A DNA stretch of 40,512 nucleotides from the IMG/VR virus record IMGVR_UViG_3300014613_000044, positions 1-40,512 of that record; one strand, given 5' to 3'. A program made the position numbers and the translations under genes. This DNA is from a virus (Duplodnaviria; Caudoviricetes). Below the pieces are notes generated by a model, which was not told the origin of the DNA, ran no database searches, and worked only from the letters and a program-made list of their open reading frames with translations. This document shows positions 1-40,512 of this stretch, in pieces; the stretch's first letter is position 1, and every line of letters begins with the position of its first letter.

Positions 1-10
1 CGGGAGGCGA
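1..10. repeat. Terminal 10-bp direct overlap (CGGGAGGCGA), also at 40503-40512; suggests a circular, complete genome
   Basis: First 10 and last 10 bases are identical. Confidence 0.7.
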
Positions 11-222
11 TCCTGCGGCTGGACCCTGACTATGCCGCGTATCTCGATGAGTTCGCAGGCCGGGGTGAGGGGGAGGCGTTGTCGATCCGACAGTTCCACC
101 AGTATTCGGACGAGATGGACCGGATCAACGCCGAGTTCGCGGGTAACGACGTGGATTTCGAGGCGCTGTGGCTCGTACATCGGGAGCGGCTCACAGTGTT
201 GGAGAGGTTGTTGCTGGCGTAG
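1..222 (+). CDS. Hypothetical protein, start uncertain (REAILRLDPDYAAYLDEF...LERLLLA*)
   Basis: Frame 1 is open to TAG at 220-222, just upstream of the parA RBS. No clear ATG even across the circular join. Confidence 0.45.
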   Translation, partial: REAILRLDPDYAAYLDEFAGRGEGEALSIRQFHQYSDEMDRINAEFAGNDVDFEALWLVHRERLTVLERLLLA

Positions 223-244
223 CAGCCAGCGGGAGACGAGGGCT

Positions 245-1039
245 ATGTACACGTTGGCAATAGTCAACCAAAAGGGCGGGGTTGGCAAGACGACGACGGC
301 GGTCACCATCAGTCACGGGCTGGCGTTGGCCGGGGCTGAGGTGCTGTTAGTCGACTTGGATGCCCAGGGCAACGTCGGCGATGCCCTGGGGCTTCAGAAG
401 GAGGGCGGGCTCTACCGGCTGTTATTCAAAAACGGCGGCACGACGTCGATCCAGGCGAGCGGTCGCGAGCGGCTGGACGTGATCCTCGGCGATCACTCGA
501 CGGTGGAGGCGAAGAGCCGCCTGGCGGGTCAGGATTTCCGGGAGTATGCGCTGCGTGACGCGCTGGACCAGTTCGGCAAGACGCACGATGTGTGCCTGCT
601 CGACGTCGCGCCGGGCGTGGACATCCTCCAGATCGCGGCGCTGGTGGCGTGCGATGCCTTCCTCATACCGGTTGAGCTGTCGTACCTCGCGGTCGTCGGC
701 GCGAGCGATGCATTGAGCAGCGCGACCACGCTGATGAATCGCTCGCGCGGATCGTGTGGTCATTTCATCGGCGTGCTGCCGACGATGTGGGAGAGGACGA
801 CGAACGAATCGCACGAGCAGCTCCAGACGCTGGTCGAGTTGTTCGGTGAACAGGGATGGCCGCCCATCCCCCTGGACGTCAAAGCGCGGGAGGCGCCCGC
901 CCACGGTCAGACGCTGTGGGAGTACGCGCCGACCTGCCGGGCGATTCGCGGGGTCGAGATAGGCGGTGTGCGGCGGGGCGGGTATCAGGCGGTGCTGCGG
1001 CGGCTGGCGTTGGAGATCCAGAATGGACGAGATGATTGA
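245..1039 (+). CDS. parA: ParA/Soj family partition ATPase
   Basis: Deviant Walker A NQKGGVGKTT, LLVDLDAQGN, LLDVAPG. True start is ATG 245 after GAGGG. Confidence 0.93.
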   Translation: MYTLAIVNQKGGVGKTTTAVTISHGLALAGAEVLLVDLDAQGNVGDALGLQKEGGLYRLLFKNGGTTSIQASGRERLDVILGDHSTVEAKSRLAGQDFREYALRDALDQFGKTHDVCLLDVAPGVDILQIAALVACDAFLIPVELSYLAVVGASDALSSATTLMNRSRGSCGHFIGVLPTMWERTTNESHEQLQTLVELFGEQGWPPIPLDVKAREAPAHGQTLWEYAPTCRAIRGVEIGGVRRGGYQAVLRRLALEIQNGRDD

Positions 1040-1187
1040 CTCTGGGATTGTGCTCACGGCGTTCTGCGCGCTGATCGGGCTGGCGGTGGGCAGGAGTGAC
1101 CTGGCGCTGGAGCTTGGACTGACGGCGCTGCTGTTGGTAGCGGCGCGGGTGGTGCGGGATTGGTGGCGCGGATGTCGGCGCCGGTGA
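1023..1187 (+). CDS. Small two-TM membrane protein
   Basis: Two hydrophobic segments and a basic C-terminus; overlaps the parA stop. Confidence 0.55.
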   Translation: MDEMIDSGIVLTAFCALIGLAVGRSDLALELGLTALLLVAARVVRDWWRGCRRR

Positions 1188-1197
1188 GGGGGAGACT

Positions 1198-2337
1198 ATG
1201 AAGATTGCAACGCTGTTCAGCGGTGGAGAGGGCGTTAGTGTTGGAGCCCGCGCGGCTGGATTGGAGCACTGCTGGGGCATCGAGTACGACGATGCTATTG
1301 CGCAGGTGGCGCGCGACAATGGTTTCGACGTCCTGACAGCAGACGTTGAAGACGTCAATCCTGATGATCTGGAGCGCCCTGACGTGTTACACGCGAGCCC
1401 ACCGTGCCCGAATTTCTCATCTGCTAAAGTGGGGGCGAGGGAATCGGATCACGATGTCGAGTTAGCCAATCACATAACACGATTCTTGCATCTGAAGCCT
1501 ACTGTGTTTACATTGGAGAATGTGAGTCTATATCGAAAGAGCACAGCCTGGGGGATCATCAGGGAAGCGCTTTACAAGTTGGGTTATTGGTTGGACGTGG
1601 CTCTCGTGAATATGGCGGATTTTGGCGTTCCGCAGACCAGGCGGAGAATGGTCGTGCGGGCGGTTCTGGGCCAGATGGTGCCGTATCTACCACAGCCAGA
1701 GGCATGGCGGGGATGGTACGATGCTATAGTCGATCTGGTGTCTACGCTGCCAGATTCTCATCTGGCGCGATGGCAACTGGAACGGTTGCCAGATGATATA
1801 GTTGAAACAGTACTATTTTCACAAGGCATTTCCAGGGATCACCAGGGCGGGGAGTATCCGATAACGGTGAGACGAGCGGATGAGCCTGGGTTCACAGTGA
1901 CTGCGAACAGCAATATGAATGGTATGCGGGCACTCCTGGTAGGAGGGCAATATAACGCGCCGTCCAGTTGCGAGAATAGATCGCCACAGGTTGCGATGGA
2001 CAGCGAGCCGAGTTTCACAGTGACTGCATCGTACAAGGGCGATTGGCGGGCGTTCATCGTGGATGGGGCCAATGCTGGACGAGATTTGACAGTGCGATGG
2101 GATGATGAACCTATCTGGACTCTGGATGCATCCAGGCCCTCGAGACGTCCGAAAATTGCTGTAATGCGATCCGGTCGGATCGTGCGGATGAACGTGCGGG
2201 CATTGGCGCGGTTCCAGACGTTTCCAGATAGCTACCGTTTGCCTGATTCGCTGTCCTTGGCAGGGCGGATTATCGGAAATGCAGTTCCGCCAGTGTTCTA
2301 TGAGAAGATGATCAGGCAACTGGTCGAGGTGCTATAA
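1198..2337 (+). CDS. DNA cytosine-5 methyltransferase
   Basis: LFSGGEG (motif I), SPPCPNFS (IV), LENV (VI), PQTRRR (VIII), RALARFQTFP and IIGNAVPP (IX/X). Confidence 0.93.
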   Translation: MKIATLFSGGEGVSVGARAAGLEHCWGIEYDDAIAQVARDNGFDVLTADVEDVNPDDLERPDVLHASPPCPNFSSAKVGARESDHDVELANHITRFLHLKPTVFTLENVSLYRKSTAWGIIREALYKLGYWLDVALVNMADFGVPQTRRRMVVRAVLGQMVPYLPQPEAWRGWYDAIVDLVSTLPDSHLARWQLERLPDDIVETVLFSQGISRDHQGGEYPITVRRADEPGFTVTANSNMNGMRALLVGGQYNAPSSCENRSPQVAMDSEPSFTVTASYKGDWRAFIVDGANAGRDLTVRWDDEPIWTLDASRPSRRPKIAVMRSGRIVRMNVRALARFQTFPDSYRLPDSLSLAGRIIGNAVPPVFYEKMIRQLVEVL

Positions 2338-2347
2338 GGAGGCGGCT

Positions 2348-2731
2348 ATGGCGAGGCAGAAGGTGAGACTGGATCCGGCTGTGGATGCTGTGCTGGGGGA
2401 AGGCCGCCAGCGGCGGGAGCGACGGCGGATGACGCCAGGCCAGCGGAAGAAGGCGGAGCAGGATGCAAAGCGCAAGCGGGTCACGTTTGAGCTCAAGCCA
2501 GAGGTGGTGGAGATGGTCAGGCTCATCGCCGAGTTCGAGGAGTGCTCGCCGGCGGGGGTTGTGGATCTCTTCGTGGCGGAGGCTGCGCAGCAATACGTCC
2601 AGGGCGAGATCATCCTCGATGGAAGGCGTCGCCCGAGCCGATCACCGCGCTGGGGATGGGTGATCGTGCTGGACGGGCTGGATGACCTGGTGGCCTCGCT
2701 GCGGCAGTTCCTGAATCGTGGACAAAAGTGA
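2348..2731 (+). CDS. Ribbon-helix-helix DNA-binding protein, ParG-like partition adaptor candidate
   Basis: Basic N-terminal tail, then RKRVTFELKPEVVEMVRLIAEFEECSPAGVVDLFVAEA (RHH pattern). In the parA operon; AAGGAGG RBS. Confidence 0.6.
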   Translation: MARQKVRLDPAVDAVLGEGRQRRERRRMTPGQRKKAEQDAKRKRVTFELKPEVVEMVRLIAEFEECSPAGVVDLFVAEAAQQYVQGEIILDGRRRPSRSPRWGWVIVLDGLDDLVASLRQFLNRGQK

Positions 2732-2752
2732 AAACTGGGCTGTTTTCGGGCG

Positions 2753-2840
2753 TTATACGGTGGGGTTATACGGTGGGGTTGGGTTTTTCAACGGTGGGGT
2801 TATACGGTGGGGTTATACGGTGGGGTTATACGGTGGGGTT
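2753..2840. repeat. Tandem 13-bp repeat array TTATACGGTGGGG (5 full copies plus 1 partial); parS- or clt-like candidate
   Basis: Copies at 2753, 2766, 2800, 2813, 2826; partial ACGGTGGGG at 2791. Confidence 0.9.
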
Positions 2841-2938
2841 AGCGCCCCAGGAGGCGTTCTAAGGGTCGTTTTTGGGGGTTGACGTACTAGGTACGGCAGG
2901 CGGGTTTTGGGGGCTGGGAGGCAGCCCAGGAGCACGAG

Positions 2939-4174
2939 ATGAGGATGACGGGAAGTCCAGGGGCGGGAAAACCGGTGAGCGAGATCGATTTCAAGGCGGG
3001 GCTGATCCAGGCGGCGCTGATGGTGCGCAACGTGGAGGCGATCGTCTCGCCGGTGTTCGACGGTCCGCAGGTCGAGGTGTTTGGGGTCTCGCTGGCGCTG
3101 GGGGTCAAGCCGGAGATGGTGGAGAACGCGGCGGGGGCGCTGGCGCTGGCGGCCGGGGCGAAGGCGTGCCGGGTGGCCCGGGCGGACGGGCGGCTGCTGG
3201 TGGAGGTCCCCAAGCCGCCAGGGCAGCGAAAGACGCTGAGCGCGCGGCGGTTGGTGCGGATCCGGCCGCCGAGCCCGTGGCACGTGCCGGTGGGGCTGGG
3301 GATGACGGGCAAGATCGTGTGGTTCAATCTGGCGGATGAGCGGATGTGCCACACGGTACTGGGCGGGACGACGCGCAGCGGCAAGACGAATCTCCTCCAC
3401 TGGATCCTCTTCCGCCTGCTGTCACAGAATCCGGGGCGCGCCTTACAACTGCTGTTACTGGACCCCAAGGGCTCAGAGCTGCAACCCTTCGCCAGCGTGC
3501 GCCACCTGCTCCATCCCCCGCAGCATATCACTGAGGAGATCATCAAGGTTTTAATGTGGGTGGATGGTACGATGAAGGAGCGGGCGGTCGAGGGGGTGAA
3601 GGAGCCCCGCATCCTGGTGGTGATCGACGAGGTGCGGAACCTGATCCGGGCGGATAAGAAGGTGGTGGGACTGCTGAGCTCGATCGCGGAGATGGGGGCG
3701 GGCGAGGGGGTCCACCTGGTGGTGACGACGCAGCAGCCTGGCGCGAAGGCGCTGGGCGAGGCGCTGGCCAACTTCCCGTGCCGGTTCCTGGGCCGGGTGT
3801 CATCGCGGACGCTGGAATATGGCGCGGCGGGGCGGGGGCGATCGCAGGCGGCGGACTTGCTCGGGCGGGGGGATTTCCTGCGCATCACGCAGGATGGGAT
3901 CACGCGGCTGCAGGTGCCGAAGATGGACGGGGCGATGCTGGCCCAGCTCCCGCAGGCGCGGCAGGTGCGGCGATTGGAGTTGGGGACGTTCGTGGAGTGC
4001 GAGCCCGAGATCGACGCGAGGGGCGGGTGGCAGCGGAAGGAGCTGGATATGGACGCGGTGCAGGAGGCGGTCGAGGAGGGGATGACGACGAGCCAGCTCG
4101 GGCGGGAATTCGGGATCAACTTTTATCGGGCACAGCGGCTGAGAGAGCAGTTTGGAGGCGACAATGGAAGGTAA
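2939..4174 (+). CDS. FtsK/SpoIIIE-family ATPase with C-terminal winged-helix-like segment
   Basis: GGTTRSGKT Walker A, LLLLDPKG, LVVIDE Walker B, GVHLVVTTQ, LLGRGDFL. C-terminal TTSQLGREFGINFYRAQRL resembles the FtsK gamma domain. Confidence 0.85.
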   Translation: MRMTGSPGAGKPVSEIDFKAGLIQAALMVRNVEAIVSPVFDGPQVEVFGVSLALGVKPEMVENAAGALALAAGAKACRVARADGRLLVEVPKPPGQRKTLSARRLVRIRPPSPWHVPVGLGMTGKIVWFNLADERMCHTVLGGTTRSGKTNLLHWILFRLLSQNPGRALQLLLLDPKGSELQPFASVRHLLHPPQHITEEIIKVLMWVDGTMKERAVEGVKEPRILVVIDEVRNLIRADKKVVGLLSSIAEMGAGEGVHLVVTTQQPGAKALGEALANFPCRFLGRVSSRTLEYGAAGRGRSQAADLLGRGDFLRITQDGITRLQVPKMDGAMLAQLPQARQVRRLELGTFVECEPEIDARGGWQRKELDMDAVQEAVEEGMTTSQLGREFGINFYRAQRLREQFGGDNGR

Positions 4175-4631
4175 GAAGGTCGTGGGAGTGCTGATCGTTT
4201 GGGGCGTTCTCATCAGTGTGATCGCGGTCGTGATCCTGCTGGTGCGGCTGGACCAGGGTATGGTGTTCACGGTCGTGCTGATCCTGGTGATCGGGCTGGT
4301 GCTGGCGCTGATCATCGGCGCGAGTGCGTTGCCGATCCGGGCAAGCAAGAAACGGGAGGGTCCGCACGAGCGGGAGATCATCCGGGAGAAACATACGATC
4401 GATGGGCGAGTGACGGAAGCGCCCAAGATCTACCAGGTCGGGCAGCAGCCGCAGGGGTTCGCGGGGATGTTCCCGACGTTGTTACGGGCGGCGTACCTGG
4501 CAGGGGAGCGGCAGGTGATGGGCGGGCAGCAGCCGCAGATGCTGGAGGCGGAGGTCGAGGACGTGACTGGCGGGGAGTGGGAGGAGTGGTCGGGGCCGAT
4601 CGTCGGCGCGGAGGATGATACGCAATCATAG
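4164..4631 (+). CDS. Two-TM membrane protein coupled to the FtsK gene
   Basis: Two long hydrophobic helices at the N-terminus; GGAGG RBS; overlaps the FtsK stop. Confidence 0.75.
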   Translation: MEGKKVVGVLIVWGVLISVIAVVILLVRLDQGMVFTVVLILVIGLVLALIIGASALPIRASKKREGPHEREIIREKHTIDGRVTEAPKIYQVGQQPQGFAGMFPTLLRAAYLAGERQVMGGQQPQMLEAEVEDVTGGEWEEWSGPIVGAEDDTQS

Positions 4632-4715
4632 CTGTTATTGTTGGGGCGTAGAGGGGGGGGAGGGATTTGCGTAGCGGTGGGCAGGAGGTTACTATACGAA
4701 GTTTGGCAGGGTGTG

Positions 4716-4748
4716 GCAAATCGGCAAGTTGGCAAATCAGCAAATCAT
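4716..4748. repeat. Degenerate 8-bp tandem repeat (GGCAAATC-like x4) before an RBS
   Basis: GGCAAATC GGCAAGTT GGCAAATC AGCAAATC, then ATAGGAGG. Confidence 0.6.
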
Positions 4749-4760
4749 AGGAGGCGTGAG

Positions 4761-5411
4761 GTGAACGTGTTCAAGGCATTGACAAGGATCGGCAAGGGTA
4801 AGGTGGATCGGACGCCGGGGACGGCGATCAGGGTGTACGACGTGCCGCAGCGGGATGATCAGTCTGGGGCGGCGGCGGTGAAGGGGACGGAGGTCGCTAT
4901 CTGGAGGCCTCCGGTTATGCTCGATATGCAGGGGCGCTCGATCCCCGGTGTGAGCAAGGCGCTCATCGCGCGGTACTTGGTGAGCGCGACGTCGGCGCTG
5001 GCGGAGGCGGACCTGGGTCCCGTCTCGGTGGAATGGAAGGCGCAGGTTGGGCGGTTCGTCGAGACGGAGTTCACGGTGCACGCGTGGGGCCAGTTGGTGA
5101 CGTTGATCCATCCGATCGCGCCCGTGTCCCAGGAGTTGGCGAACACCTGGGAGATGTACAAGGGCGCGATGGCCAGGAAGGTCAGGGAACTCCACAAGGG
5201 GCATCAGAAGTTCGGCGATGCGAACCGGATACTGGATCTGGTGGAACAGAAGCTGGAGAATCTCAGAGATGAGGACGTGCCGCAGTTTAGTGATGCCGAG
5301 TTCTTGTTCCTAGACGCGGCATTCCATCAGGCAAAGGTTTTGTCTGCGTTGATTCCCGTCTCGGATGTGGAGGCGGAGGAGGTGGTGGGGGAGAGTATGA
5401 CAGTCGGGTAG
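4761..5411 (+). CDS. Hypothetical protein
   Basis: Long ORF; AGGAGG RBS before GTG 4761/4767. Confidence 0.7.
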   Translation: MNVFKALTRIGKGKVDRTPGTAIRVYDVPQRDDQSGAAAVKGTEVAIWRPPVMLDMQGRSIPGVSKALIARYLVSATSALAEADLGPVSVEWKAQVGRFVETEFTVHAWGQLVTLIHPIAPVSQELANTWEMYKGAMARKVRELHKGHQKFGDANRILDLVEQKLENLRDEDVPQFSDAEFLFLDAAFHQAKVLSALIPVSDVEAEEVVGESMTVG

Positions 5412-5432
5412 TCGGAAAGTGGGTATAGAACC

Positions 5433-5464
5433 GGGGGAGGGTCGGGGACGGCCCTCCCCAGTTT
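5433..5464 (+). terminator. Possible intrinsic terminator hairpin
   Basis: GGGGAGGGTC...GGCCCTCCCC followed by AGTTT; short U-tract. Confidence 0.4.
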
Positions 5465-5489
5465 AGAGCAGGATTGGGAGGATGAACGG

Positions 5490-5792
5490 ATGGATGAACG
5501 ATTCCAGGAAGGTGAGCGGGTGCGGATCTGGGACCAGCACAGCACGCTGCACGGGCGGGTGGGGACGGTGGTGCAGGCGGATGAGCAGCGGTATCAGTAT
5601 GTGGTGGTGCTGGTGGATGGGGCGGAGTTGCCGCAGTGGTGGCCGTGTGAGAAATTGCGGCGGGTGGATGAGGATCTGGCGCTGGTGATGCGGTATACCG
5701 GCTGGTCGCGGGAGATCGCGGAGGCAGCTATCCGACAGTGGAAGGAGCAGGATCCTGATTGGAGCGCGGAGTACATAGCGGAGTATTTGTGA
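5490..5792 (+). CDS. Small SH3/KOW-like beta-barrel protein
   Basis: FQEGERVRI...HGRVGTVV...YVVVL...WWPCEKL pattern. Confidence 0.6.
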   Translation: MDERFQEGERVRIWDQHSTLHGRVGTVVQADEQRYQYVVVLVDGAELPQWWPCEKLRRVDEDLALVMRYTGWSREIAEAAIRQWKEQDPDWSAEYIAEYL

Positions 5793-5935
5793 TGAGGAAG
5801 GCAAAAGACGGCGCAATATTTGTCGCGGTGAATAGATGGGTATTTAACGATGAGTTCATCGCGCATTGTGTAGATCAGTTCCAGAAACGATTCGGTGTTG
5901 AGCCAGAGGTGGATGGGAATGGACGTGGCGATTGA
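5792..5935 (+). CDS. Small hypothetical protein (47 aa)
   Basis: TGATG stop-start coupling; MRKAKDGAIFVAVNRWVFNDEFIAHCVDQFQKRFGVEPEVDGNGRGD. Confidence 0.4.
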   Translation: MRKAKDGAIFVAVNRWVFNDEFIAHCVDQFQKRFGVEPEVDGNGRGD

Positions 5936-6824
5936 CGCGCCTCGGCGACCGGCGGTCCGATACTATGGGGGGAAGTGGCGGATTGCGCTGTGGATCATCA
6001 GCCACCTGCCCAGGGACCACGAGTGTTACGTGGAGCCGTTCGGCGGGGCGATGAGTGTGTTGTTGCGCAAGTCGCGGTCGCCATTGGAGGTCTATAACGA
6101 TCTCAATGGCGGTGTGGTGAATTTCTTCCAGGTGCTGCGGGAGCAGCCGGACGAGCTGATCAGGGCGATCACGCTCACGCCCTGGTCCCGGGCCGAGTAC
6201 GAGCTGGCCCAGGAGCAGTCCGACGACCCGGTCGAGGAGGCCAGGCGGTTCTACGTCAGCGCCTGGCAGGGGTTCGGAGGCGGACGGGCAAGGTGGCGGC
6301 AGGGGTGGAGATACCAGGTGCGCAGCGGTACGCTCTGGAAACCCAGCTCAATGAGTTTCCGCAACACGGACCACCTGTGGACGATCGTCGACCGGCTACG
6401 GGGGGTGCAGATCGAGTGTAGGGACGCGCTCCAAGTGATCAGGCAATGCGACGCACCGACAACACTGTTCTACCTGGATCCTCCCTACGTGTGGGGGACC
6501 AGGTCAAAGTGGCGCGACATCTACGCCGTGGAGATGTCCGACGAGGACCACGAGGAGCTGGCGGATCTGGTGATGGGTCTGGAGGGGATGGTGCTGATCT
6601 CGGGGTATCCGTCAGGGTTGTATACGTGGTGGTATGAGCGGCGCGGCTGGCGGCGGGTGGAAACGCAGGCGCGGACGAACGGCGGCGGGGCGATCTCCAG
6701 TGTGTCGCGGACTGAGGCGCTGTGGATTTCGCCGAGCGCGCAGCGGGCGCTGGAGCGGGAGAGGATGCCGTTGTTCCACTGGAACGGGCGTTCTATTGAC
6801 GGCGGGGGGGTGAGTGTGGTATAA
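5919..6824 (+). CDS. DNA adenine methyltransferase, Dam/D12 class
   Basis: RYYGGKWR, YVEPFGG, VYNDLN, FYLDPPY motifs. Confidence 0.93.
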   Translation: MDVAIDAPRRPAVRYYGGKWRIALWIISHLPRDHECYVEPFGGAMSVLLRKSRSPLEVYNDLNGGVVNFFQVLREQPDELIRAITLTPWSRAEYELAQEQSDDPVEEARRFYVSAWQGFGGGRARWRQGWRYQVRSGTLWKPSSMSFRNTDHLWTIVDRLRGVQIECRDALQVIRQCDAPTTLFYLDPPYVWGTRSKWRDIYAVEMSDEDHEELADLVMGLEGMVLISGYPSGLYTWWYERRGWRRVETQARTNGGGAISSVSRTEALWISPSAQRALERERMPLFHWNGRSIDGGGVSVV

Positions 6825-6825
6825 T
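6782..6825 (+). promoter_or_regulatory. Sigma70-type promoter with upstream LexA-type box
   Basis: GAAC-GGGC-GTTC 6782-6793; TTGACG 6796-6801, 18-bp spacer, TGn-TATAAT 6820-6825. Confidence 0.75.
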
Positions 6826-6831
6826 GGGCAT

Positions 6832-7004
6832 GAGCAAGGCAGCTCAGTCAGCGGGCTTTTTGGTTCTGCCCGTGCCCCACAACCGTATAGGTTGCGGCCA
6901 GAGATCCGCAACGGCACAAGTGTCCGCTGTGAGTTGCCTTGCTCCCGGGCAGGCGAGCCGTTGCGGATCTCTGGCGTTATGGTACAGATAAAGGAGCAAG
7001 GCAA
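6832..7004 (+). ncRNA. Structured RNA leader / C4-like antisense cassette 1
   Basis: Perfect 19-bp IR 6897-6915/6957-6975. Its loop (6924-6952) is complementary both to upstream 6832-6872 and to the RBS region 6993-7004. Confidence 0.7.
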
Positions 7005-7259
7005 ATGCAGATTCTACAGATTCACCCGGCCTACGCGGATGTCCAACTGACGGCGGATGAGTGCGTGGTGCTGGCGCAGGTGTGCGAGGTGGCGCTGGAG
7101 GATCATTTCCAGGGCCGGGATGAGGCGGAGAGGAAGCGGTACGTGGAGACGGCGGGGGGGTTGTTCAGGGCGGTGGCAGTGGCGGGGCTGGCGCGGCATT
7201 GTATGCGGCCTGCGGAGCAGGTGGAGTTGGATGGGGCGCTGGCGGAGGCGGGGTTGTAA
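7005..7259 (+). CDS. Small hypothetical protein under control of cassette 1
   Basis: AAGGAG RBS, ATG 7005; MQILQIHPAYADVQLTADEC... Confidence 0.75.
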   Translation: MQILQIHPAYADVQLTADECVVLAQVCEVALEDHFQGRDEAERKRYVETAGGLFRAVAVAGLARHCMRPAEQVELDGALAEAGL

Positions 7260-7290
7260 CGCGGATTACAGGACGGGAACGGATCGGAGG
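7258..7290 (+). repeat. Dispersed GGA-rich boundary element, type A copy (first of 11 full copies)
   Basis: AACGCGGATTACAGGACGGGAACGGATCGGAGG. Other copies at 11581, 12792, 13634, 15740, 16261, 17734, 20687, 22503, 24192, 25871. Confidence 0.9.
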
Positions 7291-7345
7291 GCACCGGCTT
7301 GTGGGGCGGCCGGTGCCCATCAGAATGGAGAATGGAGGATGGAGA

Positions 7346-7540
7346 ATGGAGACGGGTGATACGGTCTACATCAACAGTCCAAAGGCAGAGTTTCACGGGG
7401 AGCGGGGGGAGATCGTGGATGTGGATGACGCGCGGGCGTATCCCTACCAGGTCAGGATCCGCAGGCGGGGGCTGGTGTTGTGGTTTCCGGAGGGGGAGTT
7501 GAGCGAGAGGAAGCTGGAGGAAGGGTTAGAAATTTCTTAA
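7346..7540 (+). CDS. Small SH3/KOW-like protein, second paralogue-like copy
   Basis: METGDTVYI...FHGERGEIVDV...YQVRI...LWFPEGEL; preceded by an AGAATGG x4 heptamer. Confidence 0.6.
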   Translation: METGDTVYINSPKAEFHGERGEIVDVDDARAYPYQVRIRRRGLVLWFPEGELSERKLEEGLEIS

Positions 7541-7589
7541 AACCGGGTCGAATTGCCCGCTCCATCTTGACTGTCGCCGGTTGGGGGTA

Positions 7590-7640
7590 TTGACAGCAAG
7601 GGACATTTCTGCTATACTGTGTTCAGAACATTAGTTCTGA
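7590..7640 (+). promoter_or_regulatory. Near-consensus promoter with LexA-type operator over the start site (late/lysis promoter)
   Basis: TTGACA 7590-7595, 17 bp, TGn-TATACT 7613-7618; palindrome TCAGAAC-ATTA-GTTCTGA 7623-7640. Confidence 0.85.
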
Positions 7641-7652
7641 CGAGGGCTGACC

Positions 7653-7841
7653 GTGGTAGTTCGCGATGGAGTGCAAGAATATGAGGTCAATGGGCGGGCA
7701 GCGGCGATGGTGCGATATATCGCCAAGCGAGCGACATCGATCAATCGAGTGGGACCGGTGAAGGTTGAGTTGAACGCTGCGGGGCGGAAGGTGAAGGGCC
7801 GAGTGGTAGCGTTCGACGATGGTGAAGAGATCATCCAATAG
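7653..7841 (+). CDS. Small hypothetical protein
   Basis: First ORF after the promoter; GAGGG RBS. Confidence 0.55.
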   Translation: MVVRDGVQEYEVNGRAAAMVRYIAKRATSINRVGPVKVELNAAGRKVKGRVVAFDDGEEIIQ

Positions 7842-7888
7842 TACAGTTTAAGTGAATAGCCCTACGGGGCGCACGGCGTTAGCGATAC

Positions 7889-7935
7889 AAAGCGCGCCAT
7901 CTCTCATTGGGAGAGGTGGCGCGCTTTTGGTTTTT
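7889..7935 (+). terminator. Intrinsic terminator before the lysis/late genes
   Basis: AAAGCGCGCCATCTCTC...GAGAGGTGGCGCGCTTTTGGTTTTT. Confidence 0.8.
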
Positions 7936-7958
7936 ATATCACATTCGGGAGGTGTGAG

Positions 7959-8447
7959 ATGTCGGACAAGTTGAAGGCACAGGTCGTCTTTCTGAGTTTG
8001 CTCGTCGTCGCAGTCACCGTCGGTGTTCTGGTCCCCTTCGCCCTGGCGCAGGCGCCGGGCCCGGCTACCACGTTCGAGTCGCCCATTCCCCCGCCCGAGG
8101 AATGGCCTCCGGTCCCCGACGTTGATGTCGGCGGGCTGACCGATTACGTCGGAGCGATCGGGCTGGGCGCGGTGATCACCGTCGTCATCGAGATCCTGAA
8201 GCGGCTGAAGGTGGTCCCGGACGGACAAGCGGGCCGCTGGGCGACGATCGCGAACGTGGTCGCGTTTGCTGTGCTGGTGTTCTGCGGTGTCTTTGGCGTG
8301 GACTATAGCGGCGATCAGGCGAAGGCGATTTTCGATCTACTCCACAGGATCGGCCAGGCGATACTCACTATCATCAGTTCGCCGATCCTCTTCAAGGTCC
8401 TGCGTGAGGCGAACGTGCTGCCAGAGATGATCAGCCGTAAGCAGTGA
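7959..8447 (+). CDS. Holin-like membrane protein with N-terminal signal-like segment
   Basis: Hydrophobic N-terminus ending ALA-Q, Pro-rich linker, about 3 TM segments; upstream of the endolysin. Confidence 0.6.
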   Translation: MSDKLKAQVVFLSLLVVAVTVGVLVPFALAQAPGPATTFESPIPPPEEWPPVPDVDVGGLTDYVGAIGLGAVITVVIEILKRLKVVPDGQAGRWATIANVVAFAVLVFCGVFGVDYSGDQAKAIFDLLHRIGQAILTIISSPILFKVLREANVLPEMISRKQ

Positions 8448-8722
8448 CCGACCTGGGCACAGTCAGCGGCTTGCTGGGCGTCCTGGTCGCCATCGGCAGT
8501 CTATACGTTGCGTGGCATACCTCGCGGGCGTCCGCCAGGAAGGATGAGGTGGACGCCCTGCGGGGCATTATCGCGGAGTTGCGGGTACAGGTGGACGCCC
8601 TGGAGGCGGAGGTGAAGGCGTGGCAGCGGCGGTTCGTGCGGGTGTGCAGGCGGGCAGGGCTAGAGCCCGAGGAGCAGATCACGGGGCCATTGGGGGAGTT
8701 GGGGGAGTTGGGCGATGGGTGA
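8444..8722 (+). CDS. Single-TM coiled-coil lysis-module protein
   Basis: N-terminal TM, then heptad LRGIIAELRVQVDALEAEV. Confidence 0.65.
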   Translation: MTDLGTVSGLLGVLVAIGSLYVAWHTSRASARKDEVDALRGIIAELRVQVDALEAEVKAWQRRFVRVCRRAGLEPEEQITGPLGELGELGDG

Positions 8723-9344
8723 TTGGGCGATCGAGAAGGTGGTCGAGGTGGCGGGGCGGCTGGCGGCGCAGTTGGCAGCGCAGAGCGAGGAGCTGGTCAG
8801 GCTGGCCGAGCAGTTGCGTGATGATACCGAGTTAGCCGAGTTCCGGTTGCCTATGAAGAACCTGGATCAGCCCTGGTACGAGGCGGCGCATTGGTATGGT
8901 GCGTACAACTCCCACCCGAGGTACTGTGAGGACTGGAATCTGGAGAGCGGCGGGAATACCGATCTCGGGGAGCCGCTGGTGGCTCCGATGACCGGCATCG
9001 TGATCAACGCGGCTGATTACGGCGGATCCTGGGGCAAGATCCTGCGCATTCTGCGCTGGGCCAGTACGGGTGAGTTGGTCGTGTGGATGGGCGCACACCT
9101 CGACCGGATGGATGTCAAGGCGGGCGACCTGGTCCAGATCGGCGATCCGACCGGCACGATCGGGACTGGCAATGGCCGGTATGCGGCGCACCTGCACGAG
9201 CAGATCAGCGTGGGCGAGGTCGCGGCACCGACGACGTTCGGCGCTGATCGCCGCTTCGATTTCAGGCAGCCCGACGAATTCTACATCGAGCACGGTGTTG
9301 ACGAGGAAGTAGTCAGGCACGCGGTTGAGCGCGATGCCAAATAG
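8715..9344 (+). CDS. M23-family peptidase, putative endolysin
   Basis: DWNL...GEPLVAPMTG, AHLDRMDVKAGDLVQIGDPTGTIG, AHLH (HxH). Confidence 0.8.
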   Translation: MGDWAIEKVVEVAGRLAAQLAAQSEELVRLAEQLRDDTELAEFRLPMKNLDQPWYEAAHWYGAYNSHPRYCEDWNLESGGNTDLGEPLVAPMTGIVINAADYGGSWGKILRILRWASTGELVVWMGAHLDRMDVKAGDLVQIGDPTGTIGTGNGRYAAHLHEQISVGEVAAPTTFGADRRFDFRQPDEFYIEHGVDEEVVRHAVERDAK

Positions 9345-9487
9345 TCAGGTTTTCGTGAGATTCCGTTGAGGTGTAGTCGAGTTCTTGTCAGGTTGATCGT
9401 GGCCCGGGCGCTGGGCCGGATGTGTCAGAGAGGCGACCCCGCCCTGCTTCGAAGACAGCCTCCCTCCGGCTCAGCGCCGAGGTCGCG

Positions 9488-10039
9488 ATGAACGACGTCA
9501 TTCAATCTCTACCAGGTATGGAGGGTCTCCCCGACCCTCTCAGCGAGGCACAGTTGCGGGCGGATGAGGCGCGCGCGGTGTTTGAGGCCAGGTGGGGTAA
9601 CAGCCCGTGGATGGATGATTATTTTCGCCTGCTCGCCGAGGGCTGGAGCTGGCGGCAGGCGGCTTACATCGTGTGGGCCTGCCAGCCAAAGGAGGGGCGG
9701 GATCCGGCGACGCAGCAGGAGTTTGCGGTCTCGGTTGGCCTGACGAGCGATCGCACGATCCGGGCGTGGCGCGACAAGAACGCGGCGATTGACGAACGGG
9801 TCCACGAGCTGACCGCCTCGGCGCTGATGAAGGCGCGGGCGGAGGTGTTCGCGGCGCTGATCGCGGCGGCGACGAATCCGAGCCCTCGCGCGTGCACGGA
9901 CCGGAAGCTGTTCCTGGAGATCACGGGCGACTACAAGCGTGAGGAGACGCTCCGGATCGGGTTGCCTGACGACCTGGCGGAGGCGAGCGTCGACGAGCTG
10001 CGGGCGCTGGCGAACGCGCCGGGAGAGCCCGGTGAGTAA
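9488..10039 (+). CDS. Putative terminase small subunit (HTH)
   Basis: TQQEFAVSVGLTSDRTIRAW helix-turn-helix and DRKLFLE; directly upstream of TerL. Confidence 0.7.
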   Translation: MNDVIQSLPGMEGLPDPLSEAQLRADEARAVFEARWGNSPWMDDYFRLLAEGWSWRQAAYIVWACQPKEGRDPATQQEFAVSVGLTSDRTIRAWRDKNAAIDERVHELTASALMKARAEVFAALIAAATNPSPRACTDRKLFLEITGDYKREETLRIGLPDDLAEASVDELRALANAPGEPGE

Positions 10040-11639
10040 GCGGGAGATCGCGCAGGCGGAGCTGGCGCGGCGGGAACTGGCGCGGCGGAGCCTGCTCGAT
10101 TTCACGACGTACACGTTCCCCCAGTACCAGGTCGCCCTCCACAATATCCTCCTGGCCCAGTACCTGGAGTCGGTGGAGCTGTACGTGGCCAGCGGCGGCG
10201 CGGAGGGGATCGGGCGGCTGATGGTGTTTATGCCCCCGCGACACGGCAAGAGCGAGTTGGTCAGTGTGCGTTTCCCGACGTGGTTTTTGGGCCGCAATCC
10301 CGACAAGCGGGTGATCCTGGCCAGCGTGACGGCGAGCCTGGCGACGGGGTTCAGCCGCCAGGGGCGGAACATCATTCAGGATACGCCGTACCAGGCGGTG
10401 TTTGGCGCACGCAGCGGGCAGGAGCGGCCGGTGATGCTGAGCGACGATAGCCGGTCGGCGGAGGCCTGGGACCTGGCCGGACACCGGGGCGGGCTGGTGG
10501 CGGCGGGCGTGGGAGGCTCGATCATCGGCCGGGGGGCTCACCTGGGGATCATCGACGACCCGTTCAAGGACCGGGCGGACGCGGAGAGCCAGATCGTGCG
10601 GGAGCGGACGGACGACTGGTACAAATCGACGTTTTACACGCGGCTGGAGGATAGCGCCGCGGTGGTGCTGATGCACCAGAGGTGGCACGCGGACGATCAG
10701 GCGGGTCGGCTGCTGCGGCGGATGGTCAGTGAGGACGGGGCGGACCAGTGGGTGGTGCTCAATCTCCCGGCGATCGCCGAGGAGTGGGCCGGGCACGTGG
10801 AGGCGGAGGAGGTGCTCAAGGCCTGCAGGGAAGGCTGGTGGAAGTCGGTGGACGCGCTGCGACGGCAGCCAGGCGATGCGCTGTGGCCGGAGAAATACCC
10901 GGTCGCGGCGTTGGAGGCGATCGCGGCGAACATTGGCCGGTATGAATTCGATGCGCTGTACCAGCAGCGGCCCTGGCGGCGCGAGGGGACGCTGATCAAG
11001 GCGGCCAAGATCCGGATCATTGACGGGGACCAGGTGCCGGGGGAAATCCGTTGGGTGCGGTATTGGGACCTGGCGGTGGGGCGCTCCAGCAGGGCGCATT
11101 ACGTCAGCGGGGCCAAGTGCGGGATGGATGCGCAGCGGCGCTTTTACATCGGCGACATCGCGCGGATCCCGGCGCCGTGGTCGGCAGCCAGGCCGAAGAT
11201 GGTGGACGTGATGCTGGCCGATCCGATGGAGGTGGTGCAGGGGATCGAGGTGGCGGGGCAGCAGGATGGATACTATCAGGAGTTCCGCGACGACGAGCGG
11301 TTGCACGAGCGGTCAATCAAGCCGGTCGGGGTGCGGGGGGACAAGGAAGCGCGGGCGCAACTGTGGGCGACGCGGATCGAGGACGACCGGGTGTTCATGG
11401 TGCGGGGACCGTGGAATGAGGATTTTATCGCCGAGGCGGTGGCGTTCCCGGCCGGGGCGAACGACGATATGGTGGATGGTGTGTCGGGAGGGTGGCAGAT
11501 GTCGCCGGGCTATGTGACGATGGCGGACGTGGGAACGGCGCCGGATGTGAAGAGCGTATGGGATCCGTTCGGGGAAATGGAACACGGATCGCAGGACAGG
11601 ACGGATCGGAGGGGCGGTGGCTCGCATAGACTACACTGA
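10032..11639 (+). CDS. terL: Terminase large subunit
   Basis: MPPRHGKSE Walker A, GIIDDPFK Walker B, QRWHADD, YWDLA and NDDMVD nuclease motifs. Confidence 0.95.
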   Translation: MSKREIAQAELARRELARRSLLDFTTYTFPQYQVALHNILLAQYLESVELYVASGGAEGIGRLMVFMPPRHGKSELVSVRFPTWFLGRNPDKRVILASVTASLATGFSRQGRNIIQDTPYQAVFGARSGQERPVMLSDDSRSAEAWDLAGHRGGLVAAGVGGSIIGRGAHLGIIDDPFKDRADAESQIVRERTDDWYKSTFYTRLEDSAAVVLMHQRWHADDQAGRLLRRMVSEDGADQWVVLNLPAIAEEWAGHVEAEEVLKACREGWWKSVDALRRQPGDALWPEKYPVAALEAIAANIGRYEFDALYQQRPWRREGTLIKAAKIRIIDGDQVPGEIRWVRYWDLAVGRSSRAHYVSGAKCGMDAQRRFYIGDIARIPAPWSAARPKMVDVMLADPMEVVQGIEVAGQQDGYYQEFRDDERLHERSIKPVGVRGDKEARAQLWATRIEDDRVFMVRGPWNEDFIAEAVAFPAGANDDMVDGVSGGWQMSPGYVTMADVGTAPDVKSVWDPFGEMEHGSQDRTDRRGGGSHRLH

Positions 11640-13635
11640 GACGGGGCAGAGCGGGCTGATTGCGTACAACGGGCTGGTGAGCGAGGCGTACACCGGCAAG
11701 TTGCAGTGGCCAGCAGCGTACGCGATCTACGACGAGATGCGGCGGCGGGATCCGACCATCCGCACGATGTGGGACGCGCTGATCTTGCTGGCCAGGACAG
11801 CGAGCTGGTACGCGGAGCCGGGCGGGGAGGAGGACGGGGATAAGGAAGCGACCGACCATCTCCAGAGTTGTATCGAGGATATGAGTCACCCGATCGAGGA
11901 CTACGTGGAGGATGGGCTCACGTGCGTGCTGATGGGGTGGTCGTGGCTGGAGATCGTGTACAAGCGGCGGGATGATGGCAGCGTCGGCTGGCAGAAGTGG
12001 GCGATGCGGCGGCAATCATCGTTCGAGCGCTGGGAATTCGACAAGACGGGCGGGGTGCAGGGGATGGTCCAGCGGCCAGCGCCCGACTACAGAGAGATCT
12101 CGATCCCGATCGGCAAGAGCCTGCACTTCACATCGCAGCGGGACGGGGGAAACCCGGAGGGCCTCGCGATCTTGGAGTCGGCGTACGAGCCGTGGTATTT
12201 CATCAAGAACCTGCAAATCCTCCAGGGCATCGGCTGGCAGCGGACGTTCGTGGGGCTACCGGTGTTTGAGTTCACGGCCAAGCCGACCGATGATGACAAG
12301 GCCGAGGTGGAGCGGGTGGGCCAGGCGCTGACGGTGGATGCAAAGCAGTACGTCAGTGTACCAGAGTTGGTCAAGTTTCGATTGGAGAGCGCGCAGAACA
12401 GCGGGGCGGAATCGCTCCTCAATACGATCAAATACTACCGGTTGCTCATCCTCCAGATGCTCCTGGCCGATTTTATCAATCTGGGGGTGGGAAGCACCGG
12501 CTCCTGGGCGCTGGGGAGCGACAAGAGCCAGCTTTTCTTGATGGCGGTGGATGGGTTCCTGGACCGGATCGCGACGGTGATCAACCGGTTCGCGGTGCCC
12601 CGGCTGATGGAGTACAACGCGGCATACGCGGATGCGGCGCAGCCGAAGCTGGTGCATACGCCGGTGGAGAAACCGGCGCTGGGGCAGTTGGGGAGCTGGC
12701 TGCAGCAGGTCTCATCGCTGCTGCACTGGACGGAGGAGGATGAGAACTGGATCAGGAAGCGGACGGGGATGCCGACGCTGGCGGAGGGGGGCACGCGGAT
12801 TTCAGGACAAAGCGGATCGGAGGGGGAGGGAGACGAGGAGCCAGAGGAGGGGTTGCCAGGTGAGGAGGGGCTGGCGGAGTTTGCGGCGCAGGAGTCGGCG
12901 CGGGCAGGGCTCGAGCAGAGCCTGCTCGGCGATGTGCGGCGGTTTCTCAATGCACAACTCCGGCGGATCCGTGAGGCGATCGCGCAGGGGCGCAGTGGTC
13001 TCGGGGAGGATGACGGATTCTGGGCGACGGAGGAGGAGAGTTTCCGGGCGACGTTCCTGAACCGATTGACGCAGATTGTGATGCAGTTGGTCGGGATCGC
13101 CGTGGACGATCTGACAGAGACGGTCGGGGGCGGGGCGGACTGGGCGACGGTGAATGCGGATGCGGCGGCCTGGGCGCGGGGGTACGTCGGGCAGCTCATC
13201 ACGCGGGTGACGGAGACGACGCGCGGGGTGGTGCGGGAGGCGGTGGCCAGTTGGGTCGAGACGGGCGCGAAGCTCCCTGATCTGGTGAAGGTGCTGGAGC
13301 CGACGTTCGGGCGGAAGCGGGCGGAGCTGATCAGCGCGACGGAGGTGACGCGGGCCTTCGATGAGGCGAACGACCGGGTGCGACAAAAGATCGGGCTGCC
13401 GGCAGCGAAGATGAAGGCGCCCGCACATCCGGGATGCAGGTGCGCAACGCGGCCGATGCTGTTGCCGAACGGGGAGTGGGTGGTGGTGTGGTACACGGTG
13501 CGGGGGCCGAAGGTGTGCCGGCAGCCGTTGACGACGCCGTGGGGGCGGGTGAACGGGTGCAAGGATCTGGACGGGATGATTGTGTCGGAGAACTATGGCG
13601 GGCAGTATCTGCGGGACGTGAAGGCAGGGATATAA
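11617..13635 (+). CDS. Portal protein (Mu gp29/DUF935-like) fused to a MuF-like head morphogenesis domain
   Basis: Follows TerL; GGNPEGLAILESAYEPWYFIK portal motif. C-terminal RAELISATEVTRA and AHPGCRC are MuF motifs. Confidence 0.85.
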   Translation: MARIDYTETGQSGLIAYNGLVSEAYTGKLQWPAAYAIYDEMRRRDPTIRTMWDALILLARTASWYAEPGGEEDGDKEATDHLQSCIEDMSHPIEDYVEDGLTCVLMGWSWLEIVYKRRDDGSVGWQKWAMRRQSSFERWEFDKTGGVQGMVQRPAPDYREISIPIGKSLHFTSQRDGGNPEGLAILESAYEPWYFIKNLQILQGIGWQRTFVGLPVFEFTAKPTDDDKAEVERVGQALTVDAKQYVSVPELVKFRLESAQNSGAESLLNTIKYYRLLILQMLLADFINLGVGSTGSWALGSDKSQLFLMAVDGFLDRIATVINRFAVPRLMEYNAAYADAAQPKLVHTPVEKPALGQLGSWLQQVSSLLHWTEEDENWIRKRTGMPTLAEGGTRISGQSGSEGEGDEEPEEGLPGEEGLAEFAAQESARAGLEQSLLGDVRRFLNAQLRRIREAIAQGRSGLGEDDGFWATEEESFRATFLNRLTQIVMQLVGIAVDDLTETVGGGADWATVNADAAAWARGYVGQLITRVTETTRGVVREAVASWVETGAKLPDLVKVLEPTFGRKRAELISATEVTRAFDEANDRVRQKIGLPAAKMKAPAHPGCRCATRPMLLPNGEWVVVWYTVRGPKVCRQPLTTPWGRVNGCKDLDGMIVSENYGGQYLRDVKAGI

Positions 13636-13674
13636 CGCGGATTTACAGGATAACAGCGGATTAGGACGGATCGG

Positions 13675-14109
13675 ATGATTACCGGGTTGGAAGAGTTTCA
13701 GGCGGAGTTGGAGCGGGTCAAGGCGGCGCTGGAGGCCGAGTTCCCCGGCGGGGCGATGGGGGAGCTGGAGACGGTGGCGACGCAGGCGCTGATGTTGCTG
13801 GCCACGTACGCGGCGGAGTATCCCCCAGCGCCAGCGGATAGTGCGTACCGGCGGACGGGGACGCTGGGGCGGCTGTGGATGGCGGCGACGCCGCACGTGA
13901 CGGTGGGGGGGCACGTGCTGGATGCGCGGATCACGAACGCGACGCCGTACGGGCCGTACGTGCAAGATCCGGACCGGCAGGCGAAGCAACACCGCGGGCG
14001 GTGGCGGACGACGGACCAGGTGGTGGAGGAGCACGCGGAGGAGATCGCGCCGCTATTGGCGCAGGCGGGGTATCGGATGGTGGCGCGGGTGGCGGAGGCG
14101 GCGGCGTGA
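13675..14109 (+). CDS. HK97-gp10-like neck/morphogenesis protein
   Basis: ITGLEE start, RRTGTLGR and NATPYGPYV motifs. Confidence 0.65.
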   Translation: MITGLEEFQAELERVKAALEAEFPGGAMGELETVATQALMLLATYAAEYPPAPADSAYRRTGTLGRLWMAATPHVTVGGHVLDARITNATPYGPYVQDPDRQAKQHRGRWRTTDQVVEEHAEEIAPLLAQAGYRMVARVAEAAA

Positions 14110-14297
14110 TGGATGTGGGGAAGGTGCTCATCTTCCTGTGGGCACTGGGGGCGGCGTACACGTGGGGGCGGGTGATGATCTATATGAAGCGCAACGAGCA
14201 CAATCCGCTGAGCGTGGAGGGTGGGATGAGTGCAGCGGGGTGCATTTTCGTGTGGCCGGTGATCCTGGGCTGGATTGATGGCGATAGGGGGGAGTGA
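14109..14297 (+). CDS. Small membrane protein
   Basis: Two hydrophobic segments; translationally coupled on both sides. Confidence 0.55.
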   Translation: MDVGKVLIFLWALGAAYTWGRVMIYMKRNEHNPLSVEGGMSAAGCIFVWPVILGWIDGDRGE

Positions 14298-15739
14298 TGG
14301 CGAGGGAGTTTTCGGGATTCATTTTCATCGAATTTGAAGAGGGCGCGAAGGCAGTCGAGGTGCTCAGGCCGGGGACGTTCGTGGACCGGAACGGGAAGAC
14401 GGTCCAGATCGGGGACGAGGACCTGGACACGTTCGTGGCCAACTTCGAGGCGGGGGCGGCGGGGCAGGATGTGCCGGTGGACGTGCTGCACGAACGGGCG
14501 GAGGCGGCCGGGTGGGTGCGGCGGCTGTTCCGTGAGAGCGGGACGCTGATGGCGGAGATCGACTGGAACGAGCTGGGGAAGCAGTTGGTCGGCGACAAGG
14601 TGTACAAATACCTGTCTGCGACGATCGATGAGGCGAAGAAGCTGATCAAGAGCATCTCGCTGGTCAATTTCCCAGCGGTGAAGGGGCTCGCACCGGTGGA
14701 GCTCGCGGAGGGGGTGTATACGCTGAAAGAATCGCCGGGATTGGTACGGGCGATTGTCAATGCAGTGACAGCGGCGCTGTTCGGCGAGAATGACGAGGGC
14801 GACGTCGAACTGGTGATCCGCAAGGAAGGGAACGAAATTATTCTGTATTCATCCGACGGGAAGAAGGTACTGGGCCGATTCCCGTTCGGTGAGGGAGAAA
14901 AGTACAAGGACGAGGAGGCAGCGCGGGAGGCAGCGGCCAAGCGCGAGCGCGAGGTCCAGTATTTCAAGCATCGACAGGCGGGAGAGGAGGATCAATTCGT
15001 CGAACTGAAGGGTGTGGATCCGATCATCAAAGCCTGGGCCAAGTGGGCCGGGTCCTTCACAAAGTGCGTGCGGGTACTCAAGGGCAAACCAGGAATCGAC
15101 AACGAGGAGGCCCTGTGCGCGTGGCTGCATCACGAGGCTGAGGGAAAGTGGCCTGCGGAGGGTAGCGAATACTATCCGACCCGGGCAGAGTTGCAGGTGT
15201 TGGCGGAGGTCGTGGGACCGATTATCGCCGAGTTAGATAAGGAGAGTGAAACTATGGACGAAAAGGAGTTGGCAGAGCTGCGGGAGAAGATCCGGCAGGA
15301 GATCGAGGCCGAGATGGCCGAGAAAGCGCAGACGCTGACCGAGCTGCGCGAACAGGTCAAGAAAGAGGTCGAGGTGGAGCTGACGGAGCGGCTGGCGGAG
15401 CGGCAGAAGCTGGTGGAGTTCGCCGAGAAGGTGTGCGGCAACGATGGCAACGCTCTGAGCGCGAAGCCCGACGAGCTGGTCGAGGCGCTCGAGGCGGTCC
15501 CGGCCGGGCCGGAGCGCGAGCGCGTGATGGCGATCCTGGAGTCGAAGGTGGTCGAGTTCGGCGAGCGGGGCAGCGGGCGTGAGGGAGCAGGCGGGAAGAA
15601 GAAGCTCGAGGAGCCGTACGCGGGCCAGTTGCAGGAGTGGCTGGCGGCGAAGTGCGATCTGGGCGAGTGGTTCAAATTGAACGCAGACGTCGTGGGCAAG
15701 CAAGAGGATTACGAGCTGTCCGAGTTCGAGAAGAAGTAG
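14294..15739 (+). CDS. Mu gpI-like prohead protease with C-terminal scaffold
   Basis: VPVDVLH, AAGWV, YKYLSA, SISLVNFPAVKGL motifs; coiled-coil C-terminus with internal RBS and ATG at 15254. Confidence 0.85.
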   Translation: MMAREFSGFIFIEFEEGAKAVEVLRPGTFVDRNGKTVQIGDEDLDTFVANFEAGAAGQDVPVDVLHERAEAAGWVRRLFRESGTLMAEIDWNELGKQLVGDKVYKYLSATIDEAKKLIKSISLVNFPAVKGLAPVELAEGVYTLKESPGLVRAIVNAVTAALFGENDEGDVELVIRKEGNEIILYSSDGKKVLGRFPFGEGEKYKDEEAAREAAAKREREVQYFKHRQAGEEDQFVELKGVDPIIKAWAKWAGSFTKCVRVLKGKPGIDNEEALCAWLHHEAEGKWPAEGSEYYPTRAELQVLAEVVGPIIAELDKESETMDEKELAELREKIRQEIEAEMAEKAQTLTELREQVKKEVEVELTERLAERQKLVEFAEKVCGNDGNALSAKPDELVEALEAVPAGPERERVMAILESKVVEFGERGSGREGAGGKKKLEEPYAGQLQEWLAAKCDLGEWFKLNADVVGKQEDYELSEFEKK

Positions 15740-15782
15740 GACACGGATCAGCAGGATTAAGACGGATTAGGAGGACAGACAG

Positions 15783-16256
15783 ATGACGAATCTGAGTCAG
15801 GCGGCGCCGCTTCGGATCTGGGGCGAAGCCGCGACGGAGAAGTTTCATTGCGACAGTTCGTCGGCGCAGACGATCTACAAGGGTCACCCGCTGCTGATCA
15901 ACCAGAGCGTGGATACGCTGTACGCGGTGGCGTGGGATGACGCTGGGAGCGGCGAGGGGGTCGTGGATGCGGCGGACGTTTTCATCGGGATCGCGGCGGA
16001 GGACAAGGACGTGGCGGCTTCCGCGAGCGAGACGGACGCGGATAGCTGGATCGAGGCGTACGTGGGTCCGACGATCCTGGGATTCAAGTCGACTGTGTTC
16101 GACAATGCGGATCTCGGGAAGACGGTCTATATGTCGGACAGCGGCACGCTGAGCGAGACAGCGACCGACAACCCGGAGGTCGGGAAGTTGCACCGGGTGG
16201 AGAACGGATATGTGTACGTGGAGTTGACGGCGCCACAAGTCTGTGACGGCGCATAA
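15783..16256 (+). CDS. Head decoration/cement protein
   Basis: Between scaffold and capsid; FIGIAAE and DLGKTVY motifs. Confidence 0.65.
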   Translation: MTNLSQAAPLRIWGEAATEKFHCDSSSAQTIYKGHPLLINQSVDTLYAVAWDDAGSGEGVVDAADVFIGIAAEDKDVAASASETDADSWIEAYVGPTILGFKSTVFDNADLGKTVYMSDSGTLSETATDNPEVGKLHRVENGYVYVELTAPQVCDGA

Positions 16257-16301
16257 CCATAACGCGGATTATAGGACGATAACGGATTAGGAGGAACGAG
16301 G

Positions 16302-17198
16302 ATGATCAGTGGAAATGTACCAAAACATTTGGTTTCGGGGGCGAGGACCGGGTTCCTGGTGGCGATGCGGTCGGTGTCGCTGCCGTGGCAGAAGGTGGCG
16401 ATGACGTTCAATATGGACGGGAAGACGACCGACCTGGTGGACCTGGGCGCGGCTCCGATGCCGGTCAAGAGCATCGGTGGCCTGCAAGTGCAGGATTTCA
16501 TCGAGAAGCACATTGAGGTCAAGCCAGAGGATTGGGAGATCGTCGTCTGGATTTCGCAGAACGCGATCGACGACGACCGGACCGGCGAGCTGGAGCGGAA
16601 GGTCAAGGGGGCCGGGGCCAACTTCCAGCGGCACATCAACAAGAGGGTGTTCGAGGTCCTGAACGGCGGCGATGGCTCCACCTACGGCGCGTGCTACGAC
16701 AGCAGCGACTTTTTCGACAACGACCACGCGGATGCCGGGGCGGCCTACAGCACGGCGCAAGATAACGAGAATGCGCTGACTTTATCGATGGACAACTTTG
16801 AGACGGTGCTCGTGGCTGCGCAGGCGTTCCGGGACGACCAGGGGGAGTACGTGGAGCTGTTGTACGATCTCCTGGTGTGTCATCCGACCAAAGAGCGCGT
16901 GGCGGCGCAGATCTGCAACAACGAGTTTAGCTACGACACCGCTATGCGGGAGAAAAACCCATATAGCGGCAAGTTCACGTACGAGACGAGCCCGCATCTG
17001 GACACAACGGCGTGGTACGTCATCGCCTCCAACGAGAATACCAAGCCGTTGATCGTGGCGATGAGGAAGCAGCCGCAGCTCCAGGATGCGTGGTTCGATC
17101 CGACGGCGGCGGATGGCGGACGGCACTACTTCAAGTTCTTCGCCCGGTACGAGATGTATTACGGGGATTGGCGATTAGTCAATCAAGGAAACACATAG
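16302..17198 (+). CDS. Major capsid protein, Mu gpT-like
   Basis: AIDDDRTG, CYDSSDFFDNDH, TTAWYV and GDWRL motifs; 298 aa; synteny. Confidence 0.88.
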   Translation: MISGNVPKHLVSGARTGFLVAMRSVSLPWQKVAMTFNMDGKTTDLVDLGAAPMPVKSIGGLQVQDFIEKHIEVKPEDWEIVVWISQNAIDDDRTGELERKVKGAGANFQRHINKRVFEVLNGGDGSTYGACYDSSDFFDNDHADAGAAYSTAQDNENALTLSMDNFETVLVAAQAFRDDQGEYVELLYDLLVCHPTKERVAAQICNNEFSYDTAMREKNPYSGKFTYETSPHLDTTAWYVIASNENTKPLIVAMRKQPQLQDAWFDPTAADGGRHYFKFFARYEMYYGDWRLVNQGNT

Positions 17199-17201
17199 AC
17201 G

Positions 17202-17735
17202 ATGCGCATTTTCGCCTACTGCACGGCGCTGGCCAGGGACGCGGTCAGGGCGGCGACGGGCGTGGAGCCGCTGACGTCGCCGCCAATGGTCGCTGCAAAT
17301 TTTTCGCCAGAGTGGCTGGAGGGGCACAACTTGTTGTATTTCCGGCTGCACAGCCTGCGGAATCGCGGGATCAAGGGCTGGTATGGCGAGGATCGGCACG
17401 GCCTCCACTTTGCGCTGGCGGAGGCGGAGATCCTGGCGGCGGACGTGGGCGGCGCGGTCGTGGTGGTGGCGAACTGCTATGGCGGAAACGGTGACCCGAT
17501 GGTGGCGGCGTTATACCGGGCGGGGGCCTCGGCGGTGATCGCGGGCAGCGGGGTGAACGTGGCGGCGGCGAACCGGGTGGTGGGGACGGATCTGCTAGTG
17601 CAATGGATCATCCGCGGCCTGGAGTGGCAGATGGGGCTGGAGCGGGCGCTGAAGGTGGCGAAGGTGCGGTTGTCGTTGACGAGCTGGCGGGAGTCGGATC
17701 GGGATGCGCGGGAATTCGAGATCGTGCGGGTATAA
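17202..17735 (+). CDS. CHAT/caspase-hemoglobinase-fold cysteine protease-like protein
   Basis: LLYFRLH (H50), VVVVANCYG (C92), LYRAGASAVIAG and ALKVAK match the CHAT-type pattern. Confidence 0.6.
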   Translation: MRIFAYCTALARDAVRAATGVEPLTSPPMVAANFSPEWLEGHNLLYFRLHSLRNRGIKGWYGEDRHGLHFALAEAEILAADVGGAVVVVANCYGGNGDPMVAALYRAGASAVIAGSGVNVAAANRVVGTDLLVQWIIRGLEWQMGLERALKVAKVRLSLTSWRESDRDAREFEIVRV

Positions 17736-17774
17736 CGCGGATCTCAGGACAGTAACGGATAAGGAGAGGGAACG

Positions 17775-20537
17775 ATGAAAGGACAAGGACGAGTTCTAAC
17801 GATCGCGGTGCTGCTGGTGTTGCTGGCGGGGTGTGTAGTGTGGCCGCAGCGGCCGCAGTATCAGGAGATGTCGGCGAGCGGGTATCTGTTTCTCTTGGAG
17901 GATGGCGAGGGGACTACGCAGTTCAGCGTGGATGACGACGGGGACGTCTATGCGGCTGGGGGGCTGGATTTTGATGGCGTGCTGGACGTGGACGGTGATG
18001 TTGACCTGGACAATGTGAGTGTCTCAGGTACGCTGGATGTGACCGGGGTGGCGACGTTGGACGGCGGGGCGGATCTGAACGGGACCACGTTGACGGTGGA
18101 CGCGGATGCGGACACGACACTGGTGGCGTCGGACGATGACGTGGTCAGTATGACCCTCGGGGCGGGCGCAGGGTATTTCAATGTGTTGACCGGGAACCTG
18201 AAGGTGGGGGATGGGGATCCAGATGGCACACTCAATGGGGAGGATGTATATGTCGAGGGATTCCTAGAGGTGGACGGGGCGGTGGATCTGGATTCGACAT
18301 TGGATGTGGCGAGCACGCTGGCGGTGGCCGGGAACATCTCCGACGGCGACAGCGCGGTGACGTTCGCGGATAACGTTCTCATCGACGGGGCGACAGATGT
18401 CATCCAGATGACGGTACAGGGGAATGATACACAGACCTCTGCCACTGAGCTGTTTGTGGTGGAGGACTCGACCACGGCTGACCTCTTTTGGGTAACGGCT
18501 ACTGGGGATATGGAATTGAATGGAACGACTCCAACGTTTACCCTTGGAGATGCTGACGAGGAGGATTTCGGTCTCGTCTTCGATGGGGCAGCGCAGGACT
18601 TTTACGCAGGGATATACGACACCGACGATGACTTCCAGATCGGCCTGGGCTCGGCGTTGGGTACTACACCGATCATCGTCTTGGACGAGAATCAGAACGT
18701 GGGGCTGGGGGCGGCGAGTGCAGCCGCGAAGCTGGATGTGACCGGGAATCAGATGATCGATGGTGACACGGACGAGCAGCAGCTCGTTGTCCAGGGCCAC
18801 AGCACACAGACCTCGGCCACGGAACTGTTTGTGGTGGAGGATTCGACCACGGCTGATCTCTTCTTCGTCACGGCAACCGGTGACATGGAACTCAATGGCA
18901 CCACGCCCACGTTCACCGTTGGCGACAGTGACGACGAAGACACCGGGGTGGTGTTCGATGCTGGTCAGCAAGACTTCTACATGGGCGTCTATGACACCGC
19001 TGATGATCTGATCATCGGGTATGGCACTGCAATTGGCACCACAGGCGTCGTCTACATCGACGAGAACCAGGACGTAGGGCTTGGCGCTGCGAGTGCAGGT
19101 TCCAAGCTCGCCGTAACTGGCAATGTGCTGGTTGATGGCGACGCCGATGAACAACAGTTGGTGGTTCAAGGCAATGCTACTCAGACTACCGAGGAACTGT
19201 TCGTGGTAGAGGATTCGACCGAGGCGGACCTGTTCTGGGTCACCGCCACTGGTGACATGGAACTGAATGGAACCTCTCCCCACCTGACGCTTGGCGATGC
19301 TGGGGAAGAGGAAACCGGGGTCATCTTCGATGGGGCAGCGCAGGACTTCTATGCGGGTATCTATGACACTGACGATGACTTCCAGATCGGCCTGGGCTCG
19401 GCGTTGGGTACTACAGCGATCATCGTCCTAGACGAGAATCAGAACGTGGGGCTGGGTGCGGCGAGTGCAGCCGCGAAGTTGGACGTGACCGGGAATCAGA
19501 TGATCGACGGCGACACGGACGAGATACAGTTGACAATCCAGGGCCATAGCACACAGGGAGCCGGGCTTCTGGTCCTGGAAGGGTCGGACGAGACTGACAT
19601 CGTTGTCTTTAGCGAGCCGCCGGCGGCTGCTGGGTCGGGCGATCTGATAGATGTGACGGATACGTTCGTGATCCAGGATGGCACGGACCATCTGATCGGG
19701 ATGGACGTCAATCTGACTGGGGCAAATCACACCGGGGCGGATAACACGCTGACCGGGATTGACCTGAGTTTGATTACGGAGGATGCGCAGTGCACAGAGG
19801 TGGCGATCGACGTCTCGGATACGAGTTGGGACGTGGCGATCGAGGCGGCGGATGTGCCGATCGTGTCGACCGCGGCCGAGTGGATGGAGGATTTCTGGGG
19901 CGATACGATCCACGGTGAGCTGGTGAATGTGGAGGGCACCGATCCGCAGGTCGTGGCGCTGGCGTTGGCGCAGGAACAGTATGGTGTAGGCACTATGGTC
20001 TCTGGTGACGATAATTCGGGGGGCTGTGCAGCCTCCTGCGCGGGGATGTCGTTGGGTTTGCACTGGAGCGCCGCTCAAGGCGGCCTCATCTTTGAGACTC
20101 GATTGCATCTTGACACGTCGATTGCCGATACGGTGATCTGCGCCGGGCTCAGTGATAGCCTCGCGTTGGTGATGCCAGCGACGATCGCTGGCGCGAACTA
20201 CACGACTAATGCTGCCGATGGTGCCTTTTTCTGCTATGACACGGCAGCAGACACCGACGAATGGCACGCGATTGCAGTGGATACCAACGTGGATGCGACC
20301 GGTATCGGTGCGACGGGTGAAGCTCCTGCGTTCGATACGTACCAGGTGCTGCGCATCGAGATCGACGCGGGCGGTGCGGATGCCAAGTTCTACATCGACG
20401 GGACGTTGGTGAAGACGCTGACTGCAAGCGTGGTCACGCCAGCGGTGCTTCTCAGTCCAGTGGTGGTGATCGATACTAACGCAGACGCCAGCAAAACAGT
20501 GGATATCGATTACGTCTACGTCACGGCCAGGAGGTAG
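17775..20537 (+). CDS. 920-aa Asp-rich fibre-repeat protein with lipoprotein signal peptide
   Basis: MKGQGRVLTIAVLLVLLAGC lipobox; three ~125-aa repeats containing NVGLG...AKLDVTG; lectin-like beta C-terminus. Confidence 0.75.
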   Translation: MKGQGRVLTIAVLLVLLAGCVVWPQRPQYQEMSASGYLFLLEDGEGTTQFSVDDDGDVYAAGGLDFDGVLDVDGDVDLDNVSVSGTLDVTGVATLDGGADLNGTTLTVDADADTTLVASDDDVVSMTLGAGAGYFNVLTGNLKVGDGDPDGTLNGEDVYVEGFLEVDGAVDLDSTLDVASTLAVAGNISDGDSAVTFADNVLIDGATDVIQMTVQGNDTQTSATELFVVEDSTTADLFWVTATGDMELNGTTPTFTLGDADEEDFGLVFDGAAQDFYAGIYDTDDDFQIGLGSALGTTPIIVLDENQNVGLGAASAAAKLDVTGNQMIDGDTDEQQLVVQGHSTQTSATELFVVEDSTTADLFFVTATGDMELNGTTPTFTVGDSDDEDTGVVFDAGQQDFYMGVYDTADDLIIGYGTAIGTTGVVYIDENQDVGLGAASAGSKLAVTGNVLVDGDADEQQLVVQGNATQTTEELFVVEDSTEADLFWVTATGDMELNGTSPHLTLGDAGEEETGVIFDGAAQDFYAGIYDTDDDFQIGLGSALGTTAIIVLDENQNVGLGAASAAAKLDVTGNQMIDGDTDEIQLTIQGHSTQGAGLLVLEGSDETDIVVFSEPPAAAGSGDLIDVTDTFVIQDGTDHLIGMDVNLTGANHTGADNTLTGIDLSLITEDAQCTEVAIDVSDTSWDVAIEAADVPIVSTAAEWMEDFWGDTIHGELVNVEGTDPQVVALALAQEQYGVGTMVSGDDNSGGCAASCAGMSLGLHWSAAQGGLIFETRLHLDTSIADTVICAGLSDSLALVMPATIAGANYTTNAADGAFFCYDTAADTDEWHAIAVDTNVDATGIGATGEAPAFDTYQVLRIEIDAGGADAKFYIDGTLVKTLTASVVTPAVLLSPVVVIDTNADASKTVDIDYVYVTARR
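18370..19560 (+). repeat. Three ~375-bp intragenic tandem repeats
   Basis: ELFVVEDST.ADLF.VTATGDMELNGT recurs near 18447, 18822 and 19194. Confidence 0.9.
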
Positions 20538-20540
20538 GCG

Positions 20541-20876
20541 ATGGCGCAAAGATACCGGGTGAGGCTCAAGGAAGACTGGCGCTGGGGGGCGGCGCAGGTG
20601 GCCGGGCGGGAGTTTACGAAGGCAGGGGTGGAGCTCCCGGAGGCGGAGCTCTCGGAGGAGATCCGCGAGTCGCCGTTGCTGGAGATTACGCGGATTGCAG
20701 GACAGGACGGATCGGAGGATCCCATCAGTGAAGGTGTGCAGGCGACGGATGCGGCAATCCGATTGGCGGAGGTGTGGGAGATTCCGCTGGGGTCGATCGT
20801 CGGGACGGGGGCGGGGGGGCGGGTGACGAAGCGGGACGTCGAGAGGGCGCTGGGCGAGGAGGCGGGGGATGGTTGA
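20541..20876 (+). CDS. Small protein with E3-binding (peripheral subunit-binding) domain
   Basis: ATDAAIRLAEVWEIPLGSIVGTGAGGRVTKRDVERA matches the PSBD pattern. Confidence 0.8.
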   Translation: MAQRYRVRLKEDWRWGAAQVAGREFTKAGVELPEAELSEEIRESPLLEITRIAGQDGSEDPISEGVQATDAAIRLAEVWEIPLGSIVGTGAGGRVTKRDVERALGEEAGDG

Positions 20877-21246
20877 AGTACACAAGATCACGGTCACCAC
20901 GACGGGGAGCAACGGCGCGGCAACGGGGACCGGGTACAGCACGCGGGGCGTGAACGGCGAGGTGCGGGCGCTGTACGTGGACTGGGGCGCGACGGCACCG
21001 GGGACGTCGGACGTCGACGTGGTGGTGGAGAGCGATGACAACCGGCCGGAGGTGGCGCTGTACTCGAAGGATGACAGCGTGGCGGATGCGTGGGTGTATC
21101 CGAAGGTGCAGAGTACGGGCACCGATGGCGTCGTGATCTCGGCGGAGTATCAGCATCCGCTGGCGAATGGGCGGCTCAAGGTCAGCGTGGCGGAGTCGAA
21201 TGCGCTGACGACGGCGGTGACGGTGTACGCGTTCGTGTGGAGGTAG
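20869..21246 (+). CDS. Putative virion beta-rich protein
   Basis: Thr/Val-rich ORF in the structural operon. Confidence 0.65.
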   Translation: MVEVHKITVTTTGSNGAATGTGYSTRGVNGEVRALYVDWGATAPGTSDVDVVVESDDNRPEVALYSKDDSVADAWVYPKVQSTGTDGVVISAEYQHPLANGRLKVSVAESNALTTAVTVYAFVWR

Positions 21247-21247
21247 T

Positions 21248-21721
21248 GTGGCGATCGGTGATAACTCGTATGGCAGCGTGGCGGAAGTGGAGACACTGGT
21301 CGGGCGGTACACGGCGGACGGGGTTTTCTCTACTGCGACCAGGCCGACGGCGACGCAGGTGGAAAAGTTCATCGACCGGGTGAGCGCGGTGGTGAACGTG
21401 CTCCTGGCGGAGGCGGGGTTCGCGATCCCGGTCAGCCAGGCGGATGCGAAGCTGGCGCTGGACGATTTCGTGGTGGAACAGGCGGCGCTGTTGTGCCACG
21501 CGGCGAACGGGGCCGGGCCCTATGCGCCCGGGTCGGAGTCGCTGCGCGGGTCGCCGATGAAGGTGGTGCTGCGCGAGGCGGAGGCGTTCATCGGCGAGCA
21601 CGCGGTGGGGTTGGAGTTTCTGGGGGCGACGAGGGACCGGGCGTCGACGTACGGGCTGCAGTGCCGGGAGGAGGACGACGGCGGGGATGAGTTGGTGCCA
21701 GCGTTTCCGATGGAGGTTTGA
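21248..21721 (+). CDS. Putative head-tail adaptor
   Basis: YGSVAEVE N-terminal motif, helical, synteny. Confidence 0.65.
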   Translation: MAIGDNSYGSVAEVETLVGRYTADGVFSTATRPTATQVEKFIDRVSAVVNVLLAEAGFAIPVSQADAKLALDDFVVEQAALLCHAANGAGPYAPGSESLRGSPMKVVLREAEAFIGEHAVGLEFLGATRDRASTYGLQCREEDDGGDELVPAFPMEV

Positions 21722-21858
21722 CACGGATTAGGGATGGGTGAGTTCTGCAGCAGAAGTCGCGCTGTAGGAGGCTCTGGGAGCGCGCTGGGGGCGAAATTCG
21801 CGGGGAAATCGGGGGTTTCGCGCAGAGAATGGCTCCTGGAGCACGAAATAAGGAGGCA

Positions 21859-22053
21859 ATGATGGCGAAGCAGAATAGGGACTATATTTTGCACGTCAGG
21901 CTTACTAGAACCGAACGTCAAATGCTTGCCAAGGCTGCAAAGAGAGAAGGAATTTCACAATCAAGGTTGGTGAGGCGAGTATTGGCTCAAATGGGTTCTT
22001 CGCAGGTAGAACCTGAGCCGCAACCACTGGGGCGTCTGATCCGTGGGCGATAG
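21859..22053 (+). CDS. CopG/MobC-like ribbon-helix-helix protein
   Basis: ILHVRLTRTERQMLAKAAKREGISQSRLVRRVL; AAGGAGG RBS; lower GC than its neighbours. Confidence 0.75.
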   Translation: MMAKQNRDYILHVRLTRTERQMLAKAAKREGISQSRLVRRVLAQMGSSQVEPEPQPLGRLIRGR

Positions 22054-22495
22054 TGCGATTCAGGGGTATATACAGGCGCTGATCCAGGCGGATAGCAATT
22101 TCGCCGATGCGGATGTGACGCTGGGGGATTTCCGGGTGTTGGATTCGGGGAGCCCTCCGTATGCGATCATCTTGCCCGGGTCGATCGAGGCCAGGCGCAG
22201 CGGGGACTGGTCGCAGGTGCAGTTTATCTGGGAACACGTGGTCGAGGTGTTCGAGCGGTTCTTGGGCGATGACTATGCGGATTTCGTCACGGCGCGGCAG
22301 GCGGTGGTGGATGTGATCGCGGAGAATCCGACGCTGGGGGGGAATGCGGGGATCTCGAACGCGCTGGTGACGAGGGCGACGTCGCCTTTGTATCTGTATC
22401 CCTCGGAGGGAGATCTACCGGCGTTTGTGTTTAGTCGATTGACTGTCAGGACTGTGGAGGAGGTGCTGTATGCAGGAGCCGGAGAGTTTGCCTGA
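22043..22495 (+). CDS. Putative tail terminator/completion protein
   Basis: ENPTLGG motif, 150 aa, synteny. Confidence 0.6.
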   Translation: MGDSAIQGYIQALIQADSNFADADVTLGDFRVLDSGSPPYAIILPGSIEARRSGDWSQVQFIWEHVVEVFERFLGDDYADFVTARQAVVDVIAENPTLGGNAGISNALVTRATSPLYLYPSEGDLPAFVFSRLTVRTVEEVLYAGAGEFA

Positions 22496-22769
22496 CGAGG
22501 AGAACGCGGATTCCAGGACGGGGACGGATGAGGAGGAGGAGGAGCCGGTCAGCCGGATTGTGATCGAGTTTGGCGGGCTGGGGAAGGCGGATGTGGTGCG
22601 GGCGGATTTCGAGAATATCAGCCTGGGCCAGATGATGGTGTTCGTCCGTTATGCCGAATGGCAGTGCCAGAACGCAATCAGGCAGTACGAGGCGGACCGG
22701 CGGGCCGAGGCGGAGCGGCGGGCAAAGTTGCAGCAGATCATTGTGCCAGGGATGGGGTTGGTGCAGTGA
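22470..22769 (+). CDS. Hypothetical protein, start uncertain
   Basis: ORF fills the gap; its N-terminus is encoded by a boundary repeat. Confidence 0.55.
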   Translation: MQEPESLPDEENADSRTGTDEEEEEPVSRIVIEFGGLGKADVVRADFENISLGQMMVFVRYAEWQCQNAIRQYEADRRAEAERRAKLQQIIVPGMGLVQ

Positions 22770-22773
22770 AGAG

Positions 22774-22801
22774 GGGAGTAGGGAGTAGGGAGTAGGGAGT
22801 A
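22774..22801 (+). repeat. GGGAGTA x4 heptamer running into the start codon
   Basis: Four perfect copies; the last A is the A of ATG 22801. Confidence 0.85.
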
Positions 22802-23949
22802 TGCTGACGGAGAGATTGGCGCTGCTGGAGCAGCATATTCCTGCCTTGTGGGAGGGGCGGGGGCGGCGGTTGTTGTACGTGGGGGCGGCGCCCGGGCGGT
22901 TTCAGTGTGGGGCGGAGTTGGCCCGGGCCGGGTATGAGCTCACGGTGCTGGAGATCTGGCCAGCGTACGCGCAGGTGTACGAGGAGCATCCCGACGTGGC
23001 GCGGGTGGTGGTGGGGGATGTGCGGGAGGTCTCGCTGGGCGAGCGGTACGATGTCGTGTTCTGGTGGCACGGGCCGGAGCACGTGGAGCGGGCGGAGGTG
23101 GGGCTGACGCTGCGGAAGCTGGAGGCGCTGGCCGACCTGGTGGTGATCGGGTGTCCCTGGGGGCGGTATGCGCAGGAGGCGGCGGACGGGAATCCGTACC
23201 AGGCGCATCGATGCAGTCTCTATCCAGGTGAGTTCCGCCACTGGGGCTACCGTGTGGTCGTGGACGGGCAGCGGGATTGTCGGGGCTCGTCCATCATCGC
23301 CTGGAAGCAGCGCGGGGTGGAGCTGCCCAATGTGATCGGGGTGATCGCGGCGTTCCAGGAGGAGGTAATGCTGCCGGGCTGTCTGGAGAGCCTGCAGGGG
23401 CAGGTGAGCCGGGTCGTGGTGGTGGATGGTGCATACGAGCATTTTCCGTGCGAGGAGCCGGTGAGCACGGATGCGACGCGGGAGATCGCGCTGGCCTACG
23501 GCGCGGAGTGGATCGATCCGCCAGAGGATGAGGAGGGGTATCCGATGGCGTGGGCTGACCAGGTCGCCAAGCGCAGCGCGTATTTCGTGGGTCAGGAAGG
23601 GGACTGGTATTTCCACATTGATGCGGATGAGCGGGTGGTGGGGTGCCTGCCGGTGCCAGAGGACGGGCGGCATTATGTGTTCCAGATTTTCACGCGGGAG
23701 ATGCACAACTCGTGGGTGCCGCGATTGTGGCAGCATCGGGGGTGGATGCGGTACGAGGGCAGCCACAATGCGGTGTGGTCGGATGACCGGCTGATCCATC
23801 TCAAGGGGGCGGTGCACGTGGAGCCGGATGACTGCCGCTTCCTGCACCTGGCGCATCTGCGGCACGAGGATCGGCAACGCGACAAGAGGGAATATTATGC
23901 CTGGAAATGGCCTGCCGAAATGGGTTATCGCCGCGCACACGGTATATAG
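22801..23949 (+). CDS. Class I SAM-methyltransferase fused to a GT2 glycosyltransferase
   Basis: LLYVGAAPG, VLEIW, VGDVRE, YDVVF (MTase). AAFQEEVMLPGCLESL, VVVVDG, STDATREIA, HIDADE (GT-A DxD). Confidence 0.8.
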   Translation: MLTERLALLEQHIPALWEGRGRRLLYVGAAPGRFQCGAELARAGYELTVLEIWPAYAQVYEEHPDVARVVVGDVREVSLGERYDVVFWWHGPEHVERAEVGLTLRKLEALADLVVIGCPWGRYAQEAADGNPYQAHRCSLYPGEFRHWGYRVVVDGQRDCRGSSIIAWKQRGVELPNVIGVIAAFQEEVMLPGCLESLQGQVSRVVVVDGAYEHFPCEEPVSTDATREIALAYGAEWIDPPEDEEGYPMAWADQVAKRSAYFVGQEGDWYFHIDADERVVGCLPVPEDGRHYVFQIFTREMHNSWVPRLWQHRGWMRYEGSHNAVWSDDRLIHLKGAVHVEPDDCRFLHLAHLRHEDRQRDKREYYAWKWPAEMGYRRAHGI

Positions 23950-24220
23950 GTACATCGGGAAGGGGCGGTATCTGATGGCGGTCCCGGCGCGGGACCTGAC
24001 GGCGGCGGATCTGGCGGACGTGCAGGAGCGCGAAGGTATCACCCGGGCGACGATCGAGGCGTCGGGGATCTATGAGCCGGTCAGGCTGGTGGAGGTCGCG
24101 CCGTTCTGTGGAGCGGCGCTGGAGGATGGGGGGCGGTGTTGGGAGCCGGTGGCGCGGTGGGGCGATCGGTGCGGAAAACACGGCAGGGTAGAACACGGAT
24201 TACAGGACAGGGACGGATAG
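23897..24220 (+). CDS. Hypothetical protein with C-terminal Cys/His motif
   Basis: VPARDLT, then C-x8-C-x9-C-x2-H. Confidence 0.6.
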   Translation: MPGNGLPKWVIAAHTVYRYIGKGRYLMAVPARDLTAADLADVQEREGITRATIEASGIYEPVRLVEVAPFCGAALEDGGRCWEPVARWGDRCGKHGRVEHGLQDRDG

Positions 24221-24234
24221 GATAGGAGGTTGCG

Positions 24235-25272
24235 ATGACGATTGGACTTAAGGCGTTTCGGAAGATTCAGGCGGGGAGTGAGGGTGCGACGCCGGGGGTG
24301 GCGGTGGATGCGACGGAGATCCTGTACGGGACACTCAGCACGTATGAGAGTGGCGAGGTGTTGCACCAGCCGGAGGAGGATCGGAACAGCCTGGCGCGGC
24401 ATATGGCGGATGATGAGTTCGTGGGGAAGGAGGCCAAAATCGTGTGGACAGGTGACCTGAACCACCGGCACGCGAATTGGCTGTTGTCGATGGCGATCCG
24501 GGGGAACGTGTCGCCATCACACCCGGATCCGACGAATGAGCCGAACGCATACCTGTGGACGTACGCGCCGACGCTGACGGCGGCGAACACACCAGACATT
24601 GCCAATGGGATCGAGACGTACACGTTCGAATACGGGGACAATCTGCAGGCCTACGAGATCGAGTACTGTTTCGCCACGAAGCTGGAGATCTCGGGGGCGC
24701 CCAACGAGCCGTGTAAGTATAGCTGCGACATCAGCGGGCGGCAGCGGAGTGATGCGGATTTCACGGGCAGTTTGACGGCGCAGTCGGTTCAACTGTTCCC
24801 CTTCAATCTGACGACCTTCTGGGTCGACGACACCGGGGCGGCCATCGGAACGCACCAAAAGACGGGGCTCTTGCGGGCGTTTACGTGGAGCCTCGATACT
24901 ATGTTCCGGGCGTTCTACACGGCGGACGGCAACCTGTACTTTGCCAGCGTTGCGGAGGACCGGAAGAGTGTGGAGTTGACGCTGACGTACGTGCGGAACA
25001 CGGACGCAGACACGGAGCGGACGGCGTACGAGAACCGCACGACCAAGTTCCTGCGGATCAAGCTGTTCGGCCAGACAGAGATGGACAGCGAGCAGAGCAA
25101 TGTGCCGTACCTGGTGCTGGATCAGGCGGTGCGGTATCGCGCCTGGCCGACGTTCGGGGACCAGGACGGCCTGGCGACGGTGCAGGTGAAGGCGGACGCG
25201 GTGTACGATTCAGATTATGCGAAGATGTTCGAGGCGGCATTGTTCACGGATCTGAGCACCTGGCCGACGTAA
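24235..25272 (+). CDS. Major tail tube protein
   Basis: 345 aa, beta-rich, upstream of chaperone and tape measure; strong RBS. Confidence 0.75.
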   Translation: MTIGLKAFRKIQAGSEGATPGVAVDATEILYGTLSTYESGEVLHQPEEDRNSLARHMADDEFVGKEAKIVWTGDLNHRHANWLLSMAIRGNVSPSHPDPTNEPNAYLWTYAPTLTAANTPDIANGIETYTFEYGDNLQAYEIEYCFATKLEISGAPNEPCKYSCDISGRQRSDADFTGSLTAQSVQLFPFNLTTFWVDDTGAAIGTHQKTGLLRAFTWSLDTMFRAFYTADGNLYFASVAEDRKSVELTLTYVRNTDADTERTAYENRTTKFLRIKLFGQTEMDSEQSNVPYLVLDQAVRYRAWPTFGDQDGLATVQVKADAVYDSDYAKMFEAALFTDLSTWPT

Positions 25273-25276
25273 CCAT

Positions 25277-25322
25277 AGTCGCGACGGACGAAAAAATATT
25301 TTCTTTTTGTCCGTCGCGACTA
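25277..25322. terminator. Long hairpin after the tail tube gene
   Basis: TAGTCGCGACGGAC...GTCCGTCGCGACTA perfect 14-bp arms around an A/T-rich core. Confidence 0.6.
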
Positions 25323-25325
25323 GTA

Positions 25326-25368
25326 GACCAGGTGTTCTATTGACGCAGGGTGCGGATTGTGGTAAAAT
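25326..25368 (+). promoter_or_regulatory. Sigma70-type promoter with near-LexA box upstream
   Basis: GACC-AGGT-GTTC 25326-25337; TTGACG 25340-25345, 17 bp, TGn-TAAAAT 25363-25368. Confidence 0.75.
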
Positions 25369-25375
25369 GTTTTCA

Positions 25376-25556
25376 GAGACAGCATCTCTTTACGCAGGAG
25401 GGCCTTTTTTGTGCCTTCTGCTGGACGTGAACAACACTGTGTATCGTTGTGGTCAAAGTGCCACGGTGGATGGGTTGCCCCTCCGAGAGATGCTGTCTCC
25501 AGGAAGGCACTGCCACCGTGGCACTTTGCCGTTCACTCGGAAAAAGGAGACAGCAA
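25376..25556 (+). ncRNA. Structured RNA leader / C4-like antisense cassette 2
   Basis: 16-bp IR 25454-25469/25513-25528. Loop 25479-25510 is complementary to upstream 25376-25418 and to the RBS 25546-25555. Confidence 0.7.
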
Positions 25557-25796
25557 ATGAACGAGGAAGACAGGCAATTGATCGAGGAAGCCAGGGCAAC
25601 CGAGGCAAAATTGCATCAGGCGATCCTGGCACGGGTATCGACAGAGGTCGCCGATATGCTCGAGCTGCAGGAGCGATTGGCAAGCACGACGTCGATGGTG
25701 ATAGGCGAGCGTCTGCCGCCGCTGGGGTTCAAACCGAGCGAGGGGATGCTGGCGTTGCAGAGGGACGTCGGGAAGGCGCACGAGCTGTTGGGCTGA
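25557..25796 (+). CDS. Small hypothetical protein (moron) under control of cassette 2
   Basis: AAGGAG RBS, ATG 25557; own promoter and terminator. Confidence 0.75.
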   Translation: MNEEDRQLIEEARATEAKLHQAILARVSTEVADMLELQERLASTTSMVIGERLPPLGFKPSEGMLALQRDVGKAHELLG

Positions 25797-25816
25797 CAGC
25801 GGCGATCATCGAACAG

Positions 25817-25860
25817 AAGCGGCGTGGGGGGGGGAGCTCCCCTGCGCCGCTTTTTGTTTG
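25817..25860 (+). terminator. Intrinsic terminator of the moron
   Basis: AAGCGGCG...CGCCGCTTTTTGTTT. Confidence 0.7.
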
Positions 25861-25910
25861 GTGGGGGGATGACGCGGATTTCAGGACAGAAACGGATTGG
25901 GAGGTGGAAG

Positions 25911-26333
25911 ATGCCGAGGTTTGTGGGTGACGAGACGAAGGTGGTGCAGGCGCCGTGGTGGGGTGAGAAGGAGACGGCGACGATCCGGCGGATGAATTAC
26001 GGGGACCGGCAATACCTGGCGGGGCAGGCGGTGCGGGTGGGGATCGCGGGGGAGGATGGGCAGAGGGAGACGATCGGGGAGCTGGCGCTGGGGGAGATGA
26101 ATCTGGCGATCCTGGAGCGGGGGCTGGTGGCGTGGACGGATCCCGATGGGGAGGGGATGCCGGTGACCAGGTCGGCGATCGAGGCACTGGAGGAGGATGA
26201 CGGGGATTTCATCTTGAAGGAGATCCGGGCATTTAACCCGAGGCGCCAGAGGTCGCCTGAAGAGCAGGCGGGGTTTCGAGATCGACCTGGAGGTGGCGAT
26301 CAGGAACGGGACGGGGCTGCCGCTGGATCCTGA
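25911..26333 (+). CDS. Tail assembly chaperone, short form
   Basis: Between tube and tape measure; GGGAGG RBS. Confidence 0.75.
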   Translation: MPRFVGDETKVVQAPWWGEKETATIRRMNYGDRQYLAGQAVRVGIAGEDGQRETIGELALGEMNLAILERGLVAWTDPDGEGMPVTRSAIEALEEDDGDFILKEIRAFNPRRQRSPEEQAGFRDRPGGGDQERDGAAAGS

Positions 26334-26460
26334 CGTGGTGTTGTGTCTGAATATGGGGTGGAGCTGGAGCGAGTTGATGGCGGCGCCGGTGTGGGTGGTG
26401 GAGGATTTGAAAACATACTGGCGGAAGCGGGGGGCGGTGGACCGGGAGCGGCGGAGGTAG
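26275..26460 (+). CDS. Frameshift-accessed tail chaperone extension
   Basis: +1 frame FEIDLEV...LCLNMGWSWSELMAAPVWVVEDL...*; open from 26218, no good independent start. Confidence 0.65.
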   Translation, partial: FEIDLEVAIRNGTGLPLDPDVVLCLNMGWSWSELMAAPVWVVEDLKTYWRKRGAVDRERRR

Positions 26461-26512
26461 AGCAGGATTGAGAGCAGGATTGAGAGCAGGATTGGGAGAA
26501 TGGACGGATAGG
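26459..26512 (+). repeat. Boundary element type B with AGAGCAGGATTG x3
   Basis: Related copies at 5465 and 28372. Confidence 0.85.
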
Positions 26513-26520
26513 AGTGGACG

Positions 26521-28368
26521 ATGCTGACGAGCCAGGCGGCGTTGGAACTGATTCTGCAGGCGAAGGATGAGGCGTCGAGCATTCTCAGCGGATTGGGGGG
26601 GGCGCTGGGGGATCTGGGGGGGGTGGCGGCGGGGATCGCGACGGGCGGGTTGGCGCTGGCAGCGGGCGCGGTGACCGGGCTGGCGGCGGGGGCGGGGGCG
26701 GCGGCGATGGACGTGTGGGATTTTTCGCGGGACAGCCAGGAGGCGCTGAAACTTTTCAGCGCGCGGACGGGGATCGCGGGGGAGGACCTGGCGGGGTTCC
26801 GGGATGTGGCGCGGGATGTGTACGCGGCCGGCCTGGGGGAGAGTATCGACGAGGTGACCGCGGTGATGGGGGAGGCGCACACGATCCTCGGCGAGACGGA
26901 GGGGGCGCTGGAGGATACGACGCGGCGGGCGATGACGCTGGCGGATACGTTCGAGCTGGATGTGGCGGAGTCACTGGGGGTCGTCAGCGGGATGATGAGC
27001 GCGGGGCTGGTGGAGTCGAGCCAGGAGGCGTTCGACACAATCACCGCCGGGTTCCAGATGGGGCTGGACCGGGCAGGGGATTTCCAGGATACGGTCAGGG
27101 AGTATAGCAGCGATTTCGACCGGGCTGGATTTGCGGCGGATGAGATGCTGTCGATGCTGAGCGCGGGCCTCGAGGCGGGGGCGTACAATACGGACGTCAT
27201 CGCCGATGGGGTGCGTGAGTTCGGGATCCGGTTCGGGGGGGCGGAGGAGAGCGCGGGGAAGGCGCTGGATGCGATCGGGCTGGATTCGGAAAAGTTGTTC
27301 CAACTGTACAGTGAGGGCAGGTTGACGACGGCCGAGGCAATGGAGGTGGTGACCGGGGCGCTGGGCGGCGTTGAGGATGCGACATTGCTGGCGCAGGCCG
27401 GGGCGGCGCTATTCGGCAGCAAGTGGGAAGATATTGGGGGTGACGTCTTTCTGGCGGCTGGGGATGCGATCGAGGGGATCGAGGGAATCGAGGGGGCGAC
27501 GGACCGGGCGGGGGAGACGATGAGCACGGGGCTGGGGGGGGCGCTGGAGCGGCTGCAGCGGACGTTCGAGACGTCGTTCGCGCCGCTCGGAGACGAGATC
27601 GGGGCGATCGTAGACGACGCGGCGCCGTATCTGGACGATTTCGGCCAATGGCTGGGGGAAAAGATTCCGCAGGGAATCGAGTGGCTGGGCGAGAAGTGGG
27701 TCGAGCTGCAGCCGACGGTGGATTGGTTTCGGGACCAGTTCAAGGATTTCACAACGACGGTGTTGCCACCATTGCGAGAGGGCTGGGACAATCTGCGGGA
27801 GGGCGGAGAGTGGATCGCAGAGACCTGGCGGGAGGATCTGCAACCGGCGCTGGAGAAGCTGGCGGAGGCGCTGGGGCTCAATACCGGTGAGACTGGCGGG
27901 TTTGGCGAGATACTCGGTGAATTGGCAGGATCCAGTGCGTGGGCGTTATTGGAAGGCGGCATTATGATGGTGAAGGGTGCGATTAGCCTGCTCACGATCG
28001 CCACCGATGGGGTCGGGAACACGATCGAGGGATTACGGGGCACGATTGATTGGTTTAGAGATCAGATAGACGCGCTGGCGGGGCTGAGGTTGCCGGATTG
28101 GCTGACGCCGGGCTCCCCCACCCCGCTCGAGGTGGGGCTGCGGGGGATTGCGGATGCGATCGGCGGGATGCCCGACCTTTCCTTTGGATTCGGGATGGGG
28201 GCGGGGTTGCCTGCGCTGGCGGGGATGGGTGGCGGGGGGAGTGTGACGGTGACGATCCACAATCACTATGGGGCGGGGAGTGTGCGGGATGACCGGGACA
28301 TTGAGGAGATCGCGCGGCGGCAGCAGGAGATGCTGCAGTTGCGCGGGGTGAGGACGTTCGAGGTGTGA
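26521..28368 (+). CDS. Tail tape measure protein
   Basis: ILQAKDEAS N-terminus, Ala/Gly-rich helices, Trp/Phe periodic repeats, PDWLTPGSP. Confidence 0.92.
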   Translation: MLTSQAALELILQAKDEASSILSGLGGALGDLGGVAAGIATGGLALAAGAVTGLAAGAGAAAMDVWDFSRDSQEALKLFSARTGIAGEDLAGFRDVARDVYAAGLGESIDEVTAVMGEAHTILGETEGALEDTTRRAMTLADTFELDVAESLGVVSGMMSAGLVESSQEAFDTITAGFQMGLDRAGDFQDTVREYSSDFDRAGFAADEMLSMLSAGLEAGAYNTDVIADGVREFGIRFGGAEESAGKALDAIGLDSEKLFQLYSEGRLTTAEAMEVVTGALGGVEDATLLAQAGAALFGSKWEDIGGDVFLAAGDAIEGIEGIEGATDRAGETMSTGLGGALERLQRTFETSFAPLGDEIGAIVDDAAPYLDDFGQWLGEKIPQGIEWLGEKWVELQPTVDWFRDQFKDFTTTVLPPLREGWDNLREGGEWIAETWREDLQPALEKLAEALGLNTGETGGFGEILGELAGSSAWALLEGGIMMVKGAISLLTIATDGVGNTIEGLRGTIDWFRDQIDALAGLRLPDWLTPGSPTPLEVGLRGIADAIGGMPDLSFGFGMGAGLPALAGMGGGGSVTVTIHNHYGAGSVRDDRDIEEIARRQQEMLQLRGVRTFEV

Positions 28369-28396
28369 GGAAGAGCAGGATGGGGAGAATTAGCGG

Positions 28397-31300
28397 ATGG
28401 CTGGATTGACGATCACGGTCGGGGGGAACGATATTACGGCGTACGTGGATGTGCGATCGCTGGTGATCGAGGAGGTGGGGACGGAGATCGTGGCGAGATG
28501 CTCGTTCAAGGTGCGGGACCACAGCGGGACGGTATCGATCGTAACCAAGGACACGATCGACGTCGACGATGACGGCACGACCATCTTTGCGGGCGAGGTG
28601 GCTACGCTGGAGATGGAGCAGGAGGGGGTGGCGAAGGCGTGGTCGCTGCGGGGCCAGGATTATAACATCCTGTTGGAGGAGACGACTATCGAGAGCGAGT
28701 CATACGAGGCGGGGGTGGCGGACAGCGCGATCATCGCGGACCTGTTCACAGATTACCGGAGCGACATCGACGGCAGCACGTACGTGGCCACGCTGGACGC
28801 GTCGATGGAGACGGTCGCGTTCGCGGGGATGACGCTGCGGGAGATCCTGGATGACCTGGCCAGGCGGACGGGAGCCAGGTATTACGTGGATTACGACAAG
28901 AATCTACACTGGTTTAGTGCAGAGTCTAACGACGCGAGCTTTGGCCTGAGCACCTCGCCGGACGGTGTGACGACCTACCCGTTCGGCGGTTTCCGCAAGG
29001 TGGAGGATGCGACGCGGATCGCTGACAAGGTGTTCGTGCTGGGCAAGGGGATATCGGGCTGGTATCCGGCCGGGACGCCGGATTACGATGGGACCACGCG
29101 GCACGCGGTGAGCCGGGATCAGCGGATCTCGACCGCGCAGGGCGTCACCGACCGGGGGACGGCGATCTACAACCGGTTCGCCACGGCGCGGGAGACGTAC
29201 GAGCTGTGGACGGAAAAGGACGGTTTAAGGGCGGGGCAGTCGGTGGCGGTGACGAACGCGACGTGGGGGATCTCGGCGCAATCGTTCTACATCCGGCGGA
29301 TCAGCACGGAGATATTGGCGACGTCGGGGGACACGCGGCGGTATCACCTCCAGTTGAACGACGAGGCGCCGGATCCAGCGCGATCGGCGCGGCAGAACTC
29401 GCTGATCATCGCGACGATCGAGACGGTGGTCAACAGTGTGTCGGATACGGTGTTCGACACGGATGCGCCCAGCGCACCGGATGCGCTCGGGGTCGCGAAT
29501 ATCACGACCGGCGTGTCGTTGGACGCGGATGGTCACCAGATCGTGTACGTGGAGGTCACGTGGAGTGAGGTCTCGGACAGCGACCTGGATCACTACCAGA
29601 TCCAGCTTTCGACGCAAAGCGATTTTACCAGCGACATCATCTCCCGGAACCACCCGGCGGGTGGATCACGACACGAGCGATTTGCGGGACTCCTGGGCAA
29701 CACAACGTACTATGTGCGGGTGCGGGCGACGGATTGGGTGGGGAACGATAGCGCGTGGGATTACGGGGAGGAGTCGGCGTACAGTTTCACGAGCTCGAAG
29801 GACAGCAGCGCGCCGAGCCAGGTGGCGAACCTGAGCGCGGCAGCCAGCAGGACCCTCATTGGCTTGTCCTGGGACAACAACTCAGAGGCTGATCTGGCGT
29901 ACTATGAGATCCAGAGGGACACGGACAGTGAGGGGGCTCCAGCGGGTTCGTGGGCCACAATCGCGCACGCCTACCTCAGTTTCTACATCGACCAGGATTT
30001 CAGCGACGAGGAGATCGCGGGCGAGGACACGTTCTGGTATCGGGTGCGGGCGGTCGATACCTCCGCGAACAAGGGGGACTGGGCGACGCAGACGAGCGCA
30101 CAACTGACGCAGATCGCGGCGGATCACCTGGCGGCGGGATGCATCACGACGGCGAAGCTGTTCGCCGGGGCGGTGACGGCGGAAAAGATCACGGTGGCGC
30201 AGCTCAGCGCGATCGCGGCGGATCTGGGGACGATCACGGCGGGGACCGTGACGGGGGCAACGATCCGGACGGCGGCGAGCGGCGCGCGGGTGGTGTTGGA
30301 TTCCACGGATGGGCTCCAGTGCTACAACTCTGGTGAGACGCTGTGCGCGCAGATCGACGTGGACGGATCGGGGCAGATCGGGGCGAGCGGCGGGGCGGTG
30401 CCACCGCTGACGTGGAACGCGCTGGGACAGTTCAACAGGTTGCAGGCGAACCAGTTGCAGATTGGCCAGCAGTGTTTCAACAGCGCCGATGGGCTACTGT
30501 TGCTTGGGCCGCATTGCTACATCTCGCCAACGGCGTGGCGGTCGTTGCGCGGGCAGGTGGCGACGCTGAGCGGGGCGTTCCACCAGGTGCAGGGGATGTG
30601 GTTGGAGACACGAGGGCTGGTGGTGGAGGAAGCTACCACCAACCTGATCACAAATCCATCTATTGAGACGAATGCTGATGGGTGGCTTCCATCTGTAGGC
30701 ACGGAGACGATCACACAGAGCGCAGATTATGCATTGTTTGGGGACTATTCTCTGAAGATCATAACTGCAATTGCTGGCGCGGGTGAAGCCGGAGCGTATC
30801 GGACGGTGACAACACAGACCGCTGCCAGTACCCAATACACCTTCAGCGTGTGGTTAAGAGGCGAGGGCACGGTACGTCTTTGGGTATATGATGTGGGAGC
30901 AGGCAGCCAGTACAGTAGCAGTATTACTCTAACAAGCACGTGGACACGGTACACGCTTACGTTTACGTATGGTGCTGGCGCTGCGAGGTACGTGGGCATC
31001 CTCAATGTCAACACAGCTACAGAGGCGATCACATTCTACGCAGACGGTGCACAATTAGAGGCAAAAGCCTACCCTACGTCCTACTGTGATGGTGCGCAGG
31101 GTACGGGATATACCTGGACTGGTGCAGCTCACGCCAGTACGAGCACACGCGCTGCAACAGAGGTCAATCTGGATGCCTACTCTGGCCTGGTCAGTGGAAA
31201 CAACACACTCAGCGTCAGAGTGGTTGCACAGGCACCATTTGCATCGACTGAGGACTGGTCCACAAACAACGCTCCAATCCTGTGGACGGCCTTTGGCGCG

Positions 31301-32287
31301 GGAGTTGACATCATACAGTTGTACTTTACAGGCGGGGATCTGCTCCTATATATCGGCGGTACTACTTGTGTCCAAACCGCTGTGACTTTTGCACAGGGCG
31401 ATTGGTTGGACGTAGTGGCCACCATCGACTTCACGAATGATGCGTATAAGGTGTACTTGAATGGCGAGCTGTTGGACACAGACACAACGGTACTTGCACC
31501 ATTCGCTACCACGGCCATGAACGTCGGAGCGTACACAGATGGCCAATACTGGTGGGATGGCCCAATCGCGGAGTTTGCTATCTTCGACAAAGTGTTGACG
31601 GCAGCGGAGGTGGCGCAGTTGTACAACCTCCAGCGGCCACTGATCGATGCGGGGGCGATGGAGACGCCGGGGATCTACATCTACGATGGGAAATTCAGGA
31701 TCTCGAGCAGTTCGACCGGGAACCGGATCGAGATGACGGCGGATGAGATCGCGGGGTATGATAGTGCGGGTACCAAGCAGTTCTATCTGCAGGCGAGCGA
31801 CGGGAAGGCGATGGCGGGGGCGGGGGCGGTGACGCTCGACGAATCCGGGATTAGAATTGCCTGTGGAACCGGGACAGCCAACTATATCCAATTCCGCGAC
31901 GGTAGCGTCACGCGGGGATACGTGTACCAAAACGTAACCGGCGACCACCCATCGCTGTACGTCTTCTCTGGACCGGCGAACGCTGCAAACAAGTACAGCG
32001 ACTTGCACCTGGTGGCATATCCACACACCGGAAGCGCAACTAGCATCATATTGCAATCTGAGTACACCGGTGTGGACGGATATATGGTTGCATCCATCGA
32101 CGGAGCTGCAAGGCTGTACATCAAAGACCACGGCATCAAGGTTGGCGGGGACATCCGGTTAACGGATGGGGTCCTACCGCCGACACACGAGGCCGGTTAT
32201 GCCATCCTCTACATCGACAGCGAGGACGGGGACCTGAAGATCAAGTTCGGAGATGGATTTATCAGAACGATTGCTACAGATAGTTAG
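28397..32287 (+). CDS. Large tail tip/central fibre protein (hub, 2 FN3, CBM-like, LamG-like)
   Basis: YYVRVRATD and FWYRVRAVD FN3 motifs; TNLITNPSIE...DGAQLE CBM-like; YLNGEL and IFDKVLTAAEV LamG-like. Confidence 0.85.
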   Translation: MAGLTITVGGNDITAYVDVRSLVIEEVGTEIVARCSFKVRDHSGTVSIVTKDTIDVDDDGTTIFAGEVATLEMEQEGVAKAWSLRGQDYNILLEETTIESESYEAGVADSAIIADLFTDYRSDIDGSTYVATLDASMETVAFAGMTLREILDDLARRTGARYYVDYDKNLHWFSAESNDASFGLSTSPDGVTTYPFGGFRKVEDATRIADKVFVLGKGISGWYPAGTPDYDGTTRHAVSRDQRISTAQGVTDRGTAIYNRFATARETYELWTEKDGLRAGQSVAVTNATWGISAQSFYIRRISTEILATSGDTRRYHLQLNDEAPDPARSARQNSLIIATIETVVNSVSDTVFDTDAPSAPDALGVANITTGVSLDADGHQIVYVEVTWSEVSDSDLDHYQIQLSTQSDFTSDIISRNHPAGGSRHERFAGLLGNTTYYVRVRATDWVGNDSAWDYGEESAYSFTSSKDSSAPSQVANLSAAASRTLIGLSWDNNSEADLAYYEIQRDTDSEGAPAGSWATIAHAYLSFYIDQDFSDEEIAGEDTFWYRVRAVDTSANKGDWATQTSAQLTQIAADHLAAGCITTAKLFAGAVTAEKITVAQLSAIAADLGTITAGTVTGATIRTAASGARVVLDSTDGLQCYNSGETLCAQIDVDGSGQIGASGGAVPPLTWNALGQFNRLQANQLQIGQQCFNSADGLLLLGPHCYISPTAWRSLRGQVATLSGAFHQVQGMWLETRGLVVEEATTNLITNPSIETNADGWLPSVGTETITQSADYALFGDYSLKIITAIAGAGEAGAYRTVTTQTAASTQYTFSVWLRGEGTVRLWVYDVGAGSQYSSSITLTSTWTRYTLTFTYGAGAARYVGILNVNTATEAITFYADGAQLEAKAYPTSYCDGAQGTGYTWTGAAHASTSTRAATEVNLDAYSGLVSGNNTLSVRVVAQAPFASTEDWSTNNAPILWTAFGAGVDIIQLYFTGGDLLLYIGGTTCVQTAVTFAQGDWLDVVATIDFTNDAYKVYLNGELLDTDTTVLAPFATTAMNVGAYTDGQYWWDGPIAEFAIFDKVLTAAEVAQLYNLQRPLIDAGAMETPGIYIYDGKFRISSSSTGNRIEMTADEIAGYDSAGTKQFYLQASDGKAMAGAGAVTLDESGIRIACGTGTANYIQFRDGSVTRGYVYQNVTGDHPSLYVFSGPANAANKYSDLHLVAYPHTGSATSIILQSEYTGVDGYMVASIDGAARLYIKDHGIKVGGDIRLTDGVLPPTHEAGYAILYIDSEDGDLKIKFGDGFIRTIATDS

Positions 32288-32294
32288 GAGGATT

Positions 32295-32675
32295 ATGAGC
32301 GTATCGACGAGCGGGCTGGCGAAGAAATTGAAGGAACTCCTCGGCGTGGAGACGAACGCCGAGGTGTTGGAGCGGGTGCAGAAGCTGCGGCGGCCACGGG
32401 CCGGGCCGGTGATCGTGGCAGTGGCGTGGCAGCCAGGTGAACCGACGGCGGCGGTGAGCGTGCTATCGGGCCAGGATGCGCCGATGGCGCACGTGGCGGA
32501 AGCACTCAGGCGGGGGGAGGCGGTGGTGATGGCGCAGATGGAGCAGATCGCGATGCAGGCACAGAGCGAGGCGGCGCGGCTGCGGGCGGAGCTCGCGAAG
32601 GCTTCTGCAGCAGAAGACGAGCAAGGGGAGTTGCGAAAACAGGCCAAAAAGGGCGTCGCGACGCCAGGATCCTGA
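32295..32675 (+). CDS. Hypothetical protein, last late gene
   Basis: AGGAGG RBS, ATG 32295. Confidence 0.65.
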   Translation: MSVSTSGLAKKLKELLGVETNAEVLERVQKLRRPRAGPVIVAVAWQPGEPTAAVSVLSGQDAPMAHVAEALRRGEAVVMAQMEQIAMQAQSEAARLRAELAKASAAEDEQGELRKQAKKGVATPGS

Positions 32676-32726
32676 CGGAGCTGCACCTGGCCAGGAGTGT
32701 GTCTGGAGTCGGCTTGCACGAAATTG

Positions 32727-33719
32727 CTACAAATTCCAGTTGGCGACGGGTGATGCGCGGCGGTGGGCGTTTTCGACGTCGGCCTCGGCGAGTTCGATGT
32801 AGCGTCTCACCATCTCCAGGGTAGAGTGGCCCAGGATGTCCTGTAAGGCGTAGAGATTTCCCCCATTTCGTAGGAAATTGACGGCGAACGTGTGACGGAA
32901 CCGGTGCGGGTGTGCATCGGGGACGCCAGCGCGTTCGCCGGTTCGTTTTATGAGCTGGTAGAGGCCGGACGTGGAGAGCGGGATCCCGTCCCGGCCGATG
33001 ACGAGGAGCTCGTCAGGCTGGGCGTCGGAGCGGGAGAGGAGGTAGCGCCAGATGGCCTTGGCGGTGCGGTGGGAGATGGGGACGAAACGCTCTTTGCTCC
33101 CTTTGCCGAAGATGCGCAGGCGATGGTTGTCCAGGTCCACATCGGCGATGTGGAGGCCTCCAGCGCGGCGGCGTGGGGAGATGCAGAGCTCGGAGGCGCG
33201 GATCCCGGTGTCGAGGAGGATGAGGAGGATCATCCGGTCGCGCTTGGCGGTGGGGCGGGCGTGGTCAGATTCGCGTTTCCCAGGGCGGGTGTAGCGCTCG
33301 GAGCGGTCAAGGACGGCGACCATCGCGCGAATGTCGGCCTCGGTGAAGGGGTGGATGGCGCGGGATTCGGGCTGGGGGCGGGGGGTGGCCTGGACGACGT
33401 GGGTGGCGGCGAGGTGTTCGGCAACGCACCAGGTCCAGAGGGCAGACAGCGCGGTGTGGTAGTTGAGGATGGTTTTCGCGCTGGGGGTGCGATCGGGGCG
33501 GGGGATGGCGCCGTGGCCGATGGGCTGCTCGGCGACCTGGCGCAGGAAGGACCGAATGTCGTCGGTTGTGATGCTGGCCAGGGGCGGATCGCCGATGAAT
33601 TCCTGGAAGCGGCGGAGGATGGATGTATAGGTCTGGATCGTGCGGGGCGACATCCGGCGGGCGGTGGCGTCGAGCAGATAGCCCTGAATCGCCTGGGACA
33701 GGGTAGGTTGTGGGTTCAT
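32727..33719 (-). CDS. int: Tyrosine integrase
   Basis: LDTGIRASEL, GKGSKER, HPHRFRHTFA, LGHSTLEMVRRY catalytic motifs; GGAG RBS before ATG 33719. Confidence 0.95.
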   Translation of the reverse strand: MNPQPTLSQAIQGYLLDATARRMSPRTIQTYTSILRRFQEFIGDPPLASITTDDIRSFLRQVAEQPIGHGAIPRPDRTPSAKTILNYHTALSALWTWCVAEHLAATHVVQATPRPQPESRAIHPFTEADIRAMVAVLDRSERYTRPGKRESDHARPTAKRDRMILLILLDTGIRASELCISPRRRAGGLHIADVDLDNHRLRIFGKGSKERFVPISHRTAKAIWRYLLSRSDAQPDELLVIGRDGIPLSTSGLYQLIKRTGERAGVPDAHPHRFRHTFAVNFLRNGGNLYALQDILGHSTLEMVRRYIELAEADVENAHRRASPVANWNL

Positions 33720-33864
33720 CCCGATCTCCGGTTCGTGTGGGGGACGCCACGAGATACCCCAGAGAGGCAAATTGCCCTGGGGGCGGGTCCCGATTATCCA
33801 CGGTTCGGGGGTGTTGGCACCGGAGAGTATCGGTTTCGCTGCTAAGAGCAGCCTGATTGTCTGA

Positions 33865-33912
33865 GGCGCGCCCGGCGGGACTTGAACCCACAACATTCGG
33901 TTTCGTAGACCG
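33865..33912 (-). other. attP core: 3' half of tRNA-Arg(ACG)
   Basis: Minus strand reads CGGT-CTACGAA-ACCG anticodon arm, GTGGG-TTCAAGT-CCCGC T-arm, CGGGCGC-G-CC acceptor strand. No 5' half; next to int. Confidence 0.85.
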
Positions 33913-34001
33913 CTGTCCCGACGGGCCAGCCGTAGATAATCGGTGTTGTCTCCGGTAGCAGATTGATTGACGCCGGTAAGGTGCGCGTTCGTTGATCTTG
34001 A

Positions 34002-34196
34002 CTAACGCCGGTTCACAATCTCGGCGTGATGGATCGTGAATTCTCCTTTGGCCACTGATACATTGATATAAGCAGCGTCCACATGGGGCTGTAGAGCGAT
34101 CAGCGTATTGACCACGCATGTGCGGTCATTAGGTAGCAGTGCCGTCCACAGTTCGATAAACTCCTTCCACTGTTGTGTACCCTCGTCGCCTGTCAC
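34002..34196 (-). CDS. Small hypothetical protein in the lysogeny operon
   Basis: GGAGG RBS before GTG; between repressor and attP. Confidence 0.6.
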   Translation of the reverse strand: MTGDEGTQQWKEFIELWTALLPNDRTCVVNTLIALQPHVDAAYINVSVAKGEFTIHHAEIVNRR

Positions 34197-34239
34197 GCAA
34201 TTCCTCCGTTTCCCGCCTGGCTAGGTGCCATTGCCTCCT

Positions 34240-34590
34240 TTATTTGCCTGTATCCTGTCGCGCCTTCACAAGGCTGCGCATCATGATCAATATACGTGCT
34301 CGATCGCCCTCATCCAAGTTTTTGAACAAGGCGACTGCTTCTGATAGGTCTTCGTCAGTAACTGATCGAGGTGGGATGAAACCCGCTTTTTGGAAGACGT
34401 ATTCAATAGGCAAGTGGAATGTATCAGCTATGGCCTTGCAGGTAGTCTTCGTGGGCGGCAATCGCTCACGTGCGCGTCTACTGATACTGGCGTTGGATAC
34501 CTTGGCCAATTTCTCCACTCGATACCAATTGAGGCCTTGATTATTGAGCTCTTTTTCTGCCCATTCCCAGAATGCATCTATTTTGTTCAT
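34240..34590 (-). CDS. XRE-family HTH repressor, no S24 peptidase domain
   Basis: GLNWYRVEKLAKVSNASISR...CKAIADTFHLPIEYVFQKAG; divergent from the early genes. Confidence 0.8.
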   Translation of the reverse strand: MNKIDAFWEWAEKELNNQGLNWYRVEKLAKVSNASISRRARERLPPTKTTCKAIADTFHLPIEYVFQKAGFIPPRSVTDEDLSEAVALFKNLDEGDRARILIMMRSLVKARQDTGK

Positions 34591-34655
34591 AGACAGTTGT
34601 CTCTGCTTTGGTGACAACTATATCATATTGTTAAGAGATTTTTGACCGAGATACC

Positions 34656-34684
34656 TTGACTTTTGTCTCGTAATATGGTAATAT
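34656..34684 (+). promoter_or_regulatory. Early rightward promoter
   Basis: TTGACT, 17 bp, TGn-TAATAT in an AT-rich divergent region. Confidence 0.7.
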
Positions 34685-34734
34685 TAGATTACTTTCACGA
34701 TTAGTGAGATAGAATGCTGCGGTGGGGGGTAATC

Positions 34735-34914
34735 ATGACAGGGATGAAGACGATTTCGCTCAAAGTATCAGCAGAATTGGATCGCCAGTTGAGGATTGTC
34801 GCGGCGATGCAGGATCAAAACCGTTCCGAATTCATTCGAGAGACATTGGAAAATCGCCTGGCCGAGTTGCAGGAACATCAATCCGACGGGGAAGAGGAGG
34901 CCATCGAGATCTGA
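34735..34914 (+). CDS. CopG/Arc-like RHH protein in the cro position
   Basis: KTISLKVSAELDRQLRIVAAMQDQNRSEFIRETL. Confidence 0.8.
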   Translation: MTGMKTISLKVSAELDRQLRIVAAMQDQNRSEFIRETLENRLAELQEHQSDGEEEAIEI

Positions 34915-35031
34915 TCGACATTCCCTGTTGGGCTGTATCCTCCCCATCTCCAGGTTCTCCTTATCTGTTTCCCCCCTTCCCTCCCCACAGCCCAACAGAG
35001 AGCGCCGATAACAATCGAATACTTCTTGGGG

Positions 35032-35235
35032 GTTACGACGTGGGCCGCCTGTGGCGCTCCAGGCGGCCCAATCGGATGGGCAGGAGTAAGGTCTCTCAGA
35101 GACGGTGAAAATCGGCAAATGGGGTGTTGGCACCTGGGGCTGCTGCCGATTGCTGAAGGTCCCCAGAGGTGAGAATCCTCTTACTCCTGCCCAGACGAAA
35201 ATAAGACCAGGCCTGCGATGAGGGCTAATCGTAAC
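35032..35235 (+). ncRNA. Structured tRNA-like non-coding RNA candidate
   Basis: 14-bp closing stem 35077-35090/35180-35193, internal hairpins, T-arm-like GAGG-TGAGAAT-CCTC, outer GTTACGA/TCGTAAC. Confidence 0.6.
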
Positions 35236-35297
35236 AACAGGACTCTAGTCTCATCATCTTAATTCTACCACAGATTTGCGAGGGAGGGGGTTTTTCG

Positions 35298-35657
35298 ATG
35301 AACGAGATAGTCAGTTTGTTGGTGGTCTTTCTGGGGCTATGGGGCGGACACTGGACGCCCTGGTGGGTGGTCCCTGCGCTCGTTGACAAAGAGAACGATG
35401 AGAAGTTGTTGTTGCGCCCGCTGGCGTATGGGTATGGCTGCACGTGGATCTTTGTGGGATTCGTCCTGTGGGCGGCGATGCTGGCCAGCGATGGGGCAGA
35501 GATGATCAGCGTGTGGAGCGCAGTACGGTTTCTGGCGCTCGATATTCTGGTCGCCGGGCTGGGCACGATGCTGCCTCGGGGGATCCGGCTGCTGAAACGG
35601 TATCAGGCGCTGGAGGGCGACAACAAAGACTATGAGCAGACCATCCAAGGAAGGTGA
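35298..35657 (+). CDS. Membrane protein, about 3 TM
   Basis: Hydrophobic segments; GGAGG RBS. Confidence 0.7.
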   Translation: MNEIVSLLVVFLGLWGGHWTPWWVVPALVDKENDEKLLLRPLAYGYGCTWIFVGFVLWAAMLASDGAEMISVWSAVRFLALDILVAGLGTMLPRGIRLLKRYQALEGDNKDYEQTIQGR

Positions 35658-35892
35658 GCAGCGGCTGCAGGGGCTGGAGGGGGTATCGGCCCTTCAGGAT
35701 CAGATTCAGACTAGCGTTGGCATAATCACTGTCCGTCTGCGACAGATCCAGCGGCGGGCTCCAGAGGTATCGGAGTGGATCAGGCTGGCGGACGAGGAGC
35801 TGGCGCGGCTCGCGGATAGTTGCGATGATGCACAGGAGTTGCTCGCGGCGGTGCTGGCTGCCGATCAGGATGTGAGATCACGAGGAGGCTAG
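35632..35892 (+). CDS. Hypothetical helical protein
   Basis: Coupled ORF. Confidence 0.6.
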   Translation: MSRPSKEGEQRLQGLEGVSALQDQIQTSVGIITVRLRQIQRRAPEVSEWIRLADEELARLADSCDDAQELLAAVLAADQDVRSRGG

Positions 35893-36022
35893 TGATGCTC
35901 AAGGAATTGATTGCAACGTTGTGGGATACGGTTCTCTGTGGTGACTTGCGCGGTCACCTGCAGGCGTGGTGGTCCGTGATCTCCGGTCGGGTGACACCGG
36001 AGAGTTCTGCAGCAGAAGTCTA

Positions 36023-36301
36023 ATGGGCACAGTTTACCTGATTCACTTTGAACGGCCCATCGGTGACTTGCATAATCCGCGTGGCCAGGCTCAGCACTAC
36101 CTGGGTTACACCGAGGATCTGGAGGCCAGGCTGGAGGCCCACGCCAGTGGCAACGGTTCACGGCTGATGGAGGTGATCACGGAGGCGGGGATCAGTTGGA
36201 CGGTGGCCAAGACCTGGGAGGGTGATCGTAGCCTGGAGCGTCGCCTGAAGAACCAGCACAACAGTCCTAGACTGTGCCCGATTTGCAGGGAGGTACGTTA
36301 A
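36023..36301 (+). CDS. GIY-YIG family endonuclease
   Basis: TVYLIHF...HYLGYTEDLEARLEAH...LERRLK. Confidence 0.8.
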   Translation: MGTVYLIHFERPIGDLHNPRGQAQHYLGYTEDLEARLEAHASGNGSRLMEVITEAGISWTVAKTWEGDRSLERRLKNQHNSPRLCPICREVR

Positions 36302-36302
36302 G

Positions 36303-36488
36303 ATGCGTTGTCCATCATGTGGCCAGGAAAACGGTGGCAAGTTCGGCGATCTATGTCCGCAGTGCGAGAAGCGGCAAGCGAGCAGGCACGCGCCTGCTAA
36401 GCCTGAGTCTGCTCCGTTAGATGATGGTAAGACACCGCTCGTCCGCACACCGCCCGCTACCAGGCGGGGACACAGGTCGACTGCGTGA
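36303..36488 (+). CDS. Small Zn-ribbon protein
   Basis: CPSC and CPQC; GGAGG RBS. Confidence 0.55.
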   Translation: MRCPSCGQENGGKFGDLCPQCEKRQASRHAPAKPESAPLDDGKTPLVRTPPATRRGHRSTA

Positions 36489-36837
36489 GGTCCTGCGGTT
36501 CTTTGACGAGATAGGTTGGAAGGTGTAGCGGATGAGGCGCGCACCACTGATAGATAGTCAGCAGCAAGATAGAACCGGATGTTCCGAAAAACCGGGGCGG
36601 CATGGCGCGCGGTCGGGCGCTCCCTCCCCGCACAACCGGAACCGTGTAAGATGTCGGCCAGTTTACCATAACATATATAGTCTGAAGTTGTTATTGTCAA
36701 GCTGACGCTGTTATTGTCAAGTTACCCCCCCCCTTCAAAACTCTGAACTTTGAGGGGGCGACGGTCTCGGGCTCAGGAAATCGCACCAATCCCCTCCCCG
36801 AACCCGAAGGGGGACAAAAAGACGAGGGCACACACAC

Positions 36838-39507
36838 GTGGACATTGACGCGATCAAGCAAGTGAATCCTGTCGAGGATGTGATCAGCGAGACGTATAGT
36901 TTGCGGGGGCGGGGGCGGTATCTGCGAGCGGAGGCTCATGATTCACTGGTGGTGGACCTTTACAACCAGGCGTATTTCTGGAACAGCCAGGGCGAACAGG
37001 GCGACGTCATCACCTGGGTCCAGAAACGGCGCAACCTTGATTTTAAGGGCGCAGTCATCGCCCTGGCCCAGCGGGGCGGACTCCCCGAGCCGCAATGGGG
37101 AAACGAGGATGCGCAGGCGGTGGCGGCCCGGCGCGGACGGTACGACGCGCTGACCGTCGCAGCGCGGCATTTCGTGCGTTGCCTGCGGGATAACGACGCG
37201 GCTCAGGATTATTGCCGCTCGCGAGGATGGTCCGATGAGACGATCCAGAAGGCGAGCCTCGGGTTCGTCGACGGCGATCGGACGGGCCTCCAGGGCGCAT
37301 TCTCGATGCACGAGATCGACGCCGGCCATCCGGCGGCCCAGGCGGTGCTGGGGATCTCAGGCGGGATGCTCGTTTATCCCCACGTCGAGCACGGGCGCGT
37401 GGTCTACCTGGCTGCCCGATCAATCGAGGGCAAGCGACACTACAATCCCCCGGTGGAGCTCGTCGGTGAACGGCGGCTCTACTTCAACTGGGAGTACAAC
37501 GGCCAGGCCGACCAGGTCGTTGTCGTCGAGGGACAGGCCGACGCGGTGACGCTGGCGCAGTGGGAGATACCAGCAATCGCGTTGGCAGGAGTGGCGGTCA
37601 ATCAGACCGTGCTGAAGGTGCTGGCCAGACATAAGCGGGTCTACGTCGCGCTGGACCCAGACGAGGCGGGAACGATCGCGGCGCGCAAGATGGCCGAGGC
37701 GTTGGGACCGCTGGCCCGGATCGTGAGCTGGCCAGACAAGGATGCGAATGCGTGGTTGCAGGCCGGGGCGACGGCGGATGAATGTCAGACCCTGCTCGCT
37801 ACTGCCCCCATGTGGGTGGAGGTGCTGGCGCGCGAGGCTGGCCAGGCCGGCCAGGCCGACAACGGACAGCGACCTGATGCACTGCGGCGTGTCTTCCGCA
37901 CCGTAGCCAGGCTGGACGAATTCGACCGGGCCACGTACCGGAAGGAGCTGGCGGACCTGATGGGCCTGGGGCTGCGCGAGTTCGATGGGATGCTCAAGGC
38001 GACGCAGCCAGAGGAGGATTCTGCTGCAGAAGAGCCGCTAATCACGATCACGATCGTCGGCGGGCAGATTCAGATGAAGGATGGCGACGACTACTATCTG
38101 CTGGAGACGTTGTACCGCCCGCCAGAGGGCAGCGCGGGGGCGGCGGCGGTGAGTGGTGGCAAGACCTTATTCGCTATGCGAAGTCCAGACGGACAGATCG
38201 GGACGGCGATTCACCTTGACCTGGACGGCATACGGTACGTGCCACCGCCTCCAGAGTCGCAAATGCTGACGAAGCGGGTGATCTCATTCGCTCAGAATAT
38301 CGGACCGCTGCTCACGACCGGCGACCTGGTCGAGGAGGTCCGGCAGATCGTCCACAAGTACGTGGACGTGGATCCCTTCTTCGAGAAACTCAGCGCATAT
38401 TACGTGCTCTTCACGTGGATGTACGATTGCTTCAACACGATCGCGTATCTGCGATTTCGCGGGGACTATGGCACCGGCAAGAGCCGGGCGCGCAAGGTGA
38501 TCGGCGGGCTGTGCTTCCGCCCGATGCGGGCCAGCGGCGCGGCGACGGTGAGCCCGATTTTTCGGATGATCGACGCGTGGCGGGGGACCCTCCTGGTCGA
38601 GGAGGCCGATTACGGTGCCAGCGACTATGCCCAAGAAATCATAAAAATTTACAATCAGGGCTACGATCGGGAGCAGGGCGTGGTCCTACGGTCGGGGGAC
38701 AAGAACACGGGGTTTGAAACCGAAGCGTTTGTATGCTTCGGTCCAAAGATCCTCGCGATGCGCGGGGAATTCAAAGACCCAGCGCTTACCTCGCGGTTCC
38801 TGACAAAGGAGATGGGGGGACCGACGACCCGGACCGACATTCCCATCGAGATGCCGCGCGAGTTCGAGCTGGAGGAGGCTCCCCGGCTGCGCGGGATGCT
38901 GCTGCGCTACCGGCTGGAGCACTGGCGACCGTACATCGAACTGAATTATGAGGCGCTCGATATGAGCATCGAGCCCCGGCTGAACCAGATCGTGCTGGCG
39001 CTGTACAGCCTGGTGGACGATCCCGAGCTGCTGGCAGAGTTGCAGGAATTCGTCCGCGAGTACAACAAGCGGTTGATCGAGGAGCGCGGGCTGACGCTGG
39101 TGTCGAAGGTGCTCGAGGGGCTGGTGGTGCAGTATCACTTGAATCAGACTGCGGCGGAGGCGGAGCGCGATCTCTCAACGTTGCGGATCACGGAGCGGGT
39201 GAACCAGCTCATCGACTTTGAGAATCACGGGTACGATGACTACCTGGCCAAACACCTGGCGACGGACAACAAGGTGACGGACCGCAAGGTCGGGTCGATG
39301 CTGCGGAAGCAACTGCAGTTCCAGAGCGAGCGCAGCGGGCGGTTCAACGGCCGCCACGTCGTCGTCTGGGAAGAGGAGCGGGCGCAGGCGCTGCGGAAGC
39401 GGTACGGGCTCGACGATGATCGGCTGGTGAATTTGCTGGAGATCGTGAACAAGCTGGATGCGATGGAAGCGGAGCAAAAACAGAGACAGGAGGCGCTGGG
39501 GCTATGA
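36838..39507 (+). CDS. DnaG-like primase (TOPRIM) fused to a P-loop ATPase/helicase-like domain
   Basis: GDVITWV, VVVVEGQADA, ALDPDEAG, KDANAW, then GDYGTGKS Walker A and LLVEE Walker B. Confidence 0.88.
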   Translation: MDIDAIKQVNPVEDVISETYSLRGRGRYLRAEAHDSLVVDLYNQAYFWNSQGEQGDVITWVQKRRNLDFKGAVIALAQRGGLPEPQWGNEDAQAVAARRGRYDALTVAARHFVRCLRDNDAAQDYCRSRGWSDETIQKASLGFVDGDRTGLQGAFSMHEIDAGHPAAQAVLGISGGMLVYPHVEHGRVVYLAARSIEGKRHYNPPVELVGERRLYFNWEYNGQADQVVVVEGQADAVTLAQWEIPAIALAGVAVNQTVLKVLARHKRVYVALDPDEAGTIAARKMAEALGPLARIVSWPDKDANAWLQAGATADECQTLLATAPMWVEVLAREAGQAGQADNGQRPDALRRVFRTVARLDEFDRATYRKELADLMGLGLREFDGMLKATQPEEDSAAEEPLITITIVGGQIQMKDGDDYYLLETLYRPPEGSAGAAAVSGGKTLFAMRSPDGQIGTAIHLDLDGIRYVPPPPESQMLTKRVISFAQNIGPLLTTGDLVEEVRQIVHKYVDVDPFFEKLSAYYVLFTWMYDCFNTIAYLRFRGDYGTGKSRARKVIGGLCFRPMRASGAATVSPIFRMIDAWRGTLLVEEADYGASDYAQEIIKIYNQGYDREQGVVLRSGDKNTGFETEAFVCFGPKILAMRGEFKDPALTSRFLTKEMGGPTTRTDIPIEMPREFELEEAPRLRGMLLRYRLEHWRPYIELNYEALDMSIEPRLNQIVLALYSLVDDPELLAELQEFVREYNKRLIEERGLTLVSKVLEGLVVQYHLNQTAAEAERDLSTLRITERVNQLIDFENHGYDDYLAKHLATDNKVTDRKVGSMLRKQLQFQSERSGRFNGRHVVVWEEERAQALRKRYGLDDDRLVNLLEIVNKLDAMEAEQKQRQEALGL

Positions 39508-39511
39508 GTTC

Positions 39512-39817
39512 CATGAACGTTATGAACGTCATGAACGTTGTACAGGGTCACCAGGGGGGGAAATTAAACTTTTACCCCCGTGTGTCCCCGGGGAACGTTC
39601 ATGACGTTCATAACGTTCATGACGCCGTTTTGGGGGTGTTTTTGGGGGTTTCGGTGCAATTTCGGCCTAATTTGTGTGGGGCGCATGTGCAGGGCAACGG
39701 TGGATACACAGGATGATTGTACTTTCTCATGAACGTATGAACGTCATGAACGTATATGTTAGACACGGGGTGTCGGCGCGACTTGGCTCTCATGAACGTA
39801 TGAACGTCATGAACGTA
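39512..39817. repeat. Iteron-like array of 12 ATGAACGT units; putative replication origin
   Basis: Perfect 28-bp IR 39512-39539/39594-39621; perfect 30-bp DR 39725-39754/39788-39817. Confidence 0.85.
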
Positions 39818-39872
39818 GGGGGGTTTGGCAAGATCCCCATCTATTAAATTACATTCAGACAGGAGGCGAGCG

Positions 39873-40421
39873 ATGAAAATCACAGAGGTTGAGATCGGGT
39901 ATCAGGAGACGGTGTCCCTACCGGGATACAACAACGTGCGGCCGTCGGTGCGGCTGACCGCGTCGGTGGGCTGGGATCAGGCTGGCCAGTACGAGTACGA
40001 TGAGGATCCGGATCTGGTGGTGGCGGATCTCCAGAGTATGGCGCGGCAGATCGTGCACGATGAGGTCGACCGGGCGCTGATCGCGATCGGGAAGGCGCCG
40101 CGGTATTGGGAGGGGCCGACGTTCCAGGTGATGGAGGAGGCGCGAATGGAGGTGGTCGCGGTCTTTCCAGATGACCAGGACTGGAACAATCTGCCTGGGA
40201 ATTGGAACCATCCGTATCTGGGCGAGATAACGGATGTGCGCGGGCTGGTGCTGGAGCAGGCCCGGGCGCTGGCGCAGCATCGCGTCACGCTTAGGCGGGG
40301 AAGGGTGTACGTTGATTGCTCGGACGGGGATCTGACGCGGTTGCCTGAGATGCCAGCGGAGGAAGAGCCGGATCCAGACGAACTGGATGAGTACGACGAC
40401 GAGGAGGAGCATCCGTTCTAA
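39873..40421 (+). CDS. Hypothetical protein with acidic tail
   Basis: AGGAGG RBS, ATG 39873. Confidence 0.75.
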   Translation: MKITEVEIGYQETVSLPGYNNVRPSVRLTASVGWDQAGQYEYDEDPDLVVADLQSMARQIVHDEVDRALIAIGKAPRYWEGPTFQVMEEARMEVVAVFPDDQDWNNLPGNWNHPYLGEITDVRGLVLEQARALAQHRVTLRRGRVYVDCSDGDLTRLPEMPAEEEPDPDELDEYDDEEEHPF

Positions 40422-40425
40422 TGTG

Positions 40426-40486
40426 GTGGGGGTGGGTGCCCGTTGAGCCTGAGCCCTGAGCCTTGAGCCTGGGCACTCACCTCCAC
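40426..40486 (+). terminator. 16-bp RNA hairpin (2 G-U pairs) with TGAGCC x4 loop
   Basis: GTGGGGGTGGGTGCCC / GGGCACTCACCTCCAC directly after the stop codon. Confidence 0.55.
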
Positions 40487-40512
40487 TTCTGCAGCAGGCG
40501 TTCGGGAGGCGA

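Follow-up and report, generated by a model that had tools for sequence, protein, structure and literature searches.

What does a leader of about 180 to 186 nt, assembled from mutually complementary segments, do for a 79-codon gene inserted among the tail genes of a temperate phage? The window analysed here is a whole virus record of 40.5 kb (40,512 nucleotides) from a temperate tailed phage with genes for an integrase, a primase, ParA, two methylases, a terminase, a Mu-like portal, a protease, a capsid protein, a tail tube and a tape measure. Between its tail-tube and tail-chaperone-like genes lies a unit of promoter, leader, open reading frame (ORF) and terminator, hereafter cassette 2. The sequence-only reading had described it as the second of two RNA switches with the same architecture and different sequences, inserted as a moron in the tail operon. 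Its parts, together with the neighbouring features and the companion cassette 1, are as follows.

6782..7259, plus strand: cassette 1, built to the same layout; its a-code differs, its LexA-type box (6782-6793) is perfect, and its 84-aa ORF (7005-7259) belongs to a second family
24235..25272, plus strand: tail tube gene upstream of cassette 2 (Pfam Phage_tube_2, E 0.0015, below the cut-off; homologs 55-74% identical in 9 viral loci)
25276..25322, no strand assigned: 14-bp inverted repeat in the sequence 3' of the tube stop codon, which does not score as a U-tailed terminator
25326..25337, plus strand: LexA-type box GACC-AGGT-GTTC, which departs from GAAC-N4-GTTC at one position and ends 2 nt upstream of the -35 element
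25340..25368, plus strand: sigma-70-type promoter TTGACG-17-TAAAAT with an extended TG (score 10/12)
25376..25390, plus strand: a1, the 5' lock, a small hairpin by itself and complementary to a'
25397..25410, plus strand: d1 (GGAGGG, partner d'), then a run of 6 U
25411..25419, plus strand: b1, partner of b', or of d1 in the free leader
25431..25450, plus strand: conserved ACAA(C/T) motif with the mini-hairpin (ACAA invariant in 8/8 leaders)
25454..25528, plus strand: long hairpin c (25454-69) / c' (25513-28) around a 43-nt antisense loop
25479..25510, plus strand: contents of the antisense loop, namely d' (25479-84), a' (25485-500) and b' (25502-10)
25546..25555, plus strand: a2, the Shine-Dalgarno (SD) sequence plus spacer GGAGACAGCA, complementary to a'
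25557..25796, plus strand: ORF2, 79 aa, acidic (net -5), three helices predicted, without a known family
25815..25854, plus strand: intrinsic terminator ending cassette 2 (a similar hairpin lies 3' of the ORF in the related locus L263)

Transcription is predicted to start near 25375, and a1 begins 6-7 nt past the -10 element in 7 of 8 leaders of the family described below. The inverted repeat at 25276..25322 likely insulates the cassette from read-through of the tail operon, and the ACAA(C/T) motif with its mini-hairpin is a candidate 5' boundary of a released RNA. All pairing segments that the sequence-only reading had listed for cassette 2 were located as Watson-Crick stems: 16 bp between c 25454-69 and c' 25513-28, 14 bp between a1 25376-89 and a' 25486-99, 10 bp between a' 25491-500 and a2 25546-55, and 8 bp between b1 25411-18 and b' 25503-10. 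None of 3000 dinucleotide shuffles of the 186-nt leader held four stems of at least 8 bp, and 54 held one stem of at least 10 bp. The promoter frame, linker, mini-hairpin and start context that had been noticed as common to both cassettes are likewise all in place, and the window contains two copies of the string GTTCTATTGACG, at 6790 and 25334 (0.06 occurrences expected; 0 of 100 shuffles reach two). Two features had escaped that reading, namely the LexA-type box and a further, fourth pairing, d/d', which ends at a conserved U-run.

The search for relatives established a family of eight distinct leaders with this layout and seven a-codes, all from contigs related to the window phage: cassette 1, cassette 2, L019, L261, L263, L318, L329 and L379. 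Patterns that left out the a-segments yielded L019 (1 of 14 loci), L261, L263 and L318, while a sequence-blind detector of the a1/a'/a2 plus c/c' layout added L329 and L379, both of which were thus found by requiring the pairings. With strict settings this detector returned family members only in 570 kb, and with loose settings a few chance matches. In one pattern scan 6 of 12 loci had the layout; L259 and L268 merely duplicate the window sequence and were discarded, L265 is the same as L019, and L267 the same as L261. Pattern scans over 3 loci, at least 120 loci and at least 119 loci gave no new member among the matches listed, a scan of a genome collection gave none in 45, and another over 12 loci recovered just the three members already known. 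The scan of 401 genomes produced seven matches versus five in the reversed control, and only one of them, L330, scores with a covariance model. Building such a model and running it on phage and genome sets was the check proposed beforehand. The model, R1, returned L330 from 1 of 151 class genomes (41.9 bits) and again from 1 of 4 order genomes, one weak partial match in 10 tube-bearing genomes, and nothing in 101 genomes, 151 phylum genomes and 7 further records or genomes; R1 also misses L379, so that these blanks are weak.

L330 was left out of the eight, since it retains the mini-hairpin and the long stem without matching locks. The element lies in an Anaerolineae-class genome (L363:17994-18124 in G070); its loop matches neither its own leader nor the ribosome-binding site (RBS), two more hairpins follow downstream, and it is perhaps a trans-acting relative. 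Comparison with Rfam covariance models identified no existing family for the RNA of cassette 2: at E<=1 the window gave no C4-type match and only three chance matches to miRNA models, and five homolog loci gave three unrelated matches at E<=5, none of them of the C4 type. A literature search, for which subscription journals were mostly out of reach, found no description of this RNA.

The eight leaders share one organization. From the predicted start of the transcript it comprises a1 (by itself a small hairpin), d1, 5-8 U, b1, ACAA with the mini-hairpin, c/c', a spacer, a2 and the ATG. The c/c' stem measures 12-20 bp and encloses a loop of 37-44 nt with d', a' and b', a2 always coincides with the SD sequence plus spacer, the run of 5-8 U directly follows d1 in 8 of 8 leaders, and b1/b' retains 5-11 bp in all of them. 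The spacer between c' and a2 is 13-17 nt long in 7 of 8 leaders and 24 nt with an internal hairpin in L019; it is shortest where c/c' is shortest.

Covariation, counted on MAFFT alignments of seven leaders that include L329, a member picked for its pairing, was found in all three principal stems, with both sides changed in 9 of 15 pairs of a1/a', 10 of 19 of c/c' and 6 of 11 of a'/a2. The score was unmatched in 500 shuffles (0/500, in shuffles that ignore relatedness), and slid controls were 34-45% paired versus 94%. G-U pairs are tolerated, and several c/c' pairs are invariant. Stronger evidence than these counts comes from insertions and deletions. Compared with cassette 2, L263 carries one extra base in each of a1, a' and a2; in run X12, contigs have bases inserted in a matched manner after positions 25382, 25492 and 25553, though not demonstrably within one molecule; and the N-terminal extension of the ORF2 homolog P0002, if read back from the protein through a homologous leader, is consistent with a third matched-insertion variant. 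The earlier claim of a functional RNA with conserved pairing despite changed sequence is thereby borne out for a1/a', a'/a2 and c/c', and the covariation among homologues on which it had been made to depend is present across the seven leaders. The leaders constitute a real, uncatalogued family of structured RNAs.

The claim for the ACAAC..GTTG mini-hairpin stands in part: its sequence is conserved, but its pairs do not covary, 3 of 4 being constant, and the fold does not form in L379. The idea that ACAAC-N7-GTTG is a phage-wide operator found no match at the lysis/lysogeny switch region. The point where mini-hairpin and long stem meet has the sequence TGTGGATAA in L318 (G003:C1, about 12250-12270, minus strand), which we take to be a DnaA-box-like 9-mer; it is not retained in other members and is probably due to chance.

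The distribution of the cassettes is that of a mobile unit. GC content drops to 0.48-0.57 in cassette 2 versus about 0.60-0.66 in the flanks. Among nine related tube loci, five have an empty slot, the following tail gene starting no more than about 30-55 nt downstream, and the remaining four carry different inserted ORFs; a relative of cassette 2 lies directly upstream of the same downstream gene in L263 and another one immediately upstream of the tape-measure gene in phage G002. Because of these empty and differently filled loci and the placements in L263 and G002, we regard the cassette as mobile and the slot as a hot spot. The moron insertion postulated from cassette 2 is thus confirmed, and the mobile family is supported by eight distinct leaders that occupy various slots in related phages. 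The same tube-to-chaperone slot holds another type of insert, with a promoter, a small ORF and a hairpin and without an RNA leader, in L004 (10090-10420) and L005 (10690-11050), whose ORFs of about 65 aa are homologous to each other.

The a-code appears to confer specificity. Complementarity between a' and its cognate RBS extends over 10-12 contiguous nucleotides, versus 3-7 for non-cognate combinations of the eight leaders and 4-5 between cassettes 1 and 2, so that their proposed orthogonality is upheld as a prediction. Computed net binding of loop and leader ranges from -14.2 to -20.3 kcal/mol within cognate pairs, compared with -5.2 and -7.0 kcal/mol for cassette 1 against cassette 2; for cassette 2 against L263 a cross-reaction is predicted (-8.4 and -10.4 kcal/mol). 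The ranking is noisy if the RBS region is paired with the entire loop: in 3 of 8 rows (cassette 1, L329, L318) the cognate partner does not come first, and for cassette 2 it is better by 1 kcal/mol only. For the six cassettes tested, no further RBS of the phage that carries them is a target of a', the matches being scattered 9-mers only. Two different codes occur within one phage twice, in the window and in G002. Seven codes in eight leaders and two codes per phage fit selection against cross-talk, which points to an action in trans.

Folding computations suggest an order of events. The free leader adopts a1 and d1/b1 hairpins (7 of 8 cases), the free loop a d'/b' stem with an a' hairpin on top. 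Leader alone and loop alone each reach -11 to -21 kcal/mol, and their duplex -38.6 to -47.1 kcal/mol; on our reading a1, d1, U-run and b1 are colinear with a', d' and b' around the loop, and the U-run spans the base of the stem. Before synthesis of c', the probability of a1:a' is at least 0.92 in 8 of 8 leaders, and afterwards c/c' wins in 6 of 8, the two nested folds differing by 2-12 kcal/mol. The pairing of a' with a2 in the presence of c/c' is a pseudoknot beyond the folding model, and its formation in cis therefore carries no score. In full-length folds the SD sequence is just 0.13-0.59 unpaired even without a', partly through pairing of the U-run with AAAGG upstream of it. The nascent RNA may therefore not be ON, which keeps a default-OFF mechanism alive. 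The single RNA run with a matching contig covers 25800-25950 only, outside the leader, and is uninformative on it; variants of cassette 1 occur in sediment runs.

With moderate confidence, we interpret the leader as a self-made antisense repressor that acts in trans and shapes a short, cassette-specific pulse of protein. The promoter would fire, probably more strongly upon LexA cleavage as its box suggests. According to the computed folding, a1 and d1 of the nascent RNA would capture a' and d' ahead of c', thereby keeping a' off the RBS, until synthesis of c' lets the long hairpin take over and display d'-a'-b' as a loop. A host nuclease would probably trim this hairpin to a stable RNA of about 100 nt; RNase III, which is present in 5 of 5 Chloroflexota genomes, is one idea for the enzyme. 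The released RNA would bind a1-d1-b1 of later transcripts, its a' would cover their RBS, and the d duplex ending at the U-run could serve as a terminator. Since the a-code differs between cassettes, each would silence itself only. This reading of a burst followed by shut-off is based on the concerted change of the key (a') and its locks (a1 and the RBS) across the eight leaders.

The most serious competitor is a purely cis-acting timer, in which the transcript is briefly translatable in the a1:a' fold and then refolds or loses its leader, while a' forms a pseudoknot with its own RBS and nothing acts in trans. The narrow spacer between c' and a2, its minimum in the leader with the shortest c/c', and the small energy gap between the nested folds all agree with such a device. 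It leaves unexplained, however, why there are seven a-codes, each demanding three matched changes, and why the two cassettes of one phage differ in code; we therefore consider it unlikely. Trans-acting self-repression is favoured precisely because neither the seven codes nor the code differences between cassettes of the same genome are easily accounted for in the absence of cross-talk. Quite unlikely is an activation of the IsrK type, by which a read-through mRNA would be OFF by default, with a' on the RBS in cis and the U-run on AAAGG, until trans pairing of a' with a short leader RNA that stops at the U-run turns the mRNA ON, once SOS has raised the level of this short RNA. IsrK of Gifsy-1, described as a structural homolog of P4 SeqA in the available part of PMC4825925, is a precedent, the pairing of U-run and AAAGG is present in the consensus fold, and a threshold device would suit a LexA-controlled promoter. 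Yet the leader has no conserved self-terminator, with only weak hairpins upstream of the U-run on our reading, b1 lies beyond the U-run and still keeps its pairing with b' in every leader, and folding predicts the capture of a' in cis during synthesis.

Two further explanations fare worse. The sequence-only reading had considered a type I toxin-antitoxin module, which would retain the prophage in the cell by means of an antitoxin from the opposite strand, and this reading is not supported and very improbable. Toxins of this type are typically small, hydrophobic and membrane-bound, whereas the eight ORFs encode proteins of 61-84 aa with a net charge of -3 to -9, without a membrane helix and with a highest 19-residue hydropathy of 0.56-1.54 (ORF2 0.64). 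The stand-alone mobile cassette, the metastable folds and the kissing-type hairpins do resemble aapA/IsoA, as far as the available part of PMC5416894 describes it, and several members have minus-strand TANNNT hexamers in their mini-hairpin; the best minus-strand promoters, however, score 6-8/12 (cassette 2: 7), and the promoter scan returned none. A feature of the DNA, such as recombination repeats or an operator, or a chance arrangement without RNA function, could account for a1 and a2 as direct repeats and for c/c' as an inverted repeat, the RNA itself being a prediction from the sequence. The tolerated G-U pairs, the compensatory insertions at three sites and the placement of a1 at the predicted start and of a2 on the RBS argue against it, and we regard it as extremely improbable.

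The link to the SOS response emerges from the promoters. Upstream of the -35 element they have GTTC in common, which is half of the GAAC-N4-GTTC box, at -50/-51 from a1. The box is present in five of the seven promoters examined (that of L263 is cut off), being perfect in cassette 1, L261 and L019 and deviating by one mismatch in cassette 2 and L329, and it is absent from those of L318 and L379; the complete phage G003 carries a cassette and no perfect LexA-type box. The five promoter boxes share ancestry. The same box lies upstream of 6 of 7 LexA-domain matches examined in five Chloroflexota genomes, and the available text of PMC3323433 gives this type as common to Firmicutes and Actinobacteria. 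The host is likely a member of the Chloroflexota; tail tube homologs were found in 12 of 401 genomes of this phylum (best identity 39%, in a search confined to it) and in 5 of 401 genomes from the class of an Anaerolineae record, and the runs that hold at least half of the window's words (7 rows) are groundwater metagenomes. Two perfect LexA-type boxes occur in the window, both at promoter-like sites (0.51 expected; 6 of 100 shuffles reach two). One of them lies just past the -10 element (7626-7637) of a promoter at 7588-7841 that precedes a 62-aa ORF upstream of lysis and packaging genes, an arrangement found also in G002 and L267; this ORF is a candidate SOS-induced late regulator or antirepressor.

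Further features of the phage genome are these.

34240..34590, minus strand: likely phage repressor, an HTH protein of 116 aa that has no peptidase domain (Pfam HTH_3 at E 1.8e-4, short of the cut-off; weak PHROG repressor matches; no other domain)
34240-34914: divergent pair of this short HTH protein, which lacks a protease domain, and a ribbon-helix-helix protein, situated beside the integrase and probably forming the lysis/lysogeny switch
39510-39817 and 2749-2840: likely origin iterons, consisting of short iterated repeats, among them an inverted repeat of 52 nt 3' of the primase gene
18447-19493: a unit of about 300 nt, present three times inside a 920-aa gene downstream of the capsid gene; a putative repeated-domain virion protein without a known family
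7248, 11582, 12793, 16251, 17724, 20688, 22493, 24182 and 25861: copies of a dispersed repeat (about 30-49 nt; families D2 and D16) in intergenic positions, upstream of many late-gene ribosome-binding sites

The assignment of the 116-aa protein as the likely repressor is suggested by its position and the weak matches, and the genes of cassettes 1 and 2 lie outside this candidate immunity region. Their proteins, which had been noted as apparently unrelated, indeed represent two families that fail to align (hhalign probability 0.1%). One group consists of ORF2, P0002 and the ORFs of L263 and L019 (26-78% identity), the other of ORF1 and the ORFs of L261, L329 and probably L379; the ORF of L318 was assigned to neither. 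Pfam and PHROG hold no family for the seven cassette ORFs scanned and gave no icd/ant match, each cassette having a single ORF and a terminator. ORF2 has one homolog at 78%, matches only itself among 1.84 billion representatives and reaches 0.85 as its best Atlas value; its structural model (pLDDT 93.7) gave a best Z of 6.2 and no Foldseek match at E<=0.001, and the structure comparison of ORF1 a best Z of 6.1. The regulatory model suggests that the protein is most likely an effector of lysis/lysogeny or host takeover whose action would have to be transient. An antirepressor is our leading guess, offered tentatively and by analogy: it is reasonable because Gifsy prophages pair repressors that lack a cleavage domain with small LexA-controlled antirepressors encoded outside the immunity region, according to the available part of PMC3121763. 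The cassettes are like these antirepressor genes in their small size, their location outside the candidate immunity region, the terminator-like palindrome upstream and a likely repressor without a cleavage domain, and five of seven promoters add a LexA-type box, with one mismatch in cassette 2; no similarity in sequence to the Gifsy genes was found, and the description of the Gifsy genes, in that same part of the source, contains no antisense leader.

The logic of the leader is close to that of the C4 and CI antisense RNAs, and in this respect the suggested immunity module comes near. Cassette 2, however, has its own terminator and its a' no other RBS target in the phage, and it therefore gates one small gene instead of a lytic operon. 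P4 CI has two pairing partners, seqA upstream and seqC downstream, and brings about termination (PMC4825925, available in part, citing Ghisotti 1992, Sabbattini 1995 and Briani 2000). The cassettes share with it an antisense segment inside their own leader, one upstream and one downstream target, and an upstream U-run that suits antisense-dependent termination; they differ in lacking a sequence or Rfam match, in closing a single small gene with a terminator where CI controls a replication operon, and in being mobile, with two cassettes per phage in two phages. C4 of P1/P7 (Rfam RF01695; c4-a1b1 motif in Table 1 of PMC2864571; also PMC6906374) is cut from a longer transcript by RNase P, occludes an RBS and has a variable specificity loop, as stated in the accessible section of PMC5320573. 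Two antisense segments, RBS occlusion and a variable, specificity-determining segment (the latter two predicted in silico for the cassettes) and possibly an antirepressor downstream are common to both. The cassettes, however, lack the three-stem tRNA-like body, carry all antisense segments in one loop on the 12-20-bp stem and gave no icd/ant homolog in the seven ORFs scanned, and their closing stem has 6 bp in cassette 2 and 3-5 bp in the other seven leaders. This lack of a conserved closing stem counts against processing by RNase P. C4 is moreover listed for Proteobacteria, while the host here is likely a member of the Chloroflexota. Given the missing Rfam match and closing stem, we do not assign the cassette RNA to C4/CI, for which the comparison draws on secondary, partly available descriptions.

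Resemblance to the remaining systems is looser. IsrK also has a 5' leader complementary to a downstream, RBS-controlling part of the same transcript, as far as the same section of PMC4825925 goes, but it ends at its own terminator and activates, and the cassettes have neither a conserved self-terminator nor an Rfam match. Metastable mRNA folds and loop-loop pairing are shared with aapA/IsoA, whose antitoxin, in the portion of PMC5416894 cited above, comes from the opposite strand and whose toxin is a 30-aa peptide, in contrast to the mRNA-strand antisense and the soluble acidic protein of the cassettes.

Self-made antisense switches have been well studied only in a few enterobacterial phages. 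The cassette family follows this logic by means of a different fold, in phages whose host is likely a member of the Chloroflexota, as free-standing units with a naturally varied specificity code. Somewhat speculatively, and with more doubt than conviction, it may represent an independently evolved counterpart of C4/CI that dispenses with the tRNA fold and serves as a plug-in module, combining a LexA-controlled promoter, a recodable RNA pulse generator and interchangeable antirepressor or anti-defence genes; its 40-nt loop would wrap the whole leader and supply the missing terminator arm in trans, and at least seven orthogonal codes would give several cassettes, and prophages residing together, separate timing of their SOS output. 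With their sigma-70-type promoters, the cassettes amount to a ready collection of RNA switches predicted to be orthogonal, and they mark two small-protein families without known function as probable effectors that need transience. They also suggest how phages with a non-cleavable repressor might convert the SOS signal into a timed pulse.
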